From: Limisphaerales bacterium
GTDB taxonomy: Bacteria > Verrucomicrobiota > Verrucomicrobiia > Limisphaerales > AAA164-E04
Reading direction: 5' to 3'
Length of the DNA: 64,000 nt
Assembly: GCA_024761205.1 (NCBI GenBank)
Contig: JAMASS010000013.1
Location: 19,802 to 83,801, forward strand
Below, piece after piece: positions 1 through 64,000 of the stretch; position 1 is the first letter of the stretch, and each line of letters begins with the position of its first letter. A model generated the notes under the pieces. The model ran no database searches. It was not told the DNA's origin and saw only the letters and a list, made by a program, of their open reading frames with translations. Made by a program: the position numbers and the translations under genes.

Positions 1-1
1 C

Positions 2-601
2 CCCGACGTTGGCGGGCTGGCGGCTTATCTTGTCAATGAAACCCATTGCGGGGGCGAAAACCAATGCCTTGCGCAGAACGAATTTTGGTTAAAAAAGATG
101 GTGGGCCGCCAATGCTGCGCCCGGCCCGAGCTGGCCAAAGAAATTTTGCAGGAAGCCTCAATTGCCCTGGTGTTCGCCTTCCGTGAATACAACCCCGTCA
201 GGGGCGCCTCGCTGCGGACCTTCGCCTTCCACAAAATCCGGGGCCGGCTCAAGGACTTCTTTCGCTTCCAGGATTCCATCGGCCAATACGTTTCCCTGGA
301 GGAGGCAATCGAAACGGACGGAGGGACGATGCGGCGGGTGGACCTGCTGCTGGAAGGCGCCCCGCCGCCGACCGACCTGGAGGTGGACGCTCACCTGATT
401 CTGGCTTGTCTGAACCTGGAAGCCGTCGTTGCTCGTCTGCCCCGGCAACAAGCACGGGCCGTGCGCCTTCGCTTTTGGGAAGACCGGACATTTTTGGAAA
501 TCGCCCGTGCCCTGCGTGTTTCGAAACCGCGAGCGCACGCGCTCGTCCAAACGGCGATTGCGACCCTTCGAAGGCAACTGCGGAAGGAGGAAATCCTCTG
601 A
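2..601 (+). CDS. Alternative sigma-70 family factor (FliA/WhiG/SigB-like regions 2 and 4), 5' end uncertain
   Basis: Region 2-like YNPVRGASLRTFAFHKIRGRLKD and region 4 HTH LPRQQARAVRLRFWEDRTFLEIARALRVSKPRAHAL. The frame is open from the window edge (nt 2); first ATG is at 98. Confidence 0.85.
   Translation, partial: PDVGGLAAYLVNETHCGGENQCLAQNEFWLKKMVGRQCCARPELAKEILQEASIALVFAFREYNPVRGASLRTFAFHKIRGRLKDFFRFQDSIGQYVSLEEAIETDGGTMRRVDLLLEGAPPPTDLEVDAHLILACLNLEAVVARLPRQQARAVRLRFWEDRTFLEIARALRVSKPRAHALVQTAIATLRRQLRKEEIL
33..594 (+). repeat. Copy A of duplicated sigma-factor segment
   Basis: Near-identical to 3374-3661 except that copy B lacks nt 144-417. Confidence 0.9.
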
Positions 602-666
602 TGTCGCCTCGCGTTTTGCGCCCGTCGTCCCCCGGTGAAAAAAAGTCCGCTGAAAATCGCCCTGAG

Positions 667-710
667 GGGGTTAACGCCGGGCCGTTTGTGGCTATAACAG
701 TAATATGGCT
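667..710 (+). promoter_or_regulatory. Putative promoter for Cys-rich peptide genes (module 1)
   Basis: TTAACG(671-676)-16 nt-TATAAC(693-698) inside GGGGTTAAC..GGCCGTT..GGCTATAACA.TAAT. Conserved with the same spacing at 3760-3803 while the flanks diverge. Confidence 0.55.
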
Positions 711-808
711 ACCGTGCGTTAACCGCCGGAAAATTTCCGAGTCGGTCCGGCGTTCGTCGATGGGTTAATGGACTGTAACGGATAATCGTTTGGAGAAAGA
801 GATAGATC

Positions 809-1060
809 ATGAAGAAACTATTTGGAAAAGCCGCCTTGGCGGCCGTGGCGACGGGCTTCGCCGTCGTCAACATCGTCGTCGCCGACAGCAGCGGCAGTGG
901 AAGCTGCAGCAACAGGTGCGAAATTCCAACCGACATTGGTGTTATGAAAGCTTGTTGCCCTTCAGAGAAGACACCGTGCTGTTTGGAATGCGAAACTGAA
1001 TTGGGAACGGACAGAATAGCTACATGCAAAACGGACGAGAGTAAGTGTGTATGTCCTTAG
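809..1060 (+). CDS. Secreted Cys-rich miniprotein 1 (10 Cys)
   Basis: Sec-type leader MKKLFGKAALAAVATGFAVVNIVVA, DSSGSGS linker, C-x3-C-x11-CC-x6-CC-x2-C-x11-C-x6-C-x-C. GGAG upstream; two paralogs in window. Confidence 0.88.
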   Translation: MKKLFGKAALAAVATGFAVVNIVVADSSGSGSCSNRCEIPTDIGVMKACCPSEKTPCCLECETELGTDRIATCKTDESKCVCP

Positions 1061-1123
1061 CTTAGGTTAAATACTTTATTTAGGTCTGCTTTCTTGGTAT
1101 TTCTTTTAACCAAAGTAAATCAT

Positions 1124-1399
1124 ATGAAGAAAAAATTATTTGGGAAAATAACTTTAGCAGTAACGGCAGTGGCCTTCGGTGTTGTTGTCAATGTGATTGC
1201 AGATGGCAGCGGCAGCGGCAGCGGATGCCCGGATGAGAATTTCTGCACTATTTCTATGCCGGGTGGCACGGGGACTTCCGGTTGTTGCGCCAAAGATGAG
1301 TCACCATGCTGCATCACTTGTGACACTGAAATGGGGCCTCGCGGGTTTGCAGGTTGCGATTCCGACGAAGATAAGTGCTCTTGTGACCGTTATGGTTAG
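1124..1399 (+). CDS. Secreted Cys-rich miniprotein 2 (10 Cys)
   Basis: Leader MKKKLFGKITLAVTAVAFGVVVNVIA, DGSGSGSG linker, C-x5-C-x12-CC-x6-CC-x2-C-x11-C-x6-C-x-C. ATG 1124 chosen by alignment to paralogs. Confidence 0.88.
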   Translation: MKKKLFGKITLAVTAVAFGVVVNVIADGSGSGSGCPDENFCTISMPGGTGTSGCCAKDESPCCITCDTEMGPRGFAGCDSDEDKCSCDRYG

Positions 1400-1479
1400 T
1401 TTAATAGATATGTCGCCTCCGCAGGAGAAAATCACCTTAAGTCCGACAGGCTGCTAGAACATTCTTTCTTTTAGATTGC

Positions 1480-2373
1480 GTGACTGAAAGACAAAAAAAG
1501 CTATTGTTCGTTGGCGTGGTTTCTGTTCTGGCAATCGTCTTTACGACGATAACCAAGTTCAGCGCAACGTGGCGAAAACAGCAGGCCATTGCAAGAGAGG
1601 AAGCACGTGAGGACAGTTGGAAGTCGGCTTCCTTTATCAACTTGACGGATTTTCAGAAGGTGGCTGGGGGTGTTGATGAGATGATGTCTAAGGGGACTAA
1701 TGTTCACCTGCTGAGCGAACAGCAGATGGTAGCTTTGAAGAGCCGAATTCGAAGTTGCTTGGATGCCTACAGTCAAGGAGATTTTGGTAAATATCTCGAT
1801 TTTCGAATGCCCTGCGGCAGAGGTATTGTGACCTTTGATGAAGCAGAGATCAAAAAATATAAGTACAATTTACCAAGCCGTGGTAAATTGCAGGAAGTCA
1901 TAGAGAAAATTCAAGCCAACAGAGACATTCCAAAAACATCGCTGAAAGAACTACAGAGATACTCTCTTTCGAATTCACTAGATGTTTGGAAATATCAATG
2001 GATTCTTGGTGGCCTCATACGCTACACAGCATCAGGAGGCAGAGTCTGGTGCACAGATTGTTGGACTGGTTTTTCCCCTGATGAGAGTTGGGTTCATATT
2101 AACGAATTACCTCAGTCAGCAGCTCAGTTGGCCAGACAGAACGGCGATTCTGGGATTTTTACATCGCCTCCAGACCTTAAACTGTCGCCACCGAGCGGAA
2201 AGACTGATTCAACCCCCAAGATGTATGCGGCCGTCCGTCTTCACATGAACACGAAACTCAAAGTATCCGCTCACCCCGTATTTGTTGTCTTTGTTTTGAC
2301 AACCAAGCCCGAGTGCTGGCAGCCAATGTCCTTCGCCTCATGTTATTATATGGGCACAAAGTATATGTTTTGA
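1480..2373 (+). CDS. Membrane-anchored partner protein 1 (unknown family, CxDC motif)
   Basis: Basic N-terminus plus a single hydrophobic helix. Motifs YSxGDF..FRMPCG, WKYxW, CxDCWxGFSP, DSTPK, LTTxPExW are shared with 2449-3342 and 4279-5190. Confidence 0.85.
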   Translation: MTERQKKLLFVGVVSVLAIVFTTITKFSATWRKQQAIAREEAREDSWKSASFINLTDFQKVAGGVDEMMSKGTNVHLLSEQQMVALKSRIRSCLDAYSQGDFGKYLDFRMPCGRGIVTFDEAEIKKYKYNLPSRGKLQEVIEKIQANRDIPKTSLKELQRYSLSNSLDVWKYQWILGGLIRYTASGGRVWCTDCWTGFSPDESWVHINELPQSAAQLARQNGDSGIFTSPPDLKLSPPSGKTDSTPKMYAAVRLHMNTKLKVSAHPVFVVFVLTTKPECWQPMSFASCYYMGTKYMF

Positions 2374-2448
2374 CTGAAGAGACGTCATGCAATGGTTCGG
2401 TCAATACAGCTTGTCTGAGAAATTTCAATGTAACCGACTTCGAAAAAG

Positions 2449-3342
2449 GTGGTGACAGAGAAACAAAAGCGGGTGTATCTGGTCGTTGGGGTGGTTGCCA
2501 TAGGCATTGGATTAATATTAATGTCCAAGTTCAAGACTGCTTGGGATGACCAACGGAACCAAAGTCTGGGTGAATCGATCGAAGAAAAGTGGGCTCTAAA
2601 ATCTCATGTAGCCCTAACCAACCTCACGAAAATAGCCCCGGCCCTTGATGGCATCTTGGCTCAGGCCAACCAACCGGCATCTTCTCAGTCCGAAGCAAAC
2701 CGCCGCACTCAAAAGTCAGATTCAAAATTGTCTGTTGACTTACAGCCTTACAGCCGGGGCGACTTCGACCAATTCGTGAAGTTCCGCATGCCTTGCGGCA
2801 AAGGCGTCAACGTGACCTTCAATCAAAATGAAGTGAAAAAATACGTGGATAATTACCTGCCAACCGTCGAAAAAATGCGCCAGAACTTCCATCAAATCCC
2901 ATCCGAACACCAAGCTGCCTTCGAAGGTTATTCTTTGGATAGCGAAATAAAAGTATGGAAATACATGTGGATTATGGCGGGCCAAATGAAATACGAAGTG
3001 TCGGGAGGCCGCGCTTTTTGCAATGATTGCTGGCTGGGGTTTTCTCCGGAACAAAGTTGGGTCAGTTTAAGCGAACTCCCCGTTTCGGCGACGCAACTGG
3101 CGAAAGAAGCCGGCCATCTTGAATTTTCGCGAGACCCGTCGGACCTAGAGTTAGCTCCTCCGCGTAGGAATCGTGATTCCACACCCAAGCTCTACGCCGC
3201 GGTTTGTTTGCATGCCAATGTCGATTCAAAATATGGCCCCCGTCCGGTATATGTCGTCTTTGTTCTGACCACCAAACCGGAAGACTGGGTGCCTATAGGT
3301 TTATCCGATGGATACTATCGCGGCATGGATTACATATTTTAA
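2449..3342 (+). CDS. Membrane-anchored partner protein 2 (internal compensated frameshift)
   Basis: Paralog of 1480-2373; residues encoded by ~2668-2748 are in a shifted frame relative to the paralogs. Confidence 0.82.
   Translation: MVTEKQKRVYLVVGVVAIGIGLILMSKFKTAWDDQRNQSLGESIEEKWALKSHVALTNLTKIAPALDGILAQANQPASSQSEANRRTQKSDSKLSVDLQPYSRGDFDQFVKFRMPCGKGVNVTFNQNEVKKYVDNYLPTVEKMRQNFHQIPSEHQAAFEGYSLDSEIKVWKYMWIMAGQMKYEVSGGRAFCNDCWLGFSPEQSWVSLSELPVSATQLAKEAGHLEFSRDPSDLELAPPRRNRDSTPKLYAAVCLHANVDSKYGPRPVYVVFVLTTKPEDWVPIGLSDGYYRGMDYIF
2717..2811 (+). repeat. Tract identical to 4543-4629 plus an 8-bp tandem duplication (TTACAGCC x2 at 2740-2755)
   Basis: Direct sequence comparison. Confidence 0.9.
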
Positions 3343-3363
3343 CCGGGCAAACAAAAGAGTGTC

Positions 3364-3692
3364 ATGCAACGCATCAATGAAACCCATTGCGGAGGCGAAA
3401 ACCAATGCCTTGCGCAGAACGAATTTTGGTTAAAAAAGATGGTGGGTCGCCAATGCCGCGCCCGGCCCGAGCTGGCCAAAGAAAGGAAGCCGTCGTTGCT
3501 CGTCTGCCCCGGCAACAAGTACGGGCCGTGCGCCTTCGCTTTTGGGAAGACCGGACATTTTTGGAAATCGCCCGTGCCCTGCGCGTTTCGAAACCGCGAG
3601 CGCACGCGCTCGTCCAAACGGCGATCGCGACCCTTCGAAGGCAGTTGCAGAAGAAGGAAATAAGGCGACTGCAGGAGGAGGGAAACCTGTGA
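3364..3692 (+). pseudogene. Sigma factor copy B, inactivated by a 274-bp internal deletion with frameshift
   Basis: Junction GAAA|GGAAGCCGTC at 3484/3485 joins copy-A nt 143 to 418; region 2 is lost. Confidence 0.9.
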
Positions 3693-3759
3693 CACTTGCC
3701 TTTGGATTTTATGCCGCCGCCCGGTCCTCCCGACGAAAAAATCAAAAATCGCTTCGAGA

Positions 3760-3803
3760 GGGGTTAACAAAAGGCCGTTGACGGCTATAACAATAATGAG
3801 GCT
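3760..3803 (+). promoter_or_regulatory. Putative promoter for Cys-rich peptide gene (module 2)
   Basis: TTAACA(3764-3769)-16 nt-TATAAC(3786-3791); homologous to 667-710. Confidence 0.55.
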
Positions 3804-3900
3804 ATCATAACGTCAACGCCGAAGATCGTCACCGAGGCGGTTTCGGTGGACGTCAGATGGGTTAATCGTCAACAAAGAAAAAAACCAAAACGTTACAACA

Positions 3901-4185
3901 ATGAAGAAACTATTTGGAAAAGCCGCCTTGGCGGCCGTGGCGATGGGCTTCGCCGTCGTCAACATCATCGCTGGTGACACTAGCGGCAGTGGAAGCTGCT
4001 GCGGTGGGTATTGCATGATAAGCGTGGATGGCAACAAGGCAGAAGCTTGTTGCCCAGCGGGCACTATCCCATGCTGCCGCAGCTGCATCGACGACGGTGG
4101 TCTTTTGGGTAAGGATGTAGTCATATTGTTTGCTACGTGCGTCGGTCCAGGGGCCACTTGCGACTGTGCTACTTTACGCATGTAG
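3901..4185 (+). CDS. Secreted Cys-rich miniprotein 3 (11 Cys)
   Basis: Leader nearly identical to peptide 1 (1 mismatch in the first 66 nt); CC-x3-C-x11-CC-x6-CC-x2-C-x17-C-x6-C-x-C. Confidence 0.88.
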   Translation: MKKLFGKAALAAVAMGFAVVNIIAGDTSGSGSCCGGYCMISVDGNKAEACCPAGTIPCCRSCIDDGGLLGKDVVILFATCVGPGATCDCATLRM

Positions 4186-4208
4186 GCAGAGGAAGGAAAT
4201 GCATTGCG

Positions 4209-4247
4209 AAGGGTGAGCTTAGAATCTATTTAAGCTCACCCTTTTAT
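4209..4247 (+). terminator. Intrinsic terminator/attenuator between peptide 3 and partner 3
   Basis: Perfect 13-bp stem AAGGGTGAGCTTA / TAAGCTCACCCTT, 9-nt loop, T-rich tail. Confidence 0.75.
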
Positions 4248-4278
4248 TAAAAACAGGTCCTATTTTACAAATCTCACT

Positions 4279-5190
4279 ATGGCAGAAAAACGAAAGAAGC
4301 TTCTTTTCGTCGGAGCAACAGCGGTGTTGGCCGTTGGTTTCTGGGGGTTGATGAAATTTGGCTCATATTGGAAATTACAGAGAGCCATCGCGCGCGTTAA
4401 GCAAACTGAGGAAAACTGGCGACAAACCTCCCTCATCAGCTTGACTAATCTTCAGGAAGTCGCCGCTTCCATCGACACCATGATGGCGCGAGGCACCAAC
4501 GTCCATCTGCTCAACCGACGGCAGACGGCTGCTTTGAAGCGGCAGATTCAAAATTGTCTGTTGACTTACAGCCGGGGCGACTTCGACCAATTCGTGAAGT
4601 TCCGCATGCCTTGCGGCAAAGGCGTCAACACTATATTCAACAAAGAGGAACTGGCAGAATACAAGCGAAGGCTTCCGACGCCTGAACGGGTTGCTCAAGT
4701 CCTTGCGGAAAACCCTTCAGGGGTTCGCGAGGAATATGGTGATGAAGTTGCTGATGAACTACGACATTATTCCCTCTCTACGCCCATGGATATCTGGAAA
4801 TACATGTGGATGACCGGAAAATCAAGGCGCTTCAAAGAATCTGGAACCAAAATTTATTGCATGGATTGTTGGACTGGCTTTTCGCCGGATCAAAGCTGGA
4901 TTACTGTCAGCGAATTACCGCTCTCGGCGTGGGTGTTGGCCGTTAGTGCCGATTACGCGGCGGTTAACAGATTTAAGTCCGACACGAAGCTGGCGCCACC
5001 GAAAGGAAACAATGACTCGACGCCCAAAATGTACGCGGTGACAAGATTGCACGTAAAAATTCCTTCTGATGATCCTGATGTTCCGCCCCATCCCTACTAT
5101 GTATTATTTGCTTTAACAACCAGGCCCGAGTGCTGGATTCCTTTATCCTTTGTAGTATCTTATGATAAAATGCCTCAGTACATATTTTGA
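4279..5190 (+). CDS. Membrane-anchored partner protein 3
   Basis: Paralog of partners 1 and 2 with all shared motifs (CMDCWTGFSP). Confidence 0.85.
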   Translation: MAEKRKKLLFVGATAVLAVGFWGLMKFGSYWKLQRAIARVKQTEENWRQTSLISLTNLQEVAASIDTMMARGTNVHLLNRRQTAALKRQIQNCLLTYSRGDFDQFVKFRMPCGKGVNTIFNKEELAEYKRRLPTPERVAQVLAENPSGVREEYGDEVADELRHYSLSTPMDIWKYMWMTGKSRRFKESGTKIYCMDCWTGFSPDQSWITVSELPLSAWVLAVSADYAAVNRFKSDTKLAPPKGNNDSTPKMYAVTRLHVKIPSDDPDVPPHPYYVLFALTTRPECWIPLSFVVSYDKMPQYIF

Positions 5191-5194
5191 CATC

Positions 5195-5656
5195 ATGCGA
5201 CGGTTGGGGCAATACAAGCCGCGGTTTTTCTCCACGTTCAAGTGGTTTATTGTCATCGGGTTGACGGGGACGGCGGTGATGAAGCTGGCCACGGCGCCGT
5301 TTGACGCCGAGTTCAATGCGCCTGACGCCGCTTTGCCCTGGTTCACTCAGAAGCAATTGCTGTTGAACGCGGCTTTGGCGGAGTTGGCGGTGGCCGCGTT
5401 GTTTCTGGCGCCTCAGTCGGCGAATTCTTGGCGTTACGGCGCTTTGTTCGTGCTTTCGACCTTGTTCCTCTGTTACCGGACCGCGCTAGCGCTGGTGGGC
5501 GCGTCCTGTTCGTGCGCGGGGAAGCTTTCGACGAATCCCTGGGTGGCCGGAGGGTTGTGGGCGTTTCTGATCGTCGCCCTGGCCGGCGGCTTGATCGGGT
5601 TGTTTCTTGACGAGGACGAGGAAGGCGCGAGGCCCGGCGCCGCTCAGGCTTCATGA
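5195..5656 (+). CDS. MauE/DoxX-like membrane protein
   Basis: About 4 TM helices, AELAVA helix, and a CSCAG motif resembling the MauE CGCFG motif. ATG 5195 lies 4 nt after the partner 3 stop. Confidence 0.65.
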   Translation: MRRLGQYKPRFFSTFKWFIVIGLTGTAVMKLATAPFDAEFNAPDAALPWFTQKQLLLNAALAELAVAALFLAPQSANSWRYGALFVLSTLFLCYRTALALVGASCSCAGKLSTNPWVAGGLWAFLIVALAGGLIGLFLDEDEEGARPGAAQAS

Positions 5657-6687
5657 AGTCCGCCGCAAAGCGGAATCTTTTTCTCTTTGGCGTTCCTGGC
5701 AAGGTGGGCGGCGCGGCCACGAAGATCAGCGCTTTGCTGCGGTTGTTGCGGGAGGATTACCGCATCACCGTGGTGTTGCCCAAGGTCCAATGGATGAAGG
5801 ACCGCTACATTCGCCGCTTGGCCGGGGAGTTGGGTTTCGCCTGCATTTTGAGGAAAAGCCTTCCGGCCCGGACGGAAGGCGATGCGCTGGCGATTTGCGA
5901 GTTGGACTTTTTCACGTCCGGGACGGCCGAGCGGGTGAAGCGGGCGGGGCTGCGGTTGTTTTGGTCCAACGAAATGATGTGGGCATTCAAGGGAGAGCGC
6001 GAGGCCGTCAGGAAAGGATGGATCGACAAGGTGTTGTTTGCGTCCGAGTTTCAAGCCCGAGAATTTGCGGAGCTTTACGCGGGCGTGCCGCAAGCGGTGA
6101 CAGGGAATTATATTTCGCCGGACGAATTTCGGTTTAAGGAGCGGCGGAATGCGGCGTTCACGATCGGCCGTTTGTCACGACCTGATCCGGTGAAGTTTCC
6201 GGCGGATTTTCCGGTCTTTTACGAAGAGCTTGGCATTGGGGACGCGCGGTTCCGCGTCATGGCGTGGGACGCCCAATTGCGAAAAATCTACTCGTGGCAT
6301 CGGTTTGACGCCCGTTGGGATCTCTTGGCGATGGAGAAGGAAGGGACGGAGAAGTTTCTGCATTCGCTGGATCTCTTCGTGTATCCGCTGGGGCATCGGT
6401 TTCTGGAGTCTTGGGGGCGTTCAACCGTCGAAGCGATGTTGACGGGGGCCATTCCCGTCGTGCCGCGCGGGCATCAGTTTCACAAGTTGCTGGTTTCGGG
6501 AGAAAGCGGATTCCTTTGCGGAGCATTCTCGGAATACTTTGATTGTGTGCGGGAACTTCACGCTAATTATCCGTTGCGGCGGCGGATGGCGGAACGGTGC
6601 CGTCGCCATGCGGTGGAGGCTTTGTGCCGAGCGGAGAGCCATCGGGAGGTCTGGCTTTCGGCGTTGGATTTTGAAGGCGGCGCATGA
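5653..6687 (+). CDS. GT-B fold glycosyltransferase (GT4/Glycos_transf_1-like)
   Basis: N-terminal VGGA; IGRLSR; LDLFVYP..ESWGRSTVEAMLTGAIPVV (E-x7-E motif). ATGA overlap with the upstream gene. Confidence 0.85.
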   Translation: MKSAAKRNLFLFGVPGKVGGAATKISALLRLLREDYRITVVLPKVQWMKDRYIRRLAGELGFACILRKSLPARTEGDALAICELDFFTSGTAERVKRAGLRLFWSNEMMWAFKGEREAVRKGWIDKVLFASEFQAREFAELYAGVPQAVTGNYISPDEFRFKERRNAAFTIGRLSRPDPVKFPADFPVFYEELGIGDARFRVMAWDAQLRKIYSWHRFDARWDLLAMEKEGTEKFLHSLDLFVYPLGHRFLESWGRSTVEAMLTGAIPVVPRGHQFHKLLVSGESGFLCGAFSEYFDCVRELHANYPLRRRMAERCRRHAVEALCRAESHREVWLSALDFEGGA

Positions 6688-7406
6688 ATTACTGTTATTG
6701 GAGCATCGGCGTGGGGCGCCGGCGGGCGTCGCTGCAAGCGTGCGTGAATTCCGCCCGGCAAGCCGGCGTTTTTCGCGAGTTTCATGTTTTCAGCGATCAC
6801 CCTCTGAAGGACTGCAACACTTATGACGCGATGACCGCGGAAGCCGTGGAAGGGATCGAGAGTTTGTTGTATATGAAGGCCGGTTTGTCCAAGCTCTCTT
6901 TCGATTGTTTTATCTGGATCGATCCGGCGAGCCGGTTTTGCCGCAATCCCAACGGCCCCTTGGCGGCGTTGAATTCCGCGCCGATTCACGTGCCGCTGGA
7001 GTTTCCGGTGGATGAGAAGCCTTCCGGATTTTCCCTGGACGGATTGGCAGCTGAAGCCTACGGCAGACTCTTTACCGAGAACGGCGTTTACAACCGGGTT
7101 TATTATGCTCGCGCCGCGTTCTGGATCGTAAAGCGGGCGGCGATCGATGCGGTGTTTGATTGGGCCAAACGGTTCATGGCCGCGGCCGAGGAAGCGGGGC
7201 ATCGCCTTGATGAACGATTCGCGATCAGTTACGTCACGCAGTTGTTAGGCGCGGATCCGGAGCGGCATACCTGGCGGCAGCGGCCGGATCTTTGGAGTCC
7301 CGATAGCGGGCCGGACGCCGCCGAGAAGGGATCCGCCATCTTTTTGGAGAAGCCGACGGAGGTGCCGGCTTTTCCTCCGCAACGAGCGGCCATTTCGTGC
7401 TTGTGA
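6684..7406 (+). CDS. Hypothetical protein, possible GT-A-fold glycosyltransferase-like
   Basis: YCYWSI N-terminal strand, FHVFSD, FIWIDP (degenerate DxD position), DERFA. ATGA overlap. Confidence 0.5.
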   Translation: MNYCYWSIGVGRRRASLQACVNSARQAGVFREFHVFSDHPLKDCNTYDAMTAEAVEGIESLLYMKAGLSKLSFDCFIWIDPASRFCRNPNGPLAALNSAPIHVPLEFPVDEKPSGFSLDGLAAEAYGRLFTENGVYNRVYYARAAFWIVKRAAIDAVFDWAKRFMAAAEEAGHRLDERFAISYVTQLLGADPERHTWRQRPDLWSPDSGPDAAEKGSAIFLEKPTEVPAFPPQRAAISCL

Positions 7407-7442
7407 ATGGGAATCGTCAATGGCGGGTTGAAAGGAAGCTTT

Positions 7443-8216
7443 ATGAAAAAACCGAGAGAAGCTTTTACGTTGATTGAGTTGTTGGTGGTGATCGCCATCA
7501 TCGGCATTCTGGCGGGGTTGTTGCTTCCTGCGCTTTCATCTGCCAAGCAAAAGGCCAAGCGCATCGTTTGCGTCGGCAATTTGAAACAACTCATCTCTGG
7601 CGCGCTGATGTACGCGGACGACGATCGTTATCAAAGCCTCACGCCCAAAGTGGACATCGATGATAATGACTTGAACTGGTTGCGCCGGGGCTATGTGGAG
7701 GATCTTCGGATCTTTGTCTGTCCCGCCACGCGGAATATGGTTCGGGGGGACATCGTCGGCGTCTCTCCTCATTCCGGGCAGAAGGGTCTGGTCGATCTCA
7801 TCAATCTGGCCGGCGGCACGGGGCGGGTGAACGGCATGAGCTACGGTCTCTTCGGTTTCGTGGGCTATAACGTGCCGGTCTGGTCGCAGATTCCCGTGCC
7901 CGGCGGCTGGCGGACGATCAACGGCATCCGCAAGAATCTCAACAATGTGCAGACTTACGTGAAGCATCACAACGCCTTCGGACTGAAAGGAACTGTTCCG
8001 GGACCGAGCCGGATGTGGCTCTTGACCGATAATCAGGCCTTGGGCTTCTTCGATCATTACCCGGACTCTGAAGACAATCATGGAGAAAAAGGCGCCAACA
8101 TCAGTTTTTGCGACGGGCACATCGAGTGGGTTTCCCGAAACGAGTTCATTTATAGCAATGAACTTTCCGAGGATGAAGGACGGACGGGCATCCCCGTGCC
8201 TTCGCACAGCCCTTGA
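7443..8216 (+). CDS. Prepilin-type N-terminal cleavage/methylation protein with C-terminal H-X9-DG-like motif (PVC-type)
   Basis: [52 protein letters not shown]. Confidence 0.9.
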
Positions 8217-8239
8217 TCTTCAAACGCTTCCGGCCGTTG

Positions 8240-8284
8240 GCGCCCCGAATGCGCTCGAGTTCTTTTGGGGCGCGTGTTTTCTTC
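8240..8284 (+). terminator. Possible terminator ending the island operon
   Basis: GCGCCCCGAA...TTTGGGGCGC stem followed by GTGTTTTCTT. Confidence 0.4.
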
Positions 8285-8394
8285 GGCGGAAACAAGCGCC
8301 CGCATTTTTCAGCGGTTCCACAAATGATTCACTACGGTGTTTGAATTCCGCTGAGCCGCCTCTATAGTCTGCTTCGATTTCCGATCGAAGGAAC

Positions 8395-10332
8395 ATGGGA
8401 AGACAGCCGATCCAAAGAGAAGCATGGACTCGGGAAGCCGCGAGAGATCTCTATCACATCAAGCGATGGGGCGGCGGTTACTTTGACATCAACGAATCCG
8501 GCCACGTTTTCGCATCTCCGAATCCGGAGCAAGGATCCACGGTCGATCTCATCAACATTGTTGCGGAAGCCAAGCGCCGAAATCTGCGCTTCCCCCTCCT
8601 GATTCGATTTCAAGATATCCTTCGCCATCGGGTCAAGGCCATCAATGAGGCCTTTGAAAACGCCATCGAAGAATGCGAATACAAGGGACGCTACCGAGGC
8701 GTTTTCCCCATCAAGGTCAACCAACTCCGAGAAGTGGTCGAAGAAGTCATCAAGGCGGGAAAGCCCTATGGTTTTGGTCTGGAAGTGGGCAGCAAGCCGG
8801 AGTTGTTCGCAGCTCTAGCCCTGCAAACCTCGCCCAACAGTCTCCTGATTTGCAATGGCTATAAAGACCCCAGCTTTATCCGCATGGCTCTTATGGGAAT
8901 CAAACTCGGGAAAAAGGTCATCGTGGTCATCGAGAAACTTGAGGAATTGGAACAAATCATCAAGGTCTCGAAAGAAACCGATGTTCAGCCCATGATCGGC
9001 ATTCGCGCGCGTTTGCTGAGTAAGGGAGCTGGAAAATGGGCGGACAGCAGCGGTGAAACCGCCAAGTTTGGCCTCAGCACCGCAGAGCTCGTTACCGCTG
9101 CAGACCAACTCACCGCTGAGAATCTCCAAGACTGCTTTCAATTGCTTCACTTTCACATCGGATCCCAAATACCGGATATCCAATCCATCAAACGCGCTAC
9201 CCAGGAAGCCACTCGACTCTATGCCCAACTGCACAAGATGGGCTTTAACATCAGGAACATCGATGTCGGTGGCGGCCTAGGCGTGGACTACGACGGCAGT
9301 CGAACGGCCTGCGAGAGCTCGACCAACTACACGTTGCAGGAATACGCCAACGACATCGTTTATCACATCGGTGATGTCTGCAACGCCGAGGGAGTGCCCC
9401 ATCCCGAAATCACGAGCGAGAGCGGCCGCGCCATTGTGGCTCATCACAGTGCGCTCATCGTCGAGGTCTTTGGAATGATCGAGAAAGGAGCGCCGAATTG
9501 CCAATTCGACTACAACGCCGACGAGCACGCCGTGATCAAAGAACTACTTGATATCAAAGAAAATTTACAATCGCTCAACCCGCTTGAAGCCTTTCATGAT
9601 GCGATGGAGCGGAAAGACGACGCGCAGCACATGTTTAACCTAGGCATTCTCAGCCTCCGAGACAAAGCGAAGATAGAGAATCTGGCTTGGGAAATTTGCC
9701 GATCCGTAAAGTCAAGTTTTGCCTATCAAGCGTTTGTTCCTGAAGAAATCCGCAGTTTCGAAGAACAAATCGGTGATCAATACCTTTGCAACTTCTCCGT
9801 TTTCCAATCCCTATTGGACCACTGGGCTTGCAACCAGTTGTTCCCCGTGATGCCTATTAGCCGCTTGCTGGAGGAACCTACGAAAGAAACCACCCTGGCC
9901 GACATCACTTGCGATTCAGACGGACAAATCAATCGGTTTATCGACCTCGACGGCGGCAAAGACACCTTGAGGCTCCACGAACTCAATGGAAAAGCCTCAA
10001 ATCATCATGATTACTATCTCGGGTTTTTCCTCATAGGTGCTTATCAAGACATCATGGGCGACCTCCACAATCTGTTTGGCAAAGTGAACGAAGTTCATAT
10101 CTTTCTCGATTCTGATGAACCTTGTGGCTACTACATCGAAGAGATCATCCCTGGGAATACCATTCAGGGTTCTCTTCGAGCCGTTCAGTACGACGAGAAG
10201 GAGCTCAGTCGCCAAATGAAGGCTCAGGTGGAATCAGCAATCGAAGAAGATCGACTCAAATCCTCCGAAGCCATGCAACTGCTCCAAGACTACAACGCCA
10301 GCCTAAATGATTACACCTACCTAAGGTTTTGA
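8395..10332 (+). CDS. speA: Biosynthetic arginine decarboxylase
   Basis: WGGGYF, VFPIKVNQ (PLP Lys), GLEVGSKPEL, HFHIGSQI, DVGGGLGVDYDG, DITCDSDG. Confidence 0.96.
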   Translation: MGRQPIQREAWTREAARDLYHIKRWGGGYFDINESGHVFASPNPEQGSTVDLINIVAEAKRRNLRFPLLIRFQDILRHRVKAINEAFENAIEECEYKGRYRGVFPIKVNQLREVVEEVIKAGKPYGFGLEVGSKPELFAALALQTSPNSLLICNGYKDPSFIRMALMGIKLGKKVIVVIEKLEELEQIIKVSKETDVQPMIGIRARLLSKGAGKWADSSGETAKFGLSTAELVTAADQLTAENLQDCFQLLHFHIGSQIPDIQSIKRATQEATRLYAQLHKMGFNIRNIDVGGGLGVDYDGSRTACESSTNYTLQEYANDIVYHIGDVCNAEGVPHPEITSESGRAIVAHHSALIVEVFGMIEKGAPNCQFDYNADEHAVIKELLDIKENLQSLNPLEAFHDAMERKDDAQHMFNLGILSLRDKAKIENLAWEICRSVKSSFAYQAFVPEEIRSFEEQIGDQYLCNFSVFQSLLDHWACNQLFPVMPISRLLEEPTKETTLADITCDSDGQINRFIDLDGGKDTLRLHELNGKASNHHDYYLGFFLIGAYQDIMGDLHNLFGKVNEVHIFLDSDEPCGYYIEEIIPGNTIQGSLRAVQYDEKELSRQMKAQVESAIEEDRLKSSEAMQLLQDYNASLNDYTYLRF

Positions 10333-10344
10333 GAGCCACAGACG

Positions 10345-11064
10345 ATGTCTCTAAGTAATCCAACGCCAGAACTTCTCAGATCACTCGGCAAGATGCTCCA
10401 AGGGCTCTCCGCCTTATTCTGGGGTTTGCCGCTAACTTTGATCTGCAGTGTCCAGAGCCAGACCCTGGGAGGCGCTCGAGAATTCGCCGTGGTCATTCCC
10501 AGCCTCGCCAATGGTCTGCTCTTTTTTGGCCTAACACAACTGTCCCATTTCCAACCACAAGAGCGGATTTGGCGAGAAGCCCTTGATCGAGCCAAGGTCC
10601 TCGCCATCATCAATACGGGATTGGCGCCCTTCCTCTACTTCTGGTCTCGCCTGCCCGGCATCCCTCTCTACGCCCTTGCGGTTGATCTCCTTTATCTCTC
10701 TTCGCTTTTGTTTCTTTACAACTACAACCTAGTGATTTCGCGGCTCACATCTATGCTCCCCGATGAAAGTCTGAGGAATGATGCCAAGGTTTTTACCCGG
10801 CTCAATCGAGCCATTCTCGGAATCGTGGCTCTGCTGAGCCTCGGCTATTTGGCGATGATCAGAATCGGGATGGTACCCGCATTCCTTCACCGGCCCATTG
10901 AAATCCTGGAAACCGTCCGCTCGTGGTTGGCAATATCCCTACTGTTGATGCCCGTCGCCATGACCATGACCCTCACCTGGAAAGTGAAAGAGTTGGTGGT
11001 CGGTGGCGTCTTTAACAGCGAATTTTGGAATCCAGAGAAACGCTCACCCGATCCCGCATCCTAA
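10345..11064 (+). CDS. Multi-pass membrane protein, unknown function
   Basis: 239-aa ORF with about 6 hydrophobic segments, 12 nt after speA. Confidence 0.7.
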   Translation: MSLSNPTPELLRSLGKMLQGLSALFWGLPLTLICSVQSQTLGGAREFAVVIPSLANGLLFFGLTQLSHFQPQERIWREALDRAKVLAIINTGLAPFLYFWSRLPGIPLYALAVDLLYLSSLLFLYNYNLVISRLTSMLPDESLRNDAKVFTRLNRAILGIVALLSLGYLAMIRIGMVPAFLHRPIEILETVRSWLAISLLLMPVAMTMTLTWKVKELVVGGVFNSEFWNPEKRSPDPAS

Positions 11065-11804
11065 CGACCTTTGAAGATTCGGTTCGCCTCTTCGAGCGTT
11101 TCTTTGGAGCCGATGTCGTACCAAATCCCCGGAACGGACCAAGTAAAAACCGGCAGACGAGGATAAAGCCACTGGACCAATCGTCCGGGTTTGTCGGGGT
11201 CATTGTCGCCGTCCAGAAAAGCGTTGATCTTGGGCAACACACTCTTGGGATAATAGTAGAGAGCGATTCCAATCAGAGTCGTCTCGGGCGACTCGGGTTT
11301 CTCTTCAAACGAGGTGACCTGGCCCTCCATATCGGTATGAACCGCACTATAATTCTTAGCCGCCTCGAGGCGCCCCACATCGTAGACTCCCAAGACCGCC
11401 GCATTAACCTCCCGGCAATAATCTCCGAATAACTCCAATGACTGGCTGAAAAGGTTATCCCCAGCAACGACAATCAAATCGTCATCCAAAGCGTGCTCGC
11501 GCATGACCAGCCCGAGATCACCAATGGCTCCCAAGCGGGTTTCTGCCGAGGTCGAACCATCATTCACTACAGTGATGCGTTGCCTCAACGCCTCATCTTT
11601 CCCGTTAGCCCATTGAGCAAACTGAGGCGCAAACTTCTGATTCGACACGATATAAATCTGATCGATCGAATCTATCATCACTAAATTCTCCAAAACTCGA
11701 TCGATGATTGGTCGGCCAGCGACCTCGAGTAAGGGTTTGGGTTGGGTCAGGGTCAGAGGATGTAACCGGCTTGAGTATCCGGCCGCCAAAATCACTAGTT
11801 TCAT
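11061..11804 (-). CDS. Sugar-phosphate nucleotidyltransferase family protein
   Basis: ILAAGYSSRLHPLT..PKPLL, VAGDN, FEEKP, WYDIG. Confidence 0.9.
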   Translation of the reverse strand: MKLVILAAGYSSRLHPLTLTQPKPLLEVAGRPIIDRVLENLVMIDSIDQIYIVSNQKFAPQFAQWANGKDEALRQRITVVNDGSTSAETRLGAIGDLGLVMREHALDDDLIVVAGDNLFSQSLELFGDYCREVNAAVLGVYDVGRLEAAKNYSAVHTDMEGQVTSFEEKPESPETTLIGIALYYYPKSVLPKINAFLDGDNDPDKPGRLVQWLYPRLPVFTWSVPGIWYDIGSKETLEEANRIFKGR

Positions 11805-11825
11805 CTCTGGAAATACGGAACGACA

Positions 11826-13595
11826 TCATACGTTCAGCTCGGGAGCGACACGCTGCACCAAACTCTGGCAGGCCGCAACCACTTCGGCTCCGGATTCTGA
11901 CGACAAGGCCCAATCCGCAAGCTCGACGACTTGCGCCAATTCAAGCTTCCGGACCAAATGCTTCACCATTGGGGTCAGCGGCGCCGAAGCGCTCAAATGA
12001 TGAATCCCCAAACCAATCAGAAGGGGCACCATGAGTGGGTCTCCAGCCATCTCACCACAAACGCCTACCGAGACATTCGTGCCTTTCACAGATCGGACAA
12101 TGTGTTTAATCAATCGTAGAATTCCCGGATGCGTCGGTTCGTACAAATGCGCGACGCGCTCATTCAACCGATCTACAGCCGCACCATACTGAATGAGATC
12201 ATTGGTCCCGATACTAAAGAAATCGACCTCGGTGGCCAAGACATCCGCAATCATCGCCGCGGCCGGCGTCTCGATCATGATCCCCACGGGGAGACGCTCG
12301 TCAAAGGGGACTTGCTCACGCCTTAATTCATCCCGGCAAACTTCCAGTATCTGTCTGGCGGTTCTCAACTCTTCCACATTCGAGATCATGGGAAAGAGCA
12401 ACTTGAGCCGACCATGCGCGCTAGCTCGCAAGATGGCTCGTAGCTGAGTCTTGAATATCTCCTCGTGCTGAAGGCAAAACCGAATCGCTCGGACGCCCAA
12501 AGCTGGATTGGACTCCTCAAGATCGGGGAGGACATCCGCCATCTTGTCGGCTCCCAAATCAAGAGTACGCACCAACAAAGTACGCTCCCCCAACTCAGTC
12601 GCGGCATTCCGATACGCCTCAAACTGCTGCCCCTCATTTGGAAGGGCCGATCGATTGAGGAAGAGATACTCAGTACGAAAGAGCCCGACCCCTTCAGCGC
12701 CAAACTTGCTGACATCCTCGACCTCGTCCGGATGATCAATGTTAGCCATCAAATGAATTCGTTGCCGATCAACCGTCTCCCCCGGAAGATCGCGAATGGA
12801 CACTAATTCATTCTCAAAATCTTCGTGCTGCTTCGCCAGCTCTCCATACTCATAGAGTGACTGGACCGTGGGGTTTAGAATCACTACTCCGTCATATCCA
12901 TCCAACAACAGATTCTCACCGATACTCAATCGCCGTGAAATATCGCGGAGGCCCACCACTGCCGGTAACTGAAGGGATCGGGCAAGAATCGCCGTATGAG
13001 AAGTCGGGCTACCCACATCCGTTCCGAACCCCAGGACCATCTCTCGATTGAATAGTGCGGTCGTAGAAGGGCTCAAATCATGCCCGATAATAATCGACGG
13101 CTCCTTGAGATCGTTTAAAGGATCACCGGCCCGATCTCCCAGGAGGTTTTCAATAACCCGATAGGCCACGTCACGCATATCAGCCGCCCGCTCCCGCAAG
13201 TAATTGTCATCAACGGCATCCAGCGCCGTGGCGAACTTCTGAGTCGTTCGGTCAAACGCCGCCTCAACATTGACCTTCTCATTAGCGACCTGTCGGGTTA
13301 CTTCGTCGATGATTGTCTGATCTTCCAAAACGAGCAGGTGAGCGTCAAAAATTAGCGCGTCCTTGGTGTCCACTTTCTCGGAAAGCTCCCGCTGAATCTT
13401 CTGAAGCTCCTCCCTAGTTTCGACCAGCGCCTGTTTGAATCGCTGAATCTCCTGAGTGACCTCGGACTCACTCACGTGGTAATTCGGAATCTTCAGTCGT
13501 TTCGGACCAACGACAACAACCGGCCCATGGCAAACCCCAGACGACACCGCGATCCCCTTGAAGACTACCTCATCCTGACTCTCGCCCCTTGCCAC
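11826..13595 (-). CDS. ptsI: Phosphoenolpyruvate-protein phosphotransferase (PTS enzyme I)
   Basis: GSPTSHTAILARS (phospho-His), GVGLFRTEYLF, DFFSIGTNDLIQY, GVCGEMAGD. Confidence 0.96.
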   Translation of the reverse strand: MARGESQDEVVFKGIAVSSGVCHGPVVVVGPKRLKIPNYHVSESEVTQEIQRFKQALVETREELQKIQRELSEKVDTKDALIFDAHLLVLEDQTIIDEVTRQVANEKVNVEAAFDRTTQKFATALDAVDDNYLRERAADMRDVAYRVIENLLGDRAGDPLNDLKEPSIIIGHDLSPSTTALFNREMVLGFGTDVGSPTSHTAILARSLQLPAVVGLRDISRRLSIGENLLLDGYDGVVILNPTVQSLYEYGELAKQHEDFENELVSIRDLPGETVDRQRIHLMANIDHPDEVEDVSKFGAEGVGLFRTEYLFLNRSALPNEGQQFEAYRNAATELGERTLLVRTLDLGADKMADVLPDLEESNPALGVRAIRFCLQHEEIFKTQLRAILRASAHGRLKLLFPMISNVEELRTARQILEVCRDELRREQVPFDERLPVGIMIETPAAAMIADVLATEVDFFSIGTNDLIQYGAAVDRLNERVAHLYEPTHPGILRLIKHIVRSVKGTNVSVGVCGEMAGDPLMVPLLIGLGIHHLSASAPLTPMVKHLVRKLELAQVVELADWALSSESGAEVVAACQSLVQRVAPELNV

Positions 13596-13774
13596 GAAGC
13601 CACTCTAAAGACGCGCAATGGGAGACGGAAGTAAAAAGCCCGTCGCCAACAGAACCATATCACCATTACACTATCGCGGGCAGTCAACTCAGATCGATCA
13701 GCGGCGGGGGTAACGAATCGGTGCATGCTCCATTTGAACTTGGCCACACCAAAAAACCAAGTTAACTGACATCC

Positions 13775-14326
13775 GTGACCAACGCTCGATGCATTTCCAA
13801 TTTGTCCCTCACTGGATTCATGGGCGTGGGCAAATCCACGTTGGGTAGGTACCTGGCAAAGACCCTAGGTTATCAATTTGTCGATACCGACAAGCTGATC
13901 GAGCAACGGGAAGGCCGCAAGATTATGGAAATCTTTGATTCCGACGGCGAGCCCCATTTTCGAGCTTTGGAACACAATCTCACTCAAGAAATTATCGAAT
14001 GGAAAAGGACAGTGATCTCAACTGGTGGTGGCCTCATCACTCAAAACGATAACCTCAAGATTCTCAAACGTTCTTCATTCGTTGTTTGCCTCTGGGCCTC
14101 CCCAGAAACCATCTATCAACGTGTGAAATGCCAGCAACACCGTCCCTTACTGCAAACAAATAACCTGCAGGAAAGAATCTGCGAACTACTCAAAAAACGT
14201 TCTCCCTTTTATAAGCAGTCCGATCTGATCATCAACACCGACAACAGACCGCTTCGAGTGGTGGCTCAATTGATGATCCGACAGTATCATCAAGCCCAAA
14301 GCAAGAACCCAAAACCATTACATTGA
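13775..14326 (+). CDS. aroK: Shikimate kinase
   Basis: GFMGVGKST, DTD, GEPHFRALE, STGGG, RPLL. Confidence 0.93.
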   Translation: MTNARCISNLSLTGFMGVGKSTLGRYLAKTLGYQFVDTDKLIEQREGRKIMEIFDSDGEPHFRALEHNLTQEIIEWKRTVISTGGGLITQNDNLKILKRSSFVVCLWASPETIYQRVKCQQHRPLLQTNNLQERICELLKKRSPFYKQSDLIINTDNRPLRVVAQLMIRQYHQAQSKNPKPLH

Positions 14327-14348
14327 CAGATGGTTAAAGCTGCACACG

Positions 14349-15401
14349 TTGAACCAAGACTCAGCAAAAAAGCGAATCCTCTCAAAAGCATCCGCACTCG
14401 GTTTTGACGTGTGCCGTATCACCGGTCCCGAATCTCCTTCTACAGGAGAGCATTACACACAATGGTTGACAGCGGGTTGCCACGGTGAGATGGCCTATTT
14501 GGAGCGGAATCAGAAAAAACGCCTCGATCCCTCCAAAGTTCTGCCAAAGATCAGGAGCATCATCACCTTGGCGACGAGCTACTTCCAGAGTGACAACAAA
14601 ACAGTATCCGAAGACAACAACTATCGCGGGGTCATTGCAAGATATGCGCGGCACACGGACTATCACGACGTCTTGGCCGAAAAACTAAAGGAACTGACTG
14701 TAACTGTCATGGATGCCGCTACCTGCGAGGACCGATCCCTGTGGTACGTCGACACCGGACCGATTCTCGAACGCGATCTGGCTCAACGAGCCGGTCTCGG
14801 TTTCATCGGAAAACATACGAATCTTATCAGCCGCAAGCTCGGCAACTGGTTTTTTATCTCCGAAATACTCACGACCCTTGAACTGCCCCCGGACCAACCC
14901 GAGAAAAATCGATGCGGAAAGTGCACTCGATGCATTACGGCGTGTCCGACTCAGGCCATCACAGAACCCTTTCTCCTCGACGCACGAAGGTGCATTTCCT
15001 ATCTCACAATCGAACTAAAAGGTTCCATTCCCGTCGATCTGCGCCCCCTAATCGGTAACCGTGTCTTCGGCTGCGACGACTGCCTTGAGGTTTGCCCCTG
15101 GAACCGGTTCGCCCACGAAGGTAAGATAATGAAATTACAAGTCAGACCGGAGTTCTCTGATATTAGTCTCGAAGACTGGGCGAGAATTGATGCCAATACC
15201 TTTAAACGAATATTTCGAGGCAGCCCCTTCTATCGGACAAAGTGGCGCGGCTTAATCCGGAACGTCTGCGTCGCTCTGGGCAACGTGGGAACCCCAAAGA
15301 ACCTTCCAACGCTCCATCGGCTCGCAGACCATGAAGATTCAATCGTCACCGAACATGCATCCTGGGCAATCACGCAGATCAACAAACGTGAATCCAAGTA
15401 A
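14349..15401 (+). CDS. queG: tRNA epoxyqueuosine(34) reductase
   Basis: ARYARHTDYH, YVDTGPILER, CGKCTRCITACPT, RCISYLTIE, GCDDCLEVCPWN. Confidence 0.95.
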   Translation: MNQDSAKKRILSKASALGFDVCRITGPESPSTGEHYTQWLTAGCHGEMAYLERNQKKRLDPSKVLPKIRSIITLATSYFQSDNKTVSEDNNYRGVIARYARHTDYHDVLAEKLKELTVTVMDAATCEDRSLWYVDTGPILERDLAQRAGLGFIGKHTNLISRKLGNWFFISEILTTLELPPDQPEKNRCGKCTRCITACPTQAITEPFLLDARRCISYLTIELKGSIPVDLRPLIGNRVFGCDDCLEVCPWNRFAHEGKIMKLQVRPEFSDISLEDWARIDANTFKRIFRGSPFYRTKWRGLIRNVCVALGNVGTPKNLPTLHRLADHEDSIVTEHASWAITQINKRESK

Positions 15402-15449
15402 TCTCATATTGAAATTTACCCCAAGAGATCGACCTGCTAAAACCCCGTC

Positions 15450-15854
15450 ATGTCAGAGTTTGTTCGATTTGTAAATCATGGAGCATCGCTCATCAGTCCC
15501 ACAATCGTAGAGCAGGTCATGCGGCAGCTGCCCGTTTGGAAAGCTGAGTTCGCCCAGATCCACGCCCCTTCCTACCCCCATCTAGTCGATCAACTAGAAT
15601 TCCTCGCTGACGTGGTGGAAGACTGCTTTGAAGGCGCCTATAAGGATCTTCCCTATTTCGCCATGGCGGAATCTCTTTTCGCCTTGATGTATGCGCACAA
15701 AAAGATCGACATCATCCCCGATGCCATTCTTCAAATCGGAAGGGCAGACGACTCGAGTGTGGTTCGCGCGGTGCTGATACAGAATGAAAAGGCCTTTCGG
15801 AAATACGCCAAATCGACCAACGTCAACTGGAAAAAAATCACTAGCAACCCCTAA
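15450..15854 (+). CDS. YkvA/DUF1232-like protein
   Basis: ALMY...DIIPD.....GRADD motif. Confidence 0.7.
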   Translation: MSEFVRFVNHGASLISPTIVEQVMRQLPVWKAEFAQIHAPSYPHLVDQLEFLADVVEDCFEGAYKDLPYFAMAESLFALMYAHKKIDIIPDAILQIGRADDSSVVRAVLIQNEKAFRKYAKSTNVNWKKITSNP

Positions 15855-15893
15855 ATTGGCCGAATCTTATTTGGCAGCCCAGTGGACAGAGGT

Positions 15894-16406
15894 TCAGACT
15901 AACCAAGTTTTGAGCTTATCCCTTAGTGGGATGAGATCCTGATCATTGATTGCGAGCGAGCGAATCGCTTGATGTCCGCTGATCTTAGCAGCCTTCTCAA
16001 GCCATCCCTTGGCCTGCTCCAAGTTGCCCAGTTGGCAAGAATAGCAAGCGAGATTGTAAGGAACGGTCCCCTCCTTAGGAAACTTGCTATAGGCAGGCAA
16101 TAATTTATTCCACGCTTCCAGTGTCCGGCGCAGTTCGTGCAGACAATAAGACCGGTGCAACCACCCAGAGCATCGTTCTGGGTATCCCTCAACCAGTCGC
16201 TCAGCGATGGAAAGCGCCTGATCCCACTCACGGCGCCGTCCGCTAATGTCCCACCTCACTTCAAGAACATCCGGGTGTCTAACAAATTGAGGGGCAACCC
16301 GATTGATCTGGCCTTCTGCCTCAGCAAGATTGCCTAATCCAAGCCAACCAATCGCTTCATCCAAAAAAACCGAGTTCTGAAAGTCAATATCTAGGGGCTG
16401 GTCCAT
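15894..16406 (-). CDS. TPR-repeat protein
   Basis: AIGWLGLG, YNLACYSCQLG..A..WL..A, DxDL C-terminus. Confidence 0.8.
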   Translation of the reverse strand: MDQPLDIDFQNSVFLDEAIGWLGLGNLAEAEGQINRVAPQFVRHPDVLEVRWDISGRRREWDQALSIAERLVEGYPERCSGWLHRSYCLHELRRTLEAWNKLLPAYSKFPKEGTVPYNLACYSCQLGNLEQAKGWLEKAAKISGHQAIRSLAINDQDLIPLRDKLKTWLV

Positions 16407-16481
16407 CGGTGTAGTTGCCCGCGATCTGCCGATTCCCTTGAAGTTTTGAGGGTCAAGCAGCCCTGACTCCGATCCATTGGC

Positions 16482-17759
16482 TCAGATGCTTGTATTGTCC
16501 GGAATCGTGGCGTTTTTGGGGACGATCACAATCCCGTCGCGGACAAAGAAATTATCGCTGTCATGGTTTTCGAGCTTGCCCTCCGGCGAGATGGTGCAGT
16601 TCTCACCAATCCGGGCGTTCTTATCAATAATCGCATTGGAGATTTTCGAACCCCTACCGATGCCGATTCGCGTCAACGACTCACCGGATGATGCGATCTC
16701 GTAGCTATCACTCCCCATCATGACCACCCGGTTCAACTCACATCCTGAATTCACAATACTTCGAACGCCCAATTGAGAATCTATGATCGTTGCACCATTG
16801 ATCACGCATCCATCGGCTACCAGCGAATACTTTATGGTTGCACCGTTTATTTTGGTGGCAGGAAGAAAACGTGGGCGGGTATAAATGGGAGCCTTTCCTT
16901 CAAACAGATTAAATTGGGGGAGAGGCTTGGCGAGATCAAGGTTGGCTTCAAAGAATGAGCGGATCGTTCCCACATCTTCCCAATAACCCTGAAAAATATA
17001 GGAAAAGACGCGCTGCTTCTGAATCGCTCCCGGAATGATGTGCTTGCCAAAATCCGTCTGTTGCCCCTCCAAGGAAGGCTCAAGCGCCTCGCGATTGAAT
17101 ACATAAATCCCCATCGAAGCCAACCAGCGAGGTTGATCCCCTTCAATATTCAACCGTGGGTACCACTCATTTTCGAGTTTCAAACTTTCCTGCAACTCCG
17201 GATCCGAAGGTTTCTCTTCAAACCGTTTGATTCGGAAATCCGAATCCATCTCCATGATACCAAAGCCAGCCACAGATTCCTGATAAACTGGCGTGGTTGC
17301 CACCGTAATCTCCGCTCCATGCTCGACGTGGTGCATCACCAGATCCTTGCAATCCATGCTGTAGAGCTGATCCCCGCTGAGAATGAGCAGATACTTGAAT
17401 GGGTGGTTGAGGAGGTGGATAAAATTTTTTCGTACGGCGTCTGCGGTGCCTTCATACCAAGAGGTACTTGTAGGCGTCTGCTCGGCAGCCAGAATCTCCA
17501 CAAAACCTCCGCCAAACTGATCAAACTTGTAGGACTGAGATATGTGCCGATGAAGCGATGCGGAATTGAATTGAGTGAGGACGTATATCCGTTTGAACCC
17601 GGAGTTGATGCAATTTGAGATCGGCACATCGACGAGCCGATACTTGCCACCCAAAGGTACGGCTGGCTTTGCCCTTTCCTTAGTCAACGGAAAGAGACGA
17701 TATCCAGCTCCCCCACCCAAAATAATACATAAGACATCACTCGCCAACAACTGGCTCAC
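16482..17759 (-). CDS. glgC: Glucose-1-phosphate adenylyltransferase
   Basis: ILGGGAGYRLFPLTKERAKPAVPLGGKYRLVD, GTADAV, ILSGDQLY, DFGKHIIP, GYWEDVGT. Confidence 0.96.
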   Translation of the reverse strand: MSQLLASDVLCIILGGGAGYRLFPLTKERAKPAVPLGGKYRLVDVPISNCINSGFKRIYVLTQFNSASLHRHISQSYKFDQFGGGFVEILAAEQTPTSTSWYEGTADAVRKNFIHLLNHPFKYLLILSGDQLYSMDCKDLVMHHVEHGAEITVATTPVYQESVAGFGIMEMDSDFRIKRFEEKPSDPELQESLKLENEWYPRLNIEGDQPRWLASMGIYVFNREALEPSLEGQQTDFGKHIIPGAIQKQRVFSYIFQGYWEDVGTIRSFFEANLDLAKPLPQFNLFEGKAPIYTRPRFLPATKINGATIKYSLVADGCVINGATIIDSQLGVRSIVNSGCELNRVVMMGSDSYEIASSGESLTRIGIGRGSKISNAIIDKNARIGENCTISPEGKLENHDSDNFFVRDGIVIVPKNATIPDNTSI

Positions 17760-17994
17760 AATCTACTCCTAGTTTAGCTCTCGCATGATATAGCCCCGCC
17801 TGAATGCAGTCCAACCTATCCGAAGTTGCGATAGTCAGCAAGACCCATTGACATCACAAAGGAAATCAAGATCATCATTCGAATAGTGTATGCGACATCT
17901 CACGTGAGCGAGCCCCCGCCTCGACCAATCACCAATTGCCGGAAAGAAGGCAAACTCGTTTCCCTTTCAAATTGATCCCACACATCATCCAGTC

Positions 17995-18657
17995 ATGCTG
18001 AAAGCCATCGTCACTGCAGGGCCAACCCATGAACCTTTGGATGAAGTTCGTCGATTGACAAATCACTCCACCGGTAGGCTAGGCATCGAATTCTCAAATT
18101 TTCTAACCCGGCTAGACATCGAAGTCACCTTATTGATTGGCTACTGCACCACCTACAAAGGCGCAGCAAACGCGAAACAAACCATCCCGTTCACCACAAC
18201 CGAAAGCCTCGCCCACGCCATGGAATCCCTTTCCCGGTCGCATTATGATGCGGTATTCCACGCCGCCGCCGTGAGTGACTATCGTTTCGAAAAGATCTAT
18301 TCGGAGAATAGCGAAGACCCATTGCCACCTGCCGGCACAGGCAAGATATCGACGGGTTCCGGAAAACTTATCGCTGAACTAGTGCCGACGAAGAAGATCC
18401 TTCGATCACTACGTTCATTGTTTCCAGACGCCTTCCTCGTCGGATGGAAATATGAAGTTGAAGGCAATCAAGAAACCGCAATTGAGAAATCCATCTTGCA
18501 GATAAGAGCATGCCAGACAGACCTCTCAGTAGCCAACGGTCCTGCCTACGGAAATGGATTTTCCATTGTCGGCTCAGAAGGTGCCACCACGCACGCCAAT
18601 GACCATGAAAGCCTATACAAGACTCTCACGGAACGCTTCTTGGCGCGAGCCGGCTGA
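17995..18657 (+). CDS. coaB: Stand-alone phosphopantothenate-cysteine ligase (CoaB/DFP domain)
   Basis: VTAGPTHEPLDEVRRLTNHSTG, HAAAVSDY, LVGWKYE. Confidence 0.82.
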   Translation: MLKAIVTAGPTHEPLDEVRRLTNHSTGRLGIEFSNFLTRLDIEVTLLIGYCTTYKGAANAKQTIPFTTTESLAHAMESLSRSHYDAVFHAAAVSDYRFEKIYSENSEDPLPPAGTGKISTGSGKLIAELVPTKKILRSLRSLFPDAFLVGWKYEVEGNQETAIEKSILQIRACQTDLSVANGPAYGNGFSIVGSEGATTHANDHESLYKTLTERFLARAG

Positions 18658-18681
18658 CGTGACAGCGCCAGCACGCACGCC

Positions 18682-20409
18682 CTACATCACATCCGTCACT
18701 TGAATCCCCAACAAACCCAACCCTTCCCGAATCATCGTACCCGCCTGCTCCACCAAGAGGAGTCGCGACGCCCGAACCGGCGCCTCAGCTTTCAGAATGG
18801 GACAGTTCTCGTAGAAACGAGCCAAGAGGCCAGCTAGTTCATACAAATAAGCGCACAAATAGTTGGGGCGATATTCCTCGATCACCAACTGCAGCACCAA
18901 CGGGAAATTGACAAGATGTTTCGCCAGGCCCACCTCCTCAGGTTCCGCTAATCGGATTTCGTTCTCTTGCCGAAGCACCTCAATGTCTCCATCAAACTTG
19001 CGAAAAATGCCTCGCGTTCTGGTATAGGCATATTGCAAGTATGGTGCCGTATTTCCTTTTAACGATAGCATGGAATCCCAATCAAACACGTAGTCTGACT
19101 GCCGATTTGGCAATAAATCAGCGTACTTTATCGCACCAATGCCCACGATTTTGGTGATAGCCTTTTTCTGTTCCTCTTCAAGCGCCGCATTCTTCTCCTC
19201 AACAATTTTCCTGGCTCGCTGTTCAGCCTCATCCAACAGGTCGGCAAGCTTGATAACGTCACCGGACCTTGTCTTAAACGGCTTGCCATCCTTCCCCATA
19301 ATGGAACCAAACCAGGTGTGATTCAGCCGGACTTTGTCATTTGGCTTCCATCTCCGATAGATGCGAAAAAGCTGCTTGAAATGAAGCTGCTGACGCCCAT
19401 CCGTGACATAGATAATCTCTGAGGGCTGCCACCGCTTGCTCCGATACTCCAAGGTGGCTAAATCCGTCGTCGCATAGTTGGCCGCCCCGTCACTCTTCTG
19501 GATTATGGCGGGGTGATTCTTCAACTCCGCATCATCCGGAAAGAAGACCAGCAGCGCTCCCTGACTTCGCTCAGCAAGACCTTCAGCTTCGATTTCCTGG
19601 ACCAGGCTGTTCAATCGGTCATTGTAGAAACTCTCTCCTAGCGTCTCATCAAATCGCACATCCAGACGTGAGTAAAGCTCATCAAACTGAAGGCGGGAAA
19701 GATCAATCATCCGCTGCCAAATTTCCCGGTTCGCTTCGTCTCCCTTCTGCAATTTCAGAAGCTCACTACGAGCGCGATCAAGAGCATCTCGGTCGGACTC
19801 ACACACCTGATTCATTTTCCGATAAAGCCGCTCCATCTCCCCCAACGCATCCCGATCCAAAGCCGCCTCATTCAGGTCCGTTTTCCACCCCGCAATGAGT
19901 TTTCCAAACTGCGTACCCCAGTCCCCAATATGATTATCAGTGACAACCCGGTGTCCTATAAACCGCAGAATCCGCGCGATACAATTGCCCAGATTTGTCG
20001 ACCGGATGTGCCCGACATGCATCGGTTTGGCCACATTGGGCGAACTAAAATCAACCACGATCGTGCGTGGCTCAGGCTCTCTTTCAACGAAACATTGCGA
20101 CGAGGATCGATTCTGATTGAGACAGGACTCAAGAGCGTCGATCCGGATTCTAAAATTGATAAACCCCGGCCCCACCGCCTCAATGCTCTCGCACAATGAT
20201 TTATCCTTGGACATCCGTTCAGCAACATCCGAGGCAACTCGACGCGCATCTCCGCCCCGGCGTTTTGTCACGGCCATGATCGAGTTGCACTGGTAGTCGC
20301 CAAACTTCACGACAGGACACTTGCGAACCAGGAGTTCCGATCCCTTCAGCTCCGGATGGACTTCCTCCAGTGCGTTTCTCAGACTCTCCTCTATTCGCTT
20401 GAATAACAC
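18682..20409 (-). CDS. argS: Arginine-tRNA ligase
   Basis: VDFSSPNVAKPMHVGHIRS, NHIGDWGTQFG, FKTRSG, GNTAPYLQYAY. Confidence 0.96.
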   Translation of the reverse strand: MLFKRIEESLRNALEEVHPELKGSELLVRKCPVVKFGDYQCNSIMAVTKRRGGDARRVASDVAERMSKDKSLCESIEAVGPGFINFRIRIDALESCLNQNRSSSQCFVEREPEPRTIVVDFSSPNVAKPMHVGHIRSTNLGNCIARILRFIGHRVVTDNHIGDWGTQFGKLIAGWKTDLNEAALDRDALGEMERLYRKMNQVCESDRDALDRARSELLKLQKGDEANREIWQRMIDLSRLQFDELYSRLDVRFDETLGESFYNDRLNSLVQEIEAEGLAERSQGALLVFFPDDAELKNHPAIIQKSDGAANYATTDLATLEYRSKRWQPSEIIYVTDGRQQLHFKQLFRIYRRWKPNDKVRLNHTWFGSIMGKDGKPFKTRSGDVIKLADLLDEAEQRARKIVEEKNAALEEEQKKAITKIVGIGAIKYADLLPNRQSDYVFDWDSMLSLKGNTAPYLQYAYTRTRGIFRKFDGDIEVLRQENEIRLAEPEEVGLAKHLVNFPLVLQLVIEEYRPNYLCAYLYELAGLLARFYENCPILKAEAPVRASRLLLVEQAGTMIREGLGLLGIQVTDVM

Positions 20410-20457
20410 AGCCAGTTCCTAAGCTTGGAAGGACACACAGATGAGCAATGAATGATT

Positions 20458-20913
20458 CTAGTGCGCCTTGAGTATCTGCTCCATCTCCGTGGCGGAAGAG
20501 GCGCCGCACAAAGAATTCCTAAAATCGCTGTCGTGCAGTGTCTTGGCAATGTTGGCAAGCGTGTGCAAATGCTTTTGAAACTGCCCCTGCGGCACGAGAA
20601 ACAGCATCACCAGATTCACTGGCTTGTTATCGAGCGCGTCAAAATTGATACCTCGTTTGGATCTTCCAAACGCACCCACCACATCGTCGACTAGATCCGT
20701 GGACGCATGAGGAATCCCCACGCCAAATCCGATTCCAGTACTCATCGACGCCTCCCGCTTCTTGACCACCGCCGAGATGGCATCCCGATCTTCGCCTCGG
20801 ATCTTGTTGCATCCCACAAGATGATCGATGAGCTCATCAATGACTTCCCACCGATCTCCTGCACCGAGATCGGCGACGATCTGTTCCCCTGTCAAAATCT
20901 CGCCAAGAAGCAT
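20458..20913 (-). CDS. PTS IIA (nitrogen-regulatory/fructose-type) protein
   Basis: REASMSTGIGFGVGIPHA, FDALDNKPV. Confidence 0.9.
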   Translation of the reverse strand: MLLGEILTGEQIVADLGAGDRWEVIDELIDHLVGCNKIRGEDRDAISAVVKKREASMSTGIGFGVGIPHASTDLVDDVVGAFGRSKRGINFDALDNKPVNLVMLFLVPQGQFQKHLHTLANIAKTLHDSDFRNSLCGASSATEMEQILKAH

Positions 20914-21082
20914 AAATTCACCAAGTCACCGAGATGCGTCTACCAAGCACAACCCATCGTAGAGGGGATTTCTGAATTGTCCAAAGCGGTTTCCGAAAAT
21001 CTTCCTATCCGCTCTCAAACCAACAGCATTGGGGGATTCTCTCGAACAGCGGCCCCATCCAAAGAACGCATTGACTAAGAAA

Positions 21083-21967
21083 TCAAACCGACCAAGCAGG
21101 ATCAGACGGAAGACAAGCGTCGAATTCGCTAATCAAAGCATCTTCGTAACTTCCTGCGTAATTTTCATCAAAGAATACCTGCAACGCTTCCTCAAACAGT
21201 CGCTGCCACGATCTCTCTTCTTCGCCCGGTGTGATTGGGCAAAACAAAGCGCCATTACTCTTGGCCGCCTTAAAGTCACCCGGGGCGTCACCAATCATTA
21301 GAATGCGATGAGCCGGATATCTCTCCGCGGCAGCCATCTTGATATGCTGCGTTTTCGTGCCCATCTCCTGCCCCGCAATCAACTGCACATAGCTCGATAG
21401 CGCATGCTCACCCCACTCCCGCTCGAGGGTTGCGACTGGCGTTTGTGAGATCACCAAGACGTCGGCAACACTCGTTAGTTTAGCCAGCGTCTCCCGCACC
21501 AGCGGAAAGGGAGGCACTCCATGCACGATATCCTCGACCGCATTATTCACGGCGTAGGACCATTCCAACACGCCTTTGAGCTTTTCGTTACCGCCGTTGA
21601 CCTCAGCTTCCAGACTCACATTTCCAAGCTTCGTTTCCTGACTAATCCAAAGATCCAAGGCATCGGTCTCCGGCACATCCAGCTGACGCGCAATGACCTC
21701 CGACCGGTTTCGCAAGAGGTCTAATGCGTTTGATAGTGCGGGAAACCGATTGATGCCCCTCATCCGCGAATACAGATTGACGAACTCCCAACACTCCCGC
21801 GCGTATTTACTCACCGCCTGAAGACCAAAGTGTTTGATGAACATGGGAGTAAAACACTCTTTGTGTTTGATTTCCATGCTGTCAAAAACGCAGCCGTCCG
21901 AATCGACACCAACGAAAAACTCGTTGTTCGGCTGAAAGGCTAACAATTTCTGAACAGGATCACTCAT
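21083..21967 (-). CDS. HAD-family hydrolase
   Basis: DSDGCVFD motif I, MIGDAPGD motif IV. Confidence 0.85.
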   Translation of the reverse strand: MSDPVQKLLAFQPNNEFFVGVDSDGCVFDSMEIKHKECFTPMFIKHFGLQAVSKYARECWEFVNLYSRMRGINRFPALSNALDLLRNRSEVIARQLDVPETDALDLWISQETKLGNVSLEAEVNGGNEKLKGVLEWSYAVNNAVEDIVHGVPPFPLVRETLAKLTSVADVLVISQTPVATLEREWGEHALSSYVQLIAGQEMGTKTQHIKMAAAERYPAHRILMIGDAPGDFKAAKSNGALFCPITPGEEERSWQRLFEEALQVFFDENYAGSYEDALISEFDACLPSDPAWSV

Positions 21968-22009
21968 GGCGTCTCAATTCCTTTTGAACCGCTTGCTGAG
22001 ACCTAAAAC

Positions 22010-23467
22010 CTACACGTTGTAGGTCGAGGACGAGACATCTCCGCCACGACCGGTCCAGTTGGTGTGAAAAAACTCTCCTCGAGGTCGATCGATCCTCTCG
22101 TAAGTATGCGCCCCAAAGTAGTCGCGCTGCGCTTGAAGAAGATTCGCAGGAAGTCGTTCCGTCCGATAACTATCATAGAAAGTTAGTGCCGTGGACATCG
22201 CCGGAACCGGAATTCCTTTCTTGGCCGCAGTAGCAACAACATTCCGCCAGGATCGCTGACACTTTCTGACTTCGGATTTAAAGAAGGGAGCAATCAGTAA
22301 GTTACTCAACTTAGGCCGCTTGGTATAAGCTTCCTTAATCTTTCCCAAAAACTGGCTACGGATAATACATCCACCTCGCCACATCAACGCAATAGCCCCA
22401 TAGTTCAGCTTCCATCCATATTCCTTGGCAGCGGCTCTGAGCAGCATGTACCCCTGAGCATAAGAGATTATCTTGGAAGCATAGAGTGCCGCACGAATGT
22501 CCCCGATAAACTTCTCGAGATCGCCGGTAATCGTCGGCTTTGGCCCCTTTAGGCGTTTCGACGTAATCATCCGCTCCTCCTTCAACGCAGAGATGCACCG
22601 ACTGTAGACAGCTTCCGAGATTAAAGTAATTGGCACCCCAAGCTCCACCGATGACATGACCGTCCATTTGCCGGTTCCCTTCTGCCCCGCTGTATCCAAG
22701 ACATTATCCACTAAAGGAGAGCCATCGTCGTCCTTATATCCCAAGATATCACGAGTGATCTCGATTAAGAACGAATCCAACTCTCCTTGATTCCATTCCT
22801 CAAACACTTGGTGCATTTCATCAGCGCTCATCCCGAGCCCTACCGACATCAGATGGTACGCCTCACAAATGAGCTGCATGTCCCCATATTCGATTCCGTT
22901 ATGGACCATCTTCACATAATGTCCTGCGCCCCCTTCGCCAACCCAATCACAACAAGGCGAGCCGTCTTCGACTTTCGCCGAAATCGACTGAAAGATATCC
23001 TTTACATACGGCCAAGCCGAATTCGAACCTCCTGGCATTATCGACGGCCCTCGTCGAGCACCCTCTTCACCCCCAGACACACCGGTACCGATGAATCGCC
23101 TGCCCTTCGATTCCAGATAATCAGTTCTTCGGATCGAATCCTGATAGAGGGAATTCCCCCCATCAATGATGATATCTCCAGCATCCAAATGCGGCAGAAT
23201 CTGTTCAATAAACTCGTCAACCGCGCTGCCGGCCTTCACCAGCATCATGATACGCCGTGGTTTCTTAAGCTTCGATACCAACTCAGGAATACTATGAGCT
23301 CCGACGATTTTTCGTCCCTGCCCCTCTCTCTCAAGAAAGTCGTCAACCTTGGAAACCGTTCGGTTATATACCGCCACGCCAAATCCGTGGTCATCCATGT
23401 TGAGGACAAGATTTTGCCCCATTACTGCCAGCCCAATGAGGGCAATATCCGAAGTCGCTTCTGCCAT
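22010..23467 (-). CDS. gnd: 6-phosphogluconate dehydrogenase, decarboxylating
   Basis: IGLAVMGQNL, GVSGGEEGA, KMVHNGIEYGDMQ, AGQKGTGKWT, QAQRDYFGAH. Confidence 0.97.
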   Translation of the reverse strand: MAEATSDIALIGLAVMGQNLVLNMDDHGFGVAVYNRTVSKVDDFLEREGQGRKIVGAHSIPELVSKLKKPRRIMMLVKAGSAVDEFIEQILPHLDAGDIIIDGGNSLYQDSIRRTDYLESKGRRFIGTGVSGGEEGARRGPSIMPGGSNSAWPYVKDIFQSISAKVEDGSPCCDWVGEGGAGHYVKMVHNGIEYGDMQLICEAYHLMSVGLGMSADEMHQVFEEWNQGELDSFLIEITRDILGYKDDDGSPLVDNVLDTAGQKGTGKWTVMSSVELGVPITLISEAVYSRCISALKEERMITSKRLKGPKPTITGDLEKFIGDIRAALYASKIISYAQGYMLLRAAAKEYGWKLNYGAIALMWRGGCIIRSQFLGKIKEAYTKRPKLSNLLIAPFFKSEVRKCQRSWRNVVATAAKKGIPVPAMSTALTFYDSYRTERLPANLLQAQRDYFGAHTYERIDRPRGEFFHTNWTGRGGDVSSSTYNV

Positions 23468-23666
23468 ATCCAAGGCCTCTCTACCTAAGTGCCAAAGAGG
23501 GTCTGAGAAAATCGATCACCTCAACGCCAATCATCTTACAGAAGGCCCGCAAACACAAATAAAGGTTTTTCATTCAACTCCTATCAAGACCAAACAAGCC
23601 GTCGGATGCTGATACCCACTGAAAACAGGAATCTCAAGGAGATGTCGATGAGCAACTCGACCGTAG

Positions 23667-23698
23667 AAAAAAAGGAGCGAGGGTCAATACCCTCGCTC
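23667..23698 (-). terminator. Intrinsic terminator of PEP-CTERM gene
   Basis: 10-bp stem GAGCGAGGGT/ACCCTCGCTC with an A7 run on + (U-tract on -). Confidence 0.8.
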
Positions 23699-23721
23699 AC
23701 AGTCCAAAAAGGAGAGTCAAA

Positions 23722-24402
23722 TCAGTAATTGTGCCTGCTTCCGACCGCTAATGACAACAGAGCTGCACCACCAAGGATTGAAAGCAAAACCGTACTTGGC
23801 TCAGGAATAGCCATAATTTCAACAGCAAAATTAGCCGGCGCACCAGGAATTGTCGCCAACGCCCAATCACCGGCCCCGTCACTCACCCAGATGTCATCAG
23901 CACTCTGCCCAATAGTCGGAGAATTGCGAAGCAACGGACCGACATTCTGATCAGGCTTCAAACCACTCAACTGCACAGAAACCGTAACACGATTAGCCAA
24001 AATCATCGGCTCAGGAATCTCATCAATGACTATAGCATTGTACCTCGAACCAATACTGATCACTTCACTCTCATAAGCGATAGTGCCCGGCTTTCGAGTC
24101 GTGGGAAGATTCTCCGGATCAACGACGTCGCCATCATTCTGCCGCACTCGGATAACTATTGTTCCCGTGGATTCAGATGAATAATACTCCAACTTCAGTG
24201 CAGAAAGCCTTCGATTCTCACCATCGAATGCGATCTCATCACCAAACTCCACACTCCGATCGGTTGGAGCAAATAACCCACTAATAGGAACCGCATCATT
24301 CCGATAGATCACCTCGGAACCATCGCTCTGCGCTTGCACACTTACCGCAACCCCTAAGCCCGCAACTAACGCCAGAAGATTTCCTGCCCTTGTTTTCTTC
24401 AT
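23722..24402 (-). CDS. PEP-CTERM sorting domain protein
   Basis: Signal peptide MKKTRAGNLLALVAGLGVAVSVQA; C-terminal IPEPSTVLLSILGGAALL. Confidence 0.88.
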   Translation of the reverse strand: MKKTRAGNLLALVAGLGVAVSVQAQSDGSEVIYRNDAVPISGLFAPTDRSVEFGDEIAFDGENRRLSALKLEYYSSESTGTIVIRVRQNDGDVVDPENLPTTRKPGTIAYESEVISIGSRYNAIVIDEIPEPMILANRVTVSVQLSGLKPDQNVGPLLRNSPTIGQSADDIWVSDGAGDWALATIPGAPANFAVEIMAIPEPSTVLLSILGGAALLSLAVGSRHNY

Positions 24403-24737
24403 ATTATTAACTCTCTCTTTCACACGCACTCTGCCTACATTCGCAAACAATTTCGACTTCATCATAAGCCGTGATAAATCACCGGTCAAGTCTATTGATT
24501 TTTTCGCCAGAATATTTTTTTGTTCCCGAGAAATCATCATTCCTGCTGATATGGAGACCTAGAATTGTCTCCATTCCGTCCGTCTTTCAGGATTTCTCGT
24601 ATAACCAGCCTGAAAAGAATTCCCTGGCTAAAGATTCGACGGCCGTTAAAACGGTAGCGAAATTCAGTAATCGCATACCTCTCGGGCTTGCCTCCTTCTG
24701 ACGACAATTTTCTTTCAAAGAAGACTTCCTTAGCCAC

Positions 24738-25190
24738 TCAACCAAATAATTTTCTCCTCCCCACATAGGGGCGGTGCAATCGCACCCGAGCCGGATCTCC
24801 GCCCTCTACATGATAAACAGTCCCCAAAACGAACGCGTTCTCCGCCTCAGCACCCGTAGAGGCAATCACGTTCCACCCGAATCCATCCCCGACCCACGCA
24901 AACTGCCCCGCGATCACGAACACATCATGAAATCCATCAACCCTCGAGCGAGACGCAAACAAAATTGTCGGATGCCAATGATAGTCGAGCTCCATTTCGT
25001 CCCGCTTACCATACCAACGGCCCCCAAAAGCATCAAATGCCTCAATAAATGGCTTCTTTCGCGCGCTCCCCTCAACTACCTGAACCAGGAATTTCTCCTT
25101 GATTTTAAACCGTTTGAGCATCTCGTACTGGCCGCTCTTTTTCACCATTTGGGCGCGGAATTGAAGGCAAGCCTGAGCTAACACATCCAC
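24738..25190 (-). CDS. Hypothetical protein (possibly a remnant)
   Basis: 150-aa ORF with protein-like composition and no recognised motif. Confidence 0.35.
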   Translation of the reverse strand: MDVLAQACLQFRAQMVKKSGQYEMLKRFKIKEKFLVQVVEGSARKKPFIEAFDAFGGRWYGKRDEMELDYHWHPTILFASRSRVDGFHDVFVIAGQFAWVGDGFGWNVIASTGAEAENAFVLGTVYHVEGGDPARVRLHRPYVGRRKLFG

Positions 25191-25399
25191 TCGGCGACCA
25201 CCACCCGCACCTCACACAAGCAAGCTTCGACGAAACTTGCCTGCGGACAACACACCCTCGGTCAGCCGTTCGGCATCAATGACCTCATACTCAGAAGGAA
25301 TTAAAGGATGCCCCCCAAGCAAATCCGCAGCCACCAGACCGTCCAGCCAAAAAGCACAAAAAACAGCGCTTTCTCTTCATTTCCGCTCGAATTTGACAG

Positions 25400-26634
25400 A
25401 ATAGCTCATCACAACATGGAAACAGCTAACTTGACATCCGCCTCACCTGCCCACTTCGCCGACGAGAACCAATCCGCCAAATCGCTGAAGACGGTATAGA
25501 TCGTAGGAATCACAAATAGCGTCGAAAAAAGTGCTCGTTCACATACCACCCACAACCACCATCCCCATCGACCGCTAGCTTTCCCCCCGCACCAAAACCG
25601 CTGGCAATGGGGAGAATCCCAGAAATGGTCGAAACGGCTGTCCTTAGAATCGGATGCAATCTGACACCACCTGACCGAACCATGGCATCTCGGGCCAAAA
25701 CGCCCATCACCTTAATCTGATTGGCAAATTCGATCAAGAGTATCCCATTCTTCGTCACCAAGCCCACCAACAGGATGAGCCCAAATCTAGCTGAACAGAT
25801 TGATATTCATCGCGGGAATGATCGGAATAACCTGCATATCACCGAGGCTCTTCAACAACCAGAGGAAGCCAACCGCTCCGATTCCCGCCAGCAGCACGGT
25901 CAACATCATGGCAAAGGGATGGATGAGACCCTCAAATTGGGACGCAAAAACCATGTGCACGATCACCAAAGCCCAAGATCAGCATCCAACCAATTTCGCT
26001 GCCGGCATCCTCAAAATCCTTCGACGCTCCCCTGTCACTCATAAAGAAGTCCCAACGGAATCATTTCTGTCACTATGGCCTCCACCCTCGCTACGACCGT
26101 GCCAATCAGGATTCCCATCAGCGCACCCGATATCGTGACGCTTCGGATTCGATTGAACCACTCGATGGCATTGGGAGACAACGCCGACTTCTTGATGAAT
26201 GATGTTGCTCAACTGAAGCAATTGTCCTTCTGAATTCCGCACATAGACCTGATCCAATTAGCGAGGCACCAAGCGCGAGTCCCGGCAAAGTTGAGCGATC
26301 ACGTCATACTCCTCCCCCTCCCTCTTAATCTTGCTGAGCTCAAACCCGCCAAATAAAACCTGCAAGATTTGGGACACATCTCGAAATCGAAACTCCCAAA
26401 ACCGCCGCCCGGTCTCGGTCAATGGCTAAACCTTCCACTGTCTGCAAGCGCTTCTCCGGGAAGCTCCGCCTTGATCTCGACCATTTCATTGGCCTCGACC
26501 GAGCCAATCAACGGCAAGGCCCCAGCCACCCATTCCCGTGCCGCTCTTTCAACGACAATCGGAATGACCATAGCCTCCAGCAGTGGCCCTTCTCCGTTCT
26601 GCGACTCTAACTGCAAAGCGCAAGAAAGAGACAC
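25400..26634 (-). pseudogene. Collapsed RND efflux operon remnant (MFP N-terminal fragment plus AcrB/MdtC-type C-terminal fragments)
   Basis: Fragments LIGSVEANEMVEIKAELPG; EYDVIAQL; DQVYVRNSEGQLLQLSN; ASQFEGLIHPFAMMLTV; GLVTKNGILLIEFANQ; RLHPILRT, in different frames. Confidence 0.85.
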
Positions 26635-26813
26635 TCACCCGCAGCGGCACTAATCCGTTCCGGAATCCGGGGTCAAATGCAAACACATCCCAAATGCTGG
26701 AGAATTGCCCTCGCCAATCGTTCTACAGCCAGAGGTCTTTTGTAATTGAAAACCTTAGGAACCCAACCGAAAGTGTAATGGCCTAAAATGAACCAACCAA
26801 CGAAAGCACAACC

Positions 26814-27749
26814 ATGAACCCATTTTTCCTTGTCCAACAACAAACCGCCGCCCTCGTCCAGCGACTCGGAAAATACACCCGCATCGCCGAGCCAGGGTTA
26901 AACTTTAAAATCCCCTTCATCGAAACGGTCGCCGGCCGAGTCAACCTTCGAGTCCGACAGCTAGACGTCGATGTCGAAACCAAGACCGAAGACAATGTCT
27001 TCGTCAAAGTCATCGTCTCGGTTCAATTCTACGTGCTTAAAGACAAGATCTACGACGCCTTCTATCGGCTCGACGACCCAGAGCGACAGATCCGATCCTT
27101 TGTTTTCGACGTCGTTCGCGCCCGCGTCCCGAAGATTAAGCTCGACGACGTCTTCGAAAAAAAGGATGAAATTGCCACTGTGGTCAAAGAAGAGCTAGCC
27201 CAAGTCATGGACGATTTCGGCTATGGTATCGTCAAAGCACTCGTCACAGACATCGATCCGGATGCCAAGGTCAAGGATGCCATGAACGAGATCAATGCCG
27301 CCCAACGGCTTCGCGTGGCCGCCGCTGAGAAAGGCGAGGCCGAGAAAGTCCTTCAAGTCAAAGCAGCCGAGGCCGAGGCCGAGAGCAAGGCCCTATCTGG
27401 ACGCGGCATCGCCGACCAACGACAGGCCATCGTTGAGGGACTCAAGGAATCCGTTGATCAGTTTCAAAAATCGGTCACCGATGCCAGCGCCACCGAGGTG
27501 ATGAACCTCGTCTTGATGACTCAATACTTCGATACGCTCAAAGAGATTGGGAACAACTCAAATTCGAACACCATCTTATTACCTCACTCTCCCGGTCATC
27601 TCACCGACCTAGCCGGACAAATCCGCGACGCAATGATTGCCGGCGAACAGGCGGCGGCCAATGTCACCGCTAGCCGCAAGACAAAAAGCTCCGATAGCAA
27701 GAGCCAAACACCGCACACAGGCACCATCCCGCCTACTCCATCCGAGTAG
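26814..27749 (+). CDS. SPFH/Band 7 domain protein
   Basis: RLGKY..EPGLNFKIPFIE, VETKTEDNVFV, AMNEINAAQR. Confidence 0.92.
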   Translation: MNPFFLVQQQTAALVQRLGKYTRIAEPGLNFKIPFIETVAGRVNLRVRQLDVDVETKTEDNVFVKVIVSVQFYVLKDKIYDAFYRLDDPERQIRSFVFDVVRARVPKIKLDDVFEKKDEIATVVKEELAQVMDDFGYGIVKALVTDIDPDAKVKDAMNEINAAQRLRVAAAEKGEAEKVLQVKAAEAEAESKALSGRGIADQRQAIVEGLKESVDQFQKSVTDASATEVMNLVLMTQYFDTLKEIGNNSNSNTILLPHSPGHLTDLAGQIRDAMIAGEQAAANVTASRKTKSSDSKSQTPHTGTIPPTPSE

Positions 27750-27926
27750 CCACGCTGGAATTCGGGGAAAGATTAACTGCCGGCCAGAAACGGAACGCGA
27801 ACACTGCTAGCGCCGAACTCGGCCCAACGCCCGCTAACCACACTCCCGCCCATTGAGCTTGTCTCTGCAGGAGAATCGTGACGGAGAGGCCTTCCGCCGA
27901 TAGGCTCGGCGTCGCAAAAACAATCC

Positions 27927-28760
27927 ATGAAGCGACGCCTCGATCAATACCTGTCGGAAGAAGAACTCTGCGAAAGTCGAGAGAAGGCAAAGCGTGCCGT
28001 GTTGGCCGGCGTTGTCCGCATCAATGGGCAGCGGGCATATAAACCAAGTGACATGGTTGAGGATGCTGACCACGTCGAATTGATCCAACCCAACAAGTAC
28101 GTCAGTCGTGGTGGACACAAACTCGAACAAGCGATCCAACATTTTGGAATTAGCATTGACGGAGCAACTGCTGTCGACCTCGGCGCTTCGACCGGAGGTT
28201 TCACTGATTGTTTGCTTCAGCACGGCGCTACCAAGGTCTATGCCATCGACGTTGGCAAAGGGCAGATGGCTTGGAAACTTAGACAAAATTCCCGCGTGGT
28301 GGTCATGGATCAAACCAACGCCCGGCACCTTCGTCGCCAGCAGATGCCGCCGCCGTTCGAGAGTGCTGATCTAGCAGCCATTGACTGTTCGTTCATTTCC
28401 CTAGGAAAAATCCTGCCCTCAGCGATCGATCTCACCTCGCCTTCCGGAAAGATCATCGCCCTCATCAAGCCTCAGTTCGAGGCCGGCAAAGCAGCTGTAG
28501 ACCGCGGTCGAGGTGTCATCCGCGATCCAAAGATTCATGAGCATGTCATTCAAAACCTTCAGCACTATGTGGCCTCTCAACCGGATCTACACTGGATCGG
28601 CACGACGGAATCACCTATCTTAGGCCCAGCGGGAAATAAGGAATTCCTCTGCTTGATCGAAAAATCGCATGCGTCAGATCCATCGAATCGGACTCATTGC
28701 CAATCCGGAAAAAGCCCGTTGGGAGGCGAATCTACGGAAGGCGGCCGAGTTGATTCATAA
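27927..28760 (+). CDS. tlyA: TlyA-family RNA methyltransferase
   Basis: S4 domain, YVSRGGHKL, DLGASTGGFTDCLLQHGA, LIKPQFEAG, GNKEFL. Confidence 0.93.
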   Translation: MKRRLDQYLSEEELCESREKAKRAVLAGVVRINGQRAYKPSDMVEDADHVELIQPNKYVSRGGHKLEQAIQHFGISIDGATAVDLGASTGGFTDCLLQHGATKVYAIDVGKGQMAWKLRQNSRVVVMDQTNARHLRRQQMPPPFESADLAAIDCSFISLGKILPSAIDLTSPSGKIIALIKPQFEAGKAAVDRGRGVIRDPKIHEHVIQNLQHYVASQPDLHWIGTTESPILGPAGNKEFLCLIEKSHASDPSNRTHCQSGKSPLGGESTEGGRVDS

Positions 28761-29541
28761 CGCCAAGCGGATTCCCGTGGCGCCTCAACTCGAATCAGGC
28801 TCACAGACAACATCAAACTCCAGCTTCTGCCACCACATTAACGAGGTTAAGAAAACCGATCTCATCTTGGTCGTGGGTGGCGATGGCACCATGCTTTCCA
28901 CAGCTCGGGCGCTGAGTGGCGTCAAAACCCCCATACTCGGAATCAACACGGGAAATCTGGGATTCCTCACCACCGCGCCCATGGCCAATCTCCGACATGT
29001 CTTGGCCACGATCTGGAAAGGGCGATTTGAAATTCAATCACGCCCCTACATAGAAGCGACCATTACGACGCAGGGCAATTTCACACGGTCCATAGCTCTC
29101 AATGACTTTGTGATTAGTCGCAGCGAGCTCTCACGCATGATTCAGCTCAACGTCTCAGTCGATGGTGAATTCCTAACTACCTATCAATGTGACGGTCTCA
29201 TCGTCTGCTCGCCTACAGGTTCCACCGCCTACTCTCTCTCGGCTGGCGGACCCATCGTTAGCCCCAATACCGAAGTCATGACCCTCACCCCCATTTGCCC
29301 GCATGCGCTGTCCAATCGATCGGTTATCGTCTCGTTCAAATCGGTGATTCAGGTCGAAGTCGGGATCCACCGCCCCGAGACAATCCTAACGAGCGATGGA
29401 CAAGTCTCGATCACACTCAAACCGGGCGATACCATTCAGTTTCAACAAAGCAAGCACCGCCTACACCTCCTGTCGGTCACCGGAAACGAGTTCTTCGACA
29501 CGCTCCGGCAAAAAATGAAGTGGAGCGGGTCCAACGTCTGA
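28669..29541 (+). CDS. nadK: NAD(+) kinase
   Basis: GGDGTML, GINTGNLGFL, ALND, DGLIVCSPTGSTAYSLSAGGP. Confidence 0.94.
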   Translation: MRQIHRIGLIANPEKARWEANLRKAAELIHNAKRIPVAPQLESGSQTTSNSSFCHHINEVKKTDLILVVGGDGTMLSTARALSGVKTPILGINTGNLGFLTTAPMANLRHVLATIWKGRFEIQSRPYIEATITTQGNFTRSIALNDFVISRSELSRMIQLNVSVDGEFLTTYQCDGLIVCSPTGSTAYSLSAGGPIVSPNTEVMTLTPICPHALSNRSVIVSFKSVIQVEVGIHRPETILTSDGQVSITLKPGDTIQFQQSKHRLHLLSVTGNEFFDTLRQKMKWSGSNV

Positions 29542-29557
29542 GCGCAATTGTTTCAGA

Positions 29558-30206
29558 CTAGATTACACCTCTCGTTGCCAAACAAGCCATGATCATTCCA
29601 TTCCCTCCACCGTCTTGTAACCATAGCCATCGACGATCACACAAGAGATAAATCCGGAATGCGCCGATTTCAACCCCATCGGCAATGCCCTCTGTTACGC
29701 CTTGAATCTCGAAAGCCCCTTCCTGAAACAAAGACGCTCGATAAATATCCGACTTGCCCAAATAAACGAACGCACCCGGTCCCGGTGCCTCCTCTGGCAC
29801 CTCGCAACCCTCCTCGGCGACCACCCATCATGCCTGAATCCAAAGCTGCGGGCGACACTGGATGGCGCGATACCCCGGCTCCGCGCGCGCCATGATCGGC
29901 AATCCACTCGGGGAAAACTCTGCGAAGCCGTTTCATCCCAAGCTCTGAGAGCCAAGAGAACCCTCCTTGGCCAATCGTTGAGCTTGCCCAAGCCGAAGAC
30001 TCGTTCGCCTAGCAAGATCATATCAGTCCCTGCCAACAAAAATAATTGAATACCAACTGACTAACTAACAGCCGCACGTAACGAACTCTGGCCGCACGCT
30101 CACCGCTCAGCACAGGCCGGAGAATCTGGTCTCGCCCGGGGCTTACCTCGGGCCTAACTTCATCCACCGTCCTGGCCGCCAAATAGAGAGCTTCTGGCCG
30201 TTTCAT
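29558..30206 (-). pseudogene. Probable frameshifted remnant of an unidentified gene
   Basis: Starts immediately after the ABC ATPase stop; chain of short overlapping protein-like ORFs in three frames. Confidence 0.35.
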
Positions 30207-31328
30207 TCAAGCAAGCCGCTCCGAAGTTCTCGGATCAAACCAGAGGGCCTGGGATTTATCGAAAGTCAACCACACCTGCGCCCCCCGGGATGCCAATTCC
30301 TGGGAACGGCTCTGGGCAATCAAGGACACTCCGGCAACATTGAGATGCCAATAAGCATCCGCTCCATACCGCTCAATTCGACTCACAGTGGCCTCCATCC
30401 CCATAGAGCCGTTCTCCTTCGCTGCCAATTCGATACTGACATCTTCGGGACGCACACCCATTACAACCATTTGCGGAGGGGATGACCAGAGGTCGTTCGG
30501 CAAATTCAAACGGATGCCTCCACAACCACCAGTTTCAGCGGCAGATACGAAACAAAAACCCTCGTGGGTGCTCCGAACCTCCCCAAGTATACGATTCATT
30601 GGCGGAAAACCGACAAAGCCGGCCACAAACTGGTTCGCCGGCTTCCGATAGACCTCATCCGGACGATCTACCTGCTGCAGACGGCCATGATTCAGGACGG
30701 CCACTCGGTCGCCCAAAGTAAAAGCCTCAAACGGATCATGCGTCACGTAGACTACGGTTGAGCCGACTTCTTCTCGCAAACTAGCAATTTCAATTCGCAG
30801 ACGAAATCTGATCTCCGGTTCCAAGTTCACCAGCGGCTCATCCAACAGGAGCACAGAAGACTCAGACAAAATCGCTCGCCCCAAGGCGACCCGCTGCCGC
30901 TCCCCACGCGAAAGCTGCTCGGGCAACGAATCGAGACGCTCATCCACTCTGAAACGTCGGGCAACCGCCTCGACTCGCTCACGAATCGTTCCCGGTGATG
31001 TTCTCCTAATTGTCAGTGGCACGGCCAGATTCTCGCCAACGGTTAAGTTGGGATACAGCAAGGCATCCTGAAACAACATAAAGACCCCCCTCTTCGCCGG
31101 TCGAATATTCAACACGGGAACCCCGTCAAACAAGACTCTTCCCTCATTAGGCTCCTCTAAACCCGCAATCAATCTAAGCAACGAAGTCTTCCCCGAACCC
31201 GAAGGGCCAACCACCATCAGCATCTCCCCTCGAGCCACCGTTAAGTCGACAGCATCAACCGCTTGCATCATTTGGCGCCGCTCATTGCGATACCGCTTCG
31301 TGACACCTTGAACCTGGATTTCCACCAT
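30207..31328 (-). CDS. MalK/UgpC-type ABC transporter ATP-binding protein
   Basis: GPSGSGKT, LSRGERQRVALGRA, LLLDEPL, YVTHD, TOBE-like C-terminus. Start ATG 31328 inferred. Confidence 0.9.
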   Translation of the reverse strand: MVEIQVQGVTKRYRNERRQMMQAVDAVDLTVARGEMLMVVGPSGSGKTSLLRLIAGLEEPNEGRVLFDGVPVLNIRPAKRGVFMLFQDALLYPNLTVGENLAVPLTIRRTSPGTIRERVEAVARRFRVDERLDSLPEQLSRGERQRVALGRAILSESSVLLLDEPLVNLEPEIRFRLRIEIASLREEVGSTVVYVTHDPFEAFTLGDRVAVLNHGRLQQVDRPDEVYRKPANQFVAGFVGFPPMNRILGEVRSTHEGFCFVSAAETGGCGGIRLNLPNDLWSSPPQMVVMGVRPEDVSIELAAKENGSMGMEATVSRIERYGADAYWHLNVAGVSLIAQSRSQELASRGAQVWLTFDKSQALWFDPRTSERLA

Positions 31329-31396
31329 CGCCTCACCGACAATCAACCGGACAAAACACCGAAATTCAAGTGAAACCATTGATCCAGCGAGCGAGC

Positions 31397-31660
31397 ATGA
31401 CAGAAAACCAAATGATCGTCCCCCCAAAGTGCTCGGTTCGCGCCATTGACAGTCTCGAAGACACATTCCAAGTAACGAGCGCAACGGATGAGTTAGTAGC
31501 CTTACTTCAATGCGCCATTCGGATAAAACAGAAACAATTCGGCAATGAAGCCATCTCACAGGACATTGCAGAGAACGCAATTGAAAATCTTCAGTGCTTA
31601 GCCAAGGCGCTGAATAAACTCATCACCATCGAAGAACAACGGAGAAAGGAAGCCACATGA
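31397..31660 (+). CDS. Small hypothetical protein (AT-rich islet)
   Basis: 87-aa helical-looking ORF, first of a tightly packed small-ORF cluster. Confidence 0.45.
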   Translation: MTENQMIVPPKCSVRAIDSLEDTFQVTSATDELVALLQCAIRIKQKQFGNEAISQDIAENAIENLQCLAKALNKLITIEEQRRKEAT

Positions 31661-31678
31661 GAAAGGAAAGGAAACGAA

Positions 31679-31876
31679 CTGACTATTTGGAATACAGCAG
31701 TTTGGGGAGTAACTGTTGCAGCTATAGCTATCGGTGGCAAATTGGTGATAGCTTTCCATGGAGACTCAATGTCACAACTAGGTATTGCAGGCGGAACCCT
31801 GTTCGTCTTAGGGGTGACTGTGGAGCTGTTGAAAAAATTAAACCGCAAAGCGATGAGGATAAATGAGTTGGCTTAA
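31679..31876 (+). CDS. Small 2-TM membrane protein (CTG start or damaged start; absent from ORF track)
   Basis: AAGGA RBS 6 nt before CTG; TIWNTAVWGVTVAAIAIGGKLVIAF..LGIAGGTLFVLGVTVELLKK. Confidence 0.45.
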   Translation: MTIWNTAVWGVTVAAIAIGGKLVIAFHGDSMSQLGIAGGTLFVLGVTVELLKKLNRKAMRINELA

Positions 31877-32042
31877 TTTCGCTATCGCCGGACTATGGGT
31901 AATGGGTACATCTGCGGCTATCTACATGATAACTGAAGAAGATTTAGGACCCCTGGGAATCGGAATGACTGTTGGGGGAATCTCCTTACTCCTAGGTATG
32001 TGCACATGGTTATTTCAAATGATGAAAGAGGATATGGATTAA
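31863..32042 (+). CDS. Small 2-TM membrane protein (59 aa; absent from ORF track)
   Basis: GAGG RBS, overlaps the previous ORF; MSWLNFAIAGLWVMGTSAAIYMI..LGIGMTVGGISLLLGMCTWLFQMM. Confidence 0.55.
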   Translation: MSWLNFAIAGLWVMGTSAAIYMITEEDLGPLGIGMTVGGISLLLGMCTWLFQMMKEDMD

Positions 32043-32950
32043 CAATGAAAAACACTGATGAATTTGGGAATTACTTTCCCCCTTCACCCCCGCCCCTCTC
32101 ATAATGGCCGAGTAAATGAGCGGGAAGTCTCGCATTTACATACCTGCAAAACCAAATGAGACCAGCCCCCGGCAAGGCCGAAACCTTGCCCAAGCATTAT
32201 CAACAAATCAGTCAGTTGAATCTTATGCACGGAAGTAAGCAACTACTCGCACAAACGACCCCACGGATCAACAACCTGGAAACCTCGCACAACCTGTGCC
32301 CCCCGGGACGGACGAACCAACCGCTCAAACTCACCCTCGCGCCGCCACCCAAGCCCAGAAACGAAGCCCCGAACAGGATGTCAATACTCCAAAAGCCGCC
32401 GACATTAGCCTTACAGGACGATGGAGCAACAACATGACCATGTAGGTGGTCGATTCGGCTGACCACAAGCCTTTAGCGCCTACCACATGCCCGGCACCTC
32501 AACCACGCCAATCGAGCCACCCCAATCCGGCGAGTCCGTATTGGCAATAGAGCGGGGTGGGCAACCGGCCGGAAATGCGCTGGAACGGCGGCGTCTTGCA
32601 GTATTCCCCGCAGGCCAACGGCCAATGACAAGACCTCAGCCTTGACCAGAGATTCTTCCGCTTGGAGCCGTAAAACACCCCCCCGTTATCCGCAAGGCGG
32701 TATCGAAAGGGTCCCTTTTTGCAGTCTGTGCTCGGCGGCATTGGCATCCATTCGGCTTGCAGCGCCTCAAAAATCTGGCTTGCAACCCCGGGCGTCTGCA
32801 AACCCCGTAGATGCACTCTGTGCTTGTTCCGAAATTCCCAAACAAATATCCTCATGCAGTCTTCGTCCTCGGGGGGTGATTCAACGTCTGTCTTCCCCAG
32901 TAATAATCCCATCCTTGCCATTCCACGGCTTCACACTATGATTCGTCCGA

Positions 32951-33550
32951 GTGACGGACAAATGGAAAGCTTGGCTGCCCGCGGCCTTGATGCTCGTGTT
33001 TGCCTGTACGCGTTGGCCAGGACTGATGCCGCCGAATTTTAGCGCCGCCTACGCGCTGACGTTTTGTGCCGGTGTCTACTTTGGAAAACGGATGGCTTGG
33101 TTTCTTCCCCTGAGTGTCCTGTTGTTCACCGACGGCGCCTTGAACATCCACTACGGCCAGCCGTTTCGGCCCTATCAGCTTTTCACCTATGTTGGTTACA
33201 TAGGTCTCATCGGCATCGGCCGATGCTTGGGACCCAACGCTTCTGCGCCAAAACTCCTCATGGGCAGTCTATTCGGAGCCATTCTGTTCTACCTAGTAAC
33301 TAACACGGCGGCGTGGTTCTTCAATCCCTTCCGAAATCCGGAATACACGCGCGACCTAATGGGCTGGATTATCGCCCTCACCAAAGGCACAGCCAACTGG
33401 CCTGATACATGGGTCTTTTTCCGCAATACGCTGACCAGCAGCGGCTTGTTCACCGCCCTATTTGTTGGTACTATGAAACTCGCGGAGAGTCCTGAGGAAG
33501 AAGAGTCTCTGGACACAGAGGCCGAGAGGCCGGCGGAAACGCCCGCCTAA
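32951..33550 (+). CDS. DUF6580-like putative transporter membrane protein
   Basis: R..P...PPNFS..A..F, GSLFGAILFYLVTN, FFRNTLTS. Confidence 0.7.
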   Translation: MTDKWKAWLPAALMLVFACTRWPGLMPPNFSAAYALTFCAGVYFGKRMAWFLPLSVLLFTDGALNIHYGQPFRPYQLFTYVGYIGLIGIGRCLGPNASAPKLLMGSLFGAILFYLVTNTAAWFFNPFRNPEYTRDLMGWIIALTKGTANWPDTWVFFRNTLTSSGLFTALFVGTMKLAESPEEEESLDTEAERPAETPA

Positions 33551-33556
33551 GCGTCG

Positions 33557-33990
33557 TGTGATCACTCTGGGGCATCATCTCGGATAAACACGGGCACCTT
33601 GATCACCAGGTCTCTCAGATATTCGCCAACGTCGATCACATTCTCCACACCGGTGATATCGGCTCGCCTAACATTCCGGCAAAGCTTGAAGCTTTGGCCC
33701 CAATCACAGCGGTCCTCGGAAATACCGATTTCAATATTGATCTTCCCCGAGACAGCGATCATTGAGCTGGCGAAGAAAAGGTTCCTCCTGCACCACAACA
33801 GCTGTCAGGCCCCCCCAACTCTCAATTCATCGCAAGCTGAATTCCGAAAAATCGGACGCGGTTGTCTTTGGCCACACCCGCAGACATCTACGGACGGTGG
33901 CTGAAAGCGGCGAATAAGCGTCGTGCTCCCATCCTTCGCCGAGGTTTGGGATGGCGAACAGAGCCTGCGGCATCTCATCGTCTTTCAACA
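33557..33990 (+). pseudogene. YfcE/YsnB-type metallophosphoesterase pseudogene
   Basis: Manual translation: GIISDKHG, VDHILHTGDIG, AVLGNTD, then frameshifts, then DAVVFGHTR. End approximate. Confidence 0.8.
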
Positions 33991-34462
33991 ACAACAACGC
34001 GAGAGCAGCTTGGAGAACGTCGTGAAGATGACAGAGGTGTTAGCCGATGGGTCGCACCCTCCAACGAACCATGAACCGAAAGGAATCCTCTCGGACACCG
34101 AAGACCGTCCCCCCTACAGTTCGATTTGGAGCTTGGGCCGGTTCGCGGTCTCCCTGCTCACGGGCGATCGAAAGGACCAACAACGAGACCAAGAAACCCG
34201 GGGAACAACTCGCAACACTCAGAGCCGTGCGGCGACCCTGCACCTCTCTGGCTCCTCAAACAATCTCCTTCTCGAACCGACCGTCTGAATTACCGTCTTC
34301 GACATCCACAGCATTAACCACCGCCTCAAGCTGATCGTGCCTTTACTGACGAATATACCCACGTCATCCATTAACAGTGTGCGTCCCCACCCTGTTTCCT
34401 TCGTATCTTTGTTGACGACCAGTCAGTCACCCACATCAGTCTTCCACCCAGAAGCCCCGTGT

Positions 34463-35971
34463 CTAAGCAAATAGCCGCTCAATCGGTTTCCCTAAACCAT
34501 CACGGGTCACATAAAACGGCCGCTGCTCGATCTCGTAAGCATGCCGCGGTGAAATGCCCATCGCCCGATAAATGGTCGCATGAAGATCCTCAATCACTAC
34601 CCGGTCCTTAATGGTCTTACATGGACGCTCATCCGCAGTCTCTCCGTAAAGAAATCCCTTCTTGATGCCGCCACCAAACATCAAAACACAACCCGCATCC
34701 GTAAAGTGCCGATGCATTCCGTAATGTTTCTCATCCTCAATCTTCTCCGGAACAAACACTTGATCCTTCACTTTTCTTCCGGGCTTGCCCTCGGTCATCA
34801 TGTCCCGACTAAACTCACTCGCCAGGACGATCAATGTCCGATCCAAAAGCCCCCGCTCCTCAAGATCCAGAACCAGCTGAGCAACCGGGCTATCAATCTG
34901 CTTCTTCATGTCAACCAATCGCTTGTGCCCGTGTTCGTGAGTGTCCCAGTTCAGAAAAGGAATATACTCGGTAGTGACTTCAATGAAGCGAGCACCCACC
35001 TCCACCAAACGCCGCGCCAGCAAGCATCCAAGTCCGAAGCGAGTGACAGTCTGAGCTTCATAGGAACCGTCACGACGAAACGAAGCCTGCGACAGGGCAC
35101 CGGGATCGACACCCGACGGCAAATACTTAGCCAGTGATCGTCGGGGTTCCAATGAGAGATCAAAGGCTTTGGCTGCAGGAGAACTCAGCAGCCGATGAGC
35201 GTACTCCATCGATTGGACGAGCGACTCTTGCTGATAGTCACTTCCGTACCGACCAATCGGGCTTGCGTTCAAGAGTTTCTTGTACAGACGATTTCGATTT
35301 TGAAACCGATCGATGCCCATCCCCTTAGGAGGCCTCACGGTATCGACCGCCTGATCTGGATACGGGACGATGAACGGACCATACTCGCTCCCTAAAAAAC
35401 CAGCGGTGTGGAACGCTTTCAATTCCTCACTCTCACCCACATCAAATCGCTGACCAATGTCAATGAACGCAGGCACTGCGGGATCCCTCGGGCCCAGCGT
35501 CCGCGCAACCACAGCGCCCAAATGCGGCGCCGCGACCGTCTGTGGCGGCGCATAACCAGTGTGCCATTGATACTGATGCCGAGAGTGAAGGATGAAACCC
35601 AAGTCCCCAGCGGTATAAGTCCGAATCAACGCCCCCTGATCCATCACACCGGCTATCCTCTCTAAACCTGAGGAAAATTTGATATGGTCCACAGCCGTAT
35701 CAATTGAGGGAAACGTGCTAAGGACTCGATTAGGATCCATCCCCTTTTCGAACGGGACATATCGTTTGGGATCAAAGGTTTCAGTTGCCGACATCCCACC
35801 GCCCATCCATAAGATAATCAGACAATCTGCGTTCGGCGGTGGCACCTTTTCAGTTACGCTATCCGCCAATGCCGCCACTGGATATCCCGCAGCCAACGCA
35901 CTGAGGGTTGCGCTACTTGCGGTTTTGAGAAAATCACGTCGATTCCAATCCTGCGAAGTCATCATGACCAA
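34463..35971 (-). CDS. DUF1501 domain protein with Tat signal
   Basis: NRRDFLK, ILWMGGGMSATETFDPK, CLLARRLVEVGARF, WDTH, SEFSR. Confidence 0.9.
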   Translation of the reverse strand: MVMMTSQDWNRRDFLKTASSATLSALAAGYPVAALADSVTEKVPPPNADCLIILWMGGGMSATETFDPKRYVPFEKGMDPNRVLSTFPSIDTAVDHIKFSSGLERIAGVMDQGALIRTYTAGDLGFILHSRHQYQWHTGYAPPQTVAAPHLGAVVARTLGPRDPAVPAFIDIGQRFDVGESEELKAFHTAGFLGSEYGPFIVPYPDQAVDTVRPPKGMGIDRFQNRNRLYKKLLNASPIGRYGSDYQQESLVQSMEYAHRLLSSPAAKAFDLSLEPRRSLAKYLPSGVDPGALSQASFRRDGSYEAQTVTRFGLGCLLARRLVEVGARFIEVTTEYIPFLNWDTHEHGHKRLVDMKKQIDSPVAQLVLDLEERGLLDRTLIVLASEFSRDMMTEGKPGRKVKDQVFVPEKIEDEKHYGMHRHFTDAGCVLMFGGGIKKGFLYGETADERPCKTIKDRVVIEDLHATIYRAMGISPRHAYEIEQRPFYVTRDGLGKPIERLFA

Positions 35972-36161
35972 ACGCTTTTAAAGCCTTGCCACTTTGCCTT
36001 TCACGGCATCTCGATTCAAGATCAAATGCCGGCCATCAATGCGGAAAGGATCTCAGCCCCTTCACCCCTCCGCCAAAATGAGGGACTGAAGTCCCTTCTA
36101 CATTTTCTCCTCGATGCCGCTTGAAACCAACCTTGGAATTCCGAGATGATCGCCGACAGCA

Positions 36162-37913
36162 ATGAGACAAACGATTTCGCGATATCTGCGAAAACTTCCT
36201 AAGAAAACCCAAACGATTGCCCTCACTTGCGTTTACGGTCTCTTCGCTGGTCTGGCTGCCGTTCTCTTCCATCTCGTCATTCAAGGTCTCTTTAGTGTCA
36301 CCTTTCAACGGCTCGCGACCCTCACGCCCCAAACATTTGCCATTGGCAGCTTCGTTATCATTATTTCCTCATCCTTAGCCGTCGGGTTTCTTCTGACTCG
36401 CTTCTGCCCCGGAGCGTCAGGAAGCGGGATACCCCAATTGAAACTCGCGTTCTGGAAGGACTTCGGAACAGTCTCCTGGCAAGTGGTGTGGGTCAAATTC
36501 GTTGCCGGAGTGTTGAGCATCGGTGGGGGCTGCAGCCTCGGTCGTGAGGGGCCAAGCGTGCAACTAGCCAGTGGCGTTGCCTCGAACTTGGCTGGCGTTT
36601 TGGGCGAGCCTAAACAAACCCGCCGCCACGCCGCCGCCGCCGGTGCCGCCGCCGGGCTCGCTGCTGCCTTCAATACCCCGTTGGCAGCAATCACCTTTGT
36701 CTTGGAAGAAATCGTCCAAGATCTCAACAGCCGAATCCTCGGCAGCATTCTCCTTGCCTCGGTCCTCGGTGCCTTAGTTGTTCACGGCCTCGTCGGCCCG
36801 CAGCCCGCCTTCGTGATTGATAAAGTCAACTCTCCAGACTGGCGCGTTTATCTCCTGATTCCCGTGGTTGCGGCGGCAGCGTCCTTGATTGGCATTCTCT
36901 TCCAGAAAGCCACCTTAGCACTCCGAAAGAAACGCAAGCGTTTCGAACGCATTCCCGCTTGGTTCCGTCCGACCATCGGCGGACTCGTTACCTGGGTGCT
37001 TGGTGTCGCGGTGTTCTTGATCACCAGCCGCAACGGTCGGCCGGGATCACTCGGGGTGTTTAGCGTCGGCTACGAAGACCTTTCCCGAGCCCTGAGTGTC
37101 CTTGATGCCATCGACTGGCGGGTCGCCGGGCTCTTGCTCGCTGCGAAACTCATTGCCACTTTCGCCTGCTACGGCTTTGGCGGTTGCGGGGGTATCTTCT
37201 CACCAACCCTATTCCTCGGTGGCATGTGCGGCGTCTTTCTTACCGGCATCTTCGGACATTGGCTGGACCTTGATGCTTCCGCCCATGTGCTGCTAGCGAT
37301 CGTCGGTATGAGCGCCTGTCTTGGCGCAGTTGTCAGAGCGCCCGTCACCGGCATTCTTATCGTCTTCGAGATGACTCACGAGTTCAGTCTGGTGCCGGCG
37401 CTGATGCTCGGGGCGCTGATCAGTTCCGCCATTTCTCGCCGCCTTAGCAAAGAGAATTTTTACGAGGCCATTCTCCTCCAAGACGGCCACAATCTCGATC
37501 ATGTTATTCCTCCCCGTGATCTCAAAAGCTGGCAACAACTTCCCGTCTCTGCTATCGCCAATTTTCAGGTCGCCGCCGCCACCGAGCTCAGTCCTGATTC
37601 GCTCAAAGAGCTCCTCCGGCAGTACCCTTATAAACGCTTTCCTGCTATCAAGGAGAATCAGCTCATCGGCATCCTCACTCGGAAGGGTGCCGAGGAAACT
37701 ATTCAGGCAGGAAAGGTTCCCCATCTAGAAGAATCCACTACCTGCCTCCCTACCGAGACCATTAAAGAACTCCAATTTCACCTCATCGAATCATCTACGG
37801 GATTCGTCGCAGTTCTGGATCGAAAAGGGGGTAATATGATTGGCTTAGTGACTCTCCACGATCTTCTGCGAGCGGAAGTTTCGATCACCAAGGAGGGCAG
37901 TGAGGATTGCTGA
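36162..37913 (+). CDS. ClC chloride channel/antiporter with CBS domains
   Basis: GSGIP, GREGP, AAFNTPL, GIFSP, C-terminal CBS pair. Confidence 0.93.
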   Translation: MRQTISRYLRKLPKKTQTIALTCVYGLFAGLAAVLFHLVIQGLFSVTFQRLATLTPQTFAIGSFVIIISSSLAVGFLLTRFCPGASGSGIPQLKLAFWKDFGTVSWQVVWVKFVAGVLSIGGGCSLGREGPSVQLASGVASNLAGVLGEPKQTRRHAAAAGAAAGLAAAFNTPLAAITFVLEEIVQDLNSRILGSILLASVLGALVVHGLVGPQPAFVIDKVNSPDWRVYLLIPVVAAAASLIGILFQKATLALRKKRKRFERIPAWFRPTIGGLVTWVLGVAVFLITSRNGRPGSLGVFSVGYEDLSRALSVLDAIDWRVAGLLLAAKLIATFACYGFGGCGGIFSPTLFLGGMCGVFLTGIFGHWLDLDASAHVLLAIVGMSACLGAVVRAPVTGILIVFEMTHEFSLVPALMLGALISSAISRRLSKENFYEAILLQDGHNLDHVIPPRDLKSWQQLPVSAIANFQVAAATELSPDSLKELLRQYPYKRFPAIKENQLIGILTRKGAEETIQAGKVPHLEESTTCLPTETIKELQFHLIESSTGFVAVLDRKGGNMIGLVTLHDLLRAEVSITKEGSEDC

Positions 37914-38297
37914 ACGGGAAAGGAGCGCGGACACTCTTGTCCACATCCACTACTGACTAGGCCCAACTTCGCGGACGAACGTATGCGCGCCCCTCCGACG
38001 CAATTCCATTCGAGCAAATTGTCCGATCAACCAAATCCCCAGCAAATTCGCAGGGAGGTCAAACACCGGGAAACTCCGATTCAAAACAAAAATCTATTTC
38101 GTTTCCTCCAGAACCAAGATCACCGTGACCACCAAATTCCCCTTTAGCACCCCTAGCTCAGCGATTCGAATCACCCGTCGGCCAATGGTAACATTCACAG
38201 CAAATGCCAGCATTTGCATGAGGCCGAAATGACCCAACGTATCCGTCCAAGGAAAACCAGGAATAAAAAAAGACCAACCGCCTTGATTTATCAAGGC

Positions 38298-38710
38298 CTA
38301 CCAATCGACTTCGACGCTCAACCGATTCCCAAATCGATTGTTGTAATACACCATCTTGTTCGCCATCCCGTACTCGTGGACCATTTTCGTGATCTTGACG
38401 CCAAAACAGCAATATTCAGCGATTTTCATTAACTCGCCCTCCTTAAACTACTGAATAGCCTGCAAACCTTCCGCCGTCTTCTCGGTTCCCAATATCACGG
38501 TTGCCACCGGCATCGAGCGACAACCGATGGCTCAGAAGCCGCTGTAAATCCACCATCAGGTCAAGGGTCGGTCGGCGCCTGGGTGAGATCAATAACCGAG
38601 TAACCGTGCAGAACCTCGTAGTTGAAACGCAAATGATTGAACCCCACGACCAGGGCAGCCTTGAGGAGTTCCTCGATCAACTCGTTCACCTCAGGTCCCC
38701 GTAAATTCGA
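38298..38710 (-). pseudogene. RNase H-like (RNase_H_2/YprB-type) exonuclease domain pseudogene, 5'-truncated
   Basis: RIYG/PEVNELIEELLKAALVVGFNHLRF..L; DLMVDLQRLLSHRLSLD; KTAEGLQAIQ*FKEGELMKIAEYCCF; frameshifts and an internal stop. Confidence 0.75.
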
Positions 38711-38711
38711 T

Positions 38712-38903
38712 CGCAAATAGGATTGCAATTTTCCCTCCGGACCGATTCGTCCGGATCTCGATTTGTATGAAGAGCTTGTTTTGGTGTGAAAGCGGGCATG
38801 ACATCTCTGGGGCGCTTGCGATTTCCACTCGAACTCCCGCAGTGGCAATGGATAGTCTTTGCATTCACACGGGACAATTGAGAAAGGCAAGATAGCCGTC
38901 CTC
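38712..38903 (+). pseudogene. Amidohydrolase pseudogene, C-terminal half
   Basis: Across frameshifts: RTDS, PDLDLYEELVLV, KAGMTSL, ALAISTRTPAVAM, HGTIEKGKIAVL. Confidence 0.75.
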
Positions 38904-39393
38904 TCCCGAATTTCTCGTCAATGGAGTCGGACGCCATAAGGCGGCCGAGATTTTGAGGGCTCCTCGAGGATGGGGCGGCGGGCGGCTTGATCCCGGCTTG
39001 CCCGCTGAGGCCGTAAGTCCCATCTCTTTCTTGGCCGCGAGGATCAAAGCCTCCTCGCCCGGCTCAGGATTTGGGCATAGTCGCAGCGCCAGCGCCGGAT
39101 TGCGGGCCTGGGCTCCCGAAGGAACAAGACCTTGATCGCGGTGACGGCGCCGTCGATTGCCGTGAATTCGATTTCACGGCTCATTGGGCAGATTTACTTT
39201 CCAATGCATGGGTGGAGCCATTGCTTGGCTCCTGGCCTCTGAAAGTGTCGCTCATGCCTTGAACTTTGCACCGATCCTTGGTTGTCGCTGGTGGTTCGTT
39301 GACCGGATGGTTTCTCGGACGCCCGAATCGACGGAGTCTCGCTCCACCTTTCTTGCTCAGATTGCCGCTGGCGGGCCATTGAGATCTCTGGAT

Positions 39394-39987
39394 CTAGGTT
39401 GGTGGCGTTTCAGTGGTGATTTTGAGGTAGGTAATAGTGGTGTCACCGGATTGTTGGGATTTTTCTAACGCCCATGGGCCCGGAATTTCTACTTTGTCGC
39501 GGGTGGCGTGGCTTAGGATAATGAGTGTGTGTGAGTGGGACAGGTGGATGAGATTTGAATCGTCGATCAGGTTTTGGGCCAAGGATTCGCTCCGGTTTTC
39601 GTTTGTTTTGGGACCGAAGGGTGGGTCGGCCAAAATCAGGTCGAATTTTTCGGCGACGATAGCGAGTTCATGGATGGTTTTGAAGGCGCAAGCAAGGTGA
39701 ACACGGATTTGATCGGGCTGGTATCCGCAGGCTCGGATGTTTTGTTTGATGTAACGGAGGTGTTGGGCGGAGCGTTCCACGCTGAGCACGCTTGCTGCGC
39801 CACGACTGACACATTCCAGTCCCAGAGCGCCGGTGCCGCTAAAGAGATCAAGCACTCGCGCATTAGGAATCAGAGGAGCCAGGCGATTGAAGATCGCTTC
39901 TCGGACTCGGTCTAGTGTGGGGCGAACGCTGAATCCTTTGGGGGCGAGCAGTGGTTGTCCAGACTCGGTGCCCCCGATGATCCTCAT
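39394..39987 (-). CDS. rsmD: 16S rRNA m2G966 methyltransferase
   Basis: MRIIGG, RPTLDRVREAIFN, LDLFSGTGALGLE..SRGA, ADPPF. Confidence 0.92.
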   Translation of the reverse strand: MRIIGGTESGQPLLAPKGFSVRPTLDRVREAIFNRLAPLIPNARVLDLFSGTGALGLECVSRGAASVLSVERSAQHLRYIKQNIRACGYQPDQIRVHLACAFKTIHELAIVAEKFDLILADPPFGPKTNENRSESLAQNLIDDSNLIHLSHSHTLIILSHATRDKVEIPGPWALEKSQQSGDTTITYLKITTETPPT

Positions 39988-40063
39988 AAACGATTAAATG
40001 TCTTTCGACCAGATGGCTCCTTCGCTGGAAGTCGCAAAGGGTCTTCAGTTGGGGGTGGCTGTC

Positions 40064-40276
40064 CTAGGTTTCTCGCTGAATGAGCATCCAGAGATCGTCG
40101 AATGGCATGGTGACGATCAAGGCTTCCCCATCGATCATGTGGACGATGGAGTCGTTCAAAGGCTCTCGCATATTCGGGGTGGCGAACATGATATGGGAGG
40201 TATTGATGATGATATCCCTTTCTCGGCCCGATTCACCGGGGATATCGATATAACCTGAAACTCGGATAAGTGCCAT
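40064..40276 (-). CDS. Small hypothetical protein
   Basis: 70-aa ORF MALIRVSGYID... with GAGG RBS. Confidence 0.55.
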   Translation of the reverse strand: MALIRVSGYIDIPGESGRERDIIINTSHIMFATPNMREPLNDSIVHMIDGEALIVTMPFDDLWMLIQRET

Positions 40277-40438
40277 AGTTGACCTCGGATTGGTAAATCT
40301 CTTGGAACTGCCGCTTGGTCTCCGAAGTATGCGAGGGGTTTGGCCGAGAATCAACTCTTTCTTACCATATGAAATCAGCTGTTGTGTTGATCTGTTACCC
40401 TTGACGAGTGAAACAGATTGACATCCACTCGTTGCTGT

Positions 40439-41065
40439 ATGAACGATGGGAACGGGTCAAAGGACTCTTCTGAGAAGGAATCGGTGTGGCGGCGATTGTA
40501 TGGCTGGGTGCTGAGTTGGGCGGATCATCCGGCGGGAACATGGGCTCTCTTTTTCATCGCGATGTTGGAGTCGTTCGCCTTCCCGATTCCGCCGGATGTC
40601 CTACTCATAGCGCTTTGTGTGGGTGGTGTTGCCAAGTCGTACAAGTTTGCTCTGGTTTGTACTGCTGGATCGCTCATAGGTGGTGTCATTGGATACGGGA
40701 TCGGCTATTGGGGGTTTGAGCTCATTGGTCAACCAATCGTCAAGTTCTACCATGGGGATGAGGTCATGGAAAAAATCAAATATTGGTACGGCGAGCATGG
40801 GTTTTGGGGTAACCTGACAGCAGCTGTGACTCCGATCCCTTACAAGGTCTTTACGATCGCTTCGGGTGCTTTCAAGTTTCCGGTGAGCGAGTTTCTTCTG
40901 GCCTCGATCATTGGACGATCTTTGCGCTTCTTTGCGGTGGCGACAGCTTTGTATTTCTTTGGCCTGCAAATTCGATGCACGATTGATAAGTACTTTAACT
41001 TGTGTGCATGGCTGTTTGTGGTGATGTTGATTGCTGGCTTCCTGGCACTCAAATATCTCCGGTAA
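40439..41065 (+). CDS. DedA/YqaA-family membrane protein
   Basis: ESFAFPIPPDVLLI, TPIPYKVFTIASG, GRSLRF. Confidence 0.9.
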   Translation: MNDGNGSKDSSEKESVWRRLYGWVLSWADHPAGTWALFFIAMLESFAFPIPPDVLLIALCVGGVAKSYKFALVCTAGSLIGGVIGYGIGYWGFELIGQPIVKFYHGDEVMEKIKYWYGEHGFWGNLTAAVTPIPYKVFTIASGAFKFPVSEFLLASIIGRSLRFFAVATALYFFGLQIRCTIDKYFNLCAWLFVVMLIAGFLALKYLR

Positions 41066-41246
41066 TCGGGGTTTGTGGTTTGGCAGAATTTAACTGCGAA
41101 TCGGTTTTGGATCATTTCGCTGGGAATATTGAAGATGTGGCAAACGATGAAGGCTAATAGGTGGGCTACGATCTGTAGGTTGCGTTGCGGGATGGATAGA
41201 AGAATGGGTTGATTGGTAGCAATGGTCAGAATGGGGTGCTGTGGAG

Positions 41247-41996
41247 ATGAAGTCCAAGGCAGTGGCTGTGGTTCCCACTTATAACGAGCGCGATAATATC
41301 AAGTCGGTGGTGGACTGTTTGCTATCTTCTTCAGGGGATGTCGATGTGTTGGTTGTGGACGACAATTCTCCGGACGGAACGGGCAAGTTCGCAGACGAAT
41401 TGGCAAAGAAGCACGCCGAAGTGAACGTCCTCCACCGGAAAAAGAAAGATGGATTGGGCCGGGCTTATTGTGATGGATTTTCGTGGGCGCTGGAACGGAG
41501 TTATGAGTTTATGTTGGAGATGGACGGTGATTTTTCTCATGACCCGAAGGACATACCTAAGTTTTTAGAGGCCGCTCAGGAGGCGGATCTTGTCATTGGA
41601 TCACGGTATCGGGATGGTATTCGAGTAATCAACTGGCCGCTGAATCGATTGGTTTTGAGTCTTTGTGCGGCCAAATACGTTCAGATCATCACGGGTATGC
41701 CTTTCACCGATCCAACTGGGGGGTTTAAGTGTTTTAGACGTTCGGCGCTGGAAATAATTGATTTGGACCGGGTCCGGTCGAACGGTTACAGCTTCCAGAT
41801 CGAGTTGACTCATCAAGTATGGCGCCGGGGTTTGAAAGTCAGCGAGGTGCCCATTATCTTCACGGATCGATTCCAGGGGAGTTCGAAAATGTCGCCTGCG
41901 ATTATTCGGGAGGCTCTCGTAATCGTCTGGCAGCTTTGGTTTCGGAACGGATTTCGGCGGAAGCCATCGACCAATTCAGGTTCAATCCTCACATGA
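41247..41996 (+). CDS. Polyprenol monophosphomannose synthase (GT2)
   Basis: VPTYNERDNI, VDDNSPDGT, MDGDFSHDP, GSRY, GYSFQIE. Confidence 0.92.
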   Translation: MKSKAVAVVPTYNERDNIKSVVDCLLSSSGDVDVLVVDDNSPDGTGKFADELAKKHAEVNVLHRKKKDGLGRAYCDGFSWALERSYEFMLEMDGDFSHDPKDIPKFLEAAQEADLVIGSRYRDGIRVINWPLNRLVLSLCAAKYVQIITGMPFTDPTGGFKCFRRSALEIIDLDRVRSNGYSFQIELTHQVWRRGLKVSEVPIIFTDRFQGSSKMSPAIIREALVIVWQLWFRNGFRRKPSTNSGSILT

Positions 41997-42153
41997 GGAT
42001 TTGCTGATGATCGGAAGTAGTTTGCTGCTTTAGATTGATTGGGGATTGGTCTTCTGAATTTCAGGTCGATCCCCTCACAAAAAAACAGTGATGCCCTCCG
42101 GTGGGAAAATGGCTACAAAGGTGTGAGAATCGGCGCTGGAAAGTAGAAAAATC

Positions 42154-42705
42154 ATGATAACAATCATCTCGGGAACGAATCGACCTTCGAGTCGAACGCG
42201 GATTATAGCGAACGCGGTTCAAGGGCACTATCAATCAATGTCAGTGAAACATCAGCTACTGGACTTGGCTGAACTTCCGGCGGAGATATTCTCGCCGACT
42301 GCCTATGAAGAAAAGCCCGGATCCTTTGCTCGTTTTTCACAGGCGATCCTAGACTCCGATGGGTTGGCCGTAGTCACGCCAGAGTACAACGGCGGCTTTC
42401 CGGGGGTGTTGAAGTATTTTGTCGATATGTTGAAATTTCCGGAGAGCTTCGAGCAGCGTCCCGTGTGTTTTGTGGGGCTTGCGGCCGGGTCATGGGGCGC
42501 TCTCCGTCCGGTGGAACAATTGCAGCACATATTTGGGTATCGCAATGCCCACATATTTCCGAAGCGAGTCTTCATACCTGGGGTCTATGAAGTCTTGAGT
42601 GACGATGGCAGGGTAACGAGCATGGATCTTTCTGATCGACTTGGACGCCAAGCGCAAGATTTTGTTGCCTTTGTTGAGCGAATCAGGGGAATCAAGTTGA
42701 CGTAG
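42154..42705 (+). CDS. NADPH-dependent FMN reductase
   Basis: SGTNRPSS, VTPEYNGGFPGVLK. Confidence 0.9.
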   Translation: MITIISGTNRPSSRTRIIANAVQGHYQSMSVKHQLLDLAELPAEIFSPTAYEEKPGSFARFSQAILDSDGLAVVTPEYNGGFPGVLKYFVDMLKFPESFEQRPVCFVGLAAGSWGALRPVEQLQHIFGYRNAHIFPKRVFIPGVYEVLSDDGRVTSMDLSDRLGRQAQDFVAFVERIRGIKLT

Positions 42706-42741
42706 CTCCTGCAGGATGCACGCACTTGCCGCATTGGAAAA

Positions 42742-43770
42742 ATGACAAAGACCGGTCTGGTTGGATCTGGTTTTATGGCGGTGGTTCACATCAAGGGTTA
42801 CCTGCAGTTGGAGAATGTTGTGATTGCTGCGCTCTGTAATCCCACCAGGCGATGTTTGGATGGTGGCTTGTCTGATGTGGTGGCAATGTGGATGATCAGG
42901 ATCCAATCTGGCTGATATGAGCTGGGCGGTCGGATACCAGGATTTGGACGCCTTCCTGCGTCATTCCGAGCCTGTCGGTGGTTGATTTTGTACACAACCA
43001 AAACGCTCGTTGGCTATCTCGCAACGAGCACTGAGGGCGTCTCAATGTCATTTGTGAAAACCTCTGGCACGGAGTTCTAGCAAGGCCAGAAAAATTGCCA
43101 CTGTTGCGGCTGAATCTTCTGGCATCTTCATGCTGGCAATGTGCCTAGGATTTTGGCCGGAGTGGGCGTGGATGAAAGAGACTATTGATGACGATCATTT
43201 TGGGCGTTTGCTCGGCGCTCGGTTTCAGCGGATTGCCGAACCGCCAGACTGGAGCAGGGCAGTTACTTTAACGTTTAAGGGCGAGGAGACTGGTTGCGCC
43301 CTTATTTGATTTGCATGCCTGATACGGATTTTGTGCAACATTGCTTCAATCGACCCAAGAGTGTGTTTTCCAGTGACTTTAGCAAAGTCAGCAGTGCGGT
43401 GGATCACGTCGTGGCTCACTATCAGATCGCCTCAGGAGTTTGCGTCACGGCGGAGGGGAACTGGGCGATGACGCATGGATTTGGGTTCAATATGGTGTAC
43501 AACGCTGTTTTCGAAGCAGCAGCAACAGTTGATTACGACCTTTCACGGGGTGAGGAGAGCCTAAAGCTCTAAAGCTTTATCAAGGGGAAGGGGAGGCTGA
43601 AATTGTCTATTGTTCCGGACTTGACGTTGCACAGGAGAATGCTCCTATTGTTCTCGAGACTCTAAAAACCGGAAAAGCTCTGTCGAAAGTGACAGTTGAC
43701 GACGCAGGCTCAGTGATAGAAATTTGCGAGACTGAGGAGGAATCCGTGAAAGCGGGGCGTCACTCTGTAG
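42742..43770 (+). pseudogene. Gfo/Idh/MocA oxidoreductase pseudogene
   Basis: GLVGSGFMAVVH, ICEKPLA, AMCLGFWPEW, ALFDLH/DTDFVQHCF; multiple frameshifts and stops. Confidence 0.85.
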
Positions 43771-44172
43771 CTCAAGAGGGGCGCTATTCGAAGGCCAGAT
43801 GTTTGGGTGGCATTAGCTGACTTTAATGTCCGAAGGCTTCGAGAAGAGCTTTGGCGTCGAGAAGGTCTGATTCTCCCTCGGCTTTTCTTGAGGGGGCCGA
43901 TGGTCAATCGAGGACGGACGAACTTGCCGCTGACTGTATGTGGCGGGCAATGGCATTCAGAGGCAGCGAGTATATCGGAATTTTACATTCCTTTTGGTTT
44001 ACTAACTCGTGACTCAGGGTGGCACGCTAGTAAATTCGCAGCTTGAGACTTCACACCGAGAAGCGATTTAATGTGCTACCTCCGTGTTTAAGCGGCGATT
44101 ACACCGATTTTGGAGTGAGACCTCTTTGGGGCCTTGAGTCCATGTTACAACTTTACTTCCTTAAACTGAAGA

Positions 44173-44385
44173 TTAACCGAGTCGATAGACAATACGAGCC
44201 TTATTTAGGTCATAAGGCGACATCTCAATTTTGACCCGATCCCCGATCGTTAATCGAATAAACCGCTTTCGCATCTTACCGGAAATGTGAGCGAGCACCA
44301 CGTGACCGTTATCCAGTTCAACGCGGAACATTGTTCCGGCCAACACCGCCTTGACCTTGCCTTGCAGTTCGATGTGATCTTCCAT
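44173..44385 (-). CDS. infA: Translation initiation factor IF-1
   Basis: [23 protein letters not shown]....[16 protein letters not shown]. Confidence 0.95.
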
Positions 44386-44529
44386 CCGTTACTACTAAAA
44401 TCTTCAATTCGCCTGCCAGCCTGCATGAATTGGTTTGGTGCAGTAAGAGTGTTTAATTTTCTCAAGAAATCAAGCGTTATTCTTCCGATTGTTGCGATGC
44501 GGTTACGAGTTAGGTAGAGTGTTGGTGGC

Positions 44530-45270
44530 GTGCAGATGAAGCTGACATTCTCTCGGATGTTGGTGATCAATCCGGAAAGGATGATCGCTGGACGCATCCA
44601 TGTCTATTTGACCCGGAATCGTCGAGCCAAGCGCTACATCGTCCGTGTAGTTAACGAGCAAACTGTGTACGTTACCGTACCTCGAGGAGGCAATCGTCAG
44701 GAGGCACTAGCCTTTCTAGAGCAACACCGACCATGGGTGGAGGAACGACTTGAAGCGATGCTCCGTCGATCCGTTGAAGCTCAATCAAGATGGAAGCTTG
44801 GTTCGAAAATCTGGTATCGCGGGCGAAAGGAACAAATTTTGCCCGGTGGAGTTGGCACTGGGGCGACCGTCAAGATCGGTGGTCTGTCGGTGTCTGTTCC
44901 GTCGGTTGCAGGTGATTTGCGTTCAGAGATTGAAGCGACGATGTGGGAGGTGGCGAAGCGCAATTTGCCGCCATTGGTCGAAAGGCTTGCCGCAGAAATG
45001 TCATTGATGCCCCAGCGAACCACCGTCAGAAACCAACGCACGCGGTGGGGCTCCTGTTCCCAGCGTGGGGCGATTTCACTGAATTGGCGATTGATTCAAA
45101 TTCCCCTTGAGGTTTGTGAATACGTTGTCACCCATGAGCTTTGTCATTTATGGCACATGAACCATTCGCACCGTTTTTGGGCTGTCGTGAGCGAATTCTG
45201 CCCAGAATACCGAACCCATGAAGCGTGGCTCAAGGCCCATACTCATATCATCGTCGGCCATCAGGCGTAA
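44530..45270 (+). CDS. YgjP/DUF45 (M48-like) metal-dependent hydrolase
   Basis: RWGSCS..G.ISLNWRL, YVVTHELCHL..MNHS..FW; start uncertain. Confidence 0.88.
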   Translation: MQMKLTFSRMLVINPERMIAGRIHVYLTRNRRAKRYIVRVVNEQTVYVTVPRGGNRQEALAFLEQHRPWVEERLEAMLRRSVEAQSRWKLGSKIWYRGRKEQILPGGVGTGATVKIGGLSVSVPSVAGDLRSEIEATMWEVAKRNLPPLVERLAAEMSLMPQRTTVRNQRTRWGSCSQRGAISLNWRLIQIPLEVCEYVVTHELCHLWHMNHSHRFWAVVSEFCPEYRTHEAWLKAHTHIIVGHQA

Positions 45271-46027
45271 CCCGTGCCTCTGAAACCGGTAGTGTTTGGG
45301 CTAACTGGTATTGGTCTTTTAACCACTGGACCACTGTGGTGACCATGGGTTCCGTATGAGGTTCGGCAAAGACGTGGTTGGCACCGGGGATCTCAATCAG
45401 GGTTGCCGATTTATTGGCTTTGACGTGAATATCCTTTGAATCCTGAAGCGGGACAACGTCGTCTTCAGTTCCGTGAAGAAGCAACCAGGGGACCTTAACT
45501 TTGTGGGCGTGGTCGACGGTGGATTCGATGGATCGCAAGTCATCCATATATTTTTGGGAGAGCGGGCACTCTTCGTCGTCCCACATATTTCCTTTATCTG
45601 GCGTCACCATACCGAACTCGGTTTCGGCAAATTGTCTGGTGTGAACCATTCCAGCGAGAGACACCAGAAACTGGATTCGCTCATCCTGACTGGCTCGCAG
45701 GGCGCCGACGGCACCTCCCATACTGTGGCCGACGTATGTCACTGTTTTATCCGCCATTTTGTCGATGACAGCACCGAGATCGGCAACCTCCTTGGAAATA
45801 TTGGAGTCCGTGAATTCACCTTCGGAGTCCCCATTGCCGGAGAATGAAATTCGCAGGGCAGGAATTCCGGCTGCGGCCAGTCCGTTGGCCAGCGCGACGA
45901 CAAACGGGCGGTCCTTGTTGCCAGTAACGCCGTGACCAATGATGACAAGATTCTGCGAATCTCTAGAGGCAGTGTGATGGGTGTAGTCGATTTTTTCGCC
46001 GTGTAAGTTTCTGATTTCGCCGAACAT
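45248..46027 (-). CDS. Alpha/beta hydrolase
   Basis: HG, GHSMGG nucleophile elbow, HGTEDDVV, ANHVF. Confidence 0.9.
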   Translation of the reverse strand: MFGEIRNLHGEKIDYTHHTASRDSQNLVIIGHGVTGNKDRPFVVALANGLAAAGIPALRISFSGNGDSEGEFTDSNISKEVADLGAVIDKMADKTVTYVGHSMGGAVGALRASQDERIQFLVSLAGMVHTRQFAETEFGMVTPDKGNMWDDEECPLSQKYMDDLRSIESTVDHAHKVKVPWLLLHGTEDDVVPLQDSKDIHVKANKSATLIEIPGANHVFAEPHTEPMVTTVVQWLKDQYQLAQTLPVSEARVTPDGRR

Positions 46028-46117
46028 AGGAGGATTTGAATGAACAAAATTAGCGAGGCTGCCATCCGAGCTCCGCTAGAGGATTGAATTGGGTATTATG
46101 GGCCGGAGCTCCGAGAC

Positions 46118-46546
46118 CTACTTGACGGTGATCCAGATTTTTCTGGAAATCACCGGCTTATCGTGAGGAATGTGGAGATAATCTCCCAGTACCAACTGCA
46201 GGGAATGGCTTCCGGGTTTCAGAGTGAGTGTGGTTTCGGTTTGGCCTTTGCCGTAGTGGAGAATGTTGTCGGTTGCCGGCAACGGTTTGTTGAGGTCGGG
46301 CAGTTCTTCCACGTCGATGAGAAGGTGGTGGTGACCGGTGTTATCGAACTTGATTCCAGCCGGTGCGATTCCCATTCCCTGTAGACCGAACTTCACTGTG
46401 AAAGTTGTCCCAACCATTTCACCGTTGGCTGGCGAGATGATATAGGTCTTCGCTCCGGGGGCTGACTTGGACTTAGGGAGTGCGGCTTGGCCCAATCCAG
46501 CGAGGGTGCTCAGGACTAGTGCTAAGGAAATGATTGCAATCTTCAT
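46118..46546 (-). CDS. DUF4399 domain exported protein
   Basis: Signal peptide; GHHHLLID, HYGKGQTE, GxHSLQL..GD..H. Confidence 0.85.
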   Translation of the reverse strand: MKIAIISLALVLSTLAGLGQAALPKSKSAPGAKTYIISPANGEMVGTTFTVKFGLQGMGIAPAGIKFDNTGHHHLLIDVEELPDLNKPLPATDNILHYGKGQTETTLTLKPGSHSLQLVLGDYLHIPHDKPVISRKIWITVK

Positions 46547-47109
46547 GCTCTCTTTTGCCGTTGTCGATCGTTAGATTTATGCTGAGGGTCTATTGTCGCC
46601 CGGCGAGTCGCCCGGCTTCAAGCTTTTGGGGACTCGCTGTGGCACAGTAACCGCTAACTTGATCCAAGCTGTTTGGATCAGCAAGACATTTTTCGAATGG
46701 TCACCAAAAGGTAACAGGACCGGCGATGGGAATCGCGATCAAGCAGCCGAAAGGACTCGCGAAGTTAGGGGTCTGTCGGGTGTCATTCAGGATGGTTTCC
46801 TAACCGGGAAAGCCGTGCGCTCAGGTTTATGTCGGAACGAACCATCGTCTATTTTGATCTGGAAACCCAACGTTCGGCCCAGAGGTCGAGGGATGGGATC
46901 GGATTCGAGACATGAGACTCAATTAGGATTTAGAGGCTTAAGAAGTTTGACCGGCTTTTCTTGGGGGTTGGTAACTAGGGCGATGGTGCCGAACCATTTT
47001 GGCAATGGGGTTTTGTCTTTTGAAAGATCGTCCCCGAAAGCACGTTGCGGCAGCGGCCGGCATGGCAATTTCACCGCCCAATCTTTTTTGCAACGCCCGC
47101 TTGCGTGCC

Positions 47110-47776
47110 CCCTGTTTGCTTTGGCAAAGCTTCGAAAGTGCGCCGCAACCGTCGATGTGAACCAGATGCCATTTTTCGCAATCTCCCTCAAGATTACTTT
47201 TCCCTTTGCTGTTTTCAATTGGTCGAACGCCCGTTGAATCTGGCGTGCCTCAGCCGATAAGGGGGACATAAATGGAAGACCCCAACAATGATTCAGTGTG
47301 CTCAATAGTCCTGGCACCAGCGCGCGCGACTTCCAGGGTGGTGACGTGTGCCACTAACGGTATTCCTTGCCGGCGGGCCTCGTCCGCTCCGGCAAAGAAT
47401 GTGCACTCCGGAAGCAATCTCCGCCGCCACTAATCCACTTCAACTAGTCGACAACCCGAGGGGCGAAGAGCACGCATAGCCGACCAATGTCCCCAAAGCA
47501 CTTTCCCCAGAGTAGGTGAAATGGGTGTGCTGCCCCAAAGGCCCAGCGTCAGGAATTTTCTTGTACCGTTGATGTGGCGATGGTTCGATCTCACCAAATC
47601 CAAACCACTGGAAAAAATCTCAACCATCCGCTTCCCCTTCAATCACAACTGTTATCTCCAGACAGGTTCCGGTGCCCACCATGTCGATAATCGTGATGTT
47701 TGAGATCAAAACTCCGCTAGCCCGAACGAGGAATCCCCCGGGAAAAGACCACCGAAAACATCGCCCGATTCTTCAT
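47110..47776 (-). pseudogene. Amidohydrolase pseudogene, N-terminal half
   Basis: Across frameshifts: NITIIDM, INGTRKFLTLGLW/HTH, FFAGADEARRQGIPLVAHV, RAGARTIEH, IAKNGIWFTST. Boundaries approximate. Confidence 0.8.
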
Positions 47777-48192
47777 ATTGTCCAAAAACTAGCGACACCC
47801 TACAACCGGACAAACTAAAAGGAGAAATGCTAGTCAACGAATAGTGATTGTTGATTTCCGAAGTAAAATCTGCGGCTTTGGTCAATGCCTGCCTTCACCA
47901 CTCAAAAAACAACCATCGTTAATCATCATCCCCCCCGTTTTCATCTCTATTTCGAATCCCGGTATCGAAACCTGATGATCCCATATGCAACCGCCATGCC
48001 CACGAATGACCGGCCGCCAACGTCAAAAACCTGTGAAAAAAGCCTTATCAAGGGGTTCACAAACCACTTGGCATGCCAAATATGCCAAGGGAGAAAGCGG
48101 AAACATTCTTCAAGTGGCCAGGGTAGAAGAAGAAACTTGAACAAAGATACCGGCCCAAGCGTCCGAGAAAGAGTCATAGAACTGAGAGGCAT

Positions 48193-48745
48193 ATGAAGCC
48201 AGCGCCATCCTATTTGACCTACGTCGCCTGATGGCTCTTCTGGCGACGCTTCCGCTCCAAGAAACGGAAGGAGCCAGCAAATTTACGGAAACGTGGAACC
48301 ACACGTTTAGCTTTAGCGCAAAAGGGTCGGTGACTCGGGAAGACGTCAACGGACCCATTATGATCGAAGGTTGGGACCGAGACGAAGTCTATCTCAGCCA
48401 CGACGAGCTCAAGATTAAAACAGAACAACTGAAGTCCAAAAAACGCGGGAGGCTGAGTCTGGGAAAGAAGGGGAACTCCGCCTCTGTCACCCATCATGTC
48501 AAAGCACCTCATCAAGCCAATCTCAAACGGATCCGCAGTGTGAATGGGACGCTGAAGATCATTGATGTCGAAGGCAAGATACACGCAGGAACCGTCAACG
48601 GCAATATCAAGAATGGCTTTGGCCTTCCGGTAAAAAACACTTTTCCATCGGGCAAGATCTTTCGGGAAGCATTGAGAGCGGTCAGATCGATACCAAACTC
48701 AAGATCGTCAACGGGAGGATTCGCATCAACAAAGGAACGACGCCC
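48193..48745 (+). pseudogene. DUF4097 (beta-strand repeat/adhesin-like) pseudogene
   Basis: DVNGPIMIEGWDRDEV, SVNGTL, TVNGNI, IVNGRIRI; frameshift in the signal peptide and near the C-terminus. Confidence 0.7.
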
Positions 48746-48940
48746 AAGGCCCTCTGCCTGGGAGGTCTCGATTCGTACCAAACAGGCAGCCCTGCTAAGT
48801 CAGCCGCCTTGGTGGTTCCGTGTAACAACTTCTCGCGCCTGGGAGTCTAATACGTCAGCTTAGGACCTCTGCTCACTCACCCCGGACTTGCCTAGCTTTA
48901 CTTTGACGAATCGGACTTTTTTGGACACATTTTTTCGCTC

Positions 48941-50473
48941 ATGCACAAGCTATTTGCCGTAGCGGTCTTGTCGGGGGCAGCCTTCGCTGCCGGACTCAAC
49001 GCTCATGACAGTCAAGCTATGGTCAACCGGCCGCTGTCCTTAAACGACTGCATTCAAATCGCCCTGCAACACAACCTGTTGCTCAAGGTTGAGAAGATTA
49101 ACCCGCAAATCAGTCGAGCCGATCTCAAAATCGCCTATGCTGGTTGGTATCCTAATTTCACCACATCCTATAACCACAACTTCCGGCAACAGCCCGGAAA
49201 CGTCGACGAATTCAGCCGAACTATTCCTGGCACCTCCAGCGAAACCGATAGCTTCTTCACAGGCATCAATGGACGGCTACCGACTGGACTCACCTATAAC
49301 ATTCAAGGAAATGTTGCGAACACCTTCTTCGATTCGTCTTTTATCGATCAAAACACCCTCCAGACCATTACCGTCACTTCCGAGAACGCCAATGGTAATA
49401 TCTCGATCAATATGACCCAACCATTGTTGCGCGGTCTGATGATCGACCAGACGAGACTCAACATTAAACTTTCGAAAGTGGCCCTGGAACAAGCCGAACT
49501 CGGGCTCATCTGGCAGATCATGAACACGGTCGCACAGGTTGAGCAGGCCTACTTCGATCTCATCGCCGCCGAAGAGAGCGTCAAAGTGCAAGAAAAGGCC
49601 GTCCAACTGGCTGAACGGTTGCTGACGGAGAATCGCAAGCGCGTGGAAGTTGGCGCGATGGCGCCGCTGGATGAAAAACAAGCCGAATCCCAATTCGCCA
49701 GCCGACGAGCCGACCTCCTTGGAGCCAAGCGTAGTTTGGCGCTCAGTCAAAATGCGCTGAAAAACCTGCTCAGCGATGAGTATCTCGAGTGGCAAGACAC
49801 GCGAATCGAAGTCACCGAAGTGCTCAGAGTGCTCCCCATCCCCTTCAGCCGCCAAGACAGCTGGCATAAGGCGATGAATCTTCGGCCGGATCTCCAACAA
49901 AACCGTCTCAACATCGAACGCAACGGGATCATCGTCAAGTTCAACAAGAACCAAGTTCTCCCGCAACTTGATGTCATTGGCAGCTTCGGATATTCTGCGG
50001 GTGGAAGGGGTATCGGTTACGACGGGGTGTTTGACCAATTTCGTCGGCAAGAGAATCCGACCTGGTCGGTAGGTGGCAGATTCAGCATTCCCATCGGCAA
50101 TCGGGTGGCTCGAAACAATCTGAAGATCGCACGCGCCCAAGAAGAACAAGCACTCCTTCGCCTCAAACAGCTCGAACAGACGATCATGGTCAATGTTGAG
50201 AACGCGGTGACATTGGCCGAGATTAATCTCCAACGAGTCGATGCCACTCGTCAAAACCGAGAATTTGCTGAAGCCGCGCTAGAAGCAGAACAAACGAAAC
50301 TAGAGAACGGCAAGAGCACGAGCTTCATTGTCTTGCAACTACAGCGAGACTTGACCCAGGCACGGTCTGGAGAAATTCAAGCGCTCACAGAGTACAATCG
50401 CGCGCGCTCTCAACTCTCCCTAGCCGAGGGCGCTACGCTTCAAGATCGAGAAATCAGTCTTGAGGTTGAGTAA
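48941..50473 (+). CDS. TolC-family outer membrane efflux protein
   Basis: LSLNDCIQIALQHN, TQPLLRG, VEQAYFDL, RPDL, LPQLD, ENGKST. Confidence 0.9.
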   Translation: MHKLFAVAVLSGAAFAAGLNAHDSQAMVNRPLSLNDCIQIALQHNLLLKVEKINPQISRADLKIAYAGWYPNFTTSYNHNFRQQPGNVDEFSRTIPGTSSETDSFFTGINGRLPTGLTYNIQGNVANTFFDSSFIDQNTLQTITVTSENANGNISINMTQPLLRGLMIDQTRLNIKLSKVALEQAELGLIWQIMNTVAQVEQAYFDLIAAEESVKVQEKAVQLAERLLTENRKRVEVGAMAPLDEKQAESQFASRRADLLGAKRSLALSQNALKNLLSDEYLEWQDTRIEVTEVLRVLPIPFSRQDSWHKAMNLRPDLQQNRLNIERNGIIVKFNKNQVLPQLDVIGSFGYSAGGRGIGYDGVFDQFRRQENPTWSVGGRFSIPIGNRVARNNLKIARAQEEQALLRLKQLEQTIMVNVENAVTLAEINLQRVDATRQNREFAEAALEAEQTKLENGKSTSFIVLQLQRDLTQARSGEIQALTEYNRARSQLSLAEGATLQDREISLEVE

Positions 50474-50549
50474 CGACCGCTCTCCTTGCGAACCCAATGA
50501 TCTATCCTTGCGAAGCTGGATTTTAACACCATAGGATATTAGGCTCCTT

Positions 50550-52703
50550 GTGACAACGATCGTCCGCTTTATCTTCCAAATTCTGTTTCGTTTCCGTGCC
50601 TACGGACAAGATGGCGTCGATGTTGAAGGCCCGGTGCTGTTGATACCAAACCACGTCTCGTGGATCGATTTCCTTTTTCTCGGGGTCTGCCTCGACAAGG
50701 ATTGGCGCTTCGTTACCTCCAGCACCACCGCTGAAACCAGCTGGCTGCATCGGCGCATCATGCGAAGTCGCCGGGCGTTTCCCGTCAATACAACATCTCC
50801 CTACTCCGTCAAACACATTGCCAAGCATCTCAACGCCGGCGGCCGGCTGGTCCTCTTTGCCGAGGGCCGGATCTCAACGACCGGCTCACTCATGAAACTC
50901 TTTGAAGGCACCGGGTTTCTACTTTTGAAGACCAAGGCCAAAATCATCACTTGCTACATCCGAGGAGCCAACCGACTGCGCTGCACCCGACACGACGGAT
51001 GGAAACAGTGGTTCCCCAAAATCACCGTTCATTTCAGTGAGGTTCAAAGCCCGCCATCTCGAAAATTCTCAAACACGGTTCAGGGACGCAAAACATTGAC
51101 GGCATGGTTACGGGACCGATTGGTGGAACAACGGCTTTCCACTGAGCGTGATTTTGGTCCTCGAACCGTCCTGGATTCAATTATTGAGAACCGCTACCAA
51201 CGACCGGGATTCTCGGTATTGGAAGACATGACCTTCACAAAGCTTTCGTACCGCAAACTGCTCGCCGGGATCGAAATTCTGGCCGCTCAATGGCCGTCAT
51301 TCATTTCCTCCCAGCGTCAACCCATCGGCGTCCTTCTTCCCAGCATCAAGGCGACCCCGGTGGCGATCACCAGTTTCTGGGTAGCAGGTCTGACACCGGC
51401 GCTCTTGAATTTCTCCACCGGAATCCCCACCCTGCTGACTTGCTGCGACCTGGCAAATATTTACACCGTAGTCACCTCGAAGAGATTCCTCAAACGCGCC
51501 AAGCTAGACTTGGCGCCTCTGGAACAAAGAGGCATCCGATTGCTCTTTCTGGAAGATGTCCGTGCCCAAGTCGGCACGATGACACGGCTAAGAATGTTCC
51601 TCAAGCAGGCCTTATTTCGCCCGTTTCAGGACTTCAAACCGGCGCTCCAAGACACCGCCGTCATTCTCTTCACGAGCGGCTCTGAAGGGGTTCCTAAGGG
51701 CGTGGAACTCTCCCATGCCAACCTGATGGCGAACATTCAACAAATGCTGTCGGTCATTGATATCACGGACAGCGATCGAGTGTTTAACGCACTGCCCATG
51801 TTTCATAGCTTTGGGCTAACGATTGGGACCTTGCTCCCTTTAGTCCGAGGCATCCATGTGTTTCTTTATCCTTCCCCGCTGCATTATCGAATGGTGCCAG
51901 CCGTGATCTACGACCGTCGGTGCACGATCATGCTGAGCACCAACACCTTTCTCAACGGCTACGCTCGTAAGGCGCACGCGTACGATTTCAATTCCATTCG
52001 GTACCTGTTCGCCGGGGCTGAAAAAACTCAAGAGACCACTTTCGAGACTTGGGCACAAAAATACGGCATCCGGATCTTGGAAGGTTATGGCACCACCGAA
52101 TGCAGCCCATGCATTAGCGTGAATACGGGGATGGAAGTGAAGATCGGTTCCGCCGGCAGATTACTGCCTGCAATTCAACATCGACTCGAAACCATCCCCG
52201 GTGTTGATAAAGGAGGCCGCCTTCATATCCGTGGTCCCAATGTCATGAAGGGTTACTTGAACCCAGAGGCGAATCAGGAATTCCAAGCCCTTGAAGGATG
52301 GTATGACACCGGAGACATCGCTGATATTGATGATGAAGGATATGTCTATATCTTGGGGCGGCTAAAGCGCTTCGCCAAGGTGAGCGGTGAAATGATCAGT
52401 CTGAGCGCAGTTGAGGAATCTCTCGCTGGTAAATTCAACCATCATGGACTACGAACCGAAGTCGCGATCCTTTCGCGACCGGACTCTCAAAGGGGCGAGC
52501 AATTGATTGCCGTCAGCAATAACCCTGCCGTCTCCCTTACCGAGATCAGGGAAACCATCAAGGCCGGTGGTCACTCGAATCTGAGCATTCCCCGCCAACT
52601 CGAGGTCGTAAAGGAAATTCCCAAGCTGGGCACCGGCAAGGTTGATCATCGAAATCTCCAAAAATCACTGGAGAAATCCGCTTCCGCCGAATTCGGTTCT
52701 TAG
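50550..52703 (+). CDS. aas: Bifunctional 2-acylglycerophosphoethanolamine acyltransferase / acyl-ACP synthetase
   Basis: NHVSWID and FAEG (PlsC domain); FTSGSEGVPKG, EGYGTTE, WYDTGD, KLGTGK. Confidence 0.92.
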   Translation: MTTIVRFIFQILFRFRAYGQDGVDVEGPVLLIPNHVSWIDFLFLGVCLDKDWRFVTSSTTAETSWLHRRIMRSRRAFPVNTTSPYSVKHIAKHLNAGGRLVLFAEGRISTTGSLMKLFEGTGFLLLKTKAKIITCYIRGANRLRCTRHDGWKQWFPKITVHFSEVQSPPSRKFSNTVQGRKTLTAWLRDRLVEQRLSTERDFGPRTVLDSIIENRYQRPGFSVLEDMTFTKLSYRKLLAGIEILAAQWPSFISSQRQPIGVLLPSIKATPVAITSFWVAGLTPALLNFSTGIPTLLTCCDLANIYTVVTSKRFLKRAKLDLAPLEQRGIRLLFLEDVRAQVGTMTRLRMFLKQALFRPFQDFKPALQDTAVILFTSGSEGVPKGVELSHANLMANIQQMLSVIDITDSDRVFNALPMFHSFGLTIGTLLPLVRGIHVFLYPSPLHYRMVPAVIYDRRCTIMLSTNTFLNGYARKAHAYDFNSIRYLFAGAEKTQETTFETWAQKYGIRILEGYGTTECSPCISVNTGMEVKIGSAGRLLPAIQHRLETIPGVDKGGRLHIRGPNVMKGYLNPEANQEFQALEGWYDTGDIADIDDEGYVYILGRLKRFAKVSGEMISLSAVEESLAGKFNHHGLRTEVAILSRPDSQRGEQLIAVSNNPAVSLTEIRETIKAGGHSNLSIPRQLEVVKEIPKLGTGKVDHRNLQKSLEKSASAEFGS

Positions 52704-53599
52704 ATGTCCAATAGCCAGCAAATCACACCCTTTTGGGCATGCAAGCGGTTCTCAGCCTGGTCAAACACGGTTTGCTGGTGGGCTTCCAGCACCGCATCGG
52801 TGATCTCCTTGCCCCGATAAGCCGGCAGGCAATGCATTACCAAGACGGACTCCTTAGCCTCCCGAACCACTCCGTCGTTGATCTGAAATCCCTGAAAGGT
52901 CTGCTCACGCGCTTCGGCCTCAGACTCCATTCCCATCGAAACCCAGACATCCGTGTAAAGCACATCAGCGCCACGAGCTGCATCCCTAACATCATCGGTA
53001 ACTCGGACATTCCCGCCGATTCGCTGCAACAGCGCTTCGTTCGGCCGGAAGCCCTCGGGCGCCGCAATCCGGAGTTCAAAGCCGAATTTACTAGCCGCAA
53101 AAACCCAAGAAGTCGCAACGTTGCAAGCACCATCACCGATAAAGGCAACCACTCGATCTTCAATGGTTCCCATCTTTTCCTGCACCGTCAGGATATCCGC
53201 CATGATCTGACAAGGATGCGCATGATCCGTTAGCGCGTTGATCGTTGGGATCTTTCCATAAGCCGCAAAATCAACGAGCTCCTGATGATCAAACGTCCGA
53301 ATCACAGCGCCATGGACCATACGCCCCAACACACGAGCCGTATCTCGAATAGGCTCTCCCCTTCCCAGCTGTAACTCACGAGCACTAAGAAACAGAGCTC
53401 GGCCACCCAGCTCTCGGATGCCGACTTCGAAAGAGACCCGCGTACGAGTGGAAGACTTGGAAAAGATTAATGCCCAAGTCTGCCCCTTGAGTGGTTGATG
53501 CGTCTCATCGCCTCGCAGGGACTTGAGCTGTTCGGACCGTTTGAGAATCGCCTTCAACGCATTCGTGGAATGCTCTTCAAGGCTTAGGAAATGTTTCAT
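52700..53599 (-). CDS. argF: Ornithine carbamoyltransferase
   Basis: FSKSSTRTR, HPCQ, YTDVWVSMG, HCLP, DQAENR. Confidence 0.95.
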   Translation of the reverse strand: MKHFLSLEEHSTNALKAILKRSEQLKSLRGDETHQPLKGQTWALIFSKSSTRTRVSFEVGIRELGGRALFLSARELQLGRGEPIRDTARVLGRMVHGAVIRTFDHQELVDFAAYGKIPTINALTDHAHPCQIMADILTVQEKMGTIEDRVVAFIGDGACNVATSWVFAASKFGFELRIAAPEGFRPNEALLQRIGGNVRVTDDVRDAARGADVLYTDVWVSMGMESEAEAREQTFQGFQINDGVVREAKESVLVMHCLPAYRGKEITDAVLEAHQQTVFDQAENRLHAQKGVICWLLDI

Positions 53600-54876
53600 G
53601 CTATCAGCTTCTCGATCGTACGCTGCAAAATAACTATGGCCTCCTCCGCCTCTTCTCGCTTGAGATTCAAGGGCGGTAAAAACCGAATGACCCGTTGCCC
53701 GGCGGGAATTGTGAGCATTCCCTCTCGTTGCACGGCTTCGACCACCTGCAAGGAGATCGGTCGCTCCTTGGTCAGCAGTTTGGAAAAACTCTCAGCGAAT
53801 TCCACTCCCAGCATCAAACCCAAACCCCGCACCTCCTTGATGACCGCAGGATATTGTTCCTGCAATCTCATGAGAGAAACTCTCAAACAATCGCCGACAT
53901 CTCTCGCATTCTGTTCGAGGCTCGACGCCTCAATCTCAGCGAGAACTGCCAACCCCACGGCACTCGCAAGGGGTGTCCCACCAAAAGTCGCGCCATGCGT
54001 TCCCGGCCCCAAAACATCCGCATAACGCTCATTCACCCAGATGGCTCCGAGAGGAAAGCCGCCGCCCAAGGACTTCGCCATCGAGATAGCGTCCGGCAAA
54101 AACCCTTCGCCAGCGGCGTATCCCTCAAGAATCCGCTGATAACTCTGAAATCGACCGGTCCGAAAATGACCACACTGAACGCCATCAAACAACAGCAGCA
54201 AACCGCGTTCATCACACAGAGACCGCAGCCCAAGGAGGAACTCCGGACTGGCCACGTTGATCCCTCCTTCGCCCTGAATCCCCTCAATCATCACGGCGAT
54301 CGTCGCCGGACTAATGGCTTCTTCGGCAGCTTTGAGAGAGTCAAACGGAACGTGGCGAAATCCCGGCACCAACGGCTCGAACCCGGTTTTCACCTTTTGC
54401 TGCCCCGTAGCCGAAATTCCCGCTAGCGTACGGCCGTGAAACGAATTCTGACAGGTAATCACTTCAAAGCGCCCTGATTCACTGCCGACTTTTCTGGCGA
54501 GTTTGAACAGGGCTTCATTCGCTTCCACCCCGCTACTGCAGAAGAAACACTTTCCCGGCCCGATCAGGTCGACCAGCTCCTCGGCAAAGCGACCCTGCAG
54601 ATCGTGATAATACAAATTGGAAACATGTATCAGCTGCCGCACTTGTCGCGAAATCGCCTCGGCAATCGCCGGGTGGCAATGCCCCAAGGCACACACTGCA
54701 ACCCCAGCACCGACATCCAGATAACGACGGTTTCGATCATCCAAAACATAACTGCCTTCACTGCGAGTCAACACCATATCAAACCGCCCATAGACCGGAA
54801 TGACACACCGGTCAAATCGCTCCTTGACCGCCGTCCCCTCAGGGGTGACACCGCTTAGTGTTGGGTTCTGACTCAT
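53596..54876 (-). CDS. argD: Acetylornithine aminotransferase
   Basis: SGVEANE, FHGRT, IQGEGG, MAKSLGGG, HGATFGG; arg operon context. Confidence 0.92.
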   Translation of the reverse strand: MSQNPTLSGVTPEGTAVKERFDRCVIPVYGRFDMVLTRSEGSYVLDDRNRRYLDVGAGVAVCALGHCHPAIAEAISRQVRQLIHVSNLYYHDLQGRFAEELVDLIGPGKCFFCSSGVEANEALFKLARKVGSESGRFEVITCQNSFHGRTLAGISATGQQKVKTGFEPLVPGFRHVPFDSLKAAEEAISPATIAVMIEGIQGEGGINVASPEFLLGLRSLCDERGLLLLFDGVQCGHFRTGRFQSYQRILEGYAAGEGFLPDAISMAKSLGGGFPLGAIWVNERYADVLGPGTHGATFGGTPLASAVGLAVLAEIEASSLEQNARDVGDCLRVSLMRLQEQYPAVIKEVRGLGLMLGVEFAESFSKLLTKERPISLQVVEAVQREGMLTIPAGQRVIRFLPPLNLKREEAEEAIVILQRTIEKLIA

Positions 54877-55748
54877 GGAATCACTTGCGTGCCGACCCCT
54901 TGATCGGTGAAAATCTCCAGCAGCACAGCGTGACTCACTCGGCCATCCACCATCGACACCTTTTTCACACCGGCCTGAATCGCTTCGACCGCGCTACTGA
55001 CTTTCGGAATCATGCCCGCGCCGATGATCGAATCTGCTTTGAGTCGTTTTGTCTCCGCCACTGAAACCTTGCTAATCACACTGTCCGGGTCGTTAGGATC
55101 GCGCAACAATCCTGGCACATCGCTCATGTAGACGAGTCGCCGTGCTTTGAGAGCAACCGCCAACTCAGCCGCCACCAGATCTGCGTTACAATTATAGAGA
55201 TGCCCATCATGGCCGCGCGCAGTCGGACTAATGACCGGGGTAATCCCCTCCTTGATCGCCTGTAGAATGGGGTCCACATCAATCAAAGTGACCTCCCCTA
55301 CAAAGCCCAAATTATAGCTCTCGCCCTCGGGCGTTTTAAAAACCTTCTGACGACAGTGCAAGATGTTCCGTCCCGGCACACCGATAGCCCCCCCTCCCAA
55401 ATCCTTAATGGTCGCCACAATCTCGGGATTAATCTCGCTGGAAAGCACCCGGTCCACGAGCTCAACCGAGGCGTTATCCGTCGCCCGATGGCCTTGCACA
55501 AACTCCGGTTCCAATCCGGCTTCCTTCATCGCCCGGCTAATGGCTTTGCCCCCGCCGTGAACGACGACTGGATTGATCCCGACGGCTTCCAAGAACACAA
55601 TGTCCCGAGCGACTCCACTTCGAACTGCAGGATCCGGAGAATCCATAAAACTCCCGCCATACTTCACGACGAACGTCGCACCATTAAACCGCTGGATATA
55701 GGGTAGCGCCTCTAGGAGTGTGGCGGCTTTATCAATCAGTTCCTGCAC
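54873..55748 (-). CDS. argB: Acetylglutamate kinase
   Basis: EALPYI, VKYGG, VHGGG, NCNAD, GMIPK. Confidence 0.95.
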   Translation of the reverse strand: MQELIDKAATLLEALPYIQRFNGATFVVKYGGSFMDSPDPAVRSGVARDIVFLEAVGINPVVVHGGGKAISRAMKEAGLEPEFVQGHRATDNASVELVDRVLSSEINPEIVATIKDLGGGAIGVPGRNILHCRQKVFKTPEGESYNLGFVGEVTLIDVDPILQAIKEGITPVISPTARGHDGHLYNCNADLVAAELAVALKARRLVYMSDVPGLLRDPNDPDSVISKVSVAETKRLKADSIIGAGMIPKVSSAVEAIQAGVKKVSMVDGRVSHAVLLEIFTDQGVGTQVIP

Positions 55749-55751
55749 AAT

Positions 55752-57080
55752 TTATCCCCCCAAAGCTACCGGGTTGGAAATATCCCCCTTGTTAAAATCG
55801 ACATACGCCTCCGTAAGATCACAAGTATGGACAACAGCAGCACCCTTTCCGAGATTCAGATGGATATGCAAATCAAATGCCTCCCGAGCCACTTCGGCGC
55901 ACAATCTTTCAAAAGCGGCCTTGGTCGGGCACCCTTGTTTCAACGAATAAACAAGCTTCTTGGACTCAGGTGCACTGTAAGCGATGTCGACCTTCTCCTC
56001 CGCCACCGTCGCCGGTGAATAACCCAGAGCATCTAGGATTCGCCCCCAATTGGGATCGCCGCCACACCAACTCGTTTTGACCAACAAGCTGTTCGCCACC
56101 GAGCGAGCGGCCGCCATCGCCTCATAAGTGTTCCTGGCTCCGAACACACGCAACGTCACAAACTTGGATGCCCCTTCACCATCTCGCACCATCATCTTGG
56201 CGAGATCCGAACACACATGGGTTAAGGCTTCTTGAAAGACTTGAAACAAAGGAGCTCTGGCTGAACGCACTATCGAATTACCCGCCCGGCCATTGGCCAT
56301 GAGAATGACCGAATCATTGGTACTCATATCACCATCGACGGTAATCGAATTAAAACTTCGTTCAACCGCAGTGGTCAGCGCCTGCTGCAGGAGCCCCTGA
56401 GATATCGCGATGTCCGTGGTAAGAAACGACAACATGGTCGCCTGAATCTCCCGCTCCCGAGATCGCTTTCCATCCGGAGTCATGTAGGGATCAATCATGC
56501 CAGCACCCTTCGCAATACCGCCAATGCGGATGCTCCCCCGCGGGCGGGGGATTTCAACCGCCCGCTCCTTGGAATGAGTGTCGCTAGTCATGATCGCCTC
56601 CGCTGCCGCCTTTCCCTGCGCCGCCGCCGCCGCCAAGGCCTTGGCGGCCAAGCGGATCCCTTTCTTAATGTTGGTCATGGGCAGAGGCATGCCGATTCGC
56701 CCGGTCGACGCAACGAGAACCTGCCGAGGATTGATTCCAAGCACCCGTCCCGTTTCCGTTGCCATCGCTTCAGCATCACGGAGACCTCGGTCTCCGGTAC
56801 ACGCGTTGGCATTTCCTGAATTCACCACGATCGCCTGCCCCACGCCTTCCTTCATCCGCTTCAGACACCATTTGACGGGGGCGGCACAGACCTGATTCGT
56901 CGTATACAATCCAGCAATCGGCCCCGGCATATCGGCCACGATCAAGGCTAAATCAAGACCCACCTCTTTGTCCGATCCCTTCCCCTTACCCAATCGTTTG
57001 ACATCACAGAATACACCCGCAGCCCGAAAACCATTAGGGGCAGTCACTGACCCAGGAATCGTCTGAAACGAAAATGCCAT
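55752..57080 (-). CDS. argJ: Bifunctional ornithine acetyltransferase / N-acetylglutamate synthase
   Basis: NSGNANACTG, STGRIG, KGAGMI, ATML, DGDMSTND, RDGEGA, DPNWGR. Confidence 0.95.
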   Translation of the reverse strand: MAFSFQTIPGSVTAPNGFRAAGVFCDVKRLGKGKGSDKEVGLDLALIVADMPGPIAGLYTTNQVCAAPVKWCLKRMKEGVGQAIVVNSGNANACTGDRGLRDAEAMATETGRVLGINPRQVLVASTGRIGMPLPMTNIKKGIRLAAKALAAAAAQGKAAAEAIMTSDTHSKERAVEIPRPRGSIRIGGIAKGAGMIDPYMTPDGKRSREREIQATMLSFLTTDIAISQGLLQQALTTAVERSFNSITVDGDMSTNDSVILMANGRAGNSIVRSARAPLFQVFQEALTHVCSDLAKMMVRDGEGASKFVTLRVFGARNTYEAMAAARSVANSLLVKTSWCGGDPNWGRILDALGYSPATVAEEKVDIAYSAPESKKLVYSLKQGCPTKAAFERLCAEVAREAFDLHIHLNLGKGAAVVHTCDLTEAYVDFNKGDISNPVALGG

Positions 57081-57324
57081 AGGAAATAAAAAGCCAATGC
57101 TTTGTCTGAAGGAAAATACTGGGAGAAATTAAAGAACGAGCAGACCCCCACAAAGCTTCAATTAAGAAACTCTGTACGGTAACATCAAATACAGGTTGTT
57201 GCTGAAGCCCTCGTCATGCTGCGCCAAAAGAACCAATTCTCTCCCCACTTGTCAATCCAACATTCGATGCCACATAAGCACATAAGTGGCGGGCGCAGTT
57301 CAATTTTTGGAAAGTGATGATTTG

Positions 57325-58040
57325 GAGCAGGGCGGGAAAAGAGGAGAATCCCGGCGCCGTTGCGCCCACAGGCGTCCAACCAAGGAATGCCCAGGCTTTT
57401 GAATCGGCAGGGCCGTGCCGGCCCTCGAGAGGGCTGCCTTAGCGTCCGACCAAGCAGACAATTGCCTGCTCCCTCGGGGCGTCCGCCGCGTTCTCCCTGA
57501 ATCCGCCTCCGAGGGGCTTTCCCTGCTTGGCGATCCCCCCTTCCCAACGTTGCCCCGGCGGGCTCCCCGCCTTTTCGAGGAGAGCGCGCCTCATGCCGTT
57601 GGCCCGCTTTTGCCGGTTGGCGTGCGCCTTTCATAGAGCGGAGGCTTGGCGGGCCATCCCGGGACGGCTTTTTCAGTGCCAACACTCCTGCGGCAAGGGG
57701 CGGTTCGCGCTTTTTCGAGCGGGGGCGACCCATTCGGAGCCGATGGGTGAGGCCTTGGCGACTTTCTGTCGCACCCGGCGCCCCAAGGGCCTTGCTGCCG
57801 GAACACTTGCCTGCCCATTTGCCATTCGTCTTCCAAACGCCCCAAGGGATATCCTCTCCCTAGGGGGCGTCAAACCCTGCTTCAGCGAGCGGAATTCCTC
57901 CCCCCGCTTGGCCCTTCCCGCGGAGGGACGGCCACTGTCCGAGACCTTGGCGGTCCCGCGATGCTCCCGGAATCAATCGCATGGACATTCCACGCATCAC
58001 ATTGATTGTCCAGCCGCGCGCTACCTCACCTCCCTTTTTT
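57325..58040. other. GC-rich, hairpin-dense non-coding insert of unknown identity
   Basis: Several stems (57728-57748, 57758-57772, 57837-57870); no convincing ORF in any frame. Confidence 0.4.
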
Positions 58041-58140
58041 TGAACCGCACGGCCTGCATCTGTGTGAGAGCCTCGGGTGCCAGCGGAGGGATTATCCAAA
58101 GTGGCGAAGAATCACCGATGACAACCAGCGAACGACTCTA

Positions 58141-59568
58141 ATGAAAGCGCATCCACGACTATCTATCAGCAGCCAGCTACGTATCAATTGGCCTCCTTTG
58201 CATTGCGTCTTTCGCACTCACAATTACGATGATAAACCTCAACGCTGAGGCCTTCCGCTCTATGTCGAAGGCCACGCGGATCAACTCAATTGCCTCTCAG
58301 ACGAAATTGCGCAACTTCATGTTTCGATCACCGCCGATCATTACTCGCTATCGATCACTCGACTAGGCACCGAACCAAAGGAAGTGAAATCCGTTTCGAA
58401 AATCCCCGGCGAGGAACATCCGACTCTGAAGAACGCATCCGCACACGGCTGCCAATGGCCCGTTAGCTACGAGTTCGAGATTCCGTCCGACTGGCCTAAT
58501 CGGCTACTACGAAGCTTCCCTCAACGTCAAAGACGCAGCGGCAAGTTTATCCAACGGAACCAACGCACAGCCAGAGGGATATTTTTCTTTATCATTCGCT
58601 CCTCTAATCCCGGCAGGACCAGTCCCATCTTGCTGCAACTGACCACCAACACCTACAATGCCTATAATTAACTGGGATGGTTCCAACCTTTGCGCCTATC
58701 GCGGTTGCGCCAAGCTGCAAGGCCACAGGGTGTCTCTCGACCGTCCGCTCGCCGGACTGTTTCGCAACTGAGAATCCCCTTTTATCGTGTGGGTGGAGCA
58801 AAAAACGGTTTCCCCTTCAACTACGCAACCAACTCGGATCTGGAGCAATATCCCGACATGCTCAAAGCCTACAATCTCATCCTCAGCGTCGATCACGACG
58901 AATACTGGTCGCGCACCCATGCGCGATCATCTAGAGTCCTTTATCGCCGACGGGGGAAACGGCGCCTTCTTCAGTGGCAACGACAGTATTTGCTGGCAAG
59001 TGCGAACGGAGGACCAAGGACGCGCATTGACTTGCTGGAAACAGTGGTACAATTGAGATCCCTAGTTCACCACAGGTGATCACCAAACGCTATCAACTCT
59101 TTGGAGTCACCATCTCGTCAGTCGACCCGAAAACCAGCCGACCGGTGTGGGCTTGTGGCTTTCTTTGGGGTAGCTACATCGCAGTCACGGATGGTTCACA
59201 GCGTATCGACCGGACAACTGGCTCTTCAAGAAACCCAACTCCGTCAAGGCCAGGATTTCAGTGATAACAATACGATCGGTGGGCTACGAATGCGACGACT
59301 GCGAACTGCGTTGGGAGAACGGTCTCCCTTCCCTATCCCCAGTGTAACGGAACGCCCGATGGATTTACCGTCCTCGCAACCCCTCCGGCGAAGTGACATC
59401 CGGATGGCAGCTATTGGCATGATCGATTCGAGCAAGGCAGGGTCGGCGTCCTCGGCCTTTATCAACGAGACGGAACCATCGTTACCAACACCACCGACCG
59501 GTCCCACCAGCGAAGACCCGACTGTAAAGCGCATCACGACCAACATACTCAAGCAGTTATCGCTATAG
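58141..59568 (+). pseudogene. N,N-dimethylformamidase beta-subunit family pseudogene
   Basis: GCQWPVS..FEIPSDWP, TTNTYNAYN, YATNSDLE, LSVDHDEYWS, GGNGAFFSGN..CWQVR, ITTNIL; many frameshifts. Confidence 0.85.
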
Positions 59569-59817
59569 TCCCAAGACCTAACCTAAGATTCGCCTCAATC
59601 GCGGTAAATTGAAAGCGGCGAAAAATCATTGTACTCCCATCCTTCATCCCGCTTTCCACTTCGTGCGCCACGCTACCAACTCAACCCCTCCTTGTCATTC
59701 ACGCTTTCTCACTCTTCAGAATCCAACCAAATGCCTAGATTGACATTTTTGGCCCAGCTCCCAAGCTGAATGCAAAACAGTTAACCGGCCAAGCAACACA
59801 AAAAAGGAGGCACGATT

Positions 59818-60618
59818 ATGCCAGAAATGCATGAAGTCGATTACAAGATTTTCGGAGAGGAAATGCAGTTCGTTGAGATTGAACTCGATCCGCAAGAAGC
59901 CGTCGTCGCCGAAGCCGGTGGCATGATGTATATGGAACAAGGGATCGAGATGGAAACCATCTTTGGCGATGGTTCGCAACAAAACAGCGGCTTCCTAGGC
60001 AGCCTCATGAACGCCGGCAAACGACTCATCACCGGGGAATCTCTCTTTATGACCATCTTCCTCAATCGCGACATGGGTAAGCAGCGCGTCTCGTTCGGTG
60101 CACCGTATCCGGGTAAGATCATCGCCGTCCACCTGGCCGATCTGGGGGGTGAACTGATTACTCAAAAAGACTCGTTCCTGTGTGCGGCGAAGGGCGTCAG
60201 CATCGGCATCGCTTTTCAGAGACGTTTGGGTGCCGGTTTATTCGGCGGCGAGGGTTTCATCATGCAGCACCTCCAAGGCAACGGCTGGGCCTTTGTGCAC
60301 GCCGGGGGAACGCTCTATGAGAAAGAACTCAGTCCCGGTGAGGAATTGAGAGTCGATACCGGTTGCGTCGTGGCCTATCAAGCTACCGTTCGATTCGACG
60401 TCAAATATGTGGGCAAGATCAAGTCAGCGCTCTTTGGCGGTGAAGGGCTTTTCTTTGCTACACTCAGAGGCCCAGGGAGGGTTTGGCTGCAATCGCTGCC
60501 GCTCAGCCGTCTGGCAGGTCGTATCGTTTCTGCCGCGCCACAAACCGGTTCCGGAGGCAAAGGTGAAGGCTCCATCCTTGGGGGTATCGGTAACCTCTTA
60601 GACGGCGATAATCATTAG
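59818..60618 (+). CDS. AIM24/TIGR00266 family protein
   Basis: AEAGGMMYM, TGESLF, FGGEGFIMQ, VDTGC, GPGRVWLQSLP. Confidence 0.9.
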   Translation: MPEMHEVDYKIFGEEMQFVEIELDPQEAVVAEAGGMMYMEQGIEMETIFGDGSQQNSGFLGSLMNAGKRLITGESLFMTIFLNRDMGKQRVSFGAPYPGKIIAVHLADLGGELITQKDSFLCAAKGVSIGIAFQRRLGAGLFGGEGFIMQHLQGNGWAFVHAGGTLYEKELSPGEELRVDTGCVVAYQATVRFDVKYVGKIKSALFGGEGLFFATLRGPGRVWLQSLPLSRLAGRIVSAAPQTGSGGKGEGSILGGIGNLLDGDNH

Positions 60619-61460
60619 TGCTTGGCGCTTGCGCCACCCAACTACCCAAACCCAGACAGACTGTGTTCTTCGCCTTCAATTACGGAGACCTTGTTCAACC
60701 GCTGCCGCTTCTTTGGTTTCTTTGCATTGCGGCCACCACCTATGCTTTTCGCAGAAAACAGTGGCGTAGCGGATTCGCGTTTCTCTTCATCACCTGCATT
60801 TTCTACGCCATCGGTGCCACACCCGTCCCCGCAAAACTCATCACCCGGTTGGAAGCATCCTACTATCCCGCCGACTGGGATTCGATCCCTTCGGCAGACG
60901 CGATCTTGATTCTCGGCGGCACCATTAACGCTTCACCTCGCGACCTCACAGGATTTAACCTAGCGCGAGAAGCGGATCGAATCATCACCGGATTTAGCTT
61001 GGCCCGCCAGGGCAAAGCCAAGGCCCTGGTGCTGGGTGGCAGCAAATATCGAATTACAGAAACGGCCCGGACAGAGGGCGAACACGTGCAGCACTGGTTT
61101 CAGTCATGGGGCATCGCCGATATCCCGACCTACATCCTACCCGAATGCACTAACACCCACGACGAAGCCCTCCGCACAAGGAATCTCGTCAACGAGCACA
61201 ATTGGGCGTCAATCCTACTCGTCACGTCGGGCTCTCACATGCTGCGCGCGGAGGCCACCTTCCGTGCGGCTGGGATCAAAGTGATTCCGGTCGCTTGCGA
61301 TTTTGAGGGAGCCACCGTTCTTGACGCTGGCAAAGGTTGGAATTTTGTTCCCCAAGAAACGGGCTTCTACCTGATGAAACTCTATATTCACGAGGTTGTC
61401 GGCTGGCCCTACTATCGCCTCAGGGGATGGATCAAAGCCCCTCGGAAGTTCATCGGTTGA
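60618..61460 (+). CDS. YdcF/ElyC (DUF218) family protein
   Basis: AILILGG, ADR, NTHDEA, LVTSGSHMLRA, HEVVG; true start may be slightly downstream. Confidence 0.88.
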   Translation: MLGACATQLPKPRQTVFFAFNYGDLVQPLPLLWFLCIAATTYAFRRKQWRSGFAFLFITCIFYAIGATPVPAKLITRLEASYYPADWDSIPSADAILILGGTINASPRDLTGFNLAREADRIITGFSLARQGKAKALVLGGSKYRITETARTEGEHVQHWFQSWGIADIPTYILPECTNTHDEALRTRNLVNEHNWASILLVTSGSHMLRAEATFRAAGIKVIPVACDFEGATVLDAGKGWNFVPQETGFYLMKLYIHEVVGWPYYRLRGWIKAPRKFIG

Positions 61461-61675
61461 AAAAAGCAGCAGCAAAGGCAATAGGCTGAATGAAAAATTC
61501 AATGTCACCAGGTCTTCCGGCAATTGTTTCTTAAGTGATCGGATAAAAAGCGAGGCGCCAACTGTCGCTTCGATTGTAGTAGACGATTTGCCTCCGCTGG
61601 CAAGGGGATTTCATACCTTCCGGTAACTTCGTTTACTTTAATCCCGAGACTCACGCTTTGAAAAACTGAGCCGAT

Positions 61676-62980
61676 TCACGTCGGCTGGCACTCCTTCACC
61701 CAACGGCGTGCCTTCATTTCGAATCGCGGCAAAGAATTACCGGGAACCACCTCGACCGGCACTCTGAGCGCCAACCGCTTTTGCAACTCCCGTTCGAGGT
61801 TCTGAACCACAGCCGATGATGAAGGAGCATCACGCTGCACCTCGATTCGAATCGTGAGTTCAACCAGACTGCGATGCTCACTAACCTGCACTTGATACTC
61901 CGCCACCCCACCCGTGCTGCGAATAATTTCATCAATCGCGCTCGGATAAACATTCACCCCCCGAACCACCGTCATATCATCGCAACGGCCGATAATGCCT
62001 CCGGTGAGTGCCGTGTGATTGCGCCTGCAGCCACATGACCCAGGTTTGCGCAGCTCAACCAAGTCACCTGTTCGGTAACGAATCAGGGGCGAACCCGCCC
62101 GCCGCAACGTCGTCAGGATCAACTCGCCACGTTCCCCGGGGGCGACCGGTAGCAGCGTCACAAGATCAACCACTTCGGCAAGATAGGACGAATCGATGAG
62201 ATGAAGAACGCCCGGCATATTGGGACATTGAAACGAAACCGGTCCAGTTTCCGTCATTCCGTGATGATCAAAGACCAAGGCCGTCGGCCACAACTCAGCA
62301 AGACGCTGACGCACGGACAACTGGCTACCTCCTGGCTCTCCCGCAACCAAAATGCAGCGCAGCGGCAGCCCTTCTCGGTCAATGCCCAGCTCCGCTGCGA
62401 CCTCGCCCATCCGCAAGGCATAAGTTGGGGTACAAGCGAGAACCGTAATCTCATTACTGATCATCGCTTGCAAGCGGGTTTCGGTCGACATTCCTCCACC
62501 GGACAGACAAAAACCTCCTAGTTTCAGAGCCGCCTCGAAGGCAGCCCAAAAGCCCAGAAAAGGCCCAAAAGAAAACGCAAAGAAGAAACGATCACTCTGT
62601 TGAAGCTCCGCCGCCCTCATGACCTCAATCCAGTCATCAATGACGAAATTCCAGGTCGTAGCTGTATCCAACCACCGCATTGGGGTCCCTGAAGTGCCAC
62701 TAGTTTGATGGCATCGGGTGTAATGGCTTATCGGATACGTTAAGTTAGTACCATAGGGAGGATGTGTCTCTTGATCGGCAACCCACTCCGCTTTGGTCGT
62801 CAGTGGGAACAGCCTCGTAAAATCCCTTACCGAGGTAAAGAGATTTCGCTTCCGTCTGCTATCCGCTTTTTTCTGATAGAAGGGATTTGAGGCGAGCACC
62901 TCGCCCAACAGCTGATTCAATAGCTCCAGCTGCCGGATCTCCAAATCTTGCTTTGAAGAATAGATAACGTCTTTCATCAA
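61676..62980 (-). CDS. Phenylacetate-CoA ligase-like (PaaK family) AMP-forming ligase
   Basis: QTSGTSGTP, AGEPG, HHGMTE, RYRTGD, GRCDDM..VRGVNVYP. Confidence 0.88.
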   Translation of the reverse strand: MMKDVIYSSKQDLEIRQLELLNQLLGEVLASNPFYQKKADSRRKRNLFTSVRDFTRLFPLTTKAEWVADQETHPPYGTNLTYPISHYTRCHQTSGTSGTPMRWLDTATTWNFVIDDWIEVMRAAELQQSDRFFFAFSFGPFLGFWAAFEAALKLGGFCLSGGGMSTETRLQAMISNEITVLACTPTYALRMGEVAAELGIDREGLPLRCILVAGEPGGSQLSVRQRLAELWPTALVFDHHGMTETGPVSFQCPNMPGVLHLIDSSYLAEVVDLVTLLPVAPGERGELILTTLRRAGSPLIRYRTGDLVELRKPGSCGCRRNHTALTGGIIGRCDDMTVVRGVNVYPSAIDEIIRSTGGVAEYQVQVSEHRSLVELTIRIEVQRDAPSSSAVVQNLERELQKRLALRVPVEVVPGNSLPRFEMKARRWVKECQPT

Positions 62981-63004
62981 CGCCCGCAGCCAGTATCCAA
63001 ATGA

Positions 63005-63571
63005 TCAATCGCTTCCTTTGTCCAAGTGGGCGGGAAAGGTTTTAATCATAGTCTTTGGCTTTGCGGGCTCGGGATTCGGCTTGTACAACGTCACCAACAT
63101 GCCGCCGAGCGCCGCGAAAATAATCCCCAAAACAAACGGTAATCGGATCACGCTCCAACCGCCCGCGGGCGGTTGCAACATGATCGCCACAATCGCGTTC
63201 ACCACGGGTGCTCCGGCAAAGATGATTGACATCACTACGGGAGGTGTTCCTTTCGCACCGAAGGCCAATAACACTCCGAAAGCGCCAACGGCACCGGCAA
63301 TTCCCGCGACCAGGGACCACCACATCCCGGCTCCCGTATAGCCACTGAAGGCGGCGCCCTTGACCATTAGCAGCGCCAACGGCGCCAAAACCGCCACCAA
63401 GAAGTAAGCAATACCCACAAACAAAAACGCCTTGTAGCGACCATTCTCAGAATCACCCATGGTCACTTGTCCCTTGTGCAGCAAAATACCATAAAGACCC
63501 CAGCAAACCACTGTGAGCAATGCAAAGTAGAGCCATGCCATACCCGGTCCGGACGATGTTTCAGTTCCCAT
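63005..63571 (-). CDS. Conserved-looking membrane protein (DMT-like)
   Basis: About 5 TM helices, WGLYG..LH.GQ, FAGAPVVN. Confidence 0.7.
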   Translation of the reverse strand: MGTETSSGPGMAWLYFALLTVVCWGLYGILLHKGQVTMGDSENGRYKAFLFVGIAYFLVAVLAPLALLMVKGAAFSGYTGAGMWWSLVAGIAGAVGAFGVLLAFGAKGTPPVVMSIIFAGAPVVNAIVAIMLQPPAGGWSVIRLPFVLGIIFAALGGMLVTLYKPNPEPAKPKTMIKTFPAHLDKGSD

Positions 63572-63862
63572 AATCGTTTAAGAATTCTTGAATGATCTTC
63601 GGTCGGTGACTCTAACGAACTCGTTCACTGAAAACAATAGGCTTCAACTCCCCAACAGCAATTCCGGCTGCGGGAAAAAGAAGGTGTGGAAACCGAGAGT
63701 GGTATTTCTGTGGCAGAGGTATAGGAGAGCGAGTGCCAGTGCCTAATTACCTTTGTAAAGCCCGAGGTGGTGACGGCGCCTTGGTGCCAGGGCAGGCTGT
63801 AGCGCCATGAGCTAGAGAATATTGCCCGTTTGGCTGGCATATTCTCTTCTCTCTCAAAAAAC

Positions 63863-63896
63863 AAAAAAATAGCCGTCCTTTGAAAAAGGACGGCTA
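63863..63896 (-). terminator. Intrinsic terminator
   Basis: Stem TAGCCGTCCTT/AAGGACGGCTA with an A7 run on +. Confidence 0.85.
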
Positions 63897-63916
63897 AATG
63901 GGAGGATAAATCGGTG

Positions 63917-64000
63917 CTACTTGCGTCGCCGCAGCAACAAAGCACTACCCCCGAGAAGCGCCAAAACGATCGTGGAAGGCTCTGGGATCGGATCAATTCC
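63917..64000 (-). CDS. C-terminus of a PEP-CTERM protein (partial, runs off the window)
   Basis: Manual translation GIDPIPEPSTIVLALLGGSALLLRRRK*. Confidence 0.88.
   Translation of the reverse strand, partial: GIDPIPEPSTIVLALLGGSALLLRRRK

Follow-up and report, generated by a model that had tools for sequence, protein, structure and literature searches.

Three cysteine-rich miniproteins of a Limisphaerales bacterium as plausible cargo of a conserved module with an anchored partner and a MauE-family membrane protein

Near the start of the window (the whole 64,000-nucleotide stretch of Limisphaerales DNA analysed here) three short genes encode proteins that share a leader and a cysteine scaffold and have hypervariable loops, raising the question of what such proteins do in a bacterium and which of the surrounding genes serve them. 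All three are on the + strand: miniprotein 1 (809..1060, 83 aa) has a Sec-like leader, an SGSGS linker and a 10-Cys core, and the same scaffold recurs in miniprotein 2 (1124..1399, 91 aa; the listed reading frame is 1094-1399, and the ATG at 1124 was chosen as start) and miniprotein 3 (3901..4185, 94 aa). The ORF list and a MAFFT alignment confirm the common leader, the GSGS linker and ten aligned cysteines; 33 alignment columns are invariant, among them M/KKLFGK, SGSGS and the 10 Cys (C33, C37, C49, C50, C57, C58, C61, C73, C80 and C82 in miniprotein 1 numbering). The first-pass annotation had described an invariant 10-Cys scaffold, which holds for the aligned columns of all three proteins but not for the total in miniprotein 3, which has 11 Cys (CC at 33-34). 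The CC-x5-P-CC, x2, x6 and x1 spacings are likewise kept in 3/3, while the first loop is x3, x5 or x4 and the long loop x9+A+x, extended to x15+A+x in miniprotein 3. Searched against the whole genome (9,882,786 residues in six frames), the proposed pattern CC.{5}PCC..C.{11,17}C.{6}C.C has exactly 3 matches, and as these are the three miniprotein ORFs, chance is excluded. A known conserved family had been considered as another origin of the scaffold; none was found, as no Pfam or NCBIfam family (metallothionein, ferredoxin or other) matched at E<=1 except noise, and PDB sequences gave no significant match.

By inspection the leaders are Sec-like, as first proposed, with a Lys-rich n-region (MKKLFGK), a hydrophobic core of ~13 residues and small residues at -3/-1. 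Candidate cleavage sites are VVA/D, VIA/D and IAG/D, and cuts after VVA, VIA and IAG would leave mature proteins of 58, 65 and 69 aa; homologs in other families have textbook leaders, e.g. ...PANA/A and ...AFA/G. A crude count puts the net charge of the window's mature peptides at -2 to -7, an acidity that sets them apart from the usual cationic antimicrobial peptides.

The cores have diverged to a nucleotide identity of 0.44-0.52 (core pN 0.43-0.49), while the leaders of miniproteins 1 and 3 are 92% identical in DNA. This contrast had been read as a sign of diversifying selection, a claim that the comparison of leader and core dN/dS did not bear out: in the two testable paralog pairs core pS is 0.80 and 0.75, which is saturated, and leader pS 0.13 and 0.115. 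The contrast therefore reflects mosaic history and dN/dS cannot be read from it; judged from these sequences, it points to gene conversion or to an exchange of leader cassettes, so that the conserved-leader, hypervariable-core pattern would be owed at least in part to 5′-end recombination or gene conversion. The constant-leader, variable-core logic itself is real and broader than first claimed, as the same leader precedes other Cys frameworks on further contigs of this genome (C78, C21 and C79) and in 7/11 genomes of the genus, and across the order a conserved partner gene is found after unrelated Cys-rich cores. Of the earlier interpretation as a whole, then, the genes, the Sec-like leader and the leader/core logic stand, and diversifying selection is not supported in the form proposed.

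The first-pass annotation overlooked the operon context, comprising partner, MauE, glycosyltransferase, prepilin-like and sigma factor genes. It is this context that holds most of the functional information. The module consists of an ECF-type sigma factor, the miniprotein(s), partner paralogs, a MauE-family CXC protein, a GT-B glycosyltransferase, a 240-aa protein and a prepilin-like protein, all encoded on the + strand. The sigma-70 family, ECF-type gene (2..601) has its 5′ end outside the window and continues upstream in locus L065; Pfam Sigma70_r2 and Sigma70_r4 are above their cut-offs, and NCBIfam TIGR02937 (sigma70-ECF) scores 59 bits (cut-off 42.9). Behind the miniproteins 1 and 2 lie partner 1 (1480..2373, 297 aa) and its paralog partner 2 (2449..3342, 297 aa), followed by a copy of the sigma gene with an internal deletion (3374..3661). 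This copy is a segmental duplication remnant in which 3374-3484 repeats 33-143 at 97% and 3485-3661 repeats 418-594 at 96%. Downstream of miniprotein 3 are partner 3 (4279..5190, 303 aa), the MauE-family membrane protein (5162..5656, 164 aa), a GT-B (Glycos_transf_1-like) glycosyltransferase (5653..6687, 344 aa), a conserved 240-aa protein (6684..7406) with no match in Pfam, NCBIfam or PDB sequences, and a prepilin-type protein of the H-X9-DG / DUF1559 kind with an N-terminal methylation motif (7407..8216, 269 aa). The glycosyltransferase scores 23.5 bits against Pfam Glycos_transf_1 (cut-off 26.4), and its ortholog in genome G007 scores 35.1 bits; for the prepilin-like protein Pfam N_methyl (32.1 bits) and NCBIfam IV_pilin_GFxxxE are above cut-off and pre_pil_HX9DG is at 18.5 against 19. 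No dedicated exporter, leader peptidase or ABC transporter is present among the module ORFs (2-8216).

Since public contigs end at the repeated leader and sigma segments, joins across these repeats are assembler-dependent, which is what could be said for spurious ORFs or an assembly artefact. Against this, single contigs from two runs span 822-2746 and 3914-4572 with no differences. Judged from sequence, the miniprotein genes are real, because the ten Cys columns are kept over saturated synonymous sites in the cores and homologs with the same neighbours occur in other genomes, and we regard the artefact explanation as close to refuted.

If the miniproteins are folded by disulfides, the MauE-family protein is a candidate to form them. 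The window copy, with a CSC motif between its last two hydrophobic segments, scores 21.5 bits against Pfam MauE (PF07291), below the cut-off of 27, and the sister copy on contig C78 scores 38.9 bits, above it. All 7/7 aligned module homologs match PF07291 at E<=0.1 (best E 1.3e-9), and K41, E74 and C116-x-C118-x-G120 are invariant in them (C116-S-C118-A-G120 in the window). According to a recent preprint MauE is a DsbB-like disulfide generator that complements E. coli dsbB and loses activity in CXC mutants, and has, besides the CXC active site, conserved residues including a Lys in helix 1 and a Glu in helix 2 that form a proposed quinone site (10.64898/2026.03.05.709764); the invariant K, E and CxC-x-G of the module proteins match the residues reported there. 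The CXC would face the periplasm, as judged by the positive-inside rule only. In a profile search the genome (95.1% complete) had no match to DsbB, VKOR, Thioredoxin_4 or DSBA/DsbA, and its MauE matches are at the two modules, with one further weak match on contig C34. MauE-like genes form a multi-copy family in this genus, reaching 9-11 copies, and some of them are fused to further periplasmic domains, so that their position beside the module may in part be a general tendency of the family.

The lack of DsbA and DsbB matches would also suit periplasmic, metallothionein-like peptides that bind metal through reduced thiols, an alternative named at the outset, as would the high Cys content (10 of ~58 residues here; at locus L046 a precursor of 73 aa, counting its signal peptide, has 15 Cys). 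However, no metallothionein or other family in Pfam or NCBIfam matches the peptides, most frameworks have an even Cys count and fixed spacings, and the module encodes a CXC disulfide generator, whose adjacency favours, as far as sequence can tell, disulfides over metal thiolates. To our knowledge, the bacterial metallothioneins described so far are cytoplasmic. We consider metal binding very unlikely.

The partner is predicted to have an N-terminal membrane anchor and a periplasmic helical/beta domain with a CTDCW motif in partner 1 (C194-x-x-C197-W in partner 3), and has no sequence family match, Pfam and NCBIfam included. The AF2 model of partner 1 (pLDDT 94.2) was used for fold searches, in which the best VIA-align rows were nearly all NTF2-like, at Z 5.0-6.4 and thus below the caution level of 8. 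The best matches were the Csd6 C-terminal domain (4xzz_A; Z 6.4, rmsd 4.2, 125 aligned) and PDB entry 3rob_A (Z 6.3, rmsd 4.1, 116 aligned). Foldseek returned nothing at E<=0.001 for the model, and the ESM Atlas leads were of the NTF2-like class too, with a TM of only 0.26-0.35 in the structure rows. On these models the periplasmic domain is probably NTF2-like, differing from such (SnoaL/cystatin-like) domains by an extra helical subdomain and the long anchor helix. Two other identities were tried and rejected: a thioredoxin-fold oxidoreductase (DsbA/MauD-like), given the lack of any thioredoxin-like family match and the partners without CxxC described below, and an anti-sigma factor, for which only ~7 residues precede the membrane helix in both partner and peptide in the window.

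To judge whether partner and peptide could meet, we co-folded partner 3 (residues 45-303) with miniprotein 3 (26-94). The score was 0.71 and the best of 3 controls 0.27; the score mark is reached by 58/80 solved complexes and 2/110 mismatched pairs, counts that are only rough here because our own alignments were used. At least 69% of contacts were shared between runs, and the peptide chain reached a pLDDT of at least 75, while a miniprotein modelled alone gave a poor AF2 fold (pLDDT 46.7). Across the three partner paralogs 7/50 residues of the predicted interface are invariant, compared with 76/259 for the protein overall. The model supports binding of the partner to its cognate peptide.

C194 and C197 of partner 3 lie within this predicted interface, adjoining peptide C62 and C89, and among the 30 closest members of the partner family at least 90% retain CxxCW. 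The partner might therefore be the missing DsbA-like oxidase, a dedicated non-thioredoxin relay whose CxxC passes disulfides from MauE to the peptide, in keeping with the genome profile search and with the expectation in the preprint that MauE works via an intermediary (10.64898/2026.03.05.709764). However, CxxC(W) is missing from the partners in 6/13 peptide-linked loci across the order, which makes a general thiol-relay role unlikely, and two others have only CC. The Cys pair could equally be a structural disulfide, and the fold leads are NTF2-like rather than thioredoxin-like; the absence of a thioredoxin fold among the matches listed says little by itself. We judge a relay by the partner improbable.

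In a tree of the partner family, grouping follows the Cys framework of the neighbouring peptide and not the genome, with support of 92/88 for group B, 100 for C, E and F, and a weak 52/83 for the one branch of A. Co-inheritance of neighbouring genes alone would produce the same grouping. The family was found only in Limisphaerales, in 41/401 genomes of the order sample and 2/401 of the phylum sample, both of the latter Limisphaerales. This genome has further leader/core and partner (plus MauE and prepilin-like) sets on C78 and C21, an ortholog of the same framework occurs in genome G001, and two further families have homologs, at L087 (two copies) and at L103. At 20 extended loci of other genomes a Sec-leader Cys-rich ORF of variable framework adjoins the partner in 13/20 and a MauE-like gene is present in 13/20, the glycosyltransferase in 6/20 and the 240-aa gene in 5/20; at 27 short loci the counts are 15/27 for the small ORF (one doubtful) and 17/27 for the MauE-like gene. 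The background of the small-ORF filter in this genome is 0.013 per kb per strand. The module is undescribed and, in these samples, restricted to Limisphaerales.

In 7/20 of the extended loci, as in the window, the module has a prepilin-like gene as its immediate neighbour, and MauE and a prepilin-like protein share one open frame in two genomes (L029, L031). Peptide and partner could accordingly belong to a pseudopilus or type IV-like fibre, as its accessory subunits or tip factors, assembled with the prepilin-like protein and decorated by the glycosyltransferase. We hold this to be highly improbable: loci with only peptide, partner and MauE are common (L086, L093-L095), the peptides have no prepilin motif, and prepilin-like DUF1559 genes are so numerous in these genomes that their adjacency is weak evidence.

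The module is an undescribed form of a dedicated oxidative-folding peptide cluster. Its nearest parallels are the glycocin clusters of Firmicutes, such as those of sublancin (sunA-sunT-bdbA-sunS-bdbB plus sunI) and pallidocin, which likewise encode a small Cys-containing precursor together with a dedicated disulfide generator in the membrane (BdbB, DsbB-like), a glycosyltransferase and a membrane-anchored protein, there a small immunity protein (PMC6405829). Glycocins differ in having a double-glycine leader instead of a hydrophobic, Sec-like one, a SunT-type ABC transporter/peptidase and a thioredoxin-like BdbA, both missing from the module ORFs, a BdbB/DsbB-like oxidase where the module has MauE, a SunS-like glycosyltransferase where it has a weak Glycos_transf_1-like match, and 4-5 Cys as against 8-10; the module host is also diderm, and antimicrobial activity of its peptides, or glycosylation such as that of core Cys/Ser/Thr in glycocins, is putative. 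The maturation of the methylamine dehydrogenase small subunit by MauE/MauD also features a membrane protein of four helices that carries a periplasmic CXC and a conserved Lys and Glu (10.64898/2026.03.05.709764), and there too the mauE gene adjoins a small Cys-rich periplasmic client. The module, in contrast, has no MauA, MauB, MauD or MauG context, its MauE neighbours a probably NTF2-like protein where methylamine dehydrogenase systems have thioredoxin-like MauD, and most module copies have A or L directly behind CXC, where MauE usually has F.

Conotoxins, defensins and plant Cys-rich peptides resemble the miniproteins in their conserved signal, fixed Cys framework and hypervariable loops. 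As with the miniproteins, conservation of the signal in conotoxin superfamilies extends to synonymous sites, and so does the divergence of the mature region. The miniproteins, however, are bacterial and non-homologous to conotoxins, with a GS linker instead of a propeptide and an operon-encoded partner and oxidase. The E. coli heat-stable enterotoxin STa is also exported through Sec as a pre-peptide, which periplasmic oxidation turns into a compact peptide with several disulfides; it is not known to have an oxidase or partner gene of its own, or any similarity in sequence or framework to the miniproteins.

On balance we think it somewhat probable that the three miniproteins are Sec-exported, folded in the periplasm with five disulfides, and cargo of the conserved Limisphaerales-restricted module. 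In such a scheme the adjacent ECF-type sigma factor would drive expression, the Lys-rich hydrophobic leader would route the precursor through Sec and be cut before the GS linker, and the MauE-family protein, linked to the peptides by synteny, may form their disulfides. The partner, of ~300 aa with one N-terminal anchor helix, would bind the Cys-rich core of its cognate peptide, as the co-fold and the tracking of peptide frameworks by partner lineages suggest, and so act as a cognate-specific holder. Within this explanation its likeliest role, at a little short of an even chance, is to neutralise a bacteriocin-like peptide or act as an immunity-like protein for it; more tentatively, it could instead link MauE and peptide as an adaptor for folding or oxidation. 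The glycosyltransferase, 240-aa and prepilin-like proteins, co-inherited in part of the order, may speculatively modify the peptide, with the Ser/Gly linker as a possible site, and help it across the outer membrane.

The same mechanism would fit host-directed effectors, with the peptides acting on sponge host or cells as mimics or ligands and the partner only a folding or holding factor, a reading that differs in target only. Legume NCR peptides and animal toxins offer models for such action. Of the words sampled from the region, 0.97 and 0.96 are present in two 'sponge metagenome' DNA runs of a single study, one of which may be the source, and the hypervariable cores behind a constant leader, and core acidity that differs from classical antimicrobial peptides, would also agree with it. 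Nonetheless we find it unlikely, as the module occurs in 41/401 sampled genomes of the order, its route across the outer membrane is only putative with no dedicated exporter in the module, and the peptides match no eukaryotic Cys-rich family in Pfam or PDB sequences.

Taken jointly, these elements could amount to an order-wide Limisphaerales system for hypervariable, conotoxin-like, disulfide-rich secreted peptides with a co-evolving partner, a private MauE and recombined cores, a combination that we hold to be doubtful. If true, the peptide framework would co-evolve with a non-thioredoxin, NTF2-like anchored partner, be it immunity protein or disulfide relay, oxidation would fall to private MauE paralogs in organisms without DsbA, DsbB or VKOR, and recombination behind a conserved leader would make new cores; if made by a sponge symbiont, these peptides could serve as weapons in symbiont competition or be a bacterial source of sponge-type cystine-rich peptides. 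As to the arrangement of these genes elsewhere, partner-like arrays that lack peptides and MauE (L101, L102) weigh against the cargo reading, and the excess of partners over peptides in genome G001, 3 to each peptide at both of two loci, weighs for it.

The module at 2–8216 is best read as a dedicated system for the export and oxidative folding of Cys-rich peptides with hypervariable sequences, each peptide being bound by a cognate partner protein anchored in the membrane. The three peptide genes lie on the forward strand at 809–1060 (peptide 1, 83 aa in the ORF list), 1094–1399, read from the ATG at 1124 (peptide 2, 91 aa), and 3901–4185 (peptide 3, 94 aa), and their alignment shows a common MKKLFGK start, a hydrophobic stretch, a D/GD-x-SGSGS linker and ten invariant cysteines. 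The cysteine spacings claimed in the first-pass annotation hold in all three, and its 10-Cys scaffold stands in that the ten cysteines are invariant, with the correction that peptide 3 carries an extra one and has 11. Searching this genome with a regular expression built on these spacings returned peptides 1–3 only, among 9,882,786 six-frame residues. ORFs on the opposite strand over the same DNA were dismissed, as the Cys codon columns indicate that the forward frame is under selection: ten such columns are retained amid a core whose synonymous sites are saturated. Judging from their sequences, the precursors would undergo Sec cleavage. That the peptide is a RiPP precursor was considered and rejected, as the leader is Sec-like and the glycosyltransferase is the sole modifying enzyme present. 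The peptide relatives P0056–P0069, as gene-called, have a conserved hydrophilic N-terminal extension of ~37 residues (MTIREA...GRQPG) preceding a KLKKLF leader; it is absent from the window's three peptide genes.

An ECF-type sigma gene (2–601) lies upstream of the peptides, and an internally deleted copy of it (3374–3661), which joins 33–143 and 418–594 at 96–97% identity, stands before peptide 3, so that the peptide 3–partner 3 set either originated in a segmental duplication or was homogenised with one at a later time. Behind each peptide set come one or more partner paralogs of ~300 aa (partners 1–3, at 1480–2373, 2449–3342 and 4279–5190), and behind partner 3 are genes for a 164-aa membrane protein with a match to Pfam MauE that falls below the family's cut-off (5162–5656), a Glycos_transf_1-like protein (5653–6687), a 240-aa protein of no family (6684–7406) and a prepilin-type protein (7407–8216), after which comes speA, taken as outside the module. 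In the otherwise divergent DNA 5′ of peptides 1 and 3 are conserved islands at ~690–760 and 3790–3850 (GGGGTTAAC ... GGCTATAACA.TAAT, GATGGGTTAAT), which may be promoter or operator elements and were not flagged by a simple sigma-70 scan.

According to a bioRxiv preprint, MauE proteins from two phyla complement E. coli lacking dsbB, with motility and PhoA activity regained; MauE has a CXC active site in a periplasmic loop between helices 3 and 4, conserved Lys (helix 1) and Glu (helix 2) residues and, behind the CXC, conserved F and G, and it probably works via an intermediary protein (10.64898/2026.03.05.709764). The corresponding hallmarks are present here, as K41, E74, C116, C118 and G120 are invariant in an alignment of seven module MauE-like proteins, all seven of which match PF07291 (best E 1.3e-9). 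The MauE-like gene of a second module site, on contig C78 of this genome, scores 38.9 bits, above the cut-off; NCBIfam gave nothing useful on the MauE-like set. No match to the DsbB, VKOR, Thioredoxin_4 or DSBA models was found in the genome, which is 95.1% complete, and the same models matched control genomes; its MauE matches are two module copies and one weak match with an internal stop. We infer that MauE acts on the module's peptides. MauE-like genes occur in 9 of 11 genomes of the genus, with up to 9–11 matches each, and MauE adjacency is thus common in the genus; we read these genes as ‘private’ oxidases adjoining or fused to their clients. In four genomes (G005–G008) the MauE-like CXC domain is N-terminal in proteins of 530–883 aa with large periplasmic parts and a C-terminal anchor (loci L106, 311–2008; L107, 1169–2905; L108, 1–2651; L109, 655–2247).

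Partners 1–3 are 42–45% identical in alignment, and each has a single hydrophobic helix after ~7 N-terminal residues, with a large domain C-terminal to it. The AF2 model is confident (pLDDT 94.2, pTM 0.87, from a 30-sequence alignment) and shows a long helix at the N-terminus, a helical subdomain and a sheet at the C-terminus. Foldseek returned 0 matches to this model in the PDB at E≤0.001, while an exhaustive VIA-align search returned nearly all NTF2-like domains at middling scores, the best being 4xzz_A (Z 6.4, rmsd 4.2, 125 aligned) and 3rob_A (Z 6.3, rmsd 4.1, 116 aligned), and the ESM Atlas also gave NTF2-like leads (TM 0.26–0.35); as these searches gave weak answers, we grade the modelled fold as probably NTF2-like. 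The 30 closest family members share a nearly invariant CxxCW motif. If this CxxC were a universal catalytic site, it should recur in partners across the order; it is present at 7 of 13 peptide-linked loci and absent from the other 6, and we rejected that role. An anti-sigma function was likewise set aside, as the partner lacks a cytoplasmic domain. The partner would act in immunity or as a chaperone.

For co-folding we chose partner 3 (residues 45–303) and peptide 3 (residues 26–94) as the unambiguous pair. The pair scored 0.71, the best of three controls 0.27, and the 0.71 mark is reached by 58 of 80 solved complexes and by 2 of 110 mismatched pairs, counts that apply only approximately here, since the alignments were our own. 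At least 69% of contacts agree between runs, and the pLDDT of the peptide chain is at least 75. This supports, at the level of modelling, binding of peptide 3 by partner 3. Modelled by AF2 on its own from 4 sequences, the peptide reached a pLDDT of 46.7. The predicted interface includes, among others, residues 182–192, C194 and C197 of the partner and C33, C50, C51, C62, C80 and C89 of the peptide. Only 7 of its 50 partner positions are invariant among the window's three partners, versus 76 of 259 overall, and such low conservation of a modelled interface would fit cognate-specific recognition. In a maximum-likelihood tree of 27 partners, the proteins group by the Cys framework of the neighbouring peptide and not by genome (support 92/88 for framework B and 100 for C, E and F, with long branches; framework A forms one branch that is weak, at 52/83 and 58% of bootstrap trees), a pattern that co-inheritance alone would give since partner and peptide genes adjoin. 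One relative (G001) has three partners per peptide at each of two loci, and the window's three partners have one-to-one relatives among them in the tree; such retention is the pattern expected of immunity-type genes.

Among 27 short loci around partner matches across the order, 15 have a same-strand ORF upstream of the partner with a Sec-like leader and at least four cysteines (one of them, L059, doubtful), and 17 have a MauE-like ORF. In the 4.94 Mb of this genome, 128 six-frame segments meet our criteria for such small ORFs (0.013 per kb per strand), which places the partner–peptide association far above background, with the reservation that the background comes from one genome and the loci from related, non-independent genomes. 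The same synteny appears in 20 longer loci, drawn from largely the same genomes, where a Cys-rich small ORF is found in 13, a MauE-like gene in 13, a glycosyltransferase in 6, the 240-aa gene in 5 and a directly flanking prepilin-like gene in 7; a peptide ORF was not detectable in 7 of the 20. At L102 (6252–10235) and L101 (6881–8843), two partner-like paralogs without the CxxC alternate in tandem arrays, with neither a Cys-rich ORF nor MauE nearby, in small genomes (~2.6–2.9 Mb) of another family. At L029 (6010–7440) and L031 (4196–5728) MauE, a prepilin N-methylation motif and a DUF1559 start lie in a single open frame, and these are either fusions or adjacent genes with no intervening stop. 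Most peptides of loci with a glycosyltransferase (L087–L090, L100, L103) have a Ser/Gly-rich stretch directly after the leader, and those of loci that lack one (L086, L091–L095) do not. In this small sample of related genomes, this hints that the linker could be a glycosylation site; glycosylation of the GS linker is speculative, as are pseudopilus export of the peptide and the identity of a target organism.

The peptide and partner families are rare as well as unnamed: neither matches Pfam, NCBIfam, PADLOC or PHROGs, and neither is a described family. Profiles of the peptide, the partner and the 240-aa protein gave noise only against PDB sequences, and the peptide found unnamed clusters only in the ESM Atlas (score 0.83). 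The partner profile retrieves 53 proteins at E≤0.001 among 1.84 billion representatives; the nearest named relative is a ‘MAG: Limisphaerales bacterium’ chromosome. In whole genomes the family is present in 8 of 61 relatives, this genome included, and in 6 of 10 other genomes of the genus; a phylum-wide sample yields 2 of 401 (this genome and G035, of the same order) and an order-wide sample 41 of 401 genomes in 25 of 165 genera. Against 5.8 billion proteins a 3-sequence peptide profile retrieves the window's own two called proteins only, and a 7-sequence profile 17 unnamed proteins at E≤0.01, of which two come from the window. The leader family is found in 7 of 11 genomes of the genus, and the cores across loci differ widely, with 6–10 cysteines in at least six frameworks and 15 cysteines in the precursor of one short locus (L046). 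The 10-Cys framework C-C-CC-CC-C-C-C-C is also seen in G001, in G520 and, as two tandem copies, in G469; G469 and G520 represent other families within the order. All its members share a CPSGxYxC-like N-terminal start and the x6 spacing before the ninth cysteine.

Profile searches and ORF lists located three more sites in the same genome. At the C78 site the leader is the same, the GS linker is longer and the core, with 8 Cys, is a different one; partner, MauE-like and prepilin-like genes come next. A similar set on contig C21 has a peptide gene with a 5-base deletion in the GS tract relative to the C78 copy (L005, ~1485–1768); a stop closes the leader frame, while the Cys-rich core is intact in another frame, and the gene may represent a pseudogene, a product of slippage or an error of assembly. 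Contig C79 holds, at its end, the leader only; the truncated leader adjoins a long, homopolymer-like G/C stretch that includes masked or N bases (L006, ~1176–1376), probably an assembly edge.

By the Nei–Gojobori method, pS and pN between peptides 1 and 3 are 0.13 and 0.068 in the leader versus 0.80 and 0.475 in the core, and between the C78 and C21 copies 0.115 and 0.023 versus 0.753 and 0.371. The non-coding DNA just 5′ of peptides 1 and 3 is only patchily similar, so the leader is more alike than its flank. Mosaic divergence is also seen in partners 2 and 3, where a 98-base patch (2747–2844 versus 4565–4662) is 87% identical, its first 65 bases being identical on our own reading of the printed copies, in proteins that are otherwise ~40–45% identical; to judge by sequence, the patch is probably a gene-conversion tract. 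The leader–core contrast and the partner patch are marks of short-tract gene conversion or cassette exchange. The first-pass annotation had proposed diversifying selection, to be judged by dN/dS of leader versus core; we computed this ratio, and it is not interpretable since core pS is saturated. Positive selection on the loops may also act, and is immeasurable from paralogs with saturated synonymous sites.

Animal venoms, defensins and plant signalling are characterised by secreted peptides that are disulfide-rich and hypervariable; to our knowledge, such peptides are rarely described in Gram-negative bacteria. The evolutionary pattern of the module is similar to that of conotoxin superfamilies, and its arrangement resembles the MauE-assisted maturation of the Cys-rich methylamine dehydrogenase subunit. 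The closest working likeness is to glycocin clusters, in which a precursor is encoded together with its private DsbB-like oxidase, a glycosyltransferase and an immunity protein (PMC6405829). Membership of that class was rejected, as the module has neither a double-glycine leader nor an ABC peptidase, and its glycosyltransferase looks Glycos_transf_1-like rather than SunS-like. We found no description of the module in searches of the literature on MauE, Verrucomicrobia Cys-rich peptides, sponge symbionts, DUF1559 or glycocins. The module offers a family of compact multi-disulfide scaffolds whose loops vary in nature, a lineage devoid of classical Dsb matches in which the recently proposed MauE route of oxidative folding can be tested, and a confidently modelled partner of no known family that is predicted by co-folding to bind the peptide. 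If the partner is an immunity protein, the module would constitute a new class of bacteriocins in Verrucomicrobiota; a partner that relays disulfides would be a periplasmic oxidase of a new kind.

Of the region's sampled words, 0.97 and 0.96 are present in two DNA runs that come from a single study and carry the label sponge metagenome, and one of these runs may be the source of the assembly; the sequencing runs listed for the region include no RNA run. Contigs of both runs break at the repeated leader and sigma segments, and carry the peptide and partner genes with no differences, rare variants being invisible in contigs. The only listed differences between the runs and the window fall at 3447–3626, in the sigma remnant, and probably reflect cross-matching with the sigma paralog.
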